Part shown: piece after piece, positions 1 through 64,000 of the stretch
Position numbering within the stretch: position 1 is the first letter of the stretch
Layout: each line of letters opens with the position of its first letter
IMG/VR virus record: IMGVR_UViG_3300044620_001883
Span: 1-64,000 of that record
Reading direction: 5' to 3' (one strand)
Length of the DNA stretch: 64,000 bases
From: a virus
Lineage: Duplodnaviria; Caudoviricetes
The notes under the pieces: generated by a model
Seen by the model: only the letters and a program-made list of their open reading frames with translations
Databases searched by the model: none
What the model was told of the DNA's origin: nothing
Translations under genes and position numbers: made by a program

Positions 1-2
1 CT

Positions 3-1955
3 AACAACCTTTCCGACCTCGCCAGCGCTTCGACCGCCCGCAGTAATCTCGGCCTCGCCATCGGTTCCGATGTTCAGGCCTACAACGCCAAGCTAGCGGC
101 CTTCGCGGCGTTACCAAATGCCAGCGGCGTTCTTGCCAATGACGGAACGGGCGTGTTCAGTTACGTTGCGAGCAGTATCGGCGGAGTCACCGCCGACGCT
201 TACAAGCTCGCCGTGTTCGACGGACTCGGTGGACTGCGTGCGGCAGACGCCATCAATGTGTATGGTTCGCAGCATAGCGATGCGCTCATGGCTCGATTGT
301 TTAGTGATGCTACAAGCGGCGGGTTGCAACTCACTCGCGGTGGGGGCGCTTATTCGGTAACGTTTCGACCCGGCACGTTGACAGCAAATCGCACGCTCAC
401 TGCGCCAAACGCCAGCGGCACGATTGCCCTCACGACCTCCGACATTACCGGCACCGCTGCGGGACTCAGCAGCACGCTTGCCGTCGCCAGTGGCGGCACA
501 GGCAGCACGACGACCAGCGATGCCCGCACAGCGCTCGGCCTTGCCATAGGGGCCGACGTGCAAGGCTACTCATCAACGCTCGCCGCTGTCGTCGCAGGCA
601 CTTGGCCGGGAGCAAGCAGCATCACCACACTCGGCACCATTGCCACGGGAGCATGGCAGGGCAGTATCATTGCGCCTGCTTACCTGGGCAGCGGCACGGC
701 TATCACGACCAAGTTTTTGCGCGGCGATGGAACATGGCAAAGTATCCCAGGTGGCGGCGATGCGCTCGTGGCTAGTTCCCTCGACCAGTTCGCGGATGTC
801 ACACAAACAGCGGGTCAGACGTTGGCGATCACATCAAGCACGACGCTTGCAGGCGGTAGCCATTCCGGCACCAATACAGGCGACAACGCAATTAATGCGC
901 TTTATTCCGGCCTTGTCTCCAACGCCACTCACACCGGAGATGCGACGGGAGACACGGCGCTCACTCTGGCGACGGTTAACGCGAATGTCGGCAGCTTCGG
1001 CAGCGCCACGAAAAGCAGTGCCGTCACGGTCAACGCTAAAGGGTTAGTAACTGCCGCGTCTGAGCAAACAGTGACTCCAGCCATCGGCAGCATCACCGGC
1101 CTTGGCACCGGCATCGCCACCGCCCTTGCCCTGAACACGGAAAGCGTAGGAGCGCCAGTTTTGTTTAATGGGGCAGGCGGCACACCTTCGAGCCTCACGC
1201 TAACAAATGCCACCGGACTCTCGCTAACGACCGGCGTTACCAGTGTGCTGCCGCTATCCAGCGGTGGCACCGGGCAATCGACGCAAACAAACGCATTCGA
1301 CTCGCTCGCGCCGACGACCACGAAGGGTGATTTGATCGTTCACAACGGAACCGACAACATCCGCGTTGCAGTCGGCGGCACCAATGGTCATGTGCTCACG
1401 GTGGACAGCGCCGAGGCTAGCGGCGTGAAATGGGCATCCGGCGCGGCTGGTTGGGTCTTGATTTCAAGTTCCACCATCAGCGGATCGCCAGCCACGGTCG
1501 ATGTTTCTCTCTCGGGATCATACCGAAAATACATGGTCGAGTTCGAGAATGTGTATAGCACAGGCGCGAACTACAATTTGTTTATGCGCACCAGCGCGAA
1601 CGGCGGCAGCTCGTTCGATAGCGGCGCGTCGAATTACCAATGGGGCCGTGGAGCGCTCGGCACCTACGGCCCGGTTCTTTCCAGTGGCACGGCGGTCGAT
1701 CTGTTGCCGCTTCCTGGCATCGGTTCCACGAAGGGGATTGTGGGAACGCTCACTTTTTTTGATCCGCTGAATACAGGACTCAAGCCACGTTTTCACTGGG
1801 AACTGTCTCGCATCGTTTACAACACCTCCGCCGTCGATCTCTTCATCGGCACCGGCTATCGCGATTCAGCGGCCGCTGTGAATGCTCTCCGGTTTTACTT
1901 TGACGCGGGGAACTTTGGCGGCGGCAAAATCCGCGTCTTCGGATGGAGCGAATAA
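3..1955 (+). CDS. Tail fibre-like protein, 5' truncated by window edge
   Basis: Frame stays open upstream of the listed 153 start to nt 3 (NNLSDLASASTARSNLGLAIGSDVQAY, a typical fibre repeat). G/T/A/S-rich with repeated xxGGTG modules and a globular C-terminal tip-like domain. Confidence 0.8.
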   Translation, partial: NNLSDLASASTARSNLGLAIGSDVQAYNAKLAAFAALPNASGVLANDGTGVFSYVASSIGGVTADAYKLAVFDGLGGLRAADAINVYGSQHSDALMARLFSDATSGGLQLTRGGGAYSVTFRPGTLTANRTLTAPNASGTIALTTSDITGTAAGLSSTLAVASGGTGSTTTSDARTALGLAIGADVQGYSSTLAAVVAGTWPGASSITTLGTIATGAWQGSIIAPAYLGSGTAITTKFLRGDGTWQSIPGGGDALVASSLDQFADVTQTAGQTLAITSSTTLAGGSHSGTNTGDNAINALYSGLVSNATHTGDATGDTALTLATVNANVGSFGSATKSSAVTVNAKGLVTAASEQTVTPAIGSITGLGTGIATALALNTESVGAPVLFNGAGGTPSSLTLTNATGLSLTTGVTSVLPLSSGGTGQSTQTNAFDSLAPTTTKGDLIVHNGTDNIRVAVGGTNGHVLTVDSAEASGVKWASGAAGWVLISSSTISGSPATVDVSLSGSYRKYMVEFENVYSTGANYNLFMRTSANGGSSFDSGASNYQWGRGALGTYGPVLSSGTAVDLLPLPGIGSTKGIVGTLTFFDPLNTGLKPRFHWELSRIVYNTSAVDLFIGTGYRDSAAAVNALRFYFDAGNFGGGKIRVFGWSE

Positions 1956-1957
1956 CT

Positions 1958-2347
1958 ATGAAAACTCTCCCACAAATCCGCGAAGAACTGGAGGCTGATC
2001 AAGTCAACACCACGCTCACCAAGCTCGTCAACGGCGAGTCCATCACATGCACAGCCGATGAACGGGCAGCGATCATTGATGAACGGGCGCAAACGCTTTT
2101 CGACCGTCAGCAGCTTCAACTCACGGTCTCCTTTCGCGCCCTGGCCTTCGTGTTGCTGGAAGCCGGACTCTATGAGCAGGTCAAAACTGCCGCCATGGCC
2201 ACGCCCGCCGGAGAGATATGGTGGAACACCGCGCAAAGCAACACCGTGAGCCGCCAGCATCCATTCGTCGCAGCACTCGGCGCGGCCATCGGCCAAACAT
2301 CCGAACAACTCGACACCATCTTTGCTGCCGCAGCACTTCAAGCCTAA
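1958..2347 (+). CDS. Putative fibre assembly/chaperone-like protein (paralog 1)
   Basis: Follows the fibre gene; C-terminal FRALAF..AGLYEQVK..EIWW..TVSR.HPFV motif shared with 2551-3039. Start moved to ATG 1958. Confidence 0.55.
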   Translation: MKTLPQIREELEADQVNTTLTKLVNGESITCTADERAAIIDERAQTLFDRQQLQLTVSFRALAFVLLEAGLYEQVKTAAMATPAGEIWWNTAQSNTVSRQHPFVAALGAAIGQTSEQLDTIFAAAALQA

Positions 2348-2353
2348 CCCATT

Positions 2354-2554
2354 ATGAGTCACGACGAATCTGCCGCACTGGACAGCATGCGCCAAACAAT
2401 TCGCTGGTTGATCGGCGGCATTGCTAGCCTTATCGGTGGCGCGGCCTTCCGTACAAACACGACTTACTACCGGTATTACCGTATTAAGAAGACAGCAGGC
2501 GCTGTCAACGGAGCGCCATGGGCGTACCAATTTGAGTTCAAAATATCCGCATGA
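2354..2554 (+). CDS. Small, apparently chimeric ORF (hydrophobic N-part plus fibre-tip-like C-part)
   Basis: WLIGGIASLIGGAA switches abruptly at ~2447 to FRTNTTYYRYYRIKK...YQFEFKISA. Confidence 0.4.
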   Translation: MSHDESAALDSMRQTIRWLIGGIASLIGGAAFRTNTTYYRYYRIKKTAGAVNGAPWAYQFEFKISA

Positions 2555-3039
2555 AGAAGATCTACAATACCATCACGCAGACATTCCTGCCGACTTACCC
2601 GCGCGACGATGATGAGCCGATTGTTGGGCTTGATCCAACGCTGGAAGTCTACGAAGTCGTAGAAGAACCACCACCCGAAATCGCCGAGAATCAGTACCTC
2701 GAGCGTGTGGAGGAGCTCGACCATGTAAACAAAACATTAACGATGGGGTGGCGGACACACGAGACGCCTGTCGTTGCACCTGTCGTTATCACGCCTGTTG
2801 TTGTGCCTATCACTGTACCGTTTAGGTCGCTGGCTTTTGCACTCCGCGACGCTGGCCTTTATCAGCAAGTCAAAGCTGCAGCTTTGAGTTCAGAAGACGG
2901 CGAAATCTGGTGGTACACAGCACAAAGCTCCACGGTCAGCCGTGACCATCCTTTTGTGGAACAACTTCGTATCGCCCTCGACAAAACCACAGAGGAGATT
3001 GATGCTGTTTTTAACACCGCCGCTGCATTTATACCGTAA
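2551..3039 (+). CDS. Putative fibre assembly/chaperone-like protein (paralog 2)
   Basis: C-terminal ~70 aa align with 1958-2347 (FRSLAF..AGLYQQVK..EIWW..TVSRDHPFV). Confidence 0.55.
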   Translation: MKKIYNTITQTFLPTYPRDDDEPIVGLDPTLEVYEVVEEPPPEIAENQYLERVEELDHVNKTLTMGWRTHETPVVAPVVITPVVVPITVPFRSLAFALRDAGLYQQVKAAALSSEDGEIWWYTAQSSTVSRDHPFVEQLRIALDKTTEEIDAVFNTAAAFIP

Positions 3040-3091
3040 AACATTCACATCTCACTTGAAAAATCCATTCCCCACCGTGGGCTGTACGACC

Positions 3092-4912
3092 ATGAAGACA
3101 TTACTGCATACCATCCTGCTGCTCGCAATCTGGTGCGCCGCCGTACAAGCACAAACTCCGGCGACTAGCCCCCATCAACCCAGGAATACCAATCTGACCA
3201 ACATTGCAGCGCTGACGACCACAGCGTTTGGTCGCTCCGTGCTGGAAGCGGCCAACGCCGCGGCACTTCAAACCCTGGCGGACCTGCCCGCTTGGGTCGG
3301 CACTACCAATGTGACGACACTGGGAACCATCACGACCGGTGTCTGGAACGGGACCGCTATCCCGGTTTTGTATGGTGGCACCGGGGCCACGACTCAGGCG
3401 GCTGCCAGGACCAACCTCGGGCTGGTGATCGGCACCAATGTACAGCAGTGGAACACCAAGCTGGATGCTCTGGCTGGTGTGGCGAACAGTGCTGGGGTGT
3501 ACACCAACAACGGCAGCGGGACCATGAGTATCACGGCGGCTAGCGCCACGCCTGTGGTTGGTGCTCTAGTGAAGTATGACGCCAACGGCTACATTCGCGG
3601 ACAGGGAGAGTTGAGCACGGGCGTTGCGGGCGTGAGTGATGTTGTGGCGCTGTCTGGCGGTGAAATCACCATTTCACGCAATGGCTTCTCGGCGTACTCG
3701 GCGCTTTATGTGCCGGGTCGCAACACCTCACGGCGTCAGTACAACTTTCCCGACATCGACGCAACCAGTGTTGACCTCGTATCGCAGCAGGACACCGGCA
3801 CCGTCTCTGCGGCTATGCTCGCCAGCACCGCTGTGACGCCAGGCAGCTACACCTCTTCCAATATCACGGTCGATGCAGACGGAAGAATCACCGCCGCCAG
3901 CAATGGCAGCAGCGGCCTCACCATCGACAGCACCGCCATTAGCGGCGGAGCCTCGCAAGGCCTGCTTTACCACAAAAGCGACAACACTGTCGGTGAGGCA
4001 ACGGGAATCACACTTTCCGGCGGGGCGCTTTCAGGGCTTGCCCTCGCGGCTGGTACTCTGACAGCAAGCGCGCCCGTCACCATGACGCAAACCTGGAACA
4101 ACGCGGCCGTGGCCTTCACAGGGCTTGATGTCAACATCACCGAGACGGCAGCGGCGGGTCTGTCCACCTACATGCGGGTTCGCTCCTCAAGAAGCGCCGC
4201 GGATATATTCAAACTGCAATACTCTCAGTACGGCACATACACAGATTTGAGTTTGGGAGGTACTACGTCAGACGCTAGCGCCTTCACGTTGCGTAGTGGT
4301 TACGGGCATGCACAATTATATGCAGTTAGCCTTGGACTTTACAGCGACTCCCAGGTGGGGTTTGTGCTTGCCAGCTCCAACGGCACGGTATTCACATATC
4401 TCACGCCGTCAGCCGCTAAATTGTTCCAGCGAAACAGCACCACCGCACAGGCGTTTAACGTGTGCAACACGTACACCAGCACCGTGTCCTTTGAGTCCAT
4501 GTCGCTGGATTGGTCGTCCGACGTGGGACGGGTAGGAACCCTGAAAGGTGCGTCAGGTGGCAGCGCCCGTGAATGGGTGCTGCATTACGATGGCACCGAG
4601 AAGGCGCGGGTGTCCTCCTCCGGATTTACCATCGGGTCCTCCGGGACCGCTGTCTCATCCGTCTTGTCCGCCGTCGCGACCAAAGACTTCAACCTCACGG
4701 CTGTTATCGTCGAGGACCTGACCATGACAGTCACGGGAGCTGCTGTCGGCGACGTTGTGAGCCTGGGCGTTCCGCACGGGAGCGTCACCGCCACCGCACA
4801 GTTCACCGCCTGGGTCTCCGCCACCGACACCATCACGATCCGTTGCAGAACTGCCATTGCAGGCGAGAATCCAGCCAGCGGGTCCTTCCGGGCGACCGTC
4901 ACGAAACATTGA
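3092..4912 (+). CDS. Fibre-like protein with N-terminal signal-peptide-like sequence
   Basis: Likely start ATG 3092: MKTLLHTILLLAIWCAAVQA|Q. Shares modules with the first fibre (TTLGTITTGVWNG, YGGTGA..ARTNLGL.IG..VQ). Confidence 0.7.
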   Translation: MKTLLHTILLLAIWCAAVQAQTPATSPHQPRNTNLTNIAALTTTAFGRSVLEAANAAALQTLADLPAWVGTTNVTTLGTITTGVWNGTAIPVLYGGTGATTQAAARTNLGLVIGTNVQQWNTKLDALAGVANSAGVYTNNGSGTMSITAASATPVVGALVKYDANGYIRGQGELSTGVAGVSDVVALSGGEITISRNGFSAYSALYVPGRNTSRRQYNFPDIDATSVDLVSQQDTGTVSAAMLASTAVTPGSYTSSNITVDADGRITAASNGSSGLTIDSTAISGGASQGLLYHKSDNTVGEATGITLSGGALSGLALAAGTLTASAPVTMTQTWNNAAVAFTGLDVNITETAAAGLSTYMRVRSSRSAADIFKLQYSQYGTYTDLSLGGTTSDASAFTLRSGYGHAQLYAVSLGLYSDSQVGFVLASSNGTVFTYLTPSAAKLFQRNSTTAQAFNVCNTYTSTVSFESMSLDWSSDVGRVGTLKGASGGSAREWVLHYDGTEKARVSSSGFTIGSSGTAVSSVLSAVATKDFNLTAVIVEDLTMTVTGAAVGDVVSLGVPHGSVTATAQFTAWVSATDTITIRCRTAIAGENPASGSFRATVTKH

Positions 4913-4923
4913 ACACTTCCCTC

Positions 4924-5280
4924 ATGAAACACATCCTCCTTATCCTGCTCACCTGTACTGCAGCTATCTCTACCCTCCATGCCGTCGACCCGGTCGTGGT
5001 AGTTCGCAGTGCCACCAGTGTCACGGTAGACGGTATCGACTACGGCAAACCTGTCGACGCCATTGCGAACAACCCACAGCTCACCTCACCTATCCAACGC
5101 GCCCTTGAGGTTTGGGTAGCTGGTGTTGTGGCGGCCCAAGCAGAAGCTGAGGCGCAGCGAGCAGCCGAAGCTGCCAAGATTCGCGCGATCCTGAGCGCGC
5201 GCCTCACGGCCGAGCTCGCTACCGGAGACGGGCCCAAAGCTGCGCTCATTCGGGAGATCCAGGCCGCTCTCGAAGAGTAA
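4924..5280 (+). CDS. Small protein with signal-peptide-like N-terminus
   Basis: ATG 4924: MKHILLILLTCTAAISTLHA|V, followed by an Ala-rich helical C-terminus. Confidence 0.6.
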   Translation: MKHILLILLTCTAAISTLHAVDPVVVVRSATSVTVDGIDYGKPVDAIANNPQLTSPIQRALEVWVAGVVAAQAEAEAQRAAEAAKIRAILSARLTAELATGDGPKAALIREIQAALEE

Positions 5281-5302
5281 CAAACCACACACCCACACCC
5301 TA

Positions 5303-5713
5303 ATGAGCGTACGCCCTCTTTGGCTCGAATCGACCACATTACCCGCGGATGGTGCCCCATTGCGCCTCAAGACCGGTGCTACCGGGGAGGTGGAGGAGGG
5401 AGCTGCAGCCGCACCGTGGACCACCCTCAGTGTGGGGGACACTGGAGCCACCCTTGTGAACAACGCGCGGCATCTGGTGAATACCACAGGCGGTGCAATG
5501 AGCCTTTACTTACCAGGATCACCAAGCGCCGGTGCGAACGTCCGGTTGCTGGATGCCGTCAGGACGTGGGTCTCGAACAACTGCACTGTTTTAAGGAACG
5601 GCGCTCTCATTGAAGGTGCCACTGATGATCTCGTCCTCGATGTCAGCGGTGCCTGTGTGGAGCTTGTCTACAGCGGCGCTGCCTTTGGCTGGCGCGTCAT
5701 CCTCACCCCATAA
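5303..5713 (+). CDS. Phage fibre-associated domain protein
   Basis: NTTGGAMSLYLPGSPSAG.NV.LLDA...NN.TV.RNG..IEG..DDLVLDV.GA.VELVYSG..FGW, a module I recognise from myovirus fibre/baseplate proteins. Confidence 0.6.
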   Translation: MSVRPLWLESTTLPADGAPLRLKTGATGEVEEGAAAAPWTTLSVGDTGATLVNNARHLVNTTGGAMSLYLPGSPSAGANVRLLDAVRTWVSNNCTVLRNGALIEGATDDLVLDVSGACVELVYSGAAFGWRVILTP

Positions 5714-5719
5714 AACGGC

Positions 5720-6082
5720 ATGTTGCTCTCGGCTTCATTTCTCGACAACGCCAAGGTTCCCGGTATCGCGGGCCCCCCTGGACCTACGGGGCCCGACGGC
5801 ACAGCGGGCGAACCGGGTCTGCCTGGATCACCTGGACCTGCAGGAGCCGACTATGCTGGCCCGCCGGGCGAACCTGGCAGCCCAGGTGCGGCTGGGCCTG
5901 CGGGGAGCCTGGGACCACCAGGACCGGCTGGTCCACCGGGAAGCGACGGCGCAACAGGCCTCGATGGTGAAGTAGGTTTACCCGGAGGGTTGGGAGAAGA
6001 ACCAGGACCACCAGGACCTAGCGGGCCGGTGGGTCCTCCAGGACCACCAGGACCTGACGGTCCCCCAGGTCCGCCGGGCTAA
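5720..6082 (+). CDS. Collagen-like protein 1 (120 aa, 34 Gly-X-Y triplets)
   Basis: 14-aa leader, then Gly-X-Y triplets with two short interruptions; GPP-rich C-terminus. Confidence 0.9.
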
Positions 6083-6103
6083 CTGCGCAACCTTACCAAT
6101 CAC

Positions 6104-6460
6104 ATGATCTCACTTCGTTCCCTCGTTGTTCATACAACTGCTCCGCCAGGACCACCAGGCCCGTCGGGCGCGCCATCACTGTCAAACGGTACGCCTGGGC
6201 TGGATGGTGCCGAAGGTGCGCCTGGTATGCCTGTTCCTGGTCCTCCAGGTCCAGCAGGCGACATGGGAACTTCGGGCGATCCTGGAACCGAAGGCCCACC
6301 CGGACCGACAGGGACAGACGGCAACCCAGGTGCACCAGGAGCTGTCGGACTCACGGGTATCCCCGGACCTCCAGGTCCTCCAGGACCCGATGGACCTCCA
6401 GGACCCGATGGACCTCCAGGACCGGAGGGTCCCGCAGGTCCTCCAGGAACACCTCCCTAA
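6104..6460 (+). CDS. Collagen-like protein 2 (118 aa, 32 triplets)
   Basis: 15-aa leader, then Gly-X-Y triplets including an uninterrupted run of 24. Confidence 0.9.
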
Positions 6461-6486
6461 ATCCCACCCCGCACATCTTCTTCATC

Positions 6487-6837
6487 ATGACCCTATCCAC
6501 CTTACGACCTGTTTTTGTCGGCAATCCTGGCGAACCAGGCACAAGCGGAACTCCAGGAACTGCGGGTCCAGCAGGATCTCCGGGCAGTCCGGGAGCTGAT
6601 GCGCTGGTGCCGGGGCCTCAAGGCGGTCCCGGCGACTCTGGCCCACCGGGTCCTCCAGGCCCTGATGGTTTGCCGGGTCCTCCAGGACCTCCGGGTACCG
6701 ACAACGGGTACGCGGGGATGCCAGGATCTCCGGGGGCACCAGGACCGCCTGGAGTTGGTCCCCCTGGGATCGAAGGCCCTCCCGGAGCGGCTGGACCTCC
6801 AGGACCTCCAGGACCTCCAGGACCCCCTGGCGCGTAG
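6487..6837 (+). CDS. Collagen-like protein 3 (116 aa, 32 triplets)
   Basis: 11-aa leader, then Gly-X-Y triplets ending (GPP)4GA. Confidence 0.9.
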
Positions 6838-6876
6838 GGTAATACCGTTTAAGCGACAGCCCACCATACAAAACTT

Positions 6877-7251
6877 GTGCTCACACCAACCAGCGAGATA
6901 CTCCCAGACCAAATAGGACCTGCGGGTCTTGCTGGTTCGCACGGTCCCAACGACGGGGCGTTCCTGTGTGAATGCATTCGCGGCGCCATGCCACAATTAC
7001 TGCGCGCCTGTGAATTTTACGTGGGCTACTCGCACCACCGCAACCTGACACCAGAACATCCTCTTGTGGTCGCCATAGCGGCGCTTGAAAAAGTCTACGA
7101 GCAGCACATCCATTCTGCAAACATGCTGCACGATCCTGAGTTGTTTCACATCCCGGACACATTGTTCCAGACCCCGACCCAGTACTGGGGCTACCCCGAA
7201 CCAATTGACACACAAGCTCCGACTGGTATGGATGATGCCCATAACCCCTAA
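6877..7251 (+). CDS. Hypothetical protein between the collagens and the dioxygenase
   Basis: Fills the operon gap; GTG start; no recognisable motif. Confidence 0.5.
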   Translation: MLTPTSEILPDQIGPAGLAGSHGPNDGAFLCECIRGAMPQLLRACEFYVGYSHHRNLTPEHPLVVAIAALEKVYEQHIHSANMLHDPELFHIPDTLFQTPTQYWGYPEPIDTQAPTGMDDAHNP

Positions 7252-7263
7252 TCCGACAAGCTC

Positions 7264-7845
7264 ATGAATGGCTGGTGGCGCGCATTTTACAATCAACTCA
7301 CTCCTGCCGAGTGTAATCAAGTAATCGAGTACGGGCTCACGCACACACCCGTGCAGGGCACCATCGGGCATGGCGGAGGTACGACTATCGTGCAGCCGGA
7401 TTTCAGGCAGTCTACCGTGCGGTGGTTCAAGCGGAGCGATCCGAAACTCCATTGGCTTTACCTGCGCATGGAGGACATGGCGTTGCAGGCGAACGCCATT
7501 TCGTTTGGGTTTGATATCGCAGGCTTCAGGGATGTGCAGTTCACCGAGTACGACGGTGCCAAGAAGGGCCATTACGACTGGCATGAGGACAATTGCTGGA
7601 AGGGTAGTACGCCGTATGACCGCAAGTTGTCCATGGTCATCCAGCTCTCAGATCCGACCACTTACAAAGGCGGACAGCTGGAGCTGCAGAATGACCCGTT
7701 CCACAACACCCCGGGCAACAAAGTTCTGGTGAATCAGGGGGATGTGATCGTGTTCCCGTCCCATAACCGCCACCGCGTCACTGACGTCACGGAGGGGATG
7801 AGGTACTCGCTCGTGACCTGGTTTATTGGTCCGCGTTTCAGGTGA
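7264..7845 (+). CDS. 2OG-Fe(II) dioxygenase (prolyl-hydroxylase/PKHD-like)
   Basis: QFTEY..GHYDWHED (HxD), RKLSMVIQLS, YKGGQL, GDVIVFPS..RHRV (distal His), RYSLVTW (2OG-binding Arg). Confidence 0.9.
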   Translation: MNGWWRAFYNQLTPAECNQVIEYGLTHTPVQGTIGHGGGTTIVQPDFRQSTVRWFKRSDPKLHWLYLRMEDMALQANAISFGFDIAGFRDVQFTEYDGAKKGHYDWHEDNCWKGSTPYDRKLSMVIQLSDPTTYKGGQLELQNDPFHNTPGNKVLVNQGDVIVFPSHNRHRVTDVTEGMRYSLVTWFIGPRFR

Positions 7846-7913
7846 CGATGGTTTGTCAGGGATGACCTGACCTTGGACATTTGTGCTATTGCTGAGCACG
7901 CGCATACGGGCGA

Positions 7914-8558
7914 TTGTTTGAATCTATGATCCCGCCTCCAATCCCTGGTATGTCCGTTGTCCCTGCGACACGCTGCGCCCAGCAGATGCCCCGTTTGCAA
8001 CCTGATGGTCTAGGCAGCATTCGTCTCTACACCGCCACGGTACCTGCTCAGGAATGTGCCGTGCACATCACGCGGGAGAGTCGGATCATTCTGTCAGACC
8101 CACGTGGCAGCCGAGTCTTTCAGGACGCAAACCAACAAGGCGCGCGGTATGCTTGGTTTGTCTTCCAACGTGGTGAGGCTTTGGAGCCCGGCATCTACCG
8201 GCTGAGCTGGCTGCGTAGTGACGGTGTTTTTGGGACGCGGGATTTCGAAGTGCCTGACAGCCCGTTCCACCCGGGGTCCTCATTCGACCTTGCATCGGGT
8301 GCTCGTGATGGTTTTTCGGTGGAGCTGATTTATCGGGGGCACACGATTCTTCCAGCCAATGAGACCTCAGTTCTGCTTGAAGCCCCCTTCGAGCTGAATC
8401 CTATTTACCACCGCCCCGCCTGGGCAATCCTGGCCACAGGTAACAAAGTTGTACCGGGTGTCTCGCTGGAGATCACCCACACGTATCCCAAAGCCTGGCG
8501 TGTGACCTGTTCGCCGGTATCAGACGTGGAACGTCGCATCGACTGGGTTGTCTACTGA
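7914..8558 (+). CDS. Hypothetical protein, beta-rich
   Basis: 214-aa ORF continuing the operon; no motif recognised. Confidence 0.55.
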   Translation: MFESMIPPPIPGMSVVPATRCAQQMPRLQPDGLGSIRLYTATVPAQECAVHITRESRIILSDPRGSRVFQDANQQGARYAWFVFQRGEALEPGIYRLSWLRSDGVFGTRDFEVPDSPFHPGSSFDLASGARDGFSVELIYRGHTILPANETSVLLEAPFELNPIYHRPAWAILATGNKVVPGVSLEITHTYPKAWRVTCSPVSDVERRIDWVVY

Positions 8559-10954
8559 GCAACAGGCTGAAGATGCGGAGGCTCCCCGTAATACGTTTCC
8601 AGCAACGCGAAGGCCGAGTAGGCGTCAATCTCGATACGGTTGCCCTGATGCACCACCACATCGTCTGCGAGCCGCCGGAGTTCTAGTTCCAATGAGATCA
8701 TGTCCAGCTCGTCAGAGAACCGGTCAGCGTCACAGAAAACCTTCTGGGCCTTGAAGTCATAGCTAAAAATTTCAGCCACCTCCGTCTTGGGTATCTGCTG
8801 CAGCAGCTGCTCCGTCCATTCAAAGGACGGTGTGTCCGCCTCAAGTTCCAAGCCGCAGTAAGTGTGTAGAAACTCGCGCGCGCATGAGATCAGACTGTTC
8901 GTGTACAGAACGGATTGCTGCTGCTGCCACTGATGCGGCTCAGGTAAGGCCAGAAGTGTTTCACACACCCGCCTCACCAAACCCCTCAGGGTCTCAGCCG
9001 CGCGCCCCAAGACTTCCTCGGAATGCTGCTCCCGGACGATCTGGCCGTGGTCGCAGAGCAGGAAGTAGGGGGCGTGGATTTTGCCGGTGACGCGCCCAAC
9101 TGTGGCCCACACGGGGTACTGGTGGAGCCCCTCGGCGTCGCGTTCCACGCGGGAGACCGGACGGATCTGCCCGAGGCCGCGGAACAGTCCCTCCAGGAGC
9201 CCCGCCGCCGGCCCGTCATGGCGGACCTGCACGGCCTGCAGGCGCTCCCCACGCTGGCCCCGGATAATGGAGCCCAGGATCATGAGCATGAAGGTCTGGA
9301 CCTCTCGGGGCAGGTCCAGATCGATCGCGGCATCGAGATGCTTCTCGGCCGAGAAAGCATCTAGGGCCTGGACATCGGGGTGCAGTGGGAAGTCATCCTG
9401 GATGATGCCGTCCATGCCAATGATGGCCCCGGCAGTAAAGAAGGTGTCGCGTTTGAAGTTCCAACCCAGGAACGGCAACCCGATGCGGGTGCTCAATCGT
9501 GGCAGTGTCCCCCGCAGATAGAAGGCCACGCTCCGGAACGCACTGGGGTCCCGCAACATCGGAACCAGGAGGCTCTTCCCCGCAGCCAGGAGTAACTGGA
9601 TGTGCTCCTGGAGCTCCCGGGGCGAATCGAGTAGACGACCCGGCAGGATCATGTCCTGCTGGACATCCCCAATCAGGACCGAGGCCCGGTGGTGCAGGGC
9701 CGCCTTCTCCCCGAATGTCACGTTGCCGTCGATCCGGACAATGAAGTTGCTGAAGAGTTCCAGGGGACCACCACCACGCCTGACCCCATAACCCTCCGGG
9801 GTCTCCAACGTGATGGTCCGGTCAGTACGGGCGATTTCGATGCTGTACAGGGATCGGGCCAGTTGGTCTGCCGCTCCAACAAACCCGGCACTCTTGAGCC
9901 GTCCATGGAGTGCTTGCTTGAGCCACCCCTGTGGGTTGAAGGAACCCAACAGTACAAGACCCTGACTGGTCAAGCTTGAGCGCCGGATGTGCCGCTTCAG
10001 GACTCGGAACATGAAGTCATCGAAGCCCACCGGAGAGCCTGCCCCCATCGCGACCTTGATGTCCGGCCAAGCCCGCTGCATCCGGGCAATCAGGGTCGTC
10101 GATGTGTGTTCGTCGTGTTGGGCCACGAGAGCCGGGAGATCCGGCACCGTACTGTCGCCCTGCCCGAACAGGCATGTCAGCGAGACCGTCAGGGGATCCT
10201 GTACACGCCACCGGCTATTTTGAATCCCGGCCGAGATCGCAGTGTCATGGAGGTACACCTGCTGGGCGGTCGGGGATAACATCCTGAGCCCCGCGACGGC
10301 CACCCGGTAGTTGGTGAAGGGAATAGTAGTCTGCCAAGTTCCTCGGGGGTTCGTCAGCACAACCGCAGAGAGTGCGTGGGCCTTCTCCCAGTAGGCAATC
10401 ATTAACAACGGGGCCTCAGGTGGGAGCTTGGGCTCTGGCAACCCCAACGAGGTAAGCAGGGTCATGAAGGCTGGACGTTCCGCAGGTAGCATAACACCAA
10501 TGAGATGCTGCCCGGGATCGTAGATCCCGAGTTGCTGAAGCTCGGCCAACACGGAGGCCCTGAGACCATTGACATCCAGGGGAGCTTGCAGCTTTCGCAC
10601 GTACTGACATAACCGCCGACGCATTCGGGCTTGGCTGGTTATGAGTGGTACAAAGTTCTCAGGAGTGAACTCAGGACAGCGTAGAATGCGGTCTTGGAAC
10701 AGTCGCAGAAGTTCCTCGAGACCCTTCGCGTAATCACGATGCTTCGCAGACGCAATCTCAACTACGGACCCGGCCAGCATCGGACAGCTGTTATTCTGAC
10801 ACAGGTAGCTGTCGGACTGGATCCAGAGATCTGCACCGCAGTACGGACAGTCCATGATGTAACAATCATTGAGACGTCGCGTGCTGTACCCCAGGTACTC
10901 GGCAGTCTCGAGTGGGCGAATCAATTGTTCCAGTTGCTCCAGGGATTCAAACAT
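8552..10954 (-). CDS. Large protein with N-terminal Cys4 zinc finger; possible degenerate primase/helicase-associated protein
   Basis: CPYC...C.N.SC near the N-terminus; central FSNFIVRI...FLGWN..FF segment reminiscent of DUF927-type domains; no intact Walker A or TOPRIM motif seen. Confidence 0.45.
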   Translation of the reverse strand: MFESLEQLEQLIRPLETAEYLGYSTRRLNDCYIMDCPYCGADLWIQSDSYLCQNNSCPMLAGSVVEIASAKHRDYAKGLEELLRLFQDRILRCPEFTPENFVPLITSQARMRRRLCQYVRKLQAPLDVNGLRASVLAELQQLGIYDPGQHLIGVMLPAERPAFMTLLTSLGLPEPKLPPEAPLLMIAYWEKAHALSAVVLTNPRGTWQTTIPFTNYRVAVAGLRMLSPTAQQVYLHDTAISAGIQNSRWRVQDPLTVSLTCLFGQGDSTVPDLPALVAQHDEHTSTTLIARMQRAWPDIKVAMGAGSPVGFDDFMFRVLKRHIRRSSLTSQGLVLLGSFNPQGWLKQALHGRLKSAGFVGAADQLARSLYSIEIARTDRTITLETPEGYGVRRGGGPLELFSNFIVRIDGNVTFGEKAALHHRASVLIGDVQQDMILPGRLLDSPRELQEHIQLLLAAGKSLLVPMLRDPSAFRSVAFYLRGTLPRLSTRIGLPFLGWNFKRDTFFTAGAIIGMDGIIQDDFPLHPDVQALDAFSAEKHLDAAIDLDLPREVQTFMLMILGSIIRGQRGERLQAVQVRHDGPAAGLLEGLFRGLGQIRPVSRVERDAEGLHQYPVWATVGRVTGKIHAPYFLLCDHGQIVREQHSEEVLGRAAETLRGLVRRVCETLLALPEPHQWQQQQSVLYTNSLISCAREFLHTYCGLELEADTPSFEWTEQLLQQIPKTEVAEIFSYDFKAQKVFCDADRFSDELDMISLELELRRLADDVVVHQGNRIEIDAYSAFALLETYYGEPPHLQPVAQ

Positions 10955-11045
10955 ACGGTGGGGTTCAGATTAACGGGGGCGCCCAGGAATGCAAATGCTG
11001 GGGCGGGCGGGAACTATGCAATTCGATGGGTATTCACGTTATAGA

Positions 11046-11980
11046 GTTTTGGAAGCGGGCTGTTTTAGCGACAACTGCATTCCTCGCTTGCACCCTGCGG
11101 GGTGAACAAGATCTGAGTGGAGGACAGCCTCGCGACTCGGCATCGAACATACACACCCCTGGTGGGTTCGACTGACAGTCACATGGGGGATTCACCACAG
11201 CGACGTGTGGTGGTCAGACATATCAAATCTCGTCGCCACCTGCAGCAAGACTACAGGGAAGCCAACACAGTGGATCTGTGCTCTGCAACACTTTAGGACA
11301 TCCACGGATGTCCATGCATGCGCGACTCGAGCGGAGTCGGTGCAGAATAGTTTCCCCGCAAGGGGTCAAAGGAAACCGCAGCGGGTTGCTCTGCCGTGGT
11401 TTCACCTGATGGTGCCGTCGTACGCGCCTACATCACCCAAGCCCTTGAGGCAGTACGATAAGAAGGAGAGCGGCACCGCCCGCTTGCGAATCACCAATTA
11501 AAGGTGGGCAAGTAATCTCTCCTCCCTGGAACTTCCTTTGCGAGCAACAGCTCAGGGAATCCAGGCGGCGGTGCCACATTTCGCCCAGGGCTTCGAGCCA
11601 GGGTATCCGGTTATGGCAACCAACAACGAAGCCACCAAAACCCAAGAGCTGCTCACTCGGCTCTTTGGGATCTGTGACCGCAACGTGGCCCAACAGGCCA
11701 CGTTGCGGAAGCAGAAGGAGGACAACCGCCTAGCGGACCTCCGTCGTCGTGGGACACTCTGGTGTCCTCACAAAAACGAGTGAGCAACCCGTCCCTTCAG
11801 GGACGGGACCCTTTCCCTCGGGATCGCGGTCGACGCGATGCGCAGGAGCTGCTGGAATGTTTACCATCAATGTTGGCGACCAACAGCAGCAGACCACGCC
11901 CTGTTTACCCGGGGTGTGGTCAACAATTTCCCGCGGCATACGCGGGCCCCGGCACTGCCACGGTTACACCGGCAGGTAGA
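11046..11980 (+). ncRNA. Candidate large, highly structured non-coding RNA (~930 nt)
   Basis: More than 20 hand-verified stems, e.g. 11296-11302/11307-11313, 11354-57/11362-65 (GCAA loop), 11472-80/11567-75, 11482-90/11537-45, 11678-90/11696-708 (perfect 13 bp), 11788-95/11800-07, 11892-900/11913-21, 11930-35/11941-46. G-U wobbles work on the + strand only. Confidence 0.6.
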
Positions 11981-11988
11981 CACACCAC

Positions 11989-12417
11989 ATGAAAACCATG
12001 CAAAGCATCGGCGGCGTCCTAGTCGCCATCCTCGGCATCACCACCCTCGTGGCAATGATGCAGATCGCGGCCACGGCCGCCGAACCCACGCCAACCAAGG
12101 AGCCTGGCTCCTTGGTTGTCTCCCGCTTCATGGCGGGCGCCTCGACCCTTGAGGCCGAGGCCAAGAAAACGGAGGTCGCCGTCAAGGAGGCCTCCACTGC
12201 GTTGAAGAGCTCGTGGGAGCTCTTCAAACAGGAAATCAGCGCCCGCGCACAGGTGGGTGCCGTGGCGGCAGAACCCGCAGCCGCGGAGTTCGTGGACGCT
12301 GCCATGGCACACGTCACGGCAGAGCAAAGGGCCGCGACCGCGCTGGTCAAGGCCACCGCTGCGGCCGTTCAAGCGGGCGTCACCACCCCCGCCAAGGAGG
12401 TGGCGGTGAAGAAGTGA
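11989..12417 (+). CDS. Ala-rich protein with N-terminal membrane anchor or signal
   Basis: IGGVLVAILGITTLVAMMQIAATAA followed by an Ala/Glu/Lys helical region. Confidence 0.7.
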   Translation: MKTMQSIGGVLVAILGITTLVAMMQIAATAAEPTPTKEPGSLVVSRFMAGASTLEAEAKKTEVAVKEASTALKSSWELFKQEISARAQVGAVAAEPAAAEFVDAAMAHVTAEQRAATALVKATAAAVQAGVTTPAKEVAVKK

Positions 12418-12560
12418 AGCGGGCGTCCACACCTTCAGCGCGCCGCCCCGCGCGCTCCCCCGCAGCTCAAGCTCGCCGCAAGGCAGCCCGGGATGCCCGG
12501 CGGGACAACCCCGACTTCCGGGAGCACCGCGAGCTGCGACGCTCAACCAGCGCATGACCT

Positions 12561-12598
12561 ACGCGGGTGCAGGTGGTGAAAGCCACCTGCACCCGCGT
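12561..12598 (+). terminator. Perfect 16-bp hairpin with GAAA loop (terminator or processing/stability stem)
   Basis: ACGCGGGTGCAGGTGG-TGAAAG-CCACCTGCACCCGCGT; only a weak downstream U-tract. Confidence 0.55.
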
Positions 12599-12658
12599 CC
12601 CGCTCTTGTTTAGCTGTGACTTGCCAAAGCGCGTTCCCGCCAGCATTGTATCAACAAG

Positions 12659-13696
12659 ATGGACTACACCACCGACAACAATCCACGAGCTCTCCACCGG
12701 GCAACCCTGAATGGACTCGAGTTCCCCAAGTACGCATCCGAAGGTGCGTGGCCCTCTGCAGAGGACGTACAGAGTCTGGCGGACACAGCGTTCGCTGACC
12801 GCAAGAACCGGCTGCATCCCCTGCACACCAAAGCGGCGGCTTTCGTGTCAGCCGTGTACTGCGCGAACCTGGATGCGCAGCCGGCACCCGAGATCATCGA
12901 GAATCTCAAGCAAGCCGCGATGGCACATGGTATCGAAGCCGACGTGCTGCCTATCCTAGCCGAGATCAACAACAAGCAAGCCGCTGAAAGTTCCGCCCCG
13001 GATACTTACGCGCTCCGCGATGGCAAGGAACACGCCTTCTACCCTGTGGGTACCAACCACGACATCGAGCATTCCAGCATTGGGATCTTGCGCGATATGC
13101 GCAACAAGCATCTTCCCGTCAAGTGTGCCAGACAGGCCTGCTTGAACCTGGTGCGCCGCGCCGATCAGCTCAAGTACGCGCAGTCGCTGCTACCGGATGA
13201 GATTCTGCTCCTGGGCCGCGACACTGTGGCCCGAGTGGATGCGCTGGAAAAACAGGCGGACTGGCGGGAGCGGCAGACTGGTACAAACCTCTACAAGGAA
13301 GCGGTCGATATGTTCCGCAGCAACCCCACCGAGGAAAACCGCCAGGCTGGTGCGGAAGCCTGGGAGCAACTCGACGAAGCCTGTGGGATCAAACAATCCA
13401 GCCTGACCCCCTCTGTGGCGTCCTGCTGGTTCGCTGGTACTGATCTGGTTGCCGTCAAAGCCGCGGCTCGTCACATGGTTTGGCTCGGCGATGAGTCTGT
13501 ACCTAGTGGCGTGTTCTCAACCGTTCCGCCGGAAGTCTACCAGAGCTGGTACGGCGCCCACGAACAGGAAAAGATCGCGGCGGTGTTTGAGGCCGCGGCC
13601 CGCGACGGGCTTGAGGCTTCGGAGTTGCTGGATGCCATGACAGGCGACGAGCGCGCCGTGCTGGCAGGACATCTACAACGCCACCACCGTCCTTGA
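12659..13696 (+). CDS. Hypothetical, putative virion protein (K-x-A-A motifs)
   Basis: 345-aa ORF containing TKAAA, NKQAA and VKAAA. Confidence 0.55.
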   Translation: MDYTTDNNPRALHRATLNGLEFPKYASEGAWPSAEDVQSLADTAFADRKNRLHPLHTKAAAFVSAVYCANLDAQPAPEIIENLKQAAMAHGIEADVLPILAEINNKQAAESSAPDTYALRDGKEHAFYPVGTNHDIEHSSIGILRDMRNKHLPVKCARQACLNLVRRADQLKYAQSLLPDEILLLGRDTVARVDALEKQADWRERQTGTNLYKEAVDMFRSNPTEENRQAGAEAWEQLDEACGIKQSSLTPSVASCWFAGTDLVAVKAAARHMVWLGDESVPSGVFSTVPPEVYQSWYGAHEQEKIAAVFEAAARDGLEASELLDAMTGDERAVLAGHLQRHHRP

Positions 13697-13704
13697 TCTG
13701 AATC

Positions 13705-14367
13705 ATGCCACTCTTGGAAATTAACCGCGACGCGGCAGCGGAGTTGCTGCTCAACCCGGAGATATTCGGGCTGACCGTCGCGGTTATCCTTGAGGCCACG
13801 TTTGAGCCGGCGGTGCTGTACGGACAGGACACCGGCGAACCTTTGGACGCGCTGACGATATTCCACGAGCTGGAACGCAAGTACCGGGTGCAGTTGAACG
13901 AGGCCGCGCAGAATAAAGTGCAGGCTGTCATGACCCTGCACACCACAGAGGCCTACGAGAATGATCCACTGGCCTTCACTGGCATCACGCTGGCCCTCAC
14001 AGAGGGATATCTGGGTGATCTCGTGACAGGCACGCTGGAAGAGCTGGATGGTCCAGCAGTGATGTGGAGCCTCTTCGAGGCCGCTGCAATTGACCCGTAC
14101 CTGCGCCAGCTGGGTCCTGATGTCCAGCAGCTCGCCTATGACGCGCTCATGCTGCCTGAAGACAGTGAGGATGCGGATGGGGTGGAGGATATAGCAGATC
14201 CCATGACCGAGTTCACAGAGCAGTTGCAGCTGTTGCAGAAACAGCTGCGGACACTCGAGATGTCCCAGAAGCTAGCCAATCAGCTGATACAACGCGGCCT
14301 TGCCGCATTACCAGATGTCGACGAACAAAATCAAGGACCAGATTATCAAGCGCCGGATCAGTTCTGA
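13705..14367 (+). CDS. Hypothetical acidic protein
   Basis: 220-aa ORF in operon context. Confidence 0.6.
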   Translation: MPLLEINRDAAAELLLNPEIFGLTVAVILEATFEPAVLYGQDTGEPLDALTIFHELERKYRVQLNEAAQNKVQAVMTLHTTEAYENDPLAFTGITLALTEGYLGDLVTGTLEELDGPAVMWSLFEAAAIDPYLRQLGPDVQQLAYDALMLPEDSEDADGVEDIADPMTEFTEQLQLLQKQLRTLEMSQKLANQLIQRGLAALPDVDEQNQGPDYQAPDQF

Positions 14368-14496
14368 GCGCAGGAAGACGTCAATCGATGCTGTGATGGG
14401 TTTGACCAACGCAGATTGTCCCAAGGAGATCAAGGTTTCCAAGCATGTGCCACTGGCGCGTGACGTCTGGACGGAGCTGGAGGAGCGCATCAAGGC

Positions 14497-14949
14497 ATGA
14501 ACGCACCCCCGTTAGCGGATCTGAAGCACCCCATGCAACCCGTCGGCAGAAGCCCGAACGGAAACCTGCGCTTCAAAGCAAACACCATCGTTGAGTACTT
14601 GCTGAACCACGGGGGGATCGACATGAACAAACTGGCGCTGCTCCATTTCGAGCCAGAAGAGCGAGAGCACTTCGCGCAGCTGATCGGGTACTCGGTGAGC
14701 GGGTACGCCGACCTGTCCTACGCCTCGCCGGATGTTGTAAAGCGCGCCTATGCGACTGCCTTGGCTCCCGGAGAAGCGCCGGGCATAGTCTTCGCTGTTT
14801 CAAATGATGGCGGGAAGACCGGCGTGGCGTGGCGCGACAATCTCCAGGAAGCCATGGCATACTGCGACAAGCAAAACGCCAACGGAGGTGATTATGCGGT
14901 AGTGGCAGTCCGCCGGAAGTCGCACCCAGTACAGGAGGATGAGACGTGA
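14497..14949 (+). CDS. Conserved phage hypothetical protein
   Basis: HPMQP...LRFKAN.IVEYLL..GGIDMN.LA...F..E..HFAQLIGYSVSGY.DLSY resembles a widespread uncharacterised phage family (from memory). Confidence 0.65.
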   Translation: MNAPPLADLKHPMQPVGRSPNGNLRFKANTIVEYLLNHGGIDMNKLALLHFEPEEREHFAQLIGYSVSGYADLSYASPDVVKRAYATALAPGEAPGIVFAVSNDGGKTGVAWRDNLQEAMAYCDKQNANGGDYAVVAVRRKSHPVQEDET

Positions 14950-15215
14950 GCACCCTGACGCCCGCTGAAGCACAACGGCTGAGTGACATTGCGCTGGAAA
15001 TTTACGGGGCCGTCGAATACGGCAACATGGAGAAGGCCAGACGGCTTGTGCTCCAGCACAGCGGCGCGGCCGAGATCGAACGTCTCCGGGCAGGTGTGCA
15101 GGCGGCCGTAAACGATATCGACACGGAGGTCCGCGAGGGGTGGGGAAACGAGTCCTTCTTGGCAGGGGTGTCCCTGCAGCTGACCAATTTACTGAACGGA
15201 CAGGAGGCAGCATGA
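14946..15215 (+). CDS. Hypothetical protein
   Basis: 4-nt overlaps with both neighbours (translational coupling). Confidence 0.55.
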   Translation: MSTLTPAEAQRLSDIALEIYGAVEYGNMEKARRLVLQHSGAAEIERLRAGVQAAVNDIDTEVREGWGNESFLAGVSLQLTNLLNGQEAA

Positions 15216-15637
15216 GCGGATCCCTAAGTTCAGCCATGTCACGTATGGCCTGTCATCAGGGTATGGGTGACGTTTGTCAGCAGGTGCGGCACTTCGCTGA
15301 ATCGCTAACCGCGGAGGACAAAGAGCTGCTCATGGCTGCGGTTCAGGGTCCCAAAAGCATCAAAGTGCTGTCACTGGATCAGCTTGAGGAAGAGGCTCGT
15401 AAACACGAGGAGCAGATGGACCGCAACTTCGAGTACGACGCAAGGCTTGGATACCTCACCATTCACGTCGCTTACCCGTACCACATCGAATTGAGACGTA
15501 TCCCTGACCTGGAGGGGCTTGTCCCGTGGGTCGAACATCTCTCAGGTAAAGGTTGGATGACGGCAGACTTGATAAGGGAATTCATTCGACGTGTGTGCTT
15601 TATTAAAGGTTGGAAGCTTTATCGCCGGAATCTCTGA
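15212..15637 (+). CDS. Hypothetical protein
   Basis: ATG 15212 overlaps the upstream stop. Confidence 0.55.
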   Translation: MSGSLSSAMSRMACHQGMGDVCQQVRHFAESLTAEDKELLMAAVQGPKSIKVLSLDQLEEEARKHEEQMDRNFEYDARLGYLTIHVAYPYHIELRRIPDLEGLVPWVEHLSGKGWMTADLIREFIRRVCFIKGWKLYRRNL

Positions 15638-15638
15638 G

Positions 15639-16181
15639 ATGGGTACAGATAGTGCTGCATCATTCACTCCTGTACCCCACCATGTCGTACTTCGGCGTTC
15701 CTGGTTTTTACCGACGTGGGAAGGTTTGCGGTACAAAGAGGCGCCCGCGAAACATCCACGACTGAAGACCCCCTTCTCCGGTGTTGTGAACTTCTCCACG
15801 CAGTTACCGCCCATGGGCAAGCCCTACCCGGTTTTGAACCAAGTGGCGTATGACATGATGCGTAGGCTTCGCCGCGAACTCTCATGTGACATGCCTCCAA
15901 TGGATGAATCCCGCCATGGGGAGGCTTGGTTGGATATACACAACGGAGAACCCTTGGGATGTGTGACGATAAACATGGAAGCAGGCGAGCGCTTTTTGCT
16001 TGGTGCCTGGGTGCGGCCTTGTAGCAGGCGACAAGGGATCATGACGCGTTTGCTGGGCGCCGTCGCATGCAAGTACGGCAGCTTGCGGGCCATCCGACCG
16101 TCCCCGGCAATGAGAAACCTGCTAGCCCTTGACCACCATTCCCCGGAAAGCCGCCATGTTGCCGGTGTGGAGCCCACCTGA
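15639..16181 (+). CDS. GNAT-fold acetyltransferase-like protein
   Basis: LGCVTI...LLGAWVRPCSRRQGIMTRLL matches the GNAT acetyl-CoA-binding motif (V.P..R.QG). Confidence 0.6.
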   Translation: MGTDSAASFTPVPHHVVLRRSWFLPTWEGLRYKEAPAKHPRLKTPFSGVVNFSTQLPPMGKPYPVLNQVAYDMMRRLRRELSCDMPPMDESRHGEAWLDIHNGEPLGCVTINMEAGERFLLGAWVRPCSRRQGIMTRLLGAVACKYGSLRAIRPSPAMRNLLALDHHSPESRHVAGVEPT

Positions 16182-19100
16182 GGAACCATTGAGCTGGTCG
16201 TTGACGTAGTTGCGCAGATTCGGATCGTCGAACATGGGCTCCTTGAGCAGCAGCCGCGCTAGCACGAAGGCGAAGTTGACGGCATGCATGGTGTCGTCCG
16301 CCTTCGTGGAGTTGCGGATATGCAGGAAGTACTGACGCCCGTGACGGGTCTCGGCGTGCACACGCTGGCTGTTCAGGAAGTCATCCAAGTAAGGTTGGGC
16401 TGCGTCCCAAGCGTAACAGCGGATGCGCTGTTTCTTGATGGCTTCAAACAACTGCGTGATCGACTCAGTTTTGTTCAGCATGTACTGGGCTGGGAACTGC
16501 TGGAACTGCGGACGCGTGATCATTGGCAGATAGGGTGGAGAATAACCCCAGACGAAGTGCCGGTTGGGGTTCACACGCGCGTCGCGGTGGAGATAGGTGT
16601 TGTAGGCAAGCCCCGCGCCGAAGTCACTCGCAATCGCGGTGCCGCCGTATTCTGCGTGGGCCTTCAAGATGGACTCCGCGATTTCATCGTACTGCATACC
16701 CGAGTAACGGCGCATGTACAGGATGTCCATTTTGCCGTCTCCGTAGACACCCAGGATGATATGCACCGTGTAAGACGTCTTGGTCAGCCGGGACATCTGC
16801 GCGTCGGAGCCGCCCCAGTCACAACCGCTGACAATGAACCGATACGGGTTCTTGCTCTTGATGGCTTTGTGCAGCTGCGAGATGTCCCGGTAGGGGAGGG
16901 TGCAGATCGCCTGCAGATCCTTCTGGTTGATTTCTTTGAAGCCTTCCTCGGTTGCGATACCCCCAACTTCCTGCAAGGTCCTGGTCTCGCCGAAGTCCTG
17001 CAAGTACTTGAAGATCTTGGGCCACTCCTTGGGTGTCAGGAAGTCTGGAATCAGAAACTGTGGGATATGGATCCCGAGGATATTCTGATCGAGCTTGTGG
17101 GGTGCGGCGTGGGCATAGACACCATTTAGGGGGTTTGTAATCAGCCGGTCCGTGAATGGACACGTGAGACCCTTCTCCCGGATCATCTTCAGGACCTGTA
17201 CGCCGTCGGAACAGTCGATGAAGTCCTTGCCGTTCGGACTGCGCATCATCCACACGCCACCTGAACTCTGCTGGAACCGGTGCTCCAGTGGGCTGTCGAT
17301 CGTCGTCGAGGTACCGCTGTAGACCGTCACCGGGTTGCTGGTGTTGCGCTGCAGCTGCCGGATTTCAGCCTCAAGTCTGATGTCGAACAACTGATACTCA
17401 TCGTAGAGCAGTTCGTCGGCGGTTTTACCGCGCATGTGGGCCGCGCTAGTGAGCACGCGGTGCAGCTCGATGCGGCTGCCCGTCTTGTACTCCTTGAACT
17501 GCAGATTGTTGCGGAAACCCTTGGTCTCCAGGGAGTAACGGAAGCAGCGCTCCATGTCCCGCAGTTTGGTCGCGTAGGTCTTGATGTGATCCAGGTGCGG
17601 TGCGATGTAGATCGACACCCACGGCATCAACTGGGTCAGGATCAACTGCCGGGCTGACATATTCGTGGAGTTGTGACTCACGACTCCATTGATGACGTAG
17701 CTGTGGTGTCCATCCACCTCAATGTCCCACGCCGGTAGAGTACCAAGAGGTTTGATGCTACGTACTGAGGTCCAAGTTACAGGACCTTCAACAAGGTTAC
17801 GCAGCTGTCGGAACAACAGGCCGGGTCTGCCGTGCCTCTCAACGTAACCCAGCAGCGCGCGCAATTTGCGTCGCGTATACGAATTGGAGCTGTGCAGCTT
17901 CAACCCGATTGCCCGGTTCATACCCTTGATGGAAATGCGTTTGCCTGGAATACATGCTTCCTTCAGGACAGCGTGGATAAGTGCATGATACGAACCAGGC
18001 AACACGTCCTTGTTGCTGTTGGAAACCGTGGACGTGATACGCTCGGGAAGACGGTTCATCTCCTTGCCTGGAACCTGAAACAGTTCAATGAAAGTCTGCC
18101 AACCCTCACGACTTTCAATGCGCACAACATGCGCGTCACGGCAACGTTTGTACACACCATCCTTTTTGTACCCAGCCTTGACTGTGCTCAAGGATGAAGG
18201 CAAGCCGAACTTCCACAAGAGAGCCTGAACCCCTTCGGCCAATTTGCGGGAAGTGGACGAATACGTGATTTGCATCATCGTAGCCGCTGGTTTCACCATA
18301 CCATCCGTCGCCCACAGGTAATTGATGAACTCTATAGTGTCCTCAAAAGAAAGGTCAAAGACCCAAGCTGGGATCTGTTTATCCCAGGCATACTTGCCTA
18401 TCAGGTTGTCCTCAATGGCCCATTGCAACACTTCACCATCTCGGTTGCAGGCAATATGCACTGCATGTGTTCCCTTCTTATCATGGACCCGCACAGGGCG
18501 AGCTTGGCGTGGAGTGCAAATGCGCACAAACTCATCACGCAGTGCAGCATTGGCAGCGGTGAAACTGACAGTCCGATCTACCGTACTGCCATCGCCCAGG
18601 ATCATGGCCAGCAGGCGAATCCGATCCAAACCAGGGACCGCAGTGCCGGTGAACACCCCACCTTGACGCACATCCGCTACGAAATCGCCGACTTTCAAAT
18701 CTCTCACTTCTTTCCAGCCTTCGGGAGTGAGAAGTCGGTGGTTGTCCGACAGTTTAAGTTGCGCACCAGACCGCAGAGAAACTTCGCTGCACGGTAGTAC
18801 TCCCGCTTGGTGGACTGCCTGCACAGTGTGTTCACACAGTGTGTGCTCGTGGGGGTTCACACCGACTAGACGCATACCGGCTTTCAGGTCAGCCGGGTAG
18901 CATGGTAGCCCGTTGTGCCCCATTACAGGCTCATTTGCACCAACGACCCGGCATTTACTGATCTGCCGCGAACCCTTGATGACCAAGTACCCCTGGGTCA
19001 TCATTGAGTACATCGGAAAAGCAAACGGCCGCCGGCTCAGTGTCATAGGTGTGTTGGGCCCCCCGAAGTGGGGGAAGAACCAAGGTAACAAGAAGCCTGT

Positions 19101-27840: not shown

Positions 27841-29173
27841 GGACCTGTACGAGCTGGGGCCTGTACCAACTGTGCCAGGGATGTGCTTCCTGCGCACCTA
27901 TCAGGGATTTCTGCCAGATGTGCTGGAGGTCCTGAAGGACCACGGGGTTGCCTACACACTCCACGATGTGCGTCTCAAGGACTTCCCGAAGCCGAGGTTT
28001 GATCTCATGCATGGGTTCCGGTTCTCGCAGCGTGAGCTGCTGGAGACGGCGCTGCTTGAAGACAAATCAGGGTTGATTGCAGCCCCGACACGGTTCGGCA
28101 AAACGACCGAGATCATCAACACCTGCCGCGCCTACCCGACCCTCTGTACATTGGTGGTGGTTCCGGGCGTGGATTTGGTGGACCAGCTCCACGCGGAGCT
28201 TGAGGGGGCGCTTCCGCTGCGGCTGGTGAAGAAGATGCATAGCAAGGTCTCGACCAAGAAGATCAGCCAGGACGTGACGGTGATCTCCATGGACTCGATG
28301 AGCAAGGTCGAGGACACGTCGGAAGTACGCCTGATTCTCGTGGATGAACCGCATGCTCTCCCGACATCTGGGCGTATGCCGGATTTCATGCGTTTCGAGA
28401 AGGCTCGGAAGCTTGGTTACGGGGCCACCCTGGATGGAAGGTTTGACGGCAAGGATCCACTGATCCGCGGGCTTATCGGGCCTGTGCTGTCGGAGCGTAC
28501 TTACCTGGAGGCTGTCCGCGAAGGTGCAATTGCCCCGATCGTTGTCTACATGCTTGCTATCCCGACCAAGGGGTTTCCATGCCGGGATCGCCGCAAGGCC
28601 TACCAGCAGATCTTCTGGGAGAATCCAGGGATTGCCAACTGTCTGCGCTGGTTGTGCAGTCCCGAGAGTGACGTGTTCGATCCCACATGGCAGATCTTGG
28701 GCTTCATCGACAACGAGCGCCAGGCTGAATACCTGAAGGAGTTTGTCGCCATCCCCGGGATGGAGATCGCGATGGCCAAGCAGATGTCCACCAAGCAGCG
28801 CAAGGAGAAGACGGATAATCTCAAATCAGGGGAAACACGTCTGTGCTTCGCGACCAACATCTATGCGCAGGGCGTCACCTTCAGTGACCTTCGGGTTGTC
28901 ATAAACCTGTCTGGTGGTGGCGCCTCCACGAAGACCATCCAGAAGCCAGGTCGTGTGGCGGAACTGCGTCCCGGCAAACGCTGCGGAGTCGTGGTCGACT
29001 TCCTCTTCACGGCTTCCCAGGATGCCATGGATCGGTTGAAGGGCTCGGACTGTTGGTGTCCTGTGCGCGAGAGCCAGACGCGCCTCAGATACTATCAGGA
29101 GCGCGGCTTCGAAGTGTATGTCGTACACGGACAGAATGAACTGAAGCGCAAACTTCGAGAAAGGTGCAGATGA
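27659..29173 (+). CDS. Superfamily 2 helicase (UvsW/SSL2-like)
   Basis: APTRFGKT, LVDEPH, GATLDGR, NIYAQGVTFSDL, IQKPGRV. Start uncertain (27659 or slightly later). Confidence 0.88.
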   Translation: MADSTLKHWKLTGGPVHLLWDESTLTVTPGFKEIRQVLKMEVSEMVQNPSTFRWQKKTHTEDLYELGPVPTVPGMCFLRTYQGFLPDVLEVLKDHGVAYTLHDVRLKDFPKPRFDLMHGFRFSQRELLETALLEDKSGLIAAPTRFGKTTEIINTCRAYPTLCTLVVVPGVDLVDQLHAELEGALPLRLVKKMHSKVSTKKISQDVTVISMDSMSKVEDTSEVRLILVDEPHALPTSGRMPDFMRFEKARKLGYGATLDGRFDGKDPLIRGLIGPVLSERTYLEAVREGAIAPIVVYMLAIPTKGFPCRDRRKAYQQIFWENPGIANCLRWLCSPESDVFDPTWQILGFIDNERQAEYLKEFVAIPGMEIAMAKQMSTKQRKEKTDNLKSGETRLCFATNIYAQGVTFSDLRVVINLSGGGASTKTIQKPGRVAELRPGKRCGVVVDFLFTASQDAMDRLKGSDCWCPVRESQTRLRYYQERGFEVYVVHGQNELKRKLRERCR

Positions 29174-29850
29174 GCCGAGTACCACACCAGCAATCCCGAG
29201 AGTCCTTTTTCTCAGCCTGTCACGCTGAGGGTAATGTGGGTATGTGGGCACAGAGTTTATTGCAGGCGTGTGAACGTGCCCTCCCTAATTGCACGGCCAA
29301 CAGCAGTATTCAGAAGATCAAGGATATCCCGGCCGTCCTGGCTGCTGCGAGGTTCTGGCACGATAAACCACTGACTGCGGATCAGGTTGTACGGGAGCAC
29401 CTATATGACATACACAAACATCCAACTAGCGCTGGGGCGCTCTTGACTGGTGTCAGCAAGATTACCAGCTGTGAGGAAATATGGAAACGCGTGCAAGGCA
29501 GCATCAAAGCTGTACAGACCATGGGCGCCGACATCATCAATGCTGAGGATTATGCGCATGCTGGCTCCTCTGATGCCTTGATGGAATACGAAGGAGCTCT
29601 CGCGTATGCACACCAAGCATTGCGTGGGTGTGCCGGGAGTCTGACGATCGGCGAACCACAGCTTGAAGTACTGCGTAGTTACCTGCGGGACATCAAACCC
29701 TGGCTGCGCTGCCTTCTGAGTAACTTCGATCCGGTTGTGATGGAACGCTGGGGCAAGGCGGCACGGGACGAGTTGGCAGTTCGATCTGACCTTGGAAGCG
29801 TACTGAGACATCAAGGCTATGACATCCTACCCATCTTGAAACACACATGA
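29170..29850 (+). CDS. Hypothetical protein upstream of the replicative helicase
   Basis: Translationally coupled on both sides; a loader role is possible from position only. Confidence 0.55.
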   Translation: MSRVPHQQSRESFFSACHAEGNVGMWAQSLLQACERALPNCTANSSIQKIKDIPAVLAAARFWHDKPLTADQVVREHLYDIHKHPTSAGALLTGVSKITSCEEIWKRVQGSIKAVQTMGADIINAEDYAHAGSSDALMEYEGALAYAHQALRGCAGSLTIGEPQLEVLRSYLRDIKPWLRCLLSNFDPVVMERWGKAARDELAVRSDLGSVLRHQGYDILPILKHT

Positions 29851-31259
29851 CCAGCGAGCAACTCTATGACATGATCGACAAGGATCCGGTGTACTTCGAA
29901 CGCACCATGTTGACTCGTATAATGCTGGACGCACAGTTCGCGACCCTGGTTGGAACGGTGCTGTTTTGCGATCACGAGGGGCAGGAAGCCAGGTCGTTCC
30001 AGATGCCCAGGCACGCTGGGCTGGCACAGGCTGCGCTGTTGTATCATCTGCACGGAGGTCCTGTGACACCACAGCCTTCCTGGGAATTCCTGCACACCTG
30101 TATGAGCCAGGTGGCCGGACAAGGCAAACTACCCGCGCAGGAATTGACGGATGTCTGGCAGTACTTCTATGAGATGCTCTGCAGCGGTTCAACCAACATG
30201 CCGCTTATCCAGCAGCAGACCAACACAGGTTGCACGTACTGGCTCAAGCAGGTGAGGACTCAAATGATCTCCCAGCGTGCCAGGACAGAGCGCTGGCGTG
30301 CCGACAAGCTGCAAGGACACCTCCGCCAGGAGAACGTCTTTATCGACAAGCTGGCCAACACCGAGCAGATGATCTTTGATATCTGGGAGGAGCTGCAAAA
30401 TCCCAAACCGGATGTCGTGCGTTTGAGGACCTCCATCGCACAGTTGAATGTGCGGTTGGGTGGTGGGTTCGGTCGTGGTGAGGGGTACCTGTTCATCGCC
30501 GCTTCCGGCGCCGGCAAGACCGTCACGAGCACACAGTTTGCCGGGGAATGGGCACTGGCTGGCAACAAGGTGGCACTGGTCACCACAGAGCGAAGCCAGG
30601 CTACCAATGACCTCACGATGCGACTGCTGAGCCAGCAATGCGGGATCCCGTACAAGCAAATCGTGAATGGTCTCAACCAAGGCACACTGCAGCCCACACA
30701 ACGTGCGGCCGTTGAGGAGTTCAGCCGTCACGTGAACAAGGGAAACTTTCGGATCGTGGAGTGGTTCAAGCGACCAAACCGGGACATCCGGCTGGGATTG
30801 CGGGACACGCTAGATCAGCTGGCCAACGAAATGGGCGGGCTGGATGCCTTCCTGTTGGACTGGATTGGTGGTTCCCTCGATGACGATGCCAAGAACGATC
30901 CGACCAAGATCCGGCTGGCCTACAATGGCGGTTGTGAGGCTGTGGCGGATCTGGCGGGTGACATGAACGCCGTGGGCTGCACATTCGCCCAGGCCCACAA
31001 TGTCACTGGCAAGAACAACGCGCGCGTGGGCGCCGCGAATCTGCAGGAGTCCAAGTCGATGGACAAGCCCATGACGGGTGTCATCGGCATCTCGGCAATC
31101 CAGAGCAAAGATCAGGACGAAGCCGGACATGGTGAGAACTATGAACCGGATCAGTACTTCTTCATCGGCAAAGCCCGCAAGGGTGTCGGTGGCTTGGTGC
31201 CTGTGCGTCGTAACTTCGGCTATCAGAAATTCGTGGACCGCATGTTCAGACAAGCATGA
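29847..31259 (+). CDS. dnaB: DnaB-like (SF4) replicative helicase
   Basis: GEGYLFIAASGAGKT, VTTE, FLLDWIG, TFAQ, IGKARKG. Confidence 0.85.
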   Translation: MTSEQLYDMIDKDPVYFERTMLTRIMLDAQFATLVGTVLFCDHEGQEARSFQMPRHAGLAQAALLYHLHGGPVTPQPSWEFLHTCMSQVAGQGKLPAQELTDVWQYFYEMLCSGSTNMPLIQQQTNTGCTYWLKQVRTQMISQRARTERWRADKLQGHLRQENVFIDKLANTEQMIFDIWEELQNPKPDVVRLRTSIAQLNVRLGGGFGRGEGYLFIAASGAGKTVTSTQFAGEWALAGNKVALVTTERSQATNDLTMRLLSQQCGIPYKQIVNGLNQGTLQPTQRAAVEEFSRHVNKGNFRIVEWFKRPNRDIRLGLRDTLDQLANEMGGLDAFLLDWIGGSLDDDAKNDPTKIRLAYNGGCEAVADLAGDMNAVGCTFAQAHNVTGKNNARVGAANLQESKSMDKPMTGVIGISAIQSKDQDEAGHGENYEPDQYFFIGKARKGVGGLVPVRRNFGYQKFVDRMFRQA

Positions 31260-31888
31260 GTGAAAAGATCAAACTACGGCTTACGTCCGACATCGAGTAC
31301 GAGATATTCGATGGGTGTGCAGACCATGAGCAACTGCGCAAGGATCTTGCGGCTGCGGCCAAGCGGGTAATTGAGCACGGGATGGGCAATGGGTTCTTCT
31401 CAGGCGAAGAAGAGGCATGTGCGGACACCCACAGTGTAAACACAGAGTGGATCACAACCGGTCAACCCACGATGGAGGAAGAGCTGGCGTATGCGCGGCA
31501 ACGCATCGAAAAGTTGGAGCGAGGCTGCATCGAACTCAGTTACGCGCTGGGCCGCATTGACTACATCTGCAGTGCGCCCAATGAGTACGAAGTATCTGAT
31601 TACGATGTACACCAGAACGAGGATCTGGTCATCACGGCTGTGGAGCGCAAGCTGGCAGAGCTGGTACAGGCCAAAGCCACTATCGATGAACTGATGGCTG
31701 AGTATCCCTTGGCGCTACGGGAACTGGCGCTGCGCACCAACACAGTTCCCGGAGACTGGGTTACAGAGGATGGGCCGGATTCCGGCGTCGGGGAAGACTA
31801 CTACTATCGCCACTGCGACCGCAATGAAGTCTGGTGGGTCTGTGTAGACCAAGGCGAAGTGACGCATTGTGTGTTGGAACAAAACTGA
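31256..31888 (+). CDS. Hypothetical mosaic protein
   Basis: Coupled ORF, acidic. Confidence 0.55.
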   Translation: MSEKIKLRLTSDIEYEIFDGCADHEQLRKDLAAAAKRVIEHGMGNGFFSGEEEACADTHSVNTEWITTGQPTMEEELAYARQRIEKLERGCIELSYALGRIDYICSAPNEYEVSDYDVHQNEDLVITAVERKLAELVQAKATIDELMAEYPLALRELALRTNTVPGDWVTEDGPDSGVGEDYYYRHCDRNEVWWVCVDQGEVTHCVLEQN

Positions 31889-31889
31889 G

Positions 31890-32336
31890 ATGGAGATGCT
31901 CATCCACGCGACCGTCAACGGACACCCCTGTCTCATTACCGAGTACGAGCATGGACAGGACTTCAAGACCATGCTCGGCTATGAACAGATTGGGGATCCG
32001 TTTCCCTGTCCAGGTTGCGGGGTCCAACATTCCCTGGAGGCAGGGGAGTGGACCAACTGCAGTACACGCCCAGCCTACTACGAGGACGGGGAAGCCTACG
32101 AGGAAGTCATTTGTAGTTACTGCGCCCGAGCATTCAATGCTCCCTTGCAGGCCAAGACACACTACATTTCAGGTATGCAACACCGCTCCCTTGTGTTGAA
32201 GTGTGTGGAACTTGAATGGTTCGAACCGCTAGGTGCGAAATGCCAGGTTGAATGCAGCAAACTCTCCGACCTTACAGGTCAGTACATCATGACAGTATTT
32301 GGAAACCACACTGCTACCCTGATGGGATGTCCATGA
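31890..32336 (+). CDS. Hypothetical protein with CxxC pairs
   Basis: CPGC ... CSYC. Confidence 0.5.
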   Translation: MEMLIHATVNGHPCLITEYEHGQDFKTMLGYEQIGDPFPCPGCGVQHSLEAGEWTNCSTRPAYYEDGEAYEEVICSYCARAFNAPLQAKTHYISGMQHRSLVLKCVELEWFEPLGAKCQVECSKLSDLTGQYIMTVFGNHTATLMGCP

Positions 32337-32626
32337 GCCCGTTCCGTGAGCTTGAACAAAAGATGGAATACTACGTACCAAATCTTCCGGATGATGTGTG
32401 TCGCTGCCATGACCAGACCGGGTTGTGTGGGCGAAACAATGAATGCCGCCGCTGGCTGCAGCGTGGTTCTGGGGGTGTACGGGTACGCCAAGCAGCGAGC
32501 CTTCTGCACCTGGACTCACTCGGAGAATGCATTAACTTCATGGACACGAAGCTAGTGCCTGTAGTTATTGATGGGAAGCGCTACGAACCATGCATCACGA
32601 CGAACCCGGCAATACCAGACAAATGA
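32333..32626 (+). CDS. Small Cys-rich hypothetical protein
   Basis: DVCRC...C...C.R...C. Confidence 0.5.
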   Translation: MSPFRELEQKMEYYVPNLPDDVCRCHDQTGLCGRNNECRRWLQRGSGGVRVRQAASLLHLDSLGECINFMDTKLVPVVIDGKRYEPCITTNPAIPDK

Positions 32627-32815
32627 GGTACTTCCAAATCCTGTACCGGAACGCTGATGGCAAAAATGCCCTGACGAGCAGCATCAACTTGCAACCACCC
32701 TGTAAAGCCGAGGACTGCTTGAAGTACACGACACAGTTCGTACGGGACAATCTGATTCAAATCCTGGAGGTGGCATCTTGACAAAGAGCACCACCACCTG
32801 AACTCCTATACCACT

Positions 32816-33403
32816 ATGACTCCAAACCTCGCAAAACTGCTAAGCCGCAGACATGAAGCAAAGTACAAGGGTTACACCTTCAAGGTGTTCCCTGGCATAG
32901 ACACCATGGCACAGGCACCATGGCAGGTCGAAGAGGCCGAGGAAGACTTTGTCGTCGAAGACGATTCGGACGTGCCCGATGAGAATCTGTGGTATCTGAC
33001 CAAGGTGCCAGATGAGTACAGCCCTTCTCCATTGGGTGACTCGTGCTGTACCTGCCTGATGTTCGACAGTGCTGCTGTGCGGGAATACTTTGAGGAGGAA
33101 GGACCGTTCCAACCTGACGAGGAACTTCGGGATGGTCTGCTGGCCGAGCTAGGTCGCGAGCCCACTGAGGATGATTACCTGGACGAGCATGTCTGGAAAC
33201 TGTACGTGTACTACCGGGAGTATGTGCAGGGTCAGTCCCCTTGGCTCATGATTGAGGTGCAGGTTTGTAATCCTGATGGTGAAATAAATCTGACGGCTAC
33301 AGTAACGTACCGGCAGATTGCTGCCGATCGTTTTGACGAGATCTGGAAAGCTGCGGTGGTCGGGGCACGACAGGAGATCGACAGCCTGATTTCTGAAAAC
33401 TAG
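32816..33403 (+). CDS. Acidic hypothetical protein
   Basis: 195-aa Asp/Glu-rich ORF. Confidence 0.55.
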   Translation: MTPNLAKLLSRRHEAKYKGYTFKVFPGIDTMAQAPWQVEEAEEDFVVEDDSDVPDENLWYLTKVPDEYSPSPLGDSCCTCLMFDSAAVREYFEEEGPFQPDEELRDGLLAELGREPTEDDYLDEHVWKLYVYYREYVQGQSPWLMIEVQVCNPDGEINLTATVTYRQIAADRFDEIWKAAVVGARQEIDSLISEN

Positions 33404-33600
33404 GAAGTGAAACACGATAACAAACCAGCGCCCGCGGTGGGATCTACAATTAGCACCTGGTTCGCGGACAACCCTGCAGGTATGTCTACGGTGCTCAAGG
33501 TCGCGCGGTACACTGGAGCATATCCTCAGTGGTTCTCTTGGGTCGTTCGTGTTACAGCACCACGAACAAATCGAGGCTGGATGGAAATAGTCCAGTAATT

Positions 33601-33860
33601 ATAGAACTTTGTGCTTGAATGTTCTCTCCTGATCGGGCACCATCACGGTGTAATCTCTCGATTTGAAGAGCGTCTCTGAGTTGAAAAAACAGCGACAATT
33701 GGATCTGACAGGAGGTCATCCCTAAATGCCCGAAGGGCCTGCGAGGATGTTGAGAGTTGGTGTTTTTTCACAAAAGCGAGCGGCCCCGCAACACTTTTGC
33801 CTGTAACAGGGCTCACCAGTTCAAGACAGAATCCAGGCCCTGAGGGCTCCAGGATCACCT
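33601..33860 (+). ncRNA. Candidate structured RNA or cis-regulatory leader (~260 nt)
   Basis: Nested stems 33682-91/33761-70 (10 bp), 33696-700/33755-59, 33718-22/33745-49, 33728-31/33735-38, plus 33614-19/33820-25 and a GCCC-TGA-GGGC hairpin at 33837-47. Confidence 0.4.
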
Positions 33861-33863
33861 CAC

Positions 33864-35654
33864 ATGTCTCAGACCACCCTCCCCGTGCCGGCTGCCAAGC
33901 AGCCCAAGGCTCCCAAGAAGCCCAGCAAGCCCAAGACACCCCCGTCTTCCCCGCACCTCCTGCCGCGCTGTATTGCCGGTTTGCGGGCTCCTACGATCCC
34001 CGAGCTGTCCCAGCACCCCGACTTCACCAAGAAGAACGTCAGCGACGCCAAGGTCATCCTGATGGCCATTCTGCGCCATGCCAGCTACTGGCAGGTCACC
34101 AAGAAGCTGGTCCGGGCTGACACAGGCTTTTCCGACAAGCGCACCACCAAGGCCCTGAACTACCTCAGGATTCAGCAGATGCTGGCCAACGTGGTTATCC
34201 GGAAGGACAGCAAGTTTCACGGCTGGTGCTTCAGGGTCGATCTGGACGGGAAGGTCCAGAAGGGCGGCTGGGTGCTCCACTACAGCCAGGAGACGGATGT
34301 GAAGCGCGACTTCAATGCCCGGAAACAGATGCGCCGGGAAAAGGGTGGGATCGACAAACCCAAGCCCAAGAAACGCCGCACACGCAAGACCAAGGCTCAA
34401 AAAAATGATCACAGTCAGTACCCCCCAAAACAGGGGGGTACTGACGCCGCTCCTCTGCACTCCTATAATGTAATACCTGTAGAAGCCTCTGAAAAAGAGA
34501 CCCTTTTATTCCCTCTGCCGAGGGAAAATTTCCAATCTCTTCCCGGAGACCCTCAGGACAGTCGCGACCGTCAGGAACTCCAGGGAGGATCGGAATCTCC
34601 GACCACCCCGGAAGTGGTCACGCCTGTCAGTCAGGAACGTCAGGAAGAAATCAAAACAGCCTACCCGGTCTCGGAGGACGTCCTGGAACACATTGAAGAT
34701 CTTGGGCTTCCTCAACCTGACCCGGCGATTGCCCCGACCTTCTACCTTCAGGCTCAGACATCGCTGGAAGCGGATCGATCATCATCAGATCCGGCACATC
34801 ACCATCGCGGCAGGCTCGCGATTGAGAAACTCCAACAGGGGGTGCGACCCCGCAAGGAGGCCGCGTTGGCTTGGTTCAAGGCCAACCTACCCGGCTGGCT
34901 GTTGGAGGATTGCCTCCGCCCTGGGGAGGCCATTACCGTCATGGTGGCTCACAAGTTGGTGCGCAAGCTACACGGTGGCTCCCTGACTCTTGACCACTTT
35001 GCCCGGTATTGGGCCGCGGTGCAGACAGAGCGCTGTAAACGCCTGCCGCTTGTGCATGTCGTGAATCTGCTTTCCAGCGCCTTTGCGATCAAAAACGAAC
35101 AGGATGCCGAGCATGCCACCAGCGCGGCAGCGCGGACTCACGATAAGTTCGGGCGGGTGCTTTACCGCGCTGAAGACGTCTCAGCCAACCTCGTACGGGC
35201 TATCCCGGATATGCGCGTGCCGCATAAAGCCGACACATCTGCGTGGGCACCCGATGCCCTCTACGAGGACCTGCAGGGTTGGAGAAGTGACCAGCTGACC
35301 GAGGGCTACGCTGACCGGTTCCTGTGGGCCGCACGCATCTACGCTCTGGCGGGCTACATGGGCGACCATCATGCTTGCGTGGTACCCCTGCTGCGTGACG
35401 TAAGTGCGGCGAACATCACCAAGCAGGATGTCTGCCGTTGGTTCGTGGAATCCCCTCGGGGGCGTCCGACCTTCGTGCGTGTCGCACGCGAGTTTGGTGC
35501 GTGTGGGTTGGATACCTTCGATGTTTTTGGTATTGACTGGCAGGAGTGCTATGCAAAGGCCTGGCGTCTGTGGGTCTGCCTTGCAACTGTCCGGGAATCC
35601 CAACTGCGGATCCCGTACGCGAACATGAGCCTTGGCGACTTCTGCCGCCACTAA
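33864..35654 (+). CDS. Large protein with N-terminal winged-HTH-like region; possible replication initiator or regulator
   Basis: AKVILMAIL...VTKKLVRADTGFSDKRTTKALNYL pattern, Lys-rich linker, helical C-terminal domain. Confidence 0.45.
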   Translation: MSQTTLPVPAAKQPKAPKKPSKPKTPPSSPHLLPRCIAGLRAPTIPELSQHPDFTKKNVSDAKVILMAILRHASYWQVTKKLVRADTGFSDKRTTKALNYLRIQQMLANVVIRKDSKFHGWCFRVDLDGKVQKGGWVLHYSQETDVKRDFNARKQMRREKGGIDKPKPKKRRTRKTKAQKNDHSQYPPKQGGTDAAPLHSYNVIPVEASEKETLLFPLPRENFQSLPGDPQDSRDRQELQGGSESPTTPEVVTPVSQERQEEIKTAYPVSEDVLEHIEDLGLPQPDPAIAPTFYLQAQTSLEADRSSSDPAHHHRGRLAIEKLQQGVRPRKEAALAWFKANLPGWLLEDCLRPGEAITVMVAHKLVRKLHGGSLTLDHFARYWAAVQTERCKRLPLVHVVNLLSSAFAIKNEQDAEHATSAAARTHDKFGRVLYRAEDVSANLVRAIPDMRVPHKADTSAWAPDALYEDLQGWRSDQLTEGYADRFLWAARIYALAGYMGDHHACVVPLLRDVSAANITKQDVCRWFVESPRGRPTFVRVAREFGACGLDTFDVFGIDWQECYAKAWRLWVCLATVRESQLRIPYANMSLGDFCRH

Positions 35655-35662
35655 TCCGATAT

Positions 35663-35875
35663 ATGCCCAAGCCACCCATAGAACTCGCAATCGTGCCCGC
35701 GCATTTCCAAAAGGGATGCCGCGTGTACAGCCCCCTCTTCGAGCAGGAGGGAGTGGTAAGCCGTGCTCCGCGTCATGACGACCAAGGGCGTGTGCTGTTG
35801 GACATTCTGTTCGACGGGGATACGATCCCTGTCGTGCAGCGTCCGCTTGAACTTCGTGTAGTCAATTTGGTATGA
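35663..35875 (+). CDS. Small hypothetical protein (SH3-like)
   Basis: FQKGCRVYSPLF..EGVV...LDILFD. Confidence 0.45.
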   Translation: MPKPPIELAIVPAHFQKGCRVYSPLFEQEGVVSRAPRHDDQGRVLLDILFDGDTIPVVQRPLELRVVNLV

Positions 35876-36105
35876 CCCCAGAAACTTCCACTATTCACGC
35901 ATCCCATTCCTTCGTGCTGGAGCAGGCGAAGGCCAATATCGCGTTCGTGCGGGCCAACGCCGAGCACGTCGAGCAGGCAAAACAGATCAACGCGTCCCTG
36001 GCCAACATCGTGGCAATGGAACGCAACCTGGTCATGCACAACGCACTGGAACGCGCCAAGCTGAAGGAACTCAATGAAGACATGCAAAAACTGCTCAAGC
36101 ACTGA
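35872..36105 (+). CDS. Small coiled-coil protein
   Basis: Coupled ORF, helical. Confidence 0.55.
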   Translation: MTPETSTIHASHSFVLEQAKANIAFVRANAEHVEQAKQINASLANIVAMERNLVMHNALERAKLKELNEDMQKLLKH

Positions 36106-36739
36106 CTTGGTGGCACGCGGCGCAAGCGGGTTCCGAAACGTGTGTCGTGTCTGCTGGGCGGAGGCTCAACGTGAAGCGTGGGCGAAGAACCGCACAAAAG
36201 GCCGCGCGGCGCTCAAGCGTGCCTATGCCAAGCATGCATCAAAGCGTCGAAGCGAGTCAGCCAAGTACAAGCAACAGCATCGTGAGTACTACGCATTGGC
36301 TGAATGGTTCCGTAAAAAAGGCATTCGTGTCAGCCACATTGCACCATCGGACATCACAGCTTTGGTTGAAATGAAGCAGGCCCTGAAACAGGCCAAGGCA
36401 CAGACGCAGTTACCAACACAATCTCCCAAACTGACTGCGCCAGCGCAACGCGTCTTGACTGCAAGAGCTGGACACGCTGTGGTTGCATCCTTCGTGGAAA
36501 CGCAAAGCGTGACTGCTCCACCAACGCACGAGCTTATTGAAAACATGATCGAACTCCAAGACACTGACCCGATGCCATTTGGTAAACACAAGGGAGATCT
36601 CATGCAGGATGTCCCGGCTAGATACCTGCACTGGCTGTACAGCAACGGCAAAAAGGATGACCGACGCTGCCCCGTCGCGGACTACATTCGCCGCAACCTT
36701 AACGCACTCAAACAGGAGTATTCCGATGGAATCTGGTGA
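36074..36739 (+). CDS. Zn-ribbon/basic-helix protein with C-terminal DUF3820-like domain
   Basis: CKNC...CRVC plus basic helix; C-terminal DPMPFGKHKG..MQDVPARYLHWL. Confidence 0.55.
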   Translation: MKTCKNCSSTDLVARGASGFRNVCRVCWAEAQREAWAKNRTKGRAALKRAYAKHASKRRSESAKYKQQHREYYALAEWFRKKGIRVSHIAPSDITALVEMKQALKQAKAQTQLPTQSPKLTAPAQRVLTARAGHAVVASFVETQSVTAPPTHELIENMIELQDTDPMPFGKHKGDLMQDVPARYLHWLYSNGKKDDRRCPVADYIRRNLNALKQEYSDGIW

Positions 36740-37097
36740 TCCTGTGGTGTTGTGGGTGGAGCAGGCCCGACGTGCCTACGAGGCTGGGGAACAGCATCCG
36801 ATCCTGACCTTTCTGGAATCAGAGCTCGAGATCGAGATAGCAGAGCGTGGTTGTGATCGTGACATGACCGAGTCGGATCTGGATGCGTACCGCGAGAAGC
36901 GCATGCCCGAGATGCTTGAGGACGTGGTTACGATTCGGGAATACCTGGCATATTGCAGAATCCTGTCCGCAGGTAGAACCACCCCATTGGTTGATCTGCG
37001 CGCGATCATCACAGAAAACCTTCTCAAGGATCTGCCTGATGAATGTCCACAGCTTCTTGGTAGATATTTTGAACTCAAACCGAACAATGGACCCTGA
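36726..37097 (+). CDS. Hypothetical protein
   Basis: ATG 36726 overlaps the upstream gene. Confidence 0.5.
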   Translation: MESGDPVVLWVEQARRAYEAGEQHPILTFLESELEIEIAERGCDRDMTESDLDAYREKRMPEMLEDVVTIREYLAYCRILSAGRTTPLVDLRAIITENLLKDLPDECPQLLGRYFELKPNNGP

Positions 37098-38382
37098 CCA
37101 AGTACGATTTCGCAGCGGGGCCAGCACTGGTGTCCCCGAGGATGTCATGAACTTCGCGCAGGCCTTGGCGGTCAAGCATGGTGCGGTGCTGATCAGCCGG
37201 GAAAAGAACGGGCTGCATTTGAACCTTGCCTGTCCAGCCTGTTTGGAAGTTGAGGGGGATCAGGAGTTGCGCAAACGGCACCTGGCCGTCAATGCAGACA
37301 AGTTCTGCGCAACAGGACGTTGGGAAGGTGCCACAGATCACCTGCGGGACTCCGTAGGGTTGTGCATGAAGTGTGGCACCAAGTACAAGGCCACACAGCT
37401 CATGACCTTTGCGCCACTGGCCGCGCGCGGGATCAAGGAATCCAAGATCGGTTCCGTGTCTTTTGCGGACAACACACAGTGGCTGGTACGCGACGCCCTG
37501 GACAACATTGTTCCCGGTGGTCCGGGCAATGGTCCTCCCGGATCTCGAGGTAATCACGGGGATCCGCGGGATGTCATTCCGATCAACCAGCTGTCTGCTG
37601 ATCATCCCGCCGTCCAGTATTTGCTGGAGCGTGACTATGATTTGCAGAGTTTGTGGGAACAGTTCCGTTGCAGCTACTGTGTGCGAGAATGGGCGCAGGA
37701 TCCCGCGACCAAGCGTTACTACCGCAAACTCTGCGAGGGTTTCCGAGATTCGCCGCAGGGTCGTATTATCTTCTTCGCCGACATTGAGGGGGTGCAAAAA
37801 ACCTGGCAGGCGCGCATCATTGAACGGGTCGCGGAGCATGGTGGTACACGTTTCAAGTATTTCTGGAATGGGGACACAAACACTTGGTTCTGCATGGAGT
37901 CCTACGACGTCGCCAAGAAGAAGTTTATCCCGCCTCCTCAGTACGCGGAACGCTGGTCGCCCAGCAAGTACCGCACAGCTAACGGCACGGCACGGAATGA
38001 GATCCTGATGGGGCTCGATGCGGCTATCGCCTGGAATGCCTGCCATCGTCCTGGTCAGCTGCCAATCGCCTTCACGTCAGAGGGACCGTTGGACGCTGGA
38101 AGGTTGAGGGCGCCGGCCGTGGCGCAGATCGGCAAGTTCCTGTCGGATGATCAGATCGCGCTTCTTGCTCGTCACTTCGCGGTGGTCATTCAGGTGCCCG
38201 ACAATGACGCGGCCGGGCAGAAGGACCTGGAACTTAGCTCACGACGGCTGGCCTCCAAGGTGTTGACCGATGTCTGGCATTTGCCGCAGCAGCTTCCAGA
38301 CGGCAAAGCTGCAAAAGACATTGGGGACTTCCCGCAGGCCTGGGTGGACGAACAAAGGCAAACGTGGTTGAACAGCTACTGA
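37087..38382 (+). CDS. DnaG-type (TOPRIM) primase
   Basis: N-terminal CPAC...CMKC zinc-binding region; TSEGPLDA, VPDNDAAG, KDIGD. Confidence 0.8.
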   Translation: MDPDQVRFRSGASTGVPEDVMNFAQALAVKHGAVLISREKNGLHLNLACPACLEVEGDQELRKRHLAVNADKFCATGRWEGATDHLRDSVGLCMKCGTKYKATQLMTFAPLAARGIKESKIGSVSFADNTQWLVRDALDNIVPGGPGNGPPGSRGNHGDPRDVIPINQLSADHPAVQYLLERDYDLQSLWEQFRCSYCVREWAQDPATKRYYRKLCEGFRDSPQGRIIFFADIEGVQKTWQARIIERVAEHGGTRFKYFWNGDTNTWFCMESYDVAKKKFIPPPQYAERWSPSKYRTANGTARNEILMGLDAAIAWNACHRPGQLPIAFTSEGPLDAGRLRAPAVAQIGKFLSDDQIALLARHFAVVIQVPDNDAAGQKDLELSSRRLASKVLTDVWHLPQQLPDGKAAKDIGDFPQAWVDEQRQTWLNSY

Positions 38383-38385
38383 CCC

Positions 38386-39942
38386 ATGGATATCACGCAC
38401 ATCACACAAATGTCCCCTTCGACAGAACGGGCCTGGAATGAGGTTAAGACACACACGACGCGCACGCCTGCCGTGACGGGTCGTTTTGACGCGCTGCTAG
38501 GCAATGTTTTCAAACTGCGGGATGCGGGTGACGACGGTATTTTCACGAGCAGCTTGCTTATGAAACAGGCAGGCTGGCGGCATGACAACTTGCTGCGGCC
38601 GATCCGGCGATATGTTGCCGCGCACCCTCAGGAAAAGGGTGTGCATTTGTTTCGCTCAGGTCAGCATGTGAACTCGGCGGTGTTTTGGTTGCCGGCGTTG
38701 CAGCGCTTCATCGTATGGCTGCTCAACAGCCTGAAAGGGCATGAGGCAGACCAGCAGCGCAGATGTGCGGGATTCATCGACGTCTACAGCTACATGTCAG
38801 GGCTGCGTAAGACGCGGGAGATCGAGTTCTGCGGACCTCTTATTCGTACAGCCTGGCCGGAATGTGCCAGCCTAGACGCGCTGGCCTGGGAGTACCAACC
38901 CATGTCACAGCTGGTGTTGGACTTCTACCACGACGACTTGAGCCAAACACGCATCGACGTGAGCAAGCTCGCCGCGCGCTGCGGGTATTCCGAGAAGCAC
39001 GTGAGGCGCAAACTGCAGACGTCGCGGGTCGAATATGGGGAGACAGATGACACTGATTTCCTGACTGTGGCGGCAGACGGCACACTCTCACGCAAGACGG
39101 CGGTGTTTCTACTGCTTAGCTTGCCCAAGCTGCTACGTGCCCGGTTGCTGGCGTTCAACGAGCTTTACCGGCGGATTGCACCGGTGCCGGTGCCGTGCCC
39201 CGCAGGTCTGCCTGAGTATATTTCCAAGGTGGACTTTAATGATCCTAAACAGGCGGTGCAGGCTTGTCTGCAGCTGGTCGAACGCACGAGGCAGCAACAG
39301 CAACACCATGTTCAATACAAGGCCGAGACGTTGCAGCGCATTCAGGACATGCAAGGGGCCGCGGATGTTCTGGCGGCGGAGCTGGCCGGCAAGAACGAGG
39401 AGCTGGCGCGGTTGAAGACCAGTCTGGCGCAAGCGACAGCAGCGGGCTCCATCGTGCGAAGTCCTGAAACTGACAGAATGGTTTACCATTCCAGCAAACT
39501 TCGGCAGGACCACGGCTGGTGCACGATCAATGACGTGTTGGCTGCGCTGTTGGACAAATACGATTATGACACCCTGCTCGCCATGGTGCACACAGCAATG
39601 CCCGCCAGCTCGCGTGACGTGAACAAAGTTCTGCGCAATGTGGTGCGGTTCAAGATAGGGCAGAAGAAATTGCGGGCGGACGGCGAGCCTGTGTTGCGTC
39701 CGCAGATCATGATTGAACAGAAAGCATTTGTACGGCGGGTGCACACGTCAAACAGCAGCACCGCAGGTTACCGTGCCAAGCATGGAACAGACCGCGATTG
39801 GCGCTGGCAGGTGTTCTTCACCCCTGTGGGAGCACGCTGGCTGGTCGATGATTTTCCGGCCCATGTGGAAGAATTCCTGGCAGCACGTTGCCCCGAGCAC
39901 ATGGCTGAGTGTGAACTGCCGGGGGAACTGGTCACGACATGA
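38386..39942 (+). CDS. Rha/antirepressor-like multidomain DNA-binding protein
   Basis: TSSLL..AGWRHDNLLRPIR resembles the Rha motif; C-terminal QVFFTPVGARWL resembles ANT/KilA-C. Confidence 0.5.
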   Translation: MDITHITQMSPSTERAWNEVKTHTTRTPAVTGRFDALLGNVFKLRDAGDDGIFTSSLLMKQAGWRHDNLLRPIRRYVAAHPQEKGVHLFRSGQHVNSAVFWLPALQRFIVWLLNSLKGHEADQQRRCAGFIDVYSYMSGLRKTREIEFCGPLIRTAWPECASLDALAWEYQPMSQLVLDFYHDDLSQTRIDVSKLAARCGYSEKHVRRKLQTSRVEYGETDDTDFLTVAADGTLSRKTAVFLLLSLPKLLRARLLAFNELYRRIAPVPVPCPAGLPEYISKVDFNDPKQAVQACLQLVERTRQQQQHHVQYKAETLQRIQDMQGAADVLAAELAGKNEELARLKTSLAQATAAGSIVRSPETDRMVYHSSKLRQDHGWCTINDVLAALLDKYDYDTLLAMVHTAMPASSRDVNKVLRNVVRFKIGQKKLRADGEPVLRPQIMIEQKAFVRRVHTSNSSTAGYRAKHGTDRDWRWQVFFTPVGARWLVDDFPAHVEEFLAARCPEHMAECELPGELVTT

Positions 39943-40205
39943 ACAGGAACGTACAGTGGGTTGGAACATGCGTTCATCTACCTGCACACAGGTTGGAAGC
40001 GTTCGATAATTCCTCTCGCGAGGTTACGTACCGGACGTTCTTGAAGCATGTGGGGTTGTACATTGTGCGTGAGCTCAATGAGCAATTCGGTTTTCATCCG
40101 ACAATCAAGAATGACTGCCACATTCAGTACTACCGCGGCAAATGGTGCGGGCGTCCTGCTATGTGCATGATGCATTCCAGTATTCACCACATCTGGCTGC
40201 TATGA
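39939..40205 (+). CDS. Conserved phage hypothetical protein
   Basis: EVTYRTFLKHV...YYRGKW.G.P...HSSIHHI. Confidence 0.55.
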   Translation: MNRNVQWVGTCVHLPAHRLEAFDNSSREVTYRTFLKHVGLYIVRELNEQFGFHPTIKNDCHIQYYRGKWCGRPAMCMMHSSIHHIWLL

Positions 40206-40444
40206 AGAAAAAGACACCTAGACAAAAGAAGAAGCGCAAGGTGGAGTTCTGTCCCCGCCTCAAACCCTTTCGGTTACCGGAAGGGGAGCGGGGTCCTGTG
40301 GATCCGGTGACGGGCGATTTTGACATGGGATCCTCGTGTCATGGAAACTCAGCTTGCAGCAAGCGCGGTGTGAGTCACAGGATGCACAAGGTGACACCCC
40401 AAATGTGGGTCTGCCTCAATCCCGGCTGCTACGCCAACTGTTGA
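40202..40444 (+). CDS. Small basic Cys-containing protein
   Basis: Coupled ORF upstream of the polymerase. Confidence 0.45.
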   Translation: MKKKTPRQKKKRKVEFCPRLKPFRLPEGERGPVDPVTGDFDMGSSCHGNSACSKRGVSHRMHKVTPQMWVCLNPGCYANC

Positions 40445-40450
40445 TTAACT

Positions 40451-43400
40451 ATGAACGGCATGCTTGAGAAACTCACAGATATGGAGCAAACCGAACAACC
40501 TTACCCGTCGTTTCCAGCGCCGACTCCCGAGCCGGAGGCAGCCACGCCGAAGGTGTGCGCTGAACCTTTTGAAGTGCCGGAGAATTGGAACGTTAGCAGA
40601 CGTCATCAGGATCGAGTTGTGGTGGCCGGCCGAGGGTCCAAACAATCCTCCATCATGTTCCTCTCCAGCAGTGTTCTGGAAGAGGAGGTGCTGGAGGAGG
40701 AGCAGGGTACCTACGGGGCTGTGTTCAAACGCAAACCTGCGTACTTGAAAGGCCCGCACGGCGCGGCTCTAAAGGACATGTGTATGTCCGTGGGTGTAGC
40801 GGTTGACAGTGACGTGTACTACACGGCGGTGTGCAAATGGTTGCTGCCCAAGGAGACACGGCTCAACCCCAAGGCAGGGGACATATCCCCCGGTCTGGCG
40901 TGTCTGCGGCGTGAGCTGACGGAGGTAAAGCCCAAGATTGTGGTGGCTTTCGGCAAGGCCGCCTTCGAGTTCTTGGTGCCGATACGGTTCAAATTTGGCG
41001 ATGCCATCGGGGCCTGGTTCTGGAGCGATGAGTTCCAGTGTCGCGTCATGCCCATGAACCACCAGTACTACGTGGCGGCCAAGCCTGAATGGATGGAGCG
41101 GTTTCGGATGGACATGGCCCAGGTGAAACAGGCCCTCGACGAATCTCGGGGTATCCTGGTCAACAGGATACCGTTGCATTACCGAACTGTCACGAACGCC
41201 GCGGAACTGCGGCAGCTTGTAAAGGACCTGCAACCATACAAGCTGCTATGTCCTGACTGTGAGTGGCACGGCAGGAGCCACGCATCAGGCCAGTTGCGTT
41301 CGCTCCAGATTGGCTGGCTGCCGGGGCATGCGGCGTACATCAGGTTCATGGACGACAAGCTCAACTACGTCTTTGACGTGGACTACCGGGCGGCCGGGGC
41401 GATTCTGGCGGAAGTGTGGGATCAGCCGGACGTGGAGCTGGTCGGACATCACATATCTGCGGATTTACCCTGGCTTGCGGAGTGGTTAGGATTGACCTGG
41501 TGGGGCAAGACAAGACTTGATACTGAGTTCGCGTACCAGTGCTGCAACGAACATGGTGACCGCGGGTTGGAGCGTATGTCCCTCCGGTACACAGATCTTG
41601 GCAGGTATGAGATGGAGCTGGAGTTCTGGAAGAAGGACCACAGGGCGGACGTGGAGGGTGGCTACGGTCTGATCCCGGATGAGATACTGATCCCCTACGC
41701 TCTCCGGGACGTTGACGTCCCGTTGCGTGCTCTGCCTTACATCGAGAAGGACTTAGAGCAGCAGGGCATGCTTGAGTACTACCGGACGATCATGAACCCG
41801 TTTGTGACGGATGTGTTCACGCAGTTCGCCATCACGGGGCTGCCGATGAACATGGAGCTCATGGATGAGATGCGCATGTTGTACGGGTTCGTCTACCAGG
41901 AGATGGAGCGGATCTTCCGCGACAACATCTACGCAGAGGCCTGGTTGCTACTGGCGCGCAATGCGGTGGAGATGCTGCCGAACCTCAAGGGGCTGGAAGA
42001 CGCGGAGCTGCGGCGCACGCTTGCAATATCTGTATCGAGTTCCTGGGGGCCCAGGCTCCGGCAGGTCTACGAGGACGCCATGGCCGACGCAAAGGACGCG
42101 GCGGCGGCACTGCGTGTTTTCTTGCAAGAGTCCATGGGACTGCCGTTGGAATCTCTCTCAAAGGAGGAGGAGCGCTGCATTGTGCAGTCCATTGAGCACG
42201 CCCACGGGGCTGCCGGTTTCAATTTACGCTCCGTGACGGACATGCGGCGTTGGTTGTTTGATGTGAAAGGTTACACACCAGTCAAGAGTACTGCCAACAA
42301 AGCCAAGGGGGTACCGGCCACAGACTGGGCAAAGGTGATGTCCTGGAAGCCGGCAAAACGTGAAGGTCTCGTGCCGGCCGTGGACAAACAAACTTTGCAG
42401 ATCCTCTCGGCCGCCAACCAGGATCCGGTATTGATGGAGTTGCTGGAGCTCAATGCGGTGGGCAATATCCGGAAGGCTTTCCTGAAGGAACCGGAGCGCA
42501 ACGAGGCGGGGGAGATTACGGAGGAGGCCGGACTACACGCGTGGGTGGCACCAGACAAGCGGGTGCATGGGCAAATGTCCATGACGGAGACATCCCGTCC
42601 GCGTGCCTGGAATCCGAACAGCCTCAACTGGCCCTCATATGTCCAGGATCGGATCCTGTCTGGGATGGCGCGCATCCTGGAATATGTTCACGCAGAAGGC
42701 AGACTTCCCGCCATTTTTCAGAAGTACCTGAAACAGAAATTGCCAGCTCTGCGGCACTGCGTGCAAGCTCCGCCTGGTCTGTGTTTTGTGGAGTCCGACT
42801 TCCAGACAGCCGAGGTGCTGGGCCTGGCGTACATTTCGGGTGATGAAAATTTGATCCGGATCATGACGGAACCGGATCAGCAGTTCGCGATCACAACCAA
42901 GGGGGAGAAGGTGCGGGTGGGTTATGCCAGCGACTGTGGTATTGCACCGCGAGCGCAGGAGCAGCGTTTCATCATGAGTGTGTGGGAAGAGGGCAAGTTT
43001 ATACGCAACGTTCAGGAATCTGAGCTGAAGCGAAATCCGGACGGTTCTCTGCGCCATCCCAAAGCGGATCTACACTGGTCCCTGGCGGAGATGTTCCAGG
43101 AACGCCCGCGCGAACTGATGACCAACAAGAAGGACCGAGGAGCCGGAAAAGCTGGCAACTTCAAGACAGCATACGGCTCGACGCCCGGCACACTGGAACG
43201 CAGTATTGAGGCGGACACAGGCTTCAAGCCGGAGCCCGGTACTGGGGAGAAAATCCTGACAGCTTTGGAGAAGCGCCAACCAAAAGCTGTGGCGTTCCTG
43301 AACGCGCAGGAAGACAAGGTTCTGGATCCTGGTTACTTGCGTGCAGCATCAGGTAAACTGCGGCACTTTGTGGCACCCCCGAACGTGTACGGGCTATCTA

Positions 43401-43876
43401 GCAGTTTGACCCGGTCGATCATCTCAGCACAGGCTCGTGAGGCGAGAAACTACTTCATGCAGGAGTCGGTGGCGGCTACAGCTCTTCGGGCTGCGTACTG
43501 GCTGATGCAGTTCAAGCGGCGGTACAACCTCGAGGGTGTGCCTATTACGGTCCTGTACGACAGCGTGGTCACCATGTGCCCCTACCACGAGCGAAAGCTG
43601 TGGGCCAAGGCGCATGAACTGTGCATGTACAGAGCCAACGGGTGGGAGTACCATGGACGCGTTCTGAACTACTCGATCGACACGGAAGTCAATGCCGGGT
43701 GGTCGCTGCCCTACAAGTACGTACCAGGGCAGCGTCATATGGACGCGCTGTTGTCGCGTGACGAGTACGCGCCCACCCCTTCCCATTTACGGGCAGCAGA
43801 AGCATGGTTGGATTCGTCGAATGAGTTCTTCAAGCAGAACCCTCGCGCGAGTCTGAACACGTGCTTGTTCAGCTAG
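40451..43876 (+). CDS. polA: Family A DNA polymerase with N-terminal UDG-like domain and 3'-5' exonuclease
   Basis: UDG-like YYTAVCKW...RELTEVKPKIVVAFGK; exonuclease DCE, GHHISADL, YALRDVD; polymerase TETSR..NPN, SDFQTAE (motif A), R...KAGNFKTAYG (motif B), LYDS (motif C). Confidence 0.9.
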   Translation: MNGMLEKLTDMEQTEQPYPSFPAPTPEPEAATPKVCAEPFEVPENWNVSRRHQDRVVVAGRGSKQSSIMFLSSSVLEEEVLEEEQGTYGAVFKRKPAYLKGPHGAALKDMCMSVGVAVDSDVYYTAVCKWLLPKETRLNPKAGDISPGLACLRRELTEVKPKIVVAFGKAAFEFLVPIRFKFGDAIGAWFWSDEFQCRVMPMNHQYYVAAKPEWMERFRMDMAQVKQALDESRGILVNRIPLHYRTVTNAAELRQLVKDLQPYKLLCPDCEWHGRSHASGQLRSLQIGWLPGHAAYIRFMDDKLNYVFDVDYRAAGAILAEVWDQPDVELVGHHISADLPWLAEWLGLTWWGKTRLDTEFAYQCCNEHGDRGLERMSLRYTDLGRYEMELEFWKKDHRADVEGGYGLIPDEILIPYALRDVDVPLRALPYIEKDLEQQGMLEYYRTIMNPFVTDVFTQFAITGLPMNMELMDEMRMLYGFVYQEMERIFRDNIYAEAWLLLARNAVEMLPNLKGLEDAELRRTLAISVSSSWGPRLRQVYEDAMADAKDAAAALRVFLQESMGLPLESLSKEEERCIVQSIEHAHGAAGFNLRSVTDMRRWLFDVKGYTPVKSTANKAKGVPATDWAKVMSWKPAKREGLVPAVDKQTLQILSAANQDPVLMELLELNAVGNIRKAFLKEPERNEAGEITEEAGLHAWVAPDKRVHGQMSMTETSRPRAWNPNSLNWPSYVQDRILSGMARILEYVHAEGRLPAIFQKYLKQKLPALRHCVQAPPGLCFVESDFQTAEVLGLAYISGDENLIRIMTEPDQQFAITTKGEKVRVGYASDCGIAPRAQEQRFIMSVWEEGKFIRNVQESELKRNPDGSLRHPKADLHWSLAEMFQERPRELMTNKKDRGAGKAGNFKTAYGSTPGTLERSIEADTGFKPEPGTGEKILTALEKRQPKAVAFLNAQEDKVLDPGYLRAASGKLRHFVAPPNVYGLSSSLTRSIISAQAREARNYFMQESVAATALRAAYWLMQFKRRYNLEGVPITVLYDSVVTMCPYHERKLWAKAHELCMYRANGWEYHGRVLNYSIDTEVNAGWSLPYKYVPGQRHMDALLSRDEYAPTPSHLRAAEAWLDSSNEFFKQNPRASLNTCLFS

Positions 43877-44004
43877 ACCAACAGCAGTCTCTGAGGCTGC
43901 TGTAACTGCAGTAAAACTTTCGCACAAATGCGACAAGAAAAATGAGTGTTCAACGCTGCAATGGCTTGCACCTCACGTGATGCGTTTTAGATGATCGTTC
44001 CCTT

Positions 44005-45987
44005 ATGGCAACTCATATCCCAACTAAACAAACCAGCCGCCGACTCACCGGTGGCAGTGCAGCAGAAGAACAGATGGACGCAGGCTTCAGCTCTGTGATC
44101 AGCCTATTCCAACCAGGGGTTGAATGGATTCAACCTGGCGACAAACGTGTGAACTTGCAGGTGCGCTTCAAACCGGCCCACGACCCACAGTTGGATCCGC
44201 AGGACCCAGCGTTCAAGCTCTCGGTAGTTCCCTACCGCACCAACTCAATCGACGCGGAATCCGGTCACCCGTTCTTCAGCGCCTGGTATGTGCCGTATCG
44301 TTCGTATCGTTATCTGGGCAACCAGAAACTCTCGTTCGTGTCTCCTATCACACGTGGGGACAGTTATCCCGAAGCGGATCGCACTTGCCCTGTGGTGATG
44401 CTGCTGCGGTATTGCAAGAAACACGCGGAATACGCGCACCTGCTTGAAGAGCGCCCGCGCACTCCTGACAACAAGTACGGTAAGCCAATCCTCCAATGGC
44501 CCGGCACGAGCATGGCTTACAATGTTGTGGCCGCGCATCGTGATCAGCAAACCCCGAAGGACATGCTGCTCACGATTGATCGCGGCGGGCACTTGAACAT
44601 GGTGGATCAGCTGGATCGTGCGACTCCGCGTGCTGCTCCTCCGGACATGCTTTCCCCTACCGGGGCGCCTCTGAATCCCGCGGACCCGCGCTGGAAGCAG
44701 TTTATGCCGCCTCATCTGGTGGACCCCAAGTGGGAACAGTACATGCTCGGCGATATCACAGATCCCGCTCGTGGATTGTTGGCGACAGTGAAGCAAGTTC
44801 AGTCTGGTAACTCTTCCGCAACGCCATGGTGCCCAGTCTTCTCCACGGAGCCCGGTTGGCCCGCTGGTATCGTGCAGTACCCGCTGACACAGCAACAGCT
44901 TGAGAATCGTTACGATCTTCAGTCTGAAGATGTGATTCGCATCGAGCCCTTTCAGCGTCTTGTTGAGATCTTGATCGCCGACGGTTTCTTGCCGCGTGAT
45001 CTGATTGCTGTTGTCTGTGGTGGTATGTGTGACATCCCTGGAGGTGGTGCGCCCTCTCCGACTTACAAGTCGGCTGTCACGGGTTTTGCACAACCGTCCG
45101 ACGACGACATTCCGATGCAGCACCCCGCGCCAGCCCAGCAGGCTCCGGCCTTCGGAGGTCAACAGGCTCCAGCGCCTGCTTACCAAGCCCCAGCTTTCGG
45201 GGACCAGCAGGCTCCGGCCTTCGGAGGTCAACAGGCTCCAGCGCCTGCTTACCAAGCCCCAGCTTTCGGGGGCCAGCAGGCTCCAGTGCCCGCTTATCAG
45301 GCTCCGGCCTTTGGCGGTCAGCAGGCTCCAGTGCCCGCTTATCAGGCTCCAGCCTTTGGAGGTCAGCAGGCTCCAGCCTTTGGAGGTCAGCAGGCTCCCG
45401 CCTTCGGAGGTCAGCAGGCTCCCGCCTTCGGAGGTCAACAGGCTCCAGCGCCTGCTTATCAGGCTCCGGCCTTCGGAGGTCAACAGGCTCCAGCGCCTGC
45501 TTATCAGGCTCCGGCCTTCGGAGGTCAACAGGCTCCGGCCTTCGGTCAACCGGCAACCAGCCCGTTGGGCCATGAAGCGGACACTCCGTTTACGGCACCG
45601 CCTCCACCACCTCCACCTCCGCCTCCGCCTCCACCTCCGCCGCCTCCACCTCCACCTCCCGCGCCCGCCCAGTTTTTCTGGGTTGCTGAAAATGGTGTAA
45701 GTCGTGCGGAGCCGGTGGCACTGCATGACCTGGGCAAATGCCCACCTGAGGTCCGCGTGTGTAGCGTCGTGGATCCAAGTAAGGGGTGGCAGTCAATTGC
45801 AGACGTGCTCGGCACGGGCGTCTCCGTTGAAACCAACGACAGCAGCGCACTGACCGGACCGGAAATGCAGGAGTGGGCGGAACTCGACGCACAGTCGCGA
45901 AACCGCACCATGGACATGCCTGGTGAGCGGCTCATGCGCTTGGGTGCGCTGCAGCAACGGGCAAGGGCAGCAGGGCAATCCCTGTAA
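44005..45987 (+). CDS. Putative single-stranded DNA-binding protein with low-complexity repeats, poly-Pro and GYF_2-like domain
   Basis: Lies between polA and the recA-like gene; aromatic-rich N-domain (VRFKP, WYVPYRSY); repeats; C-terminal FFWVAENG...VCSV..KGWQSIADV. The SSB call rests on synteny. Confidence 0.5.
   Translation: MATHIPTKQTSRRLTGGSAAEEQMDAGFSSVISLFQPGVEWIQPGDKRVNLQVRFKPAHDPQLDPQDPAFKLSVVPYRTNSIDAESGHPFFSAWYVPYRSYRYLGNQKLSFVSPITRGDSYPEADRTCPVVMLLRYCKKHAEYAHLLEERPRTPDNKYGKPILQWPGTSMAYNVVAAHRDQQTPKDMLLTIDRGGHLNMVDQLDRATPRAAPPDMLSPTGAPLNPADPRWKQFMPPHLVDPKWEQYMLGDITDPARGLLATVKQVQSGNSSATPWCPVFSTEPGWPAGIVQYPLTQQQLENRYDLQSEDVIRIEPFQRLVEILIADGFLPRDLIAVVCGGMCDIPGGGAPSPTYKSAVTGFAQPSDDDIPMQHPAPAQQAPAFGGQQAPAPAYQAPAFGDQQAPAFGGQQAPAPAYQAPAFGGQQAPVPAYQAPAFGGQQAPVPAYQAPAFGGQQAPAFGGQQAPAFGGQQAPAFGGQQAPAPAYQAPAFGGQQAPAPAYQAPAFGGQQAPAFGQPATSPLGHEADTPFTAPPPPPPPPPPPPPPPPPPPPPAPAQFFWVAENGVSRAEPVALHDLGKCPPEVRVCSVVDPSKGWQSIADVLGTGVSVETNDSSALTGPEMQEWAELDAQSRNRTMDMPGERLMRLGALQQRARAAGQSL
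45142..45660 (+). repeat. In-frame coding repeats: 11x APAFG(G/D)QQ plus 6x AP(A/V)PAYQ, then 21 consecutive Pro
   Basis: Counted from the translation; poly-Pro is codons 45598-45660. Confidence 0.95.
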
Positions 45988-45998
45988 GTAGGTAATCC

Positions 45999-46035
45999 AA
46001 ACGTGACGGGGTCCGATCCCCCGTCACGTTTTGTT
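45999..46035 (+). terminator. Intrinsic terminator
   Basis: AAACGTGACGGGG/CCCCGTCACGTTT 13-bp stem followed by TGTT, just after the 45987 stop. Confidence 0.75.
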
Positions 46036-46070
46036 CGTACTAGGAAGACAATCAGCCAGAGAGCAAAAAC

Positions 46071-47558
46071 ATGGCCAAACGCAAAACAACAAAGCCAGCA
46101 AAAGCGACGAAAGTGTGCAACAACACATCCCCGGACACAGCTGTTCCGGAGGTTGCGGAGGACATGACAGTCCCGCGTATCCATAATGCATCACGCAGCA
46201 ACGCAGGCGAATTCGACAGTGTGGCACAGGCGGAAGCAGGGCGGGCCAGGTCCGTGCAGGAGCAATTGTTGGAGATGGCCTCGCGGCGTACTTCCAACCC
46301 ACGCCCAGCGACCTACGCGCAAGCGTCCACAGTAAAGCAAACACAGCTACCACATGTGCATTTTCTGATGCAGTGGCTGACCGACAATTATGGGTACCCG
46401 GGCAGCGGTCTGGTTAATTTCGTGGGAGACACGAGTTGCGGCAAGACCACCAAAATGTTGACCGACGCCGCACACATCATGAAGGAACGCAATGCGCCCC
46501 TGCTGTACATGTCTTGTGAAGGCAAGGACAAGACTATGAGCCGCGATCGCATGCTTCGTTGCATGCACTCTGACCCGGTCATAGCACTCCAGCTGCTCAG
46601 TAATGTGTCTATCGAGTACACCCAGTCTGTGTTGCAGCTAATGCCTCAGATGGTCAATTGGGCCAAGGTTCAACGTGAAGGTTGCGGTAAGGGTAAAAAC
46701 GCCGCGGCAGGTCTGCCTATGTCGATCCCTTTGTTGATTATCGTGGATCCATTCAGCCGCCTCCTGAACGCCGTGGAGTCTGAGGGTAATGTGTCGTGGG
46801 ACAAAGTCGGCAAGGAGCAGCGTACTGAAGTGGGCACTCAGAAGGTGAACTTAGGACACTCCAAGTACGCCCAACACTTTTGCCGTTGGTTGCAATGTTT
46901 TGTGGATGAGTACAACGTGCTGGTGTTCGTTGCCCACAGCCGTAATGCTGATGTCGATTTCGACGGTTCCGCGGCACGGGCTGTGCAGGGTATGTCCGAG
47001 TGGAAGTCCCACCTGATGCGCTACAAGTTCCTGGGCATGAGCGCTTTCGAGAGTCTGGCAGCCTTGACCTTCATCATGACATCCTTAGAGCTTATCAAGG
47101 ATCCATTCGAGAAAAAATTGATCGTGTCCAAAAGGGTGCGCTGTCGTTTGCGCAAACAGTCACACGGAATAGGTGAACGGTTGTGTTCTTGGGAACTGCG
47201 CATGGAGCACAAGAAGTTCGACCTCGATCAGGGAAAGACATATCTGGATCCTCCGATTCACTACAGCGAAGGTTTCTGCGACATGCTGCAGGAGCAAAAA
47301 CTGCTCGGTGTGCGCATCAACGAGGAAGGCCTGGTGTCCGTCGGCGATCTGGGTTTGAAAGGCTTGACCCCGCTGCAAGTGGATCTGCACCTGCATCGCG
47401 ACAAGGCGCTGATCAACAACCTGGGCATTCAGCTGGGTATCAACGGGTACGTGAACCTGGTGGAAGACATTGTGACCTCCGTGAAGGAAACCAGCGATGC
47501 CAAAGTGAAGAAAACCAGCGATGCCAAAGTGAAGAAAACCAGCGATGCCAAAGTCTAA
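46071..47558 (+). CDS. RecA/UvsX-like recombinase
   Basis: GLVNFVGDTSCGKTT (Walker A), YMSCEG, LIIVDPFS (Walker B). Confidence 0.75.
   Translation: MAKRKTTKPAKATKVCNNTSPDTAVPEVAEDMTVPRIHNASRSNAGEFDSVAQAEAGRARSVQEQLLEMASRRTSNPRPATYAQASTVKQTQLPHVHFLMQWLTDNYGYPGSGLVNFVGDTSCGKTTKMLTDAAHIMKERNAPLLYMSCEGKDKTMSRDRMLRCMHSDPVIALQLLSNVSIEYTQSVLQLMPQMVNWAKVQREGCGKGKNAAAGLPMSIPLLIIVDPFSRLLNAVESEGNVSWDKVGKEQRTEVGTQKVNLGHSKYAQHFCRWLQCFVDEYNVLVFVAHSRNADVDFDGSAARAVQGMSEWKSHLMRYKFLGMSAFESLAALTFIMTSLELIKDPFEKKLIVSKRVRCRLRKQSHGIGERLCSWELRMEHKKFDLDQGKTYLDPPIHYSEGFCDMLQEQKLLGVRINEEGLVSVGDLGLKGLTPLQVDLHLHRDKALINNLGIQLGINGYVNLVEDIVTSVKETSDAKVKKTSDAKVKKTSDAKV
47481..47554 (+). repeat. Three tandem 24-nt repeats (VK(E/K)TSDAK) at the recA-like 3' end
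   Basis: GTGAAG(G/A)AAACCAGCGATGCCAAA at 47481, 47505 and 47529. Confidence 0.95.
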
Positions 47559-47985
47559 CAACGAAGCGATCAAAGTCTCCGAGCAACAAACGCTCGGGTG
47601 GTTGTGGCGTGCCTTGAAGCTCTCGGGAAGAGCGCCGAGAGCACTGGATGAATTGACAGAGGCGCATTTTTTGCAGCTTGATGAAGCATACCCGCTCCCG
47701 GTCGGATGGGATCGTGTGTTCATAACCTGTGTGGCGTTTCCGGTGTGCCGTGACATCTGGCAGGACAACGCTGACTCCATTGTTCATGACCTGCTCAGTC
47801 AGGCCCGCGCAGGTGTGTTATTGGTCTCCGATTCGACGGTGGTGCGGAGCGCGGAGAACCTGCACCTGATCTACGGCGACACGCCCCACGTGGATCCTTT
47901 GAGCTTCGACCTGGACACGCCCCCACAATTGGTACATCCCGGCTGGCAGATAGCTTGTGAAAAATTGAAGAGGCATTTTGCATGA
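47545..47985 (+). CDS. Hypothetical protein
   Basis: Start ATG lies within the third repeat copy. Confidence 0.5.
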   Translation: MPKSNNEAIKVSEQQTLGWLWRALKLSGRAPRALDELTEAHFLQLDEAYPLPVGWDRVFITCVAFPVCRDIWQDNADSIVHDLLSQARAGVLLVSDSTVVRSAENLHLIYGDTPHVDPLSFDLDTPPQLVHPGWQIACEKLKRHFA

Positions 47986-48425
47986 TGCGCAGCAGACGAA
48001 ACATCAAGAAATGGTACGAGATACTTTTAGCCGTCGAGGATAACTGGCGGCCGGCGGCTGATGATATTGTGGAGCGAAACTACAGTGCGGCGGAGTTGTG
48101 CGTACCGGCCGCGGAGTTCGGTTCCGGGTCGACCATCTTGGATGTGGCTTTCTACTTCCAGAGCCCAAACTTGGAAGGCATGCGCAGGCAGCTGCGCATG
48201 TTCGATATTTTGCACATGTGTGTTAACACCCAACAAGCCTCGGGCGGTGCCAACTTCAGTGCCATCGACTTCTTGTTGGTTCCGCGCGAAAGACTGCGTG
48301 AGTTTGTGTGCCTGACCGCAGCTGGGCGCTTGCCTTTTGCGGACCCAAACATCCCAGAACTGTGCATGGTTCAACTGGGACGTTCGTTCCAGAAGTCATT
48401 CAGGAAGGAACTGCGCACGGCATGA
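47982..48425 (+). CDS. Hypothetical protein
   Basis: Coupled ORF. Confidence 0.55.
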   Translation: MMRSRRNIKKWYEILLAVEDNWRPAADDIVERNYSAAELCVPAAEFGSGSTILDVAFYFQSPNLEGMRRQLRMFDILHMCVNTQQASGGANFSAIDFLLVPRERLREFVCLTAAGRLPFADPNIPELCMVQLGRSFQKSFRKELRTA

Positions 48426-49027
48426 CACCGTCATTCAGCCAGCCCGCCCTTGTATATTTTTACTCACCCCTTCCAGGTGGGTTGGTTGATTTGACCCAGG
48501 GTTGTATCAACACACCCGTGTTGCCAGGTACTCCTGACGTGGACGTCGTGTGTCAGATCGTTACAGAAGCAGGCATCCACGCACCCTTTGCTGTAGTCGA
48601 TTCGGGCAGGCTGGTACCATCCAGTGCAGGGTTGTCACAGCTGATCGGGATAATAGAAACTGCGTCAACCTCACAGCAATGGTACAGTCCACATGCTCGG
48701 AGTGTGCTAGCGCGGTACGCGCAGTGGGCGCTGTGGCAGGATCAGCTCTTCCGGGAACAGAAGGGGTTACAACCACCCGCGTACTGGCAACCGACATTGA
48801 GTTTCCTGGATCCTGTTCAGGAACTCAACAGCCCCGCCTACATGGCTTTGCAGGACAGGCAGTCCTGGACTGCTGTGAAGGTGTTGCAGCTTTTCCCGTC
48901 TTTACTGCCGGAAGGCGCTGACAGGTCAAAATGGCCGCTGGTCGAACCGTGGGTTGCCGCTATGATCTGGTTCAATCTTGCTAAATTCTTACACACGCAC
49001 TCGAAATGTCCCAACCTCGTTACATAG
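48422..49027 (+). CDS. Hypothetical protein
   Basis: ATG 48422 overlaps the upstream stop. Confidence 0.55.
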   Translation: MTPSFSQPALVYFYSPLPGGLVDLTQGCINTPVLPGTPDVDVVCQIVTEAGIHAPFAVVDSGRLVPSSAGLSQLIGIIETASTSQQWYSPHARSVLARYAQWALWQDQLFREQKGLQPPAYWQPTLSFLDPVQELNSPAYMALQDRQSWTAVKVLQLFPSLLPEGADRSKWPLVEPWVAAMIWFNLAKFLHTHSKCPNLVT

Positions 49028-50682
49028 TACGTAAGCCAGTAATTGATATGGAGCAGTACGCACGCGGAATGCTCAAGCTCCCGGCAGTACTGAAGCGCAT
49101 GGGTTTTCAACGTATGCGCGAAGGGCAGGATGCCGTTGCGGCCAGCCTGATGGCAGGGCGGGACACGATTGGCATCCTCCCGACCGGCACCGGCAAGAGC
49201 GCCTGTTTTATTATCCCGACATTGTGTTTGGGTCTCAAGACGTTGGTGTTCCTGCCCTTGATCAGCTTGATGGCGGACCAGGTGCAGTCCGCGGTAGCCA
49301 AGGGCGCCAGGGTAGGCAGCATTTCGAGCCACAACCCGGCGCTGCATGCCGAGACAGTCCGCGCGTGGTTGCGAGGAGACCTGGATCTGCTGTTCGTGGC
49401 GCCGGAGCGTCTTCGTCGTGATGATTTCATGGCCGCCATGCGGAAGGTGCCTCCGGATATGATCGTCCTCGATGAGGCCCACTGTATCTCCACCTGGTCG
49501 GTCACGTTCCGTCCGGCCTATAAGATCATCGGTGATTTCATCACAGCTTTGCAGCCCAAGATCGTGGCGGCTTTCACGGCCACGTGTCCTGCCCAGGTTG
49601 AGCACGACATCCGTCACGTGATGTGTATTGAGGACGCGCATCTGTCCATGCATTACCCGCGGCGCAGAAACCTGGAACTCAAGTCGGAAGACTGGCAAGG
49701 TGCTGCGCCTTTGGCCTCGCTGTTGACGCAGCAGACCGAGGGTGCTGCGATTGTGTACTGCGCAACCAAACGCCGGACCGAGGAGCTGGCTTTGGAGCTG
49801 CAGAAAATCACGGGGGAGCAGGTGGGGTTCTACCATGGTGGGCTGGCACCCGCGGCGCGCAACTACATCCAGTCGCAGTTCATGACAGGAGAGATACCTT
49901 GGTTGTGTGCGACCAACGCATTCGGGATGGGTATCGACAAGAGCAACATCCGGCTGGTTGTTCATAGAGATATTCCAGGTTCCATTGAGGCGCAGATGCA
50001 GGAGGATGGGCGTGCCGGGCGTGATGGTTTACGCTCCACCTGCCTGACCTACTTCAGTCCGGACTCGGTGCGCACGCAGGAATACCTGATCAACCTCAGC
50101 AGTCCATCCTTCGGCGAAGTGCGACAGGTGCACAAGGCGCTGGTCAAGCATGCGGCAAATCATGATGGTTTGATCTCTCTGTCCTATGAGGACCTCAGCA
50201 AGGCCGCGGGGCTACACGCACCCCGGCTGGCGGCCATCATGAACATTCTTTCCGGTGCACGCGTCACAGACCGTGCAGCCGCGACAGAAAAGATATGCAG
50301 CGTGCGCTTGCGTAACAAAGTGGACAGTCCGGTTGTAACGTCGCTGTTGGAGTTGTTGCAACAGTGTGGCGTGCCTGCGGCCAATGGTTACATCGATGTG
50401 CCAATGTGCACGCTCGTGGAGGAGCTGAATGTACAGGAAAGCACAGTGAAGCGCCGGCTTGGGGATCTGGCCAAGCAGCAAATCATCGACTACATACCAC
50501 CGGACTCGCAGCGTCCGATCAAGCTGATTGGTGACCTCAGTCAAGTTGACGCAGAGCTGGTGGACGAACTGCGTGAAAAGGCCTTCTGGCGACTTAGCCA
50601 AACTGTCGAGTACGCGACGAAGATTCCAGACAGGGACAAGCACAAGTTTGTGGAAGACCAACTAGGCATCATCAGCATCTAA
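49006..50682 (+). CDS. recQ: RecQ-family helicase
   Basis: LPTGTGKSACF, VAPERL, LDEAHCISTWSVTFRPAY, FTAT, ATNAFGMGIDK, QEDGRAGRDG. Confidence 0.93.
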   Translation: MSQPRYIVRKPVIDMEQYARGMLKLPAVLKRMGFQRMREGQDAVAASLMAGRDTIGILPTGTGKSACFIIPTLCLGLKTLVFLPLISLMADQVQSAVAKGARVGSISSHNPALHAETVRAWLRGDLDLLFVAPERLRRDDFMAAMRKVPPDMIVLDEAHCISTWSVTFRPAYKIIGDFITALQPKIVAAFTATCPAQVEHDIRHVMCIEDAHLSMHYPRRRNLELKSEDWQGAAPLASLLTQQTEGAAIVYCATKRRTEELALELQKITGEQVGFYHGGLAPAARNYIQSQFMTGEIPWLCATNAFGMGIDKSNIRLVVHRDIPGSIEAQMQEDGRAGRDGLRSTCLTYFSPDSVRTQEYLINLSSPSFGEVRQVHKALVKHAANHDGLISLSYEDLSKAAGLHAPRLAAIMNILSGARVTDRAAATEKICSVRLRNKVDSPVVTSLLELLQQCGVPAANGYIDVPMCTLVEELNVQESTVKRRLGDLAKQQIIDYIPPDSQRPIKLIGDLSQVDAELVDELREKAFWRLSQTVEYATKIPDRDKHKFVEDQLGIISI

Positions 50683-50687
50683 ACCCC

Positions 50688-51110
50688 ATGGACAACCGCC
50701 TGCTGCAAGAGTACATCGATATTACCAAGAAGCTACCTCCCCCGGTACCCCCGCGCATCGTCACTCTTCTGGACGACGTCAATTTCATGCTTTGCATGTG
50801 TGGTAAGCGAAAGCGCAAGGTGGATATGCCACCGCGCCACAGCGGCGTAGTACGCTTTCATGACAACATCTGCCGGGGTTGCGTGGCCCAGGCCAAAGAC
50901 TGGGCTGCCGTGGTGTGTACACGCTGCAAAGAAGTAGTGGCACGCATGGAGCCGGGCGGTAAGGAGAAAGACGGCTGGACATTCAAAAGGAACGGCATAT
51001 ACCATGTCGTCAACTGTGCCTCTTGCTGTCCCGGATTGGAGTCCGTCGAAATCGTCGAACGCATTCTTTGGCGGCAGAGGAACAATCTACCCATACCCAA
51101 ATCATCATGA
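50688..51110 (+). CDS. Cys-rich zinc-binding protein
   Basis: CMCG, CRGC, CTRC, CASCC. Confidence 0.6.
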   Translation: MDNRLLQEYIDITKKLPPPVPPRIVTLLDDVNFMLCMCGKRKRKVDMPPRHSGVVRFHDNICRGCVAQAKDWAAVVCTRCKEVVARMEPGGKEKDGWTFKRNGIYHVVNCASCCPGLESVEIVERILWRQRNNLPIPKSS

Positions 51111-51670
51111 GTCTGACAAGAAACAATCCAAAGATCTCCCGGCGTGTGCTCATCTACGCCATGGACAAAGCCCTCATTCCCATGAAGGAAGGCACAGACA
51201 AAGTCATCGAGGAGCAGTGCCGCATTATCGGTACGGACCCAACAGGTGTGAATCTCAAATTCCCATGCACGCGGGCCGCCATCGCTCAGGCTGTTGGACG
51301 TAACGACGCCGGTAAACCGACACGCGCGCCGTTCCATTTGCTGCCGGAACACACACGTTTCCTCGTGTGTCTGGATGACGCTGGCCGTGTCGTGCGCACG
51401 GACACCATCAGCGACATCGAGCCCAGCCGTTTGGAGCGTTCCAAGGACGGTACAACCGTCGATGTGCGGGTGGAATCTGACGCACTAGGAACGCTGCGGG
51501 TGGAGAATTATCCGCAGCGCTTTGGTTTCGAAGCCGTGCGTCGGATCGTATCCAGCATGTCTGATGTGGAAGCTTTCAAGGTGGGTGATGCCTTCGGGGC
51601 TGCCACGATCTCGGCCATTGAAGGCAACTTGGTGCGTCTGACGCCCGAGGTGACGGCGGACGAGAGCTGA
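51107..51670 (+). CDS. Hypothetical protein
   Basis: Coupled ORF. Confidence 0.55.
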   Translation: MSLTRNNPKISRRVLIYAMDKALIPMKEGTDKVIEEQCRIIGTDPTGVNLKFPCTRAAIAQAVGRNDAGKPTRAPFHLLPEHTRFLVCLDDAGRVVRTDTISDIEPSRLERSKDGTTVDVRVESDALGTLRVENYPQRFGFEAVRRIVSSMSDVEAFKVGDAFGAATISAIEGNLVRLTPEVTADES

Positions 51671-51705
51671 GTTCGCAATACAGCGACCTTCCACGTTATA
51701 GATAT

Positions 51706-52083
51706 TTGGTGAAGAGATTCATCAACACGGTTGAGACCTGGGTCCGCAAGGGCAGCCAGGTCGCCCTGATCCAACTTGGTTGGATCGGGAAACCCCTCGC
51801 ACTATTGTGCGGGGTGGTTGTTGTAGGCGCACTTATCCTTGGCGGGTGTTCCGCCTTGGTTTGGGTGTTCGCCGACGGGCTGCGTATCCTGCTCGTCACC
51901 TTCGTGGTGGCGTGCATGGTGCCCTGGAATGCCGTCCTGCCTTTGTGCAGCGGTGTCGCAGCCCTTGTAGCGGTGGGAGAGTTGCTACCGACTCTCCTCA
52001 GCATACTGCCCACTTTGGGTAGTGTGTGGGTACTCCTAACGGTGCTGCGGGTCTTTCAGGGCCCGGAAAGGAGGTCAGCATGA
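51706..52083 (+). CDS. Multi-pass membrane protein
   Basis: Three to four hydrophobic segments; holin-like size, but function unsupported. Confidence 0.55.
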   Translation: MVKRFINTVETWVRKGSQVALIQLGWIGKPLALLCGVVVVGALILGGCSALVWVFADGLRILLVTFVVACMVPWNAVLPLCSGVAALVAVGELLPTLLSILPTLGSVWVLLTVLRVFQGPERRSA

Positions 52084-52859
52084 CAAAGCTGGCGTCCCTA
52101 CTAGGAGAGTTTGACGTCGATACATTGTTGGGCGACCCGCCCAGCGATGTACCTGCCGACCAGCCACCACACAATGGTGGGCTAGATCTGAACAGGATCA
52201 CAGGCGGAGGTGGGGATGGGGACGATGTATACCGGGGCCATCATCGGCCCTGCTATCAGTTCATCTACATCATACCTGGGGCAGGAGTGGTACCTCTATG
52301 GCGCCGCAAGTGCCTGAAGGAACTTCTGAGCTGTTGCCTGTTTCAGTTCCAGCAGCAATGGGAGCCCTGTCAGGAGTACCTGGAGATGTGGATGCTAGGG
52401 GTGACAAGTACCGCCAACTCTGAAATGGCATTCATGGTACCGGGCGGGGTGTCCGGGTGGGAGCACAAATCCATCTCAGAGCTCCGACAGCGTCATAGTC
52501 CGGAGCTTTCTGTGGTGACGTTGAAAATGAAGCTCCCACCATCTCCGTGGGAGCTTTGTCCTAACATCCACGTACCCGGCAGGGCCAGGAATGACAGCTG
52601 GGGAGTGCGCACCGTGCCTCTCAGCCAACTTCCCTTGGACGATCATTGGCCGCCCAAGATGGGGACAAGAATCCCATTTACCCCGAGCAGTACCGGCAGA
52701 GGAAAACTGCCAGGTCTGAACCTTACGGACAAGGAATGGGAGTGGGAAGGTGACTGGCGTCCAGGTGCCGGTGCAGTTGTCAATGCCGCGACGATCGGTA
52801 TGCAGGCGGGTGCCTTCTACACGGGTGTGTATGAGGATATGGGCGTAATCCCACGCTGA
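52080..52859 (+). CDS. Hypothetical protein
   Basis: ATG 52080 overlaps the upstream stop. Confidence 0.55.
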   Translation: MTKLASLLGEFDVDTLLGDPPSDVPADQPPHNGGLDLNRITGGGGDGDDVYRGHHRPCYQFIYIIPGAGVVPLWRRKCLKELLSCCLFQFQQQWEPCQEYLEMWMLGVTSTANSEMAFMVPGGVSGWEHKSISELRQRHSPELSVVTLKMKLPPSPWELCPNIHVPGRARNDSWGVRTVPLSQLPLDDHWPPKMGTRIPFTPSSTGRGKLPGLNLTDKEWEWEGDWRPGAGAVVNAATIGMQAGAFYTGVYEDMGVIPR

Positions 52860-52870
52860 CCTCTGAGGTC

Positions 52871-52901
52871 TCCAGCGGTAGGGGTGCACCCTGCCGCTGG
52901 A
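52871..52901. terminator. 13-bp intergenic hairpin upstream of the RNAP fragment
   Basis: TCCAGCGGTAGGG-GTGCA-CCCTGCCGCTGGA (one G-U pair); no clear U-tract. Confidence 0.45.
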
Positions 52902-52931
52902 CATCCCCCATTCTATTAGCTATTGGTAAGC

Positions 52932-54512
52932 ATGCGTGAATTCAAACCAAAAGGTGTGGAGCTGTTTGACCCGGATGATTTCGGGACACAGCGTACTCAT
53001 ATTTTCGACAAGGTACACGACGCGGTGAAAACTTCGTTTCCGCGCAGTTTTGGCGGCGTGCGCATGGAGCTCAAGGACTCGACCTACGAGGGCCCGGAGG
53101 ACTTTTCTCCGGAGGAGCAAAAGCAGGCACTGCTGAACAACAAGTTTTTGGGGCGCCGGCTGCGCGGGACCCTGCAGCTGTTCGACGACAAGACCAACGA
53201 CGTGCTGGACGAACAGCGTGTGACGCTCATGAATGTTCCCTGGTTGTCGCCTCGCGGTACGTTTCTGCACGGCGGTTCAAACTACACAGCCGTGCGTCAG
53301 CTGCGGTTGGTCCCAGGTCCCTATGGGCGTGTCATGAACAACGGCAACACCGAGGTTCATTTCAACGTGCGGCCCGGATCCGGGTCCGGCTACCGGGTCA
53401 TGCTGGAGCCCGAAACGGCGCAGTTTAAGCTCAAGGTTGGGAAACAGTCAGAGGTGCATTTATATTCGGTCCTGAAGGACATGGGCGTCCAGGACGATCA
53501 CATCAAGGGTATGTGGGGGGATGGTACATGGGAACGCAACGCCAAAAAGTACAACCCCAAGGCGTTCCAACAGGCTTACGTCAAGCTGGTGCCCACCCGC
53601 GAACAGCTCCCTGATGCCCCCAGAGTGGATCAAGTCAAACAGCTACGTGCGGCATTTGACCGCTCCCAGATACTGGCAAGCGTGCGGGACCAACACCTGC
53701 CAACCATGGCAGACACCGTCAAGCGCGCGGCCTTGGGTCGTGAGTTGGCGACAACTGACAAGGACTACGAGGATCTCGAAAAGGCTTTCAAGCCAGACTT
53801 CACACCCGAGGATCTGACGGACGTCAAGAACGCCATTTACGGCAAGTCGGGACCGCAGCTGGCGTCCATGAAGCAGTGGCCGGATGCGTGGATTAACAAG
53901 GACGTAGATCCTATGGGCTGGTTGGAATGGTATGACAATTACGCGGGCGGGCGGCGCTCCGAGGACGACGCCAGGCAGATCCAGCGCTGGTTGCGTTTCA
54001 AGCGCCGAGCCGGTGCACAGTATGTACAGAACCCAACGGCACGCCGGGGACACGCTTTGCGGAACTGGGGGATTGATGCGCCGACCCTCCTACCACAGGA
54101 GCGACAGGAGGCTGCCCGCAAGGACATGGACGCGCACAAGGCACAAGCCTGGGGTGACTGGGCCGCGAAAAGGGCCAGCTTGACCCGGCAAGACTTGATC
54201 GCGCTGGCCAGGTATATCAACCAGCAGAGCCAGGCGGCGTTACCTCTTGAGGGCACAGTTGAGGAACTCGAGCAGGCGATCAGCATCTTTCTGACACGCC
54301 CCGATAATCCGGACGCAGGCAATGACGCAATGCTGGCAGCTTCCAGCCTCTTCAAAACGGCGACAATTGCGCACATGATGGCGCGTCACCCGGAAGACTT
54401 CCAGATGGTCTTCGAGGCGGGGGACAACTTGAAGATCAAGTACGCCAACAGCGCCCAGGCCTGCACCGTGGTTGCCACACCCTTCATGGAGGTACTTGGA
54501 TGTCTTATTTGA
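52932..54512 (+). CDS. rpoB: RNA polymerase beta-subunit N-terminal fragment fused to additional domains
   Basis: RRLRGTLQL..TLMNVPWLSPRGTFLHGGSNYTAVRQLRLVPG matches the beta N-terminal PLRV..L/G.IP.MT..GTF.ING..RV.VSQL.RSPG pattern; then an unrelated DPMGWLEWY..GRRSEDDARQIQRW domain. Confidence 0.75.
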   Translation: MREFKPKGVELFDPDDFGTQRTHIFDKVHDAVKTSFPRSFGGVRMELKDSTYEGPEDFSPEEQKQALLNNKFLGRRLRGTLQLFDDKTNDVLDEQRVTLMNVPWLSPRGTFLHGGSNYTAVRQLRLVPGPYGRVMNNGNTEVHFNVRPGSGSGYRVMLEPETAQFKLKVGKQSEVHLYSVLKDMGVQDDHIKGMWGDGTWERNAKKYNPKAFQQAYVKLVPTREQLPDAPRVDQVKQLRAAFDRSQILASVRDQHLPTMADTVKRAALGRELATTDKDYEDLEKAFKPDFTPEDLTDVKNAIYGKSGPQLASMKQWPDAWINKDVDPMGWLEWYDNYAGGRRSEDDARQIQRWLRFKRRAGAQYVQNPTARRGHALRNWGIDAPTLLPQERQEAARKDMDAHKAQAWGDWAAKRASLTRQDLIALARYINQQSQAALPLEGTVEELEQAISIFLTRPDNPDAGNDAMLAASSLFKTATIAHMMARHPEDFQMVFEAGDNLKIKYANSAQACTVVATPFMEVLGCLI

Positions 54513-54982
54513 TTCTGCATCTTCCCCTGCCAGACCGTTATCGCGGAGCCTGGGCTGCCGCGCAGTTAAAGCTTGGGTGCAAGCCGCATGATGCCGACTT
54601 GGATCCCGGCATCCTGCTCGCATTGCTTCCGGCAGGTGTGGATGTGGATGCCCTCCGCGCGGGCTTGCCTGAACGTATCAGCTGTACGCTCGGGGATGTG
54701 GAGCAACAGGCTTCAGCTTCAGGAGCCGCTGTGGTCATCAACGTGACAGGGGAGGTGTTGGAGGTCTGGGAAGATTTGATGACCAGCGGGGCTGAACATC
54801 TCGACAACACTCCCACCCTCACGCTGGCCACCGGCATGTACGACGCGCTGGAAGCTGTGCAGGACATGCTGAGCGGTCAACGTGTGTTCTTTGACACACT
54901 GGACGTGTTGGATCTTGAAACCGGAGAATGCGTGGCAAGTTTTGATTTGAACGGAACGGAGGACACTGACGATGACGACTGA
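54500..54982 (+). CDS. Acidic hypothetical protein between the two RNAP fragments
   Basis: Overlaps both neighbours; ends in DTDDDD. Confidence 0.55.
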   Translation: MSYLILHLPLPDRYRGAWAAAQLKLGCKPHDADLDPGILLALLPAGVDVDALRAGLPERISCTLGDVEQQASASGAAVVINVTGEVLEVWEDLMTSGAEHLDNTPTLTLATGMYDALEAVQDMLSGQRVFFDTLDVLDLETGECVASFDLNGTEDTDDDD

Positions 54983-55622
54983 TCTCGACGTACTTGATAA
55001 TGCTGATATTCCTTCGGCTTCCGACGACCACTATGTACCAGTTGGTGTCGACGGTGTACTGGCTGCAACGCAAAAAGCGCTGGCGATCAATCGCGGCTTG
55101 GCCGAGCAGGACCACCGTGATGGTATTCAGTTCAAGCGCATCATGAACACACCCGACTTGTTGTCTGAGCGTGTACGGTTGGACGCAACCGGCTCCTTGC
55201 GCAAAACACTGGGCTACGCGGCCCGGCACCGATCCTTAAAAGGGTTTATGCCTGGAGCATTGAGCGATCTCGTGACGAAGCACATCACAGCCAGTCAGCT
55301 CGCTTCTCCTTTGGAGGAAATCAACCCGCTCGACGTCGCAAACCAGGCAAGGCGTGTCACGTTATTGGGTCCAGGCGGGGTCAGCAGCGCTGACATGATC
55401 ACAGATTCGATGCAGGCAATTCACCCCTCGATCTTTGGTTTCTTGTCCCCTATTGAAGGTCCTGAATCAGGGTCGGCCGGTGTCGACACCAGGTTGGCCA
55501 ACGGCGTCAAGATCGGGAGCAATGGGCGGCTGTACCAAAAGTTCAGAAATCCCCGCACGGGTGACATTCACTGGTTGTCCCCGGAAGATCTGCGCGGTAA
55601 GGTGATTGGCCTGCCCCGGTGA
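54972..55622 (+). CDS. rpoB: RNA polymerase beta-subunit fork/rifampicin-region fragment
   Basis: SQLASPLEEINPLDVANQARRVTLLGPGGV...IHPSIFGFLSPIEGPESGSAG aligns to E. coli [30 protein letters not shown]...[21 protein letters not shown]. Confidence 0.88.
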   Translation: MTTDLDVLDNADIPSASDDHYVPVGVDGVLAATQKALAINRGLAEQDHRDGIQFKRIMNTPDLLSERVRLDATGSLRKTLGYAARHRSLKGFMPGALSDLVTKHITASQLASPLEEINPLDVANQARRVTLLGPGGVSSADMITDSMQAIHPSIFGFLSPIEGPESGSAGVDTRLANGVKIGSNGRLYQKFRNPRTGDIHWLSPEDLRGKVIGLPR

Positions 55623-55667
55623 ATTTCTTTTTGACAGGCTTCAACTCTCAACGTTCCTTTAAGTACT

Positions 55668-57248
55668 ATGTCACTCATCCTCCGCCCCCTTCGCACTGGT
55701 ATCTTCGGTTTTGGTCAGAAATATGTCCGGAACCTTGCGAACCGGGAAGACTTCACGATTCCAGCAGAGTTCGCGCTCGACAAAGAGGTCCTGGCGGCTG
55801 TCCGCAGCCATGTCGCCGCTGGCTACATGCAGGTCGTCAAATCGGACGCCATCCACGGCATCTCTTCGGTGCGTCCAAGCACAGCACGCAAAACACTTCT
55901 GGTACAGATCGGTGCCGGCGGGGTCATTCCAAATGGCGCCACGCTCAACAAGGTCACGCTTGGTGGGGTTCCCTTCACGTTCGGCAACTCCAACATTGAC
56001 GGCGCAACCACCGCCGCCCTGCTCGCCGCCTTCTTGGTGGAACTTGCAGCCAGCACCGACTTCGCCGCCACGGGCGCAACAGTACGCAGCTCCACTGAGC
56101 TGGCCACCCCCGCGGCTATTGCGGCCTCCGGTACGCTGACCGCCGCCGCTGCGCCTGCCAACAACGACACGGTCACGATCGGTGGCACTGTTTACACTTT
56201 CAAGACGGCGATCCAAGGCGTCACGGCCAATGAGATTCTGGTGGAGGTGGCAGCCAGCGACGCGTTGGACAACCTGATCGCCGCTATCACTGGTGGAGCT
56301 GGCAGCGGTACAAAGTACGGCTCGGCAACCGTCGCGCACACAACCGTTACGGCAGCTGCCGGCGCGGGTGATACAATCACGGTCACGGCCTCCACCGCCG
56401 GTTCGGCGGGCAACGCCATCGCCACCACGGAAACCGGCGCGAATCTTTCCTTCGGCGCAGCGACACTCACTGGCGGCGCGGACACGCATGCGGTTGTGAT
56501 CATCGACGGGGATGACGTCGCCGATTGGACTGCCTTTGGAGATGCCAGCAGCGTGACAGGTTCTAATGACCTGCCGCTGGCTACGCCGCTGGTGTCCTTG
56601 GAATTCAAAGCCGGCGCATATGCGACCGGCACGCTCACGAGCAACAACACCAATGTCACAGAAGGCGACACGGTCACGATTGTCGACAAGGTTTACACTT
56701 TCATGGCAACCCCAGCCGAAGAAGGTGATGTGGACATCGGCGCAGACGCCGATGGAAGCCTCCTGAATCTGATCCGTGCCATCAACCACTCCGGCACCCC
56801 GGACACGAATTACGTCTGTGCACTGCCACATCCGCACGTGACAGCCGCCACGTCAGTCACTTCCCACGCCTTTGCGGTCACGGCACGCGTTCCCGGCACC
56901 GATGGCAACAGCATTCCAACCACTGAGGTGGCGGCGACACTCTCCTGGGGAGCTGCGACTCTCGCAGGTGGCACTGACGTGCTGGATACCATCGCGACAG
57001 ACGTTCCCGTCTATGTGTCTCGCACGGTCACCGCGGCTGATGTCAGCCGTGGTTACATTGAACTCGACACAGGCCTCACAAATCTGTCCACCAAGTTCGC
57101 GGTCCGCATCACCCGTTCCGGCACCGCTGTGCTGCATGACGGCACCGTGAATGTCAAGGGCTCGGCCATCATCCTGATCCAGAACAACGGCAGTGTGGAC
57201 TTTGTCGCTGGTGACATCGTCCAGGCCTTCGCCGCCGGTGCTGATTGA
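55668..57248 (+). CDS. Putative virion structural protein with duplicated A.GTLT...DTVTI...YTF modules
   Basis: Two internal repeats (ASGTLT..NDTVTIGGTVYTFK..LDNLIAAI; ATGTLT..GDTVTI.DKVYTF..LLNLIRAI); Ala/Thr/Gly-rich. Confidence 0.6.
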   Translation: MSLILRPLRTGIFGFGQKYVRNLANREDFTIPAEFALDKEVLAAVRSHVAAGYMQVVKSDAIHGISSVRPSTARKTLLVQIGAGGVIPNGATLNKVTLGGVPFTFGNSNIDGATTAALLAAFLVELAASTDFAATGATVRSSTELATPAAIAASGTLTAAAAPANNDTVTIGGTVYTFKTAIQGVTANEILVEVAASDALDNLIAAITGGAGSGTKYGSATVAHTTVTAAAGAGDTITVTASTAGSAGNAIATTETGANLSFGAATLTGGADTHAVVIIDGDDVADWTAFGDASSVTGSNDLPLATPLVSLEFKAGAYATGTLTSNNTNVTEGDTVTIVDKVYTFMATPAEEGDVDIGADADGSLLNLIRAINHSGTPDTNYVCALPHPHVTAATSVTSHAFAVTARVPGTDGNSIPTTEVAATLSWGAATLAGGTDVLDTIATDVPVYVSRTVTAADVSRGYIELDTGLTNLSTKFAVRITRSGTAVLHDGTVNVKGSAIILIQNNGSVDFVAGDIVQAFAAGAD

Positions 57249-57292
57249 TTTCCCTGCATTCCACAACAACCCCACCCACCCATACCCCGTAT

Positions 57293-57508
57293 ATGATTCC
57301 CTCCTCCGCCTACGTTAAACGCGCCTCGCAGATGTTCTTGCTTGGCGTCTCCGCTGAAGCACGCTCCCGTCACCAGGATTCCAGCAAGCTCCTGGAGAAG
57401 GTCGCCAGTGCCGCCCCCCGTCTGCAGGAACAGGCCGAAAAGGCTGTCCTGGGCACCTGTCTCTTCATCGACGCGCTGACGTCTCGCCTCAATGGGCAAG
57501 CCGCCTGA
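57293..57508 (+). CDS. Small protein with K-x-A-S motifs
   Basis: VKRAS and EKVAS. Confidence 0.5.
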   Translation: MIPSSAYVKRASQMFLLGVSAEARSRHQDSSKLLEKVASAAPRLQEQAEKAVLGTCLFIDALTSRLNGQAA

Positions 57509-58097
57509 TGCCAGGTTATCCCGCGCGACCCATGAGCGGTTCGTGTGGTTTGTTCAGCAGCAACTTCAGTTACAGAAACGGAACGTGGTATCTCTCGGGG
57601 TACCACGTTCTGTGTTTTACAACTGGTGCAAAATGAGGCACCGACCAGGAAGGCGGCGTGCGGTACAAGTGTTACGCCTTCTAGGATTCAGCTGGGGTGA
57701 GTTTAGGGCGGCGGGCATGGTGACCCCGGAGGAAGGTTTGCCGGAGCTGCCGGTCAACGCAGGGATCGTCTGGGATCTCGCCAATATGTTCTCCCTCATC
57801 CTGGAAGAACCGGCGACGATCACAACAGACACACAACCCAACGCCGTGTGGTTTGCCAGGGTGCGGACTTTACACCTGGTTGTACACATGTCCCGCTGGT
57901 GTGAAGTATTTGACGGTCCTGCTTTGGTGTTGGCTGGTCAGTACTCGACAGGCTTCAGGAATGAGTGCGCCCGTATTGCGCGTTTAATCAGCGCACCTGT
58001 GCGGCGGCACAAGAAGAAATCGCAGATGAGCATTTCACGCTTGCAAAGCAAGATGCGTGCGCTTCATCTTAGCGGTGATGGTTCCTCCCAATGCTGA
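57492..58097 (+). CDS. XRE/Cro-like HTH protein
   Basis: SLGVPRSVFYNWCK.RHRP.....VLRLLGFSWGE. Confidence 0.5.
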   Translation: MGKPPDARLSRATHERFVWFVQQQLQLQKRNVVSLGVPRSVFYNWCKMRHRPGRRRAVQVLRLLGFSWGEFRAAGMVTPEEGLPELPVNAGIVWDLANMFSLILEEPATITTDTQPNAVWFARVRTLHLVVHMSRWCEVFDGPALVLAGQYSTGFRNECARIARLISAPVRRHKKKSQMSISRLQSKMRALHLSGDGSSQC

Positions 58098-58656
58098 TGT
58101 CGCTTCGAATGACCTGGCCGAACAAGCTCTCTTGGAGCAGGCGGACAAATACCCCGCGCCCGCAGAACTGAGCAGACGCGCGCGTGCGGCGGAGAACTTT
58201 TTTACTGGCAAATCCAGCAGCTCTGTACAGGACCCTGACGACGCCGTCACACCAGTTTCCATCGCGCCGGTCAAACGTAAACGTGGAAGGCAACCGACAG
58301 ACAACACGCCAGTGGAAGCCAACACCACGGCTGCGGGTGAACTTGCACAGCTCCTTCTCTCCTCACAGGAGCGGATCACGCTCACCTTCGATTCCCTGAC
58401 CCTGCAATTCAGCGTGTTCGTGTATGTGAGTGAGGACGCCGCAACGTTAACTCTACTGGGCTGGGGCGCCAACCAAGTGCAGTTGAAGCTGCACGATATG
58501 GCCAGTCAGGTTATTAAAGTGACGCGACAGTCCGGTCAGGTTTACGACGCCATGTACCTCGGTGCCAGTGTCACGCTGGGGTTGCACGGTACGCTGATCA
58601 GTTTTATGCTGGTGGAGCATGATGATCAAAACTGGCATACCACCCGTCCAGAATAA
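58057..58656 (+). CDS. Hypothetical protein
   Basis: 199-aa ORF; start uncertain. Confidence 0.45.
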   Translation: MRFILAVMVPPNADVASNDLAEQALLEQADKYPAPAELSRRARAAENFFTGKSSSSVQDPDDAVTPVSIAPVKRKRGRQPTDNTPVEANTTAAGELAQLLLSSQERITLTFDSLTLQFSVFVYVSEDAATLTLLGWGANQVQLKLHDMASQVIKVTRQSGQVYDAMYLGASVTLGLHGTLISFMLVEHDDQNWHTTRPE

Positions 58657-58663
58657 AACAGCG

Positions 58664-58703
58664 GCACATCAACCCCAACCTCACGTGGTTGATGTTGATG
58701 TGC
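58664..58703. other. Intergenic hairpin upstream of the putative portal
   Basis: GCACATCAAC/GTTGATGTGC (10 bp) with inner CAACC/GGTTG. Confidence 0.5.
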
Positions 58704-58763
58704 TGGTTGAACTGATGCCTAAGCAGGCGGCAATCAAACCCTCCAAAACAACTTCCCACTCCC

Positions 58764-60572
58764 GTGTTCGAGTCGCATCAAAACTCACTGTCTAACACGG
58801 GAACCAGCGGGTTCTTGTCGTCGAGCATCTCCAAGTTTGGAGATCCTTTCATGCTGCCAAGCTGGTCCTTCGTCCCGGAGAACCTGACAGCACTTTTTGA
58901 AATTTGTCGTTTCCTGTACATCCGCACGCCTGAGTATGCGCGGGCCAGTCAGCGTGTTGTCTCGTATTTCCTCACGGATCTGGATTTCATCGGCGCCAAA
59001 TCCAAGGCCGGGGACAAGGCGGAACAGGATGAATTACGGGAGTGGATGCGCGACGGTATCGCCTTCTGGTTACATCTGGCTGAACTGGGGATGGACTGGT
59101 CGGCTTTCGGCAACGCGTTTGGACGGATGCACAGGCCGTTCAACAGGTTCCTGCTGATTCCCACGGACAATGGACACTCCGAAATGTCTGTGTCGGAGTT
59201 CCCGGATGCCAAGTACAAGTTTGAGACGCTCAAGTACGAGATTGCTGACCCTACACGTCAGCACCGCAGCCAGCGGCAGCGCCGCACTATTCAGGTCAAT
59301 TTCATTGACCGTGTTGCACGTGACCTGAACCGGCTGGCGTTGCGCCGGATCGATCCGGCTTACGCGTACCTCCAGCACGCGGACAGATCCGGGCGCTACC
59401 AGGTGGCTGAGCGTTTCCAGCCGTTCTTCAAAGCCGCTATCCGCCGCGGGGACCTGTGGCAGGTCAATGAGACTCCGATTGCGCAGCTGCGGGCGCTCGC
59501 CGCGGACAGTGATTTTCTCTACAACGAGGGGGAGGTGTTTCACCTGCGTGCTCCGTGCATCTCCGGCATCAGCGACTCCGGCTGGGGTATGCCTGAGATT
59601 CTGGCCAACTTCCCGAACATCCATCAGATGGCTGTCTACCGTCGAATCGACGAAGCCATTGGGTTGGACTATATGTTACCGTTCCGTGTGTTCTTCCCAC
59701 AGGCCGGCGCCAGCGGGTCACTCGACGCGTACGCGAACCAGGGCTCCATGCAGGTCTGGCAGCAGATGCTGCAGCAGATGATTGGAGACCGGCGCAAGGA
59801 TCCGTTTTCGATTCACGCCATGCCCTTCCAGATGGGCTTTGCGGAAGTCGGGGCCTCAGGCAAGCAGCTGACACCCAAGGAGAACATGGAGTGGCAGACC
59901 AACGCGATGCTAAACGCCCAGGGTTTTCCGGCCGAACTCTACAACGGTTCCATGGCTTGGCAGCAGGTGCCGACAGCCTTGCGGTTGTTTGAGAATACCT
60001 GGCAGCATTTGCCTTGGAGCTTCAACAAGCACCTCAAGTGGGTCGTGCGCACTGCCCTGGATTTCATGGGGCGGGAACAGATGCAGGTCAAGGCCGCCAG
60101 TCCGCGTATCCTCGACGACATCGAATCCCGGCAGGTGTACCTGCAATTGGCGGCCGGTGGAGAGTTTCCACGCCGCATCGCGTTCCGTCCTTACGGTGTG
60201 GACGATCCGGTCGAAGCAGCGGCGGAGCGAGCTCGCGAGAACGTCGAAATCAAACGGCAGGTGGACAAGATTCAGGCGGACGCTGCCTTGGAGGAAGGCG
60301 CAGGGTCAATCGGAGGAGGCGGCGGCGGCGCAGGTGGCGCACCGGGAGGGGTGGCCTACACACCTTCCCAGAAAGCCGAGCAGGCCCTCGCGGAGTCCCA
60401 GCGCTTGTTGCAGATCCAAGATGACGGGGATCGGGCTAAACAGCTCGCTGCCATCCGGTCCACGGATCCCGACATGCACGCTCTGGTGCGTCAGAAAATG
60501 ACGGAGCTACGTGCGGCTGCACGTAGTCAAGGCGGAGCGCAAGTGGCGCAGCTTGCATCAGCAGGGGCTTGA
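58764..60572 (+). CDS. Putative portal protein
   Basis: 602 aa; VFHLR..ISG..GWGMP.I, RRIDEAI, NAMLNAQGFPAEL and ALRLFE resemble the portal architecture (judged by eye). Confidence 0.55.
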   Translation: MFESHQNSLSNTGTSGFLSSSISKFGDPFMLPSWSFVPENLTALFEICRFLYIRTPEYARASQRVVSYFLTDLDFIGAKSKAGDKAEQDELREWMRDGIAFWLHLAELGMDWSAFGNAFGRMHRPFNRFLLIPTDNGHSEMSVSEFPDAKYKFETLKYEIADPTRQHRSQRQRRTIQVNFIDRVARDLNRLALRRIDPAYAYLQHADRSGRYQVAERFQPFFKAAIRRGDLWQVNETPIAQLRALAADSDFLYNEGEVFHLRAPCISGISDSGWGMPEILANFPNIHQMAVYRRIDEAIGLDYMLPFRVFFPQAGASGSLDAYANQGSMQVWQQMLQQMIGDRRKDPFSIHAMPFQMGFAEVGASGKQLTPKENMEWQTNAMLNAQGFPAELYNGSMAWQQVPTALRLFENTWQHLPWSFNKHLKWVVRTALDFMGREQMQVKAASPRILDDIESRQVYLQLAAGGEFPRRIAFRPYGVDDPVEAAAERARENVEIKRQVDKIQADAALEEGAGSIGGGGGGAGGAPGGVAYTPSQKAEQALAESQRLLQIQDDGDRAKQLAAIRSTDPDMHALVRQKMTELRAAARSQGGAQVAQLASAGA

Positions 60573-60590
60573 TCTACATTTTGCGGTATT

Positions 60591-61232
60591 ATGCAACTTA
60601 TCCCGCACGCGGAACATGTTTCCAAACCACGCTCCCGGCTGCGCTATCAACGTATTGATGGGATGCCACCGCGTGGTTTCAATGAGCCCAAGGAGGACGA
60701 GGACCCTTCAGGCCTTTCCAAATTGAACTTGGTCGGCAAAGATTACTACAGTGGCTCCGGTACAGGCCCTGAAATTGAGAAAGTCTCAGCCCAGATCTGG
60801 GGTGCTCCTTTAGTCAATCTAGCTGTCAAACTCGCAACACGTCAGCCGCTGCCGTCGGGATTGGCGGCCGTGCATGACAACGCGACGTACATGAACACCG
60901 GCAAGCTGGTTCAAACGGACCCGTTCCGCCGTCCGGTTGGTGCGCCTGCTTGGCAATCCCAAACTCCCGACTTTCCTTTTCTGGGTACCTCGTTGTTTCA
61001 GCTGGCTCGTAATTTACGCAACAAGCTGCAAACCGCGCAGATGCCCAACATCCTGCAGCAGTCCGCCCCGCTGCGGGGCACTGTGGGGGCGTTGGGAGGT
61101 GCGGCGGCTGCTGCCGGCGCTGGCTGGTTGTCGAACATCCTGAATCAGAAGAACACCCCGCTGAGCCACTACGCCCTTGGCGGAGCAGGGCTCGCTGGTT
61201 TGCTCGCGTATGGAAGGGGCACCCACAAGTGA
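60591..61232 (+). CDS. Putative virion protein with C-terminal Gly/Ala hydrophobic segments
   Basis: EKVSA, VKLAT; two GA-rich hydrophobic stretches. Confidence 0.55.
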   Translation: MQLIPHAEHVSKPRSRLRYQRIDGMPPRGFNEPKEDEDPSGLSKLNLVGKDYYSGSGTGPEIEKVSAQIWGAPLVNLAVKLATRQPLPSGLAAVHDNATYMNTGKLVQTDPFRRPVGAPAWQSQTPDFPFLGTSLFQLARNLRNKLQTAQMPNILQQSAPLRGTVGALGGAAAAAGAGWLSNILNQKNTPLSHYALGGAGLAGLLAYGRGTHK

Positions 61233-61507
61233 ACGTGGGAGCCCTGCTTCGTATGCTTATCCAAGGTGCCATGGATATTCCGCCCAGCGCCAAGCAGGGG
61301 ATCATGGGTATCATTGACCTTCTGCCGGAGGAACACAAACAGCGGTTGTTTCAACTTCTCAGGGCAGGCACGGCTGCAGGTATCGGCGCAGTTGTGTCCT
61401 CCTTCCTTTCGGGGTATGGTGGTCCGGGCGCACTCGCAGGCCTGGCCGTTCAATCCAGCATACGCTACGCCACACCAGATCAACTCACTTACCGTCCGTA
61501 TTTATGA
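61229..61507 (+). CDS. Small protein with GA-rich hydrophobic segment
   Basis: Coupled ORF. Confidence 0.5.
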   Translation: MNVGALLRMLIQGAMDIPPSAKQGIMGIIDLLPEEHKQRLFQLLRAGTAAGIGAVVSSFLSGYGGPGALAGLAVQSSIRYATPDQLTYRPYL

Positions 61508-62067
61508 ATCACAGGAACGCTGCTCAAACTCACGTCATGCATGAAACCGCGAGACAGCTGGGCTGTTCTCCACTCGATTTGCAAGTGGCGAAAGCAGCGG
61601 CTGAGCACCTGGACAACCGGGCGTTTGGACGCATCCTTGCTTTGATCGGCGACACCTGTCTCATCAAGGCAGGCCATGAAGGCAAATTCGCGCAGCAGTT
61701 GTACTGCAGGCTGTGGCGCAGCCCTGAGTGGAACCCGTCGTTTGATACCCTGGTGGAACCCGTCCAAGACGCCTTGGGTCGTGTGAACATCAAACAGGCC
61801 AGCTTTGGCACTGCGACGATTGCCTCCATGTTCCCTCGTGCAGGTACAAGCATTTCGGACAACATGTTTGGCATTCTCAGCGCGTTGGCGTTGGGTGGAG
61901 GTGTCGTTGGCAGTGGTGTGGGCGCTCTGAACTGGCACCTGAAGCGCATGACACAGGCCGACGACGCCAAGGCTGAGGAGTTGGATACCAAGGCCGATTT
62001 CTACAAGCAGCTGGCGGATGAGATCGGCACAGATGCGCGGTTGCGCAAATGGCAGCAGGGTGCATGA
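61504..62067 (+). CDS. Putative virion protein (K-x-A motifs, glycine-zipper-like segment)
   Basis: AKAAA, IKQAS; LALGGGVVGSGVGAL. Confidence 0.55.
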   Translation: MNHRNAAQTHVMHETARQLGCSPLDLQVAKAAAEHLDNRAFGRILALIGDTCLIKAGHEGKFAQQLYCRLWRSPEWNPSFDTLVEPVQDALGRVNIKQASFGTATIASMFPRAGTSISDNMFGILSALALGGGVVGSGVGALNWHLKRMTQADDAKAEELDTKADFYKQLADEIGTDARLRKWQQGA

Positions 62068-62074
62068 ATGCGCC

Positions 62075-62476
62075 ATGTCTCCATCTGACCTATCTCCCGG
62101 TATAGCCCTCCCTGCCGCAGTGCCTGTCCTGGGCCAGGCAGCGGTGGAAGTTGTCGACACAGTACGTCGACCAGAGAAGTGGGTTAAGGGCAAGCCACAG
62201 CTCAAGGATCATTTTGTAAAAAACCAGCAGCACGTCAAGTACGGGCCCATAACACACAAGATCCTGAATCTGTTGGATGCTGATGACCTGGGGGCGCTGA
62301 ACGAGTTGTACGAGCAGTCGCATAATCCCACCGGGGACGGTGCTTGTATTGAAATCATGCGACACAGCGAGCCTGTCGTTGTCGGTGACAAATGGATATG
62401 CCACATTATGTTGCGCGATATCTTTTACAGAAAGCTCGATCCTCATGACTCAGACGACACCAATTCCAAACCCTAA
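62075..62476 (+). CDS. Hypothetical protein
   Basis: Likely start ATG 62075. Confidence 0.5.
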   Translation: MSPSDLSPGIALPAAVPVLGQAAVEVVDTVRRPEKWVKGKPQLKDHFVKNQQHVKYGPITHKILNLLDADDLGALNELYEQSHNPTGDGACIEIMRHSEPVVVGDKWICHIMLRDIFYRKLDPHDSDDTNSKP

Positions 62477-63944
62477 CGTCAAGCAGGCGGACGCTGCTAT
62501 GTTCCCCACCGCAGGGATGCCAGCCCCAGCAGGGATGCCAGCCCCAGCAGCGATGCCAGCCCCAGCAGCGGCTCCCGCCCCTCCCGCCCCTGCCGCCCCT
62601 GTGGGAACCCACGACACTCATGTCAACCCAGGGTTCCTTGCCCGCATGCTGCTTGGAGGTCTGGTCGCCGGCGGCGGGGTAGGACTTCTGACCGCGTTGC
62701 TTCGGCAGCGGAACGCCATCGTGGAGGACAAAAACGAGGCAGCCGATTCTGACTTGGAGCTGCAACTACCGGCGAGACTTCGCAAGCAGGCCTCAGGTTT
62801 TTCTCAACTCATGAACCTGGCGGCCCCCGCCGGGGAGTGGTTCAATGAGAAAATGGCACCGGCTGAGCAGTACGTGCAGTCACCAATGCCCGCGGCAGGA
62901 AAACAACCACTGAGCGTGTGGGACTACATGTTGGGTGGTGCAGCGTTCCCCCTGGCTGCGCTGGGCGGGTTGCAGCTGACACGCAAGGCCTACCAAGGCT
63001 GGCGCGAGCGGGACGTGAAAGACAGGCTTGCGGAACAGCAGTCGCGCTACATGGCGGCGCTGCAGGCCGAAGCTGAAGGTACAAAGGAGGCGGCAGACGG
63101 GCGAGGCTTGAGTATGCCGCAGATCGCCGCTCTTGCGATTGGCGGCATACCGTTACTGACAGCCCTGACGTCGGGCTTGCTGACGGATCGTTTTCTGGAC
63201 CAGCAATTCCCGCTCAAACCCAAGATGCAGGCCCCGGTGAACCGAGTGCGTGTCGGGTTTGGGGAAGACCCGGCAGCAGAGGAGGAGGAAGACACGGAGG
63301 CTTTCAAGAAAGCATCCGACGCCCTGGTACATGTGGCTCTCCAGTTTGAAAAGCTTGCAGCCGATGCCGGTGTCAAAGCCGTCATCGCTGCAGTGGGACA
63401 CGGGATGCTCGATGACCTGGAACGTCATCAGTTCAAATATGGTTCGGACGCCATGCTGGATCTGGCCCAAGGAGCCAACCTTGAGTTGCCGTCGGATCCT
63501 TTGGTCAAGTGCGCAGCTGTGCGGGTCGCGGTGCAGTCTGGTATTGGGCCTGCTCTGATGCTCATGTCTGCCGGTGTTTTCGCTAATGCTGCACCGCACT
63601 GGCGCAAGCAAGGCGCACAGCTGGCGGAGTTCAACAAGACGGCGTCGCAGCTGATTAGTTGTACGGCTTCCGCCCTGGATCTGCATATCGCGGCACTGGC
63701 CGGCGAAGAAGTCATCAAGGCGGCGGCAGCGCAGGCTGCCCCACAAACACCGATGGAACAACTGCGTGCTATGCTTGCCCAACAGGGTGGCGCAGCAACT
63801 ATCGGTAAAGATGACGCGTCGCAAATGCACACGGGTACGCTACAGACGGCAGCCACGGGCTCCCAGTTCAGTGATTCCACACAGCAGGTCAACAGACCGC
63901 AGAACATCAAAGACGATATTGTAGACAACGTCCTGGTTAAATGA
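62445..63944 (+). CDS. Putative virion/internal protein rich in K-x-A-[AS] motifs, with N-terminal PAPAGM repeats
   Basis: KQAS, KEAA, KKAS, KLAA, KCAA, KTAS, KAAA; three glycine-zipper-like hydrophobic segments; 18-nt repeats at ~62505-62590. Confidence 0.6.
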   Translation: MTQTTPIPNPNVKQADAAMFPTAGMPAPAGMPAPAAMPAPAAAPAPPAPAAPVGTHDTHVNPGFLARMLLGGLVAGGGVGLLTALLRQRNAIVEDKNEAADSDLELQLPARLRKQASGFSQLMNLAAPAGEWFNEKMAPAEQYVQSPMPAAGKQPLSVWDYMLGGAAFPLAALGGLQLTRKAYQGWRERDVKDRLAEQQSRYMAALQAEAEGTKEAADGRGLSMPQIAALAIGGIPLLTALTSGLLTDRFLDQQFPLKPKMQAPVNRVRVGFGEDPAAEEEEDTEAFKKASDALVHVALQFEKLAADAGVKAVIAAVGHGMLDDLERHQFKYGSDAMLDLAQGANLELPSDPLVKCAAVRVAVQSGIGPALMLMSAGVFANAAPHWRKQGAQLAEFNKTASQLISCTASALDLHIAALAGEEVIKAAAAQAAPQTPMEQLRAMLAQQGGAATIGKDDASQMHTGTLQTAATGSQFSDSTQQVNRPQNIKDDIVDNVLVK

Positions 63945-64000
63945 CACCCAGCATTGCTGATATTATCTCACGCGCCCAAGAAAGTCTTGGGCAGGTATGG

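Follow-up and report, generated by a model that had tools for sequence, protein, structure and literature searches.

A three-gene collagen module beside a prolyl-hydroxylase-type gene in a jumbo phage: a candidate heterotrimeric fibre shaft

The phage DNA analysed here carries three tandem collagen genes that are real and separate, and whose products (chains A, B and C) have diverged strongly from one another. A comparison with related phages shows a constraint under which such divergent chains remain matched in length, interruption positions and local proline content and are kept at three in number. Co-folding of the chains into a single triple helix would be the simplest account of these constraints on length, interruptions, proline and number. 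The proposal developed below is that of a hydroxylated triple helix of ~30 nm, A-B-C or mixed in composition and part of a virion fibre, and we give it about even chances of being correct.

The locus, the chains and the adjacent oxygenase

The window, i.e., the whole stretch of 64 kb that was analysed, corresponds to the first part of a virus record of 200,255 bp with an estimated completeness of 98% (IMG/VR). It contains genes for a large terminase with an intein, a family A DNA polymerase and helicases, together with tail-fibre-like genes, and its source is a jumbo phage. The source setting is a lake, and the phage is ~200 kb in size. The features relevant to the collagen module are the following.

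5303..5713, + strand: 136-aa fibre-domain protein, with one ~85-aa repeat domain and PHROG tail-protein matches
5720..6082, + strand: collagen chain A, 120 aa, with a 14-aa leader and a 106-aa Gly-X-Y part; interruptions GADYA and GEEP
5843..5857, + strand: common interruption in chain A, GADYA, residues 42-46 (75-79 from the C-terminus)
6104..6460, + strand: collagen chain B, 118 aa, with a 15-aa leader and a 103-aa Gly-X-Y part; interruptions GAPSLSN and GMPVP
6224..6238, + strand: common interruption in chain B, GMPVP, residues 41-45 (74-78 from the C-terminus)
6487..6837, + strand: collagen chain C, 116 aa, with an 11-aa leader and a 105-aa Gly-X-Y part; interruptions GTDN, GADALVP and GV
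6592..6612, + strand: common interruption in chain C, GADALVP, residues 36-42 (75-81 from the C-terminus)
6838..7263, + strand: spacer of 426 nt, containing a GTG-started 124-codon ORF (6877-7251) without relatives
7264..7845, + strand: prolyl-4-hydroxylase-type (PKHD) 2OG-Fe(II) oxygenase, 193 aa, PF13640, with His107-x-Asp109, His170 and Arg180

The gene of the 136-aa protein is separated from chain A by 6 nt, and the gaps between A and B and between B and C are 21 and 26 nt, respectively. No promoter-like or terminator-like site was found between the genes, and no Shine-Dalgarno sequence at any of them; with no such site to separate them, the collagen genes are probably co-transcribed. The spacer of 426 nt is probably an insertion, since the corresponding gap in the related locus L008 measures only 80 nt, and it is doubtful that the ORF at 6877-7251 is part of the system. 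A role of this ORF as a fibre chaperone was considered and rejected because it has no relatives and is missing from L008. A blastn search with positions 5000-8600 against deposited phages gave no match.

The Pfam family Collagen (PF01391) matches all three chains with scores of 55.4, 54.4 and 49.6 bits, where the cut-off is 27.2 (E-values from 3e-13 to 5e-15), and these are the only collagen matches in the whole 200,255-bp record. The preliminary description of this locus had read it as three tandem genes of 120, 118 and 116 aa with leaders of 11-15 aa and with 34, 32 and 32 Gly-X-Y triplets, and this anatomy was recovered in full, with an ATG start for each chain, leaders of 14, 15 and 11 aa, and identical triplet numbers by run counting. 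MAFFT gave no sensible alignment of the chains, and triplets and interruptions were instead parsed from the C-terminus. In this strict parse, chains A, B and C contain 32, 30 and 30 perfect triplets and 2, 2 and 3 interruptions, with 1-2 residues after the last triplet of each chain. The interruption already described as common to the three chains was found again, being the only one that all three have in the window, and GEEP, GAPSLSN, GTDN and GV have to be added to the earlier account. The one-residue insertion GEEP of chain A has no counterpart in chain B, and in chain C, GTDN (+1) and GV (-1) cancel each other out.

The last ~8 triplets of the chains are rich in Gly-Pro-Pro, and neither Pfam nor PHROGs detects a non-collagen domain in any of the three, in agreement with the earlier claim of Gly-Pro-Pro-rich C-termini without a trimerisation domain. 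The chains have neither the trimerisation domain within the same polypeptide that characterises Scl, BclA and EPclA nor the non-collagenous domain for chain selection or registering that characterises heterotrimeric collagens. Proline occupies the Y position in 41-62% of the triplets, which is the level of animal collagens, and threonine in 0-6%. Also, the collagen parts contain acidic residues and neither lysine nor arginine (K+R = 0), so that stabilisation through charged or Thr-rich triplets, as in collagens free of hydroxyproline, is not seen in these chains. Sec signal peptides were considered for the leaders and rejected, the leaders being too short.

The reality and separateness of the three genes are further supported by relatives, since the layout with an own ATG and a short leader for each chain recurs in L008, L090 and L088/L089. 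A and B do share a reading frame, with a single TAA and 21 nt between them, which would be compatible with readthrough. However, C lies in another frame, L008 has a different same-frame pair from the window, and in L090 the two complete chains do not share a frame; each chain has its own ATG and leader. A single long chain produced by readthrough or frameshifting was therefore rejected, as the frames are inconsistent between genomes and each chain has its own start codon. A protein search with chain A returned no true relative, its list being swamped by unrelated eukaryotic and actinobacterial collagens.

The product of the gene at 7264-7845 matches PF13640 (E=4.5e-17) and is named PKHD-type hydroxylase in the source annotations. 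Residues H107, D109, H170 and R180 are invariant in an alignment across 13 homologues. Sequence-profile comparison places PiuC, 3dkq, the chlorovirus prolyl 4-hydroxylase (PDB code: 5c5t) and a Chlamydomonas P4H closest among PDB entries. The AlphaFold model (pLDDT 82) has its top fold matches in 3dkq, the Pseudomonas P4H (PDB code: 4iw3), PHD2 and 5c5t, with TM values of 0.6-0.69, and according to this model the oxygenase is an enzyme of the prolyl-4-hydroxylase fold. The preliminary description did not connect this gene with the collagen chains. The adjacent oxygenase changes the reading of chain stability.

Recurrence of the module and matching of chains within genomes

Viral contigs, JGI metagenomes and GTDB genomes were scanned with an alignment of oxygenase homologues, which yielded ~160 loci. 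Alignment queries were needed for the viral contigs, where single-protein searches with the oxygenase and with an 800-aa neighbour gave no match. The closest homologues of the oxygenase (P0016-P0021, from Logan and ENA contigs) share 60-70% identity with it. One clade of these oxygenases has its genes immediately after collagen genes in ~35 loci from phages, prophages and metagenomes. A collagen ORF was counted as linked when its end lies at, or a few hundred bases from, the start of the oxygenase, and one is found just before the oxygenase in nearly every locus where the enzyme is ≥50% identical to that of the window and enough upstream DNA is available. In L013, L098 and L105, further genes stand between collagen and oxygenase, and L104 has no collagen ORF by this adjacency criterion. 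The loci with an oxygenase of ≤44% identity are mostly without collagen. In a phylogeny of the oxygenases, those linked to collagen fall into a single clade of 37-38 rows (support 83-84), within which the enzymes of the window, L008, L089 and L090 group together with 100% support. The oxygenase is presumed to hydroxylate prolines at Y in all three chains, as suggested by its fold, the conserved adjacency and the substrate-like composition of the chains; the substrate is assigned by association, because the distant homologues sit in loci that lack collagen.

In complete loci, the number of collagen genes is either one (28 loci, among them Prosthecobacter-type prophages) or three (5 loci), and no complete locus with two or four was found in the collagen-linked clade. 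The window and its close relatives all have tandem chains without end domains (bare chains), exactly three in the two uncut loci (the window and L008), in a small sample that comprises four bare-chain loci, half of which are truncated at a contig end, and the single chain of L169, itself at a contig end. L008 is syntenic with the window, having a fibre-domain gene followed by three genes for bare collagens (140, 142 and 137 aa), the oxygenase and then the 800-aa gene on the opposite strand, whose product shares 23% identity between both loci. In L090, the contig end truncates the first chain, and two chains of 110 and 108 aa follow; L088/L089 have a cut chain and one of 121 aa, i.e., at least two. 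In a second, sister clade (L021, L031 and L032/L033), there are exactly three genes in each locus, and their chains consist of an N-domain of 55-64 aa, a collagen part and a C-domain of 130-156 aa.

Although the collagen parts differ in length from phage to phage, they are closely matched within each genome: 106/103/105 residues in the window, 127/127/126 in L008 and 94/93 in L090, and, for the sets with end domains, 107/105/107 in L021, 117/113/112 in L031 and 155/145/145 in L032. The match was evaluated by permutation tests, which ignore phylogeny and cover seven genomes, of which six have at least two chains; in these tests the within-genome spread of lengths is small when compared with chains shuffled among genomes (p=5e-5), the overlap of interruptions counted from the C-terminus is 84% within versus 55% between genomes (p=2e-4), and the smoothed proline-density profiles correlate with a mean r=0.32 within versus r=0.03 between genomes (p=2e-4). 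The preliminary description had proposed to check co-assembly by asking whether relatives keep the three genes and match their lengths, and the comparison came out in favour of co-assembly. The window has the distinct chain genes, matched lengths and matched interruption levels that are characteristic of heterotrimeric collagens (C1q and types IV, VI, VIII and IX). A role of the chains as a tape measure was rejected, since among close relatives the length varies between 93 and 127 residues.

The most detailed match is that of L008, where all five interruptions coincide across the three chains. Moreover, interruptions of unequal length in this locus (for example, 5, 5 and 10 residues) are compensated by a different triplet count in the segment that follows, which brings register offsets as large as 6 residues back to 1 or 2.

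Excluding Gly and Pro, the identity between chains is 7-21% within genomes, equal to that between genomes, so that recent duplication or gene conversion does not explain the matching. L008 and L088/L089 have 90% DNA identity over the oxygenase and beyond, and this identity collapses exactly at the collagen genes; the C-terminal segment measures 14-16 residues in both visible chains of L089 versus 28-29 in L008. No part of the locus changes faster than the collagen cassette. In the sets with end domains, the tree of the C-domains (L021, L031 and L032) groups chains 1 together (support 93/97) and chains 3 together (97/96), so this triplication is older than the divergence of the phages, after which the three collagen parts of this clade lengthened together. 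For the bare chains, orthology can be traced through short leader similarities only, since the sequences are saturated, and independent triplications may have occurred in their clade. Chains A and C of the window resemble two of the L090 chains, a hint given by leader and interruption pattern. Also, chain 3 of L008, chain 2 of L089 and the L169 chain have one leader type and an interruption-length pattern of 7-5-5-5-10.

Assembly of the chains and its setting

The most likely setting of the rod is a virion fibre, based on the fibre-domain protein, the flanking tail-fibre-like genes and the resemblances of the C-domain in three-gene relatives. The ~85-aa domain of the 136-aa protein has 9045 matches and is present in up to 15 copies per phage fibre protein; in L039, it is embedded between collagen stretches, and in L008, as in the window, the fibre-domain gene directly precedes the collagens. 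Tail-fibre-like genes flank the module both in the window and in L031/L032. The C-domain is predicted to be a beta-sandwich (pLDDT 78), and its fold matches to adenovirus and reovirus fibre heads and to a pyocin fibre are weak (best E=3.7e-3) and can be taken as a hint only.

Triple-helix formation, chain composition, hydroxylation and virion location are what we infer from these observations, and the sequence of events could be as follows. The collagen genes would be co-transcribed with the upstream fibre-domain gene and the downstream oxygenase, and the oxygenase would turn Y-position prolines into hydroxyproline. The hydroxyproline would then supply the stability of chains that, being free of Lys and Arg, have no salt bridges. 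The three different alpha-chains would fold into one triple helix, A-B-C or at least mixed, ~103-106 residues in length. The collagen helix has a rise of 0.29 nm per residue, which for a helix of this length gives a shaft of roughly 30 nm. Nucleation would take place at the Gly-Pro-Pro-rich C-termini with zipping towards the N-terminus, and this would explain why the interruptions align when counted from the C-terminus. Finally, the short hydrophobic leaders, perhaps along with the 136-aa protein, would anchor the rod to the virion, where it would form part of a tail fibre or surface fibre.

A more specific version of this proposal is an A-B-C heterotrimer that registers itself in the absence of any domain, with chain choice and register residing in matched interruptions and matched zones rich or poor in proline, and with stabilisation by phage-made hydroxyproline in the bacterial cytoplasm; this version is tentative, and we consider it rather unlikely. 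To our knowledge, the composition of collagen heterotrimers is specified only by a chain-selection domain or by Lys/Arg-Asp/Glu pairs. In the window, with neither a selection domain nor charge pairs, nothing visible enforces A-B-C, and the Gly-Pro-Pro-rich ends should act as promiscuous nucleators, which counts against A-B-C selectivity. The A-B-C co-assembly suggested in the preliminary description is thus partly supported: the chains are tied together by a constraint, and a strict A-B-C composition is not singled out, since mixed trimers or three homotrimers of equal length would account for much of this signal.

Among the alternatives, the one that survives best is that each chain forms its own homotrimer, the result being three rods of equal length in parallel, either as fibre variants with different partners or as a lateral bundle of three triple helices. 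We regard this as a possible arrangement, though not the probable one. Matched length and kinks would here reflect a common geometric constraint without co-folding, and indeed they would also be selected in three homotrimers side by side or bundled. However, the residue-by-residue alignment of the interruptions, the compensated offsets and the matching of proline along the whole rod are harder to explain with homotrimers than with co-folding. The single-gene relatives must be homotrimers, so this type of collagen can fold in such a way, and the prokaryotic and prophage collagens characterised so far are without exception homotrimers (PMC8968730, PMC3368898); the lack of a chain-selection domain and of charge pairs in the window's chains fits the same arrangement. 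Nonetheless, exactly three genes are present in every complete multi-gene locus, and in the sets with end domains three orthologous chains recur in an unchanged order, as in C1q, both of which speak against independent homotrimers.

A second alternative is that unselective Gly-Pro-Pro ends give rise to promiscuous mixed trimers (AAB, ABC, BCC and so on), with the chains kept compatible in register and with a heterogeneous fibre population of, for instance, varied surface chemistry as the outcome. The co-variation within genomes is evidence for this reading as much as for our proposal, and the absence of a visible determinant of selectivity fits it well. But promiscuous trimers provide no reason for exactly three genes, and the long retention of distinct orthologous chains in the end-domain sets suggests three defined positions, so we find a purely promiscuous population improbable. 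Lastly, it is very improbable that the products are not triple-helical at all, i.e., flexible proline-rich spacers, non-structural proteins or a joined long chain of the kind rejected above, given that Gly at every third residue for ~100 residues despite saturation is a signature of triple-helix selection and that the link to an enzyme of the prolyl-hydroxylase fold fits a triple helix.

Comparison with known systems

From a functional point of view, the closest analogue of a co-folded three-chain shaft would be C1q or another heterotrimeric animal collagen, of which the phage chains would be a counterpart and not a family member. The likeness to C1q and type IV collagen consists of adjacent paralogous chain genes, matched collagen lengths and aligned interruptions, and of frequent proline at Y together with a prolyl 4-hydroxylase, which in the phage is a gene of that fold type. 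For C1q, the three-gene relatives with end domains add a C-terminal beta-sandwich head. In contrast to C1q and type IV collagen, the window's chains have no globular selecting domain, no homology to C1q beyond Gly-X-Y and a collagen part of ~105 residues; they also have no lysine, so hydroxylysine, its sugars and salt bridges are excluded.

We know of no bacterial or phage collagen in which an animal-style triple helix is built from distinct chains. In the review literature, prokaryotic collagens are treated as homotrimers without hydroxyproline, and bacterial collagens as having Thr or charged residues at Y instead (PMC8968730). Scl1/Scl2, BclA and EPclA each form homotrimers from one gene and carry trimerisation domains (V domain, PCoil, PfC) (PMC8968730, PMC3368898). 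These proteins resemble the window's chains in being Gly-X-Y proteins outside animals, and EPclA and many PHROG families are tail-fibre proteins. However, the window differs from them in having three genes, no domain, collagen parts that are rich in proline at Y and free of Lys and Arg, and an adjacent hydroxylase-type gene. Moreover, the Lys-Glu and Lys-Asp clamps that occur across collagens (PMC11923368) are absent from the window's chains.

As for the enzyme, virus-encoded single-domain proteins of the P4H fold accompanied by proline-rich or collagen-like proteins are found in chlorovirus PBCV-1 (vCPH, PDB code: 5c5t) and in mimivirus, for which collagens and the L230 hydroxylase are mentioned in PMC8968730. 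Both PBCV-1 and mimivirus infect eukaryotes. A comparison of the window's oxygenase with 5c5t reveals matches in profile and fold and ~16% identity over the fold alignment, the phage enzyme being closer to bacterial PKHD hydroxylases (PiuC, 3dkq) than to 5c5t. Our literature searches found no paper on a phage prolyl hydroxylase paired with collagen genes.

The designed A-B-C heterotrimer peptides of the Hartgerink laboratory (cited in PMC11923368) are similar in that they are short chains without folding domains, with composition and register set within the Gly-X-Y sequence itself; in the peptides, this is achieved through axial Lys-Asp/Lys-Glu salt bridges. The charged residues of the window's chains are all acidic, so any selectivity in the phage would have to come from a different code, for example interruptions or leaders.

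Taken against these systems, phage collagen-like fibre proteins as a kind are already known, and the new elements are the conserved three-chain set without domains and the dedicated prolyl-hydroxylase-type enzyme. If the proposed heterotrimer is correct, the phage module, with chains of ~120 aa and a hydroxylase of 193 aa, would be the smallest natural system for studying partner choice and register in collagen, and a compact toolkit for hydroxylated heterotrimeric collagen that can be expressed in bacteria. It would also point to a widespread and so far undescribed habit of freshwater phages, that of building fibres from animal-style collagen stabilised by an enzyme.

Gene starts and composition of the collagen operon

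The three tandem bare collagen genes of the window lie between a fibre-domain gene and a prolyl-4-hydroxylase-type oxygenase gene, and these two features flank them directly:

5303-5713 (+), about residues 50-136 of its product: phage-fibre repeat domain of ~85 aa
6838-7263: spacer of 426 nt from chain C, the last collagen gene, to the oxygenase, containing a GTG-started ORF of 124 codons

A comparison of third codon positions separates the collagen genes (5720-6837), being AT-rich with a GC3 of 0.35-0.46, from the neighbours at 5303-5713 and 7264-7845, where GC3 reaches 0.64-0.73. This low value could offset the high GC content of Gly and Pro codons, result from repeat avoidance or be the trace of a foreign cassette origin. 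Moreover, no Shine-Dalgarno sequence is observed at any gene start of the operon (5278-7263), the 25 nt upstream of each start codon forming a C/A-rich stretch.

The fibre repeat domain matched no Pfam family, but the representative library contains 9045 matches to it; carrier proteins are up to 4242 aa long and hold as many as 15 copies. For the 124-codon ORF of the spacer (6838-7263), no relatives were found; it is absent from the bare-chain locus L008, where the gap is only 80 nt.

Elsewhere in the window, the large terminase subunit (16122-19271, minus strand) is split by an intein that includes a homing-endonuclease domain of the LAGLIDADG type. Also, the family A DNA polymerase (40451-43876, 1141 aa) is a single protein that also contains a 3'-5' exonuclease and, at its N-terminus, a domain of the uracil-DNA-glycosylase superfamily.

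Cassette variability, single-gene loci and host hints

A comparison of L008 (5500-10000) with the bare-chain loci L088/L089 shows a DNA identity of 90% over the oxygenase and the downstream region, which breaks down precisely at the collagen genes' 3' end. The collagen cassette is either hypervariable or exchanged as one unit, like receptor-binding genes.

In the single-gene clade (L009:4098-5446 and similar loci), the end of the collagen gene and the start of the oxygenase gene share 4 nt, an overlap suggestive of translational coupling. The collagen C-termini of this clade are of three interchangeable types, namely a domain of ~85 aa, a short Cys-containing tail or none.

One collagen gene with a C-domain plus the oxygenase is found per locus in L171 (5661-7564) and L170, this pair being placed on a 6.17-Mb chromosome, within a prophage-like region, and also in a MAG of Prosthecobacter; a Prosthecobacter protein is 56% identical to the window oxygenase. 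The bare-chain locus L169, whose oxygenase is 70% identical, is binned with a Polynucleobacter MAG. These placements and the protein match are hints at the host.

Three-gene sets with end domains

A second type of three-gene collagen set precedes the same oxygenase in three phages:

L021:5105-7976, three-gene collagen set
L031:5213-7979, three-gene collagen set
L032:4750-7980, three-gene collagen set

In each chain, the collagen part lies between an N-domain and a C-domain, the latter of ~130 aa, and the chains show one-to-one orthology between the three phages, with co-varying collagen lengths. Neither Pfam nor PHROG has a family for the C-domain, and its fold matches, to viral fibre heads, are weak only. 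These sets resemble a phage counterpart of C1q.

Follow-up and report, generated by a model that had tools for sequence, protein, structure and literature searches.

A 200-kb lake phage (IMG/VR record IMGVR_UViG_3300044620_001883; Duplodnaviria, Caudoviricetes) carries three short proline-rich collagen genes beside a predicted 2-oxoglutarate (2OG)-Fe(II) oxygenase, and this locus raises the question of whether a tailed phage hydroxylates its own collagen. In the prevailing view prokaryotic collagens have no hydroxyproline, and collagen hydroxylation is a eukaryotic process of which the giant viruses are an oddity (PMC8968730); to date it is established for animals and giant viruses only. Since 2010, phage 2OG-Fe(II) oxygenases have been interpreted as genes of metabolism or repair (PMC3037559, PMC2938197), and arrays of phage dioxygenases have been taken as secondary-metabolite enzymes (PMC2938197). 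A literature search, with most subscription journals outside its scope, returned no report of phage collagen hydroxylation or of a heterotrimeric phage collagen.

In this study, the window, namely the first 64,000 nucleotides of the 200,255-bp record, was analyzed together with related viral loci. A preliminary description of this DNA had proposed a phage-encoded collagen hydroxylation system, arguing from the frequency of proline at the Y position of the Gly-X-Y triplets and from the nearby oxygenase. Its conclusion is well supported by the prolyl-4-hydroxylase fold predicted for the enzyme and by its linkage to collagen genes, whereas the argument from Y-position proline does not carry the case.

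The collagen genes colA (5720–6082), colB (6104–6460) and colC (6487–6837) all lie on the + strand and encode chains of 120, 118 and 116 residues, which begin with N-terminal peptides of 14, 15 and 11 residues, respectively. They match the Pfam Collagen family PF01391 with E values of 5.3e-15, 1e-14 and 3.2e-13 (49.6–55.4 bits against a cut-off of 27.2) and are the sole collagen matches in the whole virus record. The chain of colA parses into 10 + 16 + 8 Gly-X-Y triplets and ends in GPPGPPG without a globular domain, that of colB into 3 + 5 + 24 triplets ending in GPPGTPP, and that of colC into 9 + 10 + 6 + 7 triplets ending in (GPP)4GA, so that the longest run comprises 24 triplets. Together they hold about 100 triplets, with proline at X in 46 and at Y in 53, which bears out the earlier remark that Y-position proline is very frequent; 28 triplets are GPP, and GTP triplets also occur. 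The helical parts contain almost no Lys, Arg or His, and the chains carry an acidic net charge.

The closest relative (L009) likewise has three collagen genes, each with its own start and a short N-terminal peptide, and the three frames in the window are therefore taken as real; the N-terminal peptide of colC is similar to the one on the third chain of L009 and of a further relative (L089). Although colA and colB share one frame, a TAA and seven codons separate them, and the TAG of colC is followed by a TAA four codons on; these stops and the separate genes in L009 ruled out a fusion of the collagens with one another, or of colC with the next ORF, by stop-codon read-through or recoding.

The candidate enzyme is encoded at 7264–7845 on the + strand, two genes downstream of the collagens as previously described, with one ORF (6877–7251) in between. 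It is 193 residues long and matches PF13640 (2OG-FeII_Oxy_3) over residues 92–187 with an E value of 4.5e-17 and 63.2 bits against a cut-off of 27. In the genome-wide profile search, where it scored 64.7 bits, it was the only PF13640 match in the record, about 430 bp from the only collagen cluster. The HxD...H...R motif is intact: H107-x-D109 and H170 (iron) and R180 with S182 (2OG) align with the motif of PiuC, and these five residues do not vary among 44 homologs. The AF2 model (pLDDT 90.8) has a double-stranded beta-helix core with N-terminal helices of the prolyl-hydroxylase type. Its best 50 PDB matches (Z 15–20 over residues 1–193) are peptidyl-prolyl 4-hydroxylases, namely PPHD, algal P4H, PHD2, Trichoplax and Dictyostelium PHD and PBCV-1 vCPH, or PiuC-type PKHD proteins. 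The VIA-align Z values are 19.8 for PPHD (4iw3), 18.9 for the algal enzyme CrP4H (3gze), about 18 for PHD2 and 16.9 for vCPH (5c5t), and the characterized structural neighbors are all prolyl hydroxylases.

By sequence, the nearest solved proteins are the PKHD-type PiuC/Sbal_3634 (E ~2e-6), and many homologs bear the JGI label PKHD-type hydroxylase; phmmer found vCPH (5c5t) at a marginal E value of 0.097, while the fold gave Z values of 16.9–18.9 for vCPH and CrP4H. The enzyme stays below the cut-off of the NCBIfam YbiX/PiuC equivalog PRK05467 (59.6 against 143 bits) and below those of other models (32–42 against 180–399 bits). Its 193 residues form one catalytic domain from end to end, with neither a peptide-substrate-binding domain nor a PDI beta subunit, which places it outside the alpha family of animal collagen prolyl 4-hydroxylases. 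The model thus describes a single-domain Fe(II)/2OG oxygenase with a predicted prolyl-4-hydroxylase (PHD/PKHD) fold.

The gene neighborhood was also compared across viruses. A single-sequence search of viral contigs returned no relatives of the oxygenase; an alignment-based scan found them, and 80 viral loci with such relatives formed the sample. A collagen gene lies within 3 kb of the enzyme in 51 of the 80, and in 34 of the 47 with full flanks, the remainder of which includes false negatives of the filter such as L013. Within 2 kb of the oxygenase 64 collagen ORFs were counted (294 kb scanned) versus two at 3–10 kb (535 kb scanned), a density about 60 times higher at close range. All 68 collagen ORFs are on the strand of the oxygenase; of 41 pairs in which the collagen precedes the enzyme, 23 are separated by no more than 300 bp and three overlap by 4 bp. 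Both sides of the oxygenase tree show the association, the collagen may come before or after the oxygenase, and 23 of the 30 viral clusters at 60% identity contain the pairing, which persists across oxygenases that are only 35–40% identical. The linkage is deep, same-strand and often translationally coupled in many phage lineages. An adjacent collagen is missing from L014, L015, L018 and L092, which form a small clade of large phages, and from most cellular homologs; of nine viral records with no collagen beside the oxygenase, five encode one elsewhere on the same contig. The earlier caveat that this dioxygenase family is common in phages without collagens applies to the wider family, in which cyanophage copies often adjoin a helicase, but not to the ~80 nearest viral relatives.

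Accessory genes are known to accumulate in tail-fiber regions, and the oxygenase could be one of them, a moron or auxiliary metabolic gene directed at a host target and found beside collagens for this reason alone. Candidate targets would be EF-Tu (the substrate of Pseudomonas PPHD), a ribosomal protein, a small molecule or a function in iron uptake (as proposed for PiuC/YbiX). The closest fold is that of PPHD in complex with EF-Tu, PiuC-type proteins are closest in sequence, cellular homologs stand alone on the chromosome without collagens, and the orphan ORF 6877–7251 separates the oxygenase from the collagens in the window; the cyanophage copies beside helicases have been read as having 2OG/nitrogen-stress or repair functions (PMC3037559). 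However, hitch-hiking by chance leaves unexplained the local excess of collagens, their invariable strand, the 4-bp overlaps, both gene orders and the persistence of the linkage at low oxygenase identity, and the neighbors are collagens specifically rather than any fiber gene. An accessory role on a host target is therefore considered unlikely.

That phages with such modules hydroxylate their own collagen fibers is thus probable, given three proline-rich chains beside an oxygenase in this phage and related oxygenases beside collagens in many others. The position of proline varies among the partner collagens. Many partner collagens of related oxygenases carry proline at X only (GPT or GPQ types, Y-position proline 0–20%) and others at Y only, while within the oxygenase clade of the window Y-position proline is high (31–86%); no single positional specificity can therefore suit the whole family. 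Y-position proline correlates with genome G+C (rho 0.41), and a pure G+C effect is only partly true, loci of other clades at 62–70% G+C having high X-position and low Y-position proline. In the reverse direction, among the matches listed, an oxygenase was found in five of 87 viral pieces with Y-Pro-rich collagens and within 3.5 kb of one of 32 such collagens, most of the pieces having incomplete flanks. Among the matches listed, the reverse co-occurrence, in which a Y-Pro-rich collagen would predict the oxygenase, is not supported; Y-position proline had been proposed as the mark of a substrate, and the many partners with proline at X only also speak against that use of it. Since most sampled Y-Pro-rich phage collagens have no oxygenase nearby, hydroxylation appears to be dispensable for phage collagens generally.

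Proline is the sole hydroxylatable residue common to all partner collagens. Lysyl hydroxylation was ruled out because Lys is almost absent from them, and the partner proteins in the window, L009 and L089 are nearly pure Gly-X-Y, which leaves hardly any other target to modify. The enzyme might still act on Asp, Asn or Lys of the fiber proteins or on a non-collagen part of the fiber, given that the residues hydroxylated by 2OG oxygenases also include Asp, Asn, Lys, Arg and His, that marine partner collagens are rich in Asn at X, and that the collagen fiber protein gp158 of Synechococcus virus S-PRM1, whose gene adjoins two oxygenases (gp160 and gp161), has Lys at Y. With Lys nearly nil in most partners, Asn nearly nil in the chains of the window, only Gly and Pro in common, prolyl hydroxylases alone among the characterized structural neighbors and almost no non-collagen part in the chains of the window, such a target is highly improbable, and proline remains the expected one.

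The collagens are preceded by a small protein encoded at 5303–5713 (+ strand), which stops 6 nt upstream of colA and has PHROG tail-protein matches. Its residues 38–136 form one XD-type beta domain, comparable to the N-terminal region of phage CBA120 TSP4 and to T4 gp10 and gp9: the profile matches TSP4-N (7rfv, 7rfo, 7rej) with an E value of 1.4e-6, and the AF2 model (pLDDT 88) finds TSP4-N (7rfv; E 2e-10) as the best Foldseek match together with the KP1 baseplate, T4 gp10 and gp9. Both sequence and fold therefore place it with the fiber-docking domains of the gp10/TSP4-N XD type. A homology search restricted to proteins of similar length found nothing, and an exhaustive search identified it as one copy of a widespread fiber domain. 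It is the only neighbor kept in L009, where it lies directly 5' of the three collagens.

ORF 6877–7251 (+ strand; 124 residues, 87 in the public gene call), which lies between colC and the oxygenase, had been put forward as a possible cofactor. It has no Pfam, PHROG or NCBIfam match, tblastn over 150 related loci gave nothing, and only the self match was returned from 5.8 billion proteins; the corresponding site in L009 and L089 is without a gene. Its orphan status and its absence beside the oxygenase in the closest relatives rule it out as a conserved part of the module, and hence as a conserved cofactor. A scan of 2000–11500 for promoters and terminators gave no promoter-like site and no terminator-like sites above shuffled controls, and thus nothing that divides the block into separate units.

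On balance, the block 5303–7845 is likely, though far from certain, to be a late, co-directional fiber module composed of an XD baseplate or fiber-docking adaptor, a set of three short collagens and a peptidyl-prolyl hydroxylase dedicated to them. The 193-residue oxygenase would bind Fe(II) via H107, D109 and H170 and 2-oxoglutarate via R180, and in the infected cell would use O2 to turn prolines of new, unfolded colA, colB and colC chains, at X, Y or both, into 4- or 3-hydroxyproline. This would stabilize a triple helix of about 100 residues (~30 nm) that has neither a globular trimerization domain nor charge pairs between Lys or Arg and acidic residues, and whose sole obvious nucleation site would be the (GPP)2–4 cluster that each chain carries at its very C-terminus. 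The fiber would probably join the virion by the short N-terminal peptides, perhaps via the XD adaptor. As judged from the chains themselves, which are net acidic and have no globular domain or helical basic residues, the apparent need for stabilization counts for hydroxylation.

The hydroxyl groups might be there chiefly to allow glycosylation or to form part of a receptor-binding surface, rather than for thermal stability, as in plant hydroxyproline-rich glycoproteins, Skp1 and mimivirus collagen. Plants, Dictyostelium and mimivirus have systems in which glycosylation follows hydroxylation (PMC9546862, in part), chains rich in GPP may be stable even without hydroxyproline, and many of the sampled phage collagens with Y-position proline have no oxygenase nearby. 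However, no glycosyltransferase family was detected among the neighbors tested, and colA, colB and colC are without every other stabilizing device. This function is judged improbable, and stabilization of the helix is preferred.

The interruptions of the Gly-X-Y pattern bear on how the chains would assemble. Counted from the C-terminus, the breaks in the three chains of the window fall at residues 74–76, 73–75 and 74–78; in L009 the three chains share five matching breaks, and a second lineage with three collagens (L040) also has in-register breaks. Helix lengths are equal within each phage, and the break register is kept despite diverged sequence between the breaks. Equal break positions in three chains could, as such, come from descent alone. 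The in-register breaks suggest that colA, colB and colC form an A-B-C heterotrimer; with the breaks equidistant from the C-terminus in all three chains, zipping from the C- to the N-terminus into one such trimer would be the most likely mode of assembly.

The three genes may alternatively specify three separate homotrimeric fibers of equal design, which would affect the heterotrimer and not the hydroxylation. All characterized bacterial and phage collagens are homotrimers (PMC8968730), and paralogs would inherit their break positions through descent. However, the register is kept although the sequences between the breaks have diverged, it occurs in two distinct lineages with three collagens, the helices of any one phage are equally long, and homotrimers would impose no selection on aligned breaks between paralogs. 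Separate homotrimers are thus a serious possibility, although not the expected outcome, and a heterotrimer is preferred. The full proposal, in which tailed phages make true hydroxyproline collagen by means of an operon-encoded single-domain hydroxylase and three mini-collagens without a trimerization domain, which a C-terminal (Gly-Pro-Hyp)n nucleus and in-register breaks guide into an A-B-C heterotrimer, is offered tentatively and as a whole is rather doubtful.

If it is true, a conserved module of phage collagen and dedicated prolyl hydroxylase would alter the picture of prokaryotic collagens without hydroxyproline. It would be the first case, beyond eukaryotes and the giant viruses that infect them, of a hydroxylated collagen and of a naturally heterotrimeric one, and would recur across many phage lineages. 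For phage 2OG-Fe(II) oxygenases that are orphans, a large group, it would supply a concrete, testable substrate. Furthermore, it would offer a small and soluble hydroxylase, made of one subunit and co-evolved with short, defined collagens, which might be of use in producing hydroxylated recombinant collagen in bacteria, and the three-chain in-register design would be a minimal natural model of heterotrimer chain selection and register without globular domains.

Several known systems resemble parts of this module. PBCV-1 vCPH (5c5t) and mimivirus L593/L230 likewise combine a virus-encoded 2OG prolyl hydroxylase with virus-encoded proline-rich or collagen-like proteins, and vCPH and the phage oxygenase are both small, single-domain enzymes with a common fold (Z 16.9 over 165 residues). 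However, those are giant viruses of eukaryotes rather than a tailed phage of bacteria, the likeness in sequence is marginal, and the phage oxygenase, unlike these enzymes, is operon-linked to its presumed substrates. In vCPH and the collagen prolyl 4-hydroxylases 2OG is bound via Lys, whereas the phage oxygenase, like the PHDs, has Arg. The best structural matches, Pseudomonas putida PPHD (4iw3) and animal PHD2, share the HxD...H...R arrangement and a similar size, but hydroxylate one proline in folded EF-Tu or HIF rather than repetitive collagen, and their genes are not known to be linked to collagen genes. The best sequence matches, PiuC/YbiX and Shewanella Sbal_3634 (9ghl, 9qn1, 3dkq; E ~2e-6), are linked to iron uptake, and the phage oxygenase lies far below the PRK05467 cut-offs.

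Animal collagen prolyl 4-hydroxylase, an alpha2-beta2 enzyme with PDI, is alike in principle, acting by Fe(II)/2OG proline hydroxylation on unfolded Gly-X-Y chains before the triple helix forms, and the C-terminal GPP clusters of the phage chains recall the nucleation sites of fibrillar collagen; the phage enzyme differs in having 193 residues, no peptide-substrate-binding domain or PDI subunit and a cytoplasmic setting. In complement C1q, three short collagen chains (A, B and C) from clustered genes, with an equally placed interruption, form a heterotrimer. Chain selection there is driven by C-terminal globular heads, which the phage chains do not have, whereas the three different short chains, the clustered genes and the equally placed interruption are common to both. 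The prolyl 4-hydroxylase of Bacillus anthracis, which has no established gene linkage with collagen and is not among the structural matches listed for the phage oxygenase, hydroxylates both X- and Y-position proline of (GPP)n collagen peptides (PMC8968730), a specificity that would suit partner collagens with proline at either position. Finally, the bacterial systems predicted by Iyer, Abhiman, de Souza and Aravind in 2010 (PMC2938197) rest on the same neighborhood-based reasoning about the modification of collagen-like proteins, in that 2OG dioxygenases were proposed from their gene neighborhoods to modify co-encoded Gly-rich collagen-like or tail-collar proteins.

The window spans positions 1 to 64,000 of an IMG/VR virus record of 200,255 bp (98% complete), and every convincing gene in it from 153 to 8558 lies on the + strand. 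Three short ORFs on this strand, colA (5720-6082), colB (6104-6460) and colC (6487-6837), match Pfam Collagen with E values of 5e-15 to 3e-13 and together hold about 100 Gly-X-Y triplets; 46 of these have Pro at X, 53 have it at Y and 28 are GPP. Each chain carries an N-terminal peptide of 11-15 residues, lacks a globular domain and ends in (GPP)2-4; the helical parts contain neither Lys nor Arg, and the net charge is acidic. Downstream of an orphan ORF (6877-7251, +), a 193-aa protein encoded at 7264-7845 (+) is by sequence a PF13640 oxygenase (E 4.5e-17), and the residues H107, D109, H170, R180 and S182 do not vary in 44 homologues. The gaps between the genes of this module are 6-39 nt, and a search of the whole 200,255-bp genome found no other PF13640 or collagen gene. 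The observation in the preliminary description of GPP-rich collagens accompanied by an oxygenase with intact motifs is thus confirmed by the Pfam matches, the triplet count, the invariant catalytic residues and the genome-wide uniqueness of both gene types. In addition, colA and colB share a reading frame, with only a TAA stop codon and seven further codons between them (6080-6103), which is compatible with an origin by tandem duplication and is not evidence for read-through.

The closest solved proteins to the enzyme by sequence are the PKHD-type PiuC and Sbal_3634 (E about 2e-6), and the PBCV-1 collagen hydroxylase gives a marginal match (E 0.097). Assignment as a YbiX/PiuC equivalog, for which the NCBIfam models score far under their cut-offs, was rejected, as was membership of the animal C-P4H alpha family. 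An AlphaFold model built with the 44 homologues as input is confident (pLDDT 90.8), and comparison using Foldseek and VIA-align showed that peptidyl-prolyl 4-hydroxylases match it along its entire length: PPHD with EF-Tu (Z 19.8), the algal P4H with a (Ser-Pro)5 peptide (18.9), PHD2 (about 18) and PBCV-1 vCPH (16.9), with PiuC at 15.7. All of the characterised proteins among the 50 best structural matches are hydroxylases of peptidyl proline.

The linkage of the two gene types was analyzed by scanning 80 viral and 70 cellular loci with relatives of the enzyme for collagen ORFs. Among the viral loci, the 294 kb scanned at up to 2 kb from the enzyme contain 64 collagen ORFs and the 535 kb scanned at 3-10 kb contain two, an approximately 60-fold excess, and the strand is that of the enzyme in 68/68. 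Of the 47 viral loci flanked by at least 3 kb on either side, 34 have a collagen within 3 kb. The filter for collagen ORFs missed some, such as that of locus L013, which ends 1 nt upstream of the enzyme gene. Among collagen-then-enzyme pairs the spacing is at most 300 bp in 23/41, and 4-bp overlaps of the two genes in L010, L090 and L091 suggest translational coupling. When 144 enzymes were placed in a maximum-likelihood tree, the link appeared on either side of the midpoint root and with both gene orders; it is kept in 23 viral clusters at 60% identity and missing in seven. The collagen-free branches are chiefly cellular (Acidimicrobiia, Rhodobacterales, Kordiimonas), with the homologues as lone genes amid chromosomal genes; those of Ruegeria, Leisingera, Kordiimonas and Acidimicrobiia (L142, L143, L131 and L111) are 33-38% identical and solitary, with no collagen nearby. 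A small clade of large phages (L014, L015, L018 and L092) also lacks an adjacent collagen. Five of nine viral records without one carry collagen at another place on their contig, which in most cases is incomplete; this is compatible with the link but, because of the large contig size, not significant alone. In one of the five, a related 194-kb phage (G001, the record of L018), the enzyme is distant from collagen proteins of 3030 and 847 aa (regions of interest at about 106,000-114,500 and 158,460-158,760).

The partner collagens nearly lack Lys, and Pro is the sole hydroxylatable residue common to all of them. Its position varies with the enzyme clade: collagens in the clade of the window, in which enzyme identity is at least 48%, have Pro at X and Y (Y-Pro 31-86%), the next clade has GPT- or GPQ-type collagens with Pro at X (Y-Pro 0-30%) and a marine group has Pro at Y only (13-24%). 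The family-wide link therefore cannot rest on Y-Pro, with which the reverse test agrees: among the matches listed, 87 viral pieces found via a (GPP)5 DNA pattern or colC and mostly with incomplete flanks, five carried such an enzyme, and it lay within 3.5 kb in 1/32 pieces with a Y-Pro-rich collagen ORF. Y-Pro increases with G+C (rho 0.41), yet is low in other-clade loci of 62-70% G+C. Since a bacterial P4H, that of B. anthracis, hydroxylates X-Pro as well as Y-Pro (PMC8968730), the data fit a prolyl hydroxylase with a relaxed or clade-specific positional preference. The partner proteins in the window, its closest relative L009 and L089 consist almost entirely of Gly-X-Y, so that a target elsewhere in them is hardly possible. 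Hydroxylation of the collagen chains by the enzyme is somewhat probable; the hydroxylation system proposed earlier is supported by fold and linkage, whereas the argument from Y-Pro is weak. A culturable case is the cyanophage Synechococcus virus S-PRM1 (L159, NC_055761.1 123406-135960), in which gp158, an 1824-aa fibre protein with 59 unbroken triplets (GPK, GQK, GPT; Lys/Thr at Y) and a C-terminus that is S74-like and self-cleaving, is followed by one small gene and two 2OG oxygenases, gp160 and gp161, the latter 40% identical to the enzyme of the window; these are possibly a prolyl-plus-lysyl hydroxylase pair.

The orphan ORF at 6877-7251, between colC and the enzyme gene, had been suggested as a cofactor. 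It belongs to no family, has no homologue in the 150 loci, matches only itself among 5.8 billion proteins and has no counterpart at its place in the two closest relatives, L009 (69% enzyme identity) and L089 (70%); the idea of a conserved cofactor is therefore rejected. The sole conserved neighbour is ORF 5303-5713 (+), and in L009 its homologue immediately precedes the three collagens. An XD-type domain spans residues 38-136 of its product and resembles the domains of CBA120 TSP4-N and T4 gp10 and gp9 (profile E 1.4e-6 to 7rfv; AF2 pLDDT 88, Foldseek E 2e-10), which dock fibres onto baseplates (PMC8825819); this places the collagens in a fibre-attachment module. A homology search found the domain in 5,873 representative proteins; it often occurs as repeats, as many as 15 of them within one 4242-aa protein (matches including P0122). 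Directly upstream of the module, ORFs 3071-4912 (+) and 4930-5280 (+) of the fibre region have signal-peptide-like starts (MKTLLHTILLLAIWCAAVQAQ... and MKHILLILLTCTAAISTLHA...). Elsewhere in the window, a 1049-aa ORF (16122-19271, -) gives a match to PHROG 675, the terminase large subunit; its sequence is split by an intein splicing domain that carries a LAGLIDADG endonuclease (Pfam PF14890, PF14528).

Two lineages have three tandem collagen genes by the enzyme, upstream of it in the window and L009 and downstream in L027, L028, L031, L033, L040 and L055. Within each phage the helix lengths are near equal and the Gly-X-Y breaks are in register: counted from the C-terminus, residues 74-76, 73-75 and 74-78 in the chains of the window, and five matching breaks per chain in L009 (~103-106, 81-84, 60-63, 40-46 and 28-31), with the patterns [31]-2-[7], [30]-3-[7] and [30]-3-[7] in L040. 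Descent alone could give the same break positions. Because homotrimers would put no selection on break alignment between paralogues, the register tentatively favours assembly of colA, colB and colC into one A-B-C heterotrimer. Whereas the genes, their motifs, the predicted fold, the gene linkage and the register of the breaks are direct results, chemistry and assembly are inferred: a late fibre operon would supply the adaptor along with the hydroxylase and all three chains. While the chains are still unfolded, the hydroxylase would act on their prolines; (GPP/GPO)n clusters at the C-termini would then nucleate the helix, the chains would zip up in the N-terminal direction and the N-terminal peptides would attach the ~30-nm fibre to the virion.

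A literature search of incomplete coverage found no report that phages of bacteria hydroxylate collagen, nor one on heterotrimeric phage collagens. Phage dioxygenase arrays have been interpreted as secondary-metabolite enzymes (Iyer and colleagues, 2010; PMC2938197) and cyanophage 2OG oxygenases as nitrogen-stress or repair functions (PMC3037559). Other dioxygenase families have been predicted to modify bacterial collagen-like proteins (Iyer and colleagues, 2010; PMC2938197), the B. anthracis P4H is active on collagen peptides (PMC8968730), and PBCV-1 and mimivirus are known examples of viruses that encode prolyl hydroxylases and collagens.
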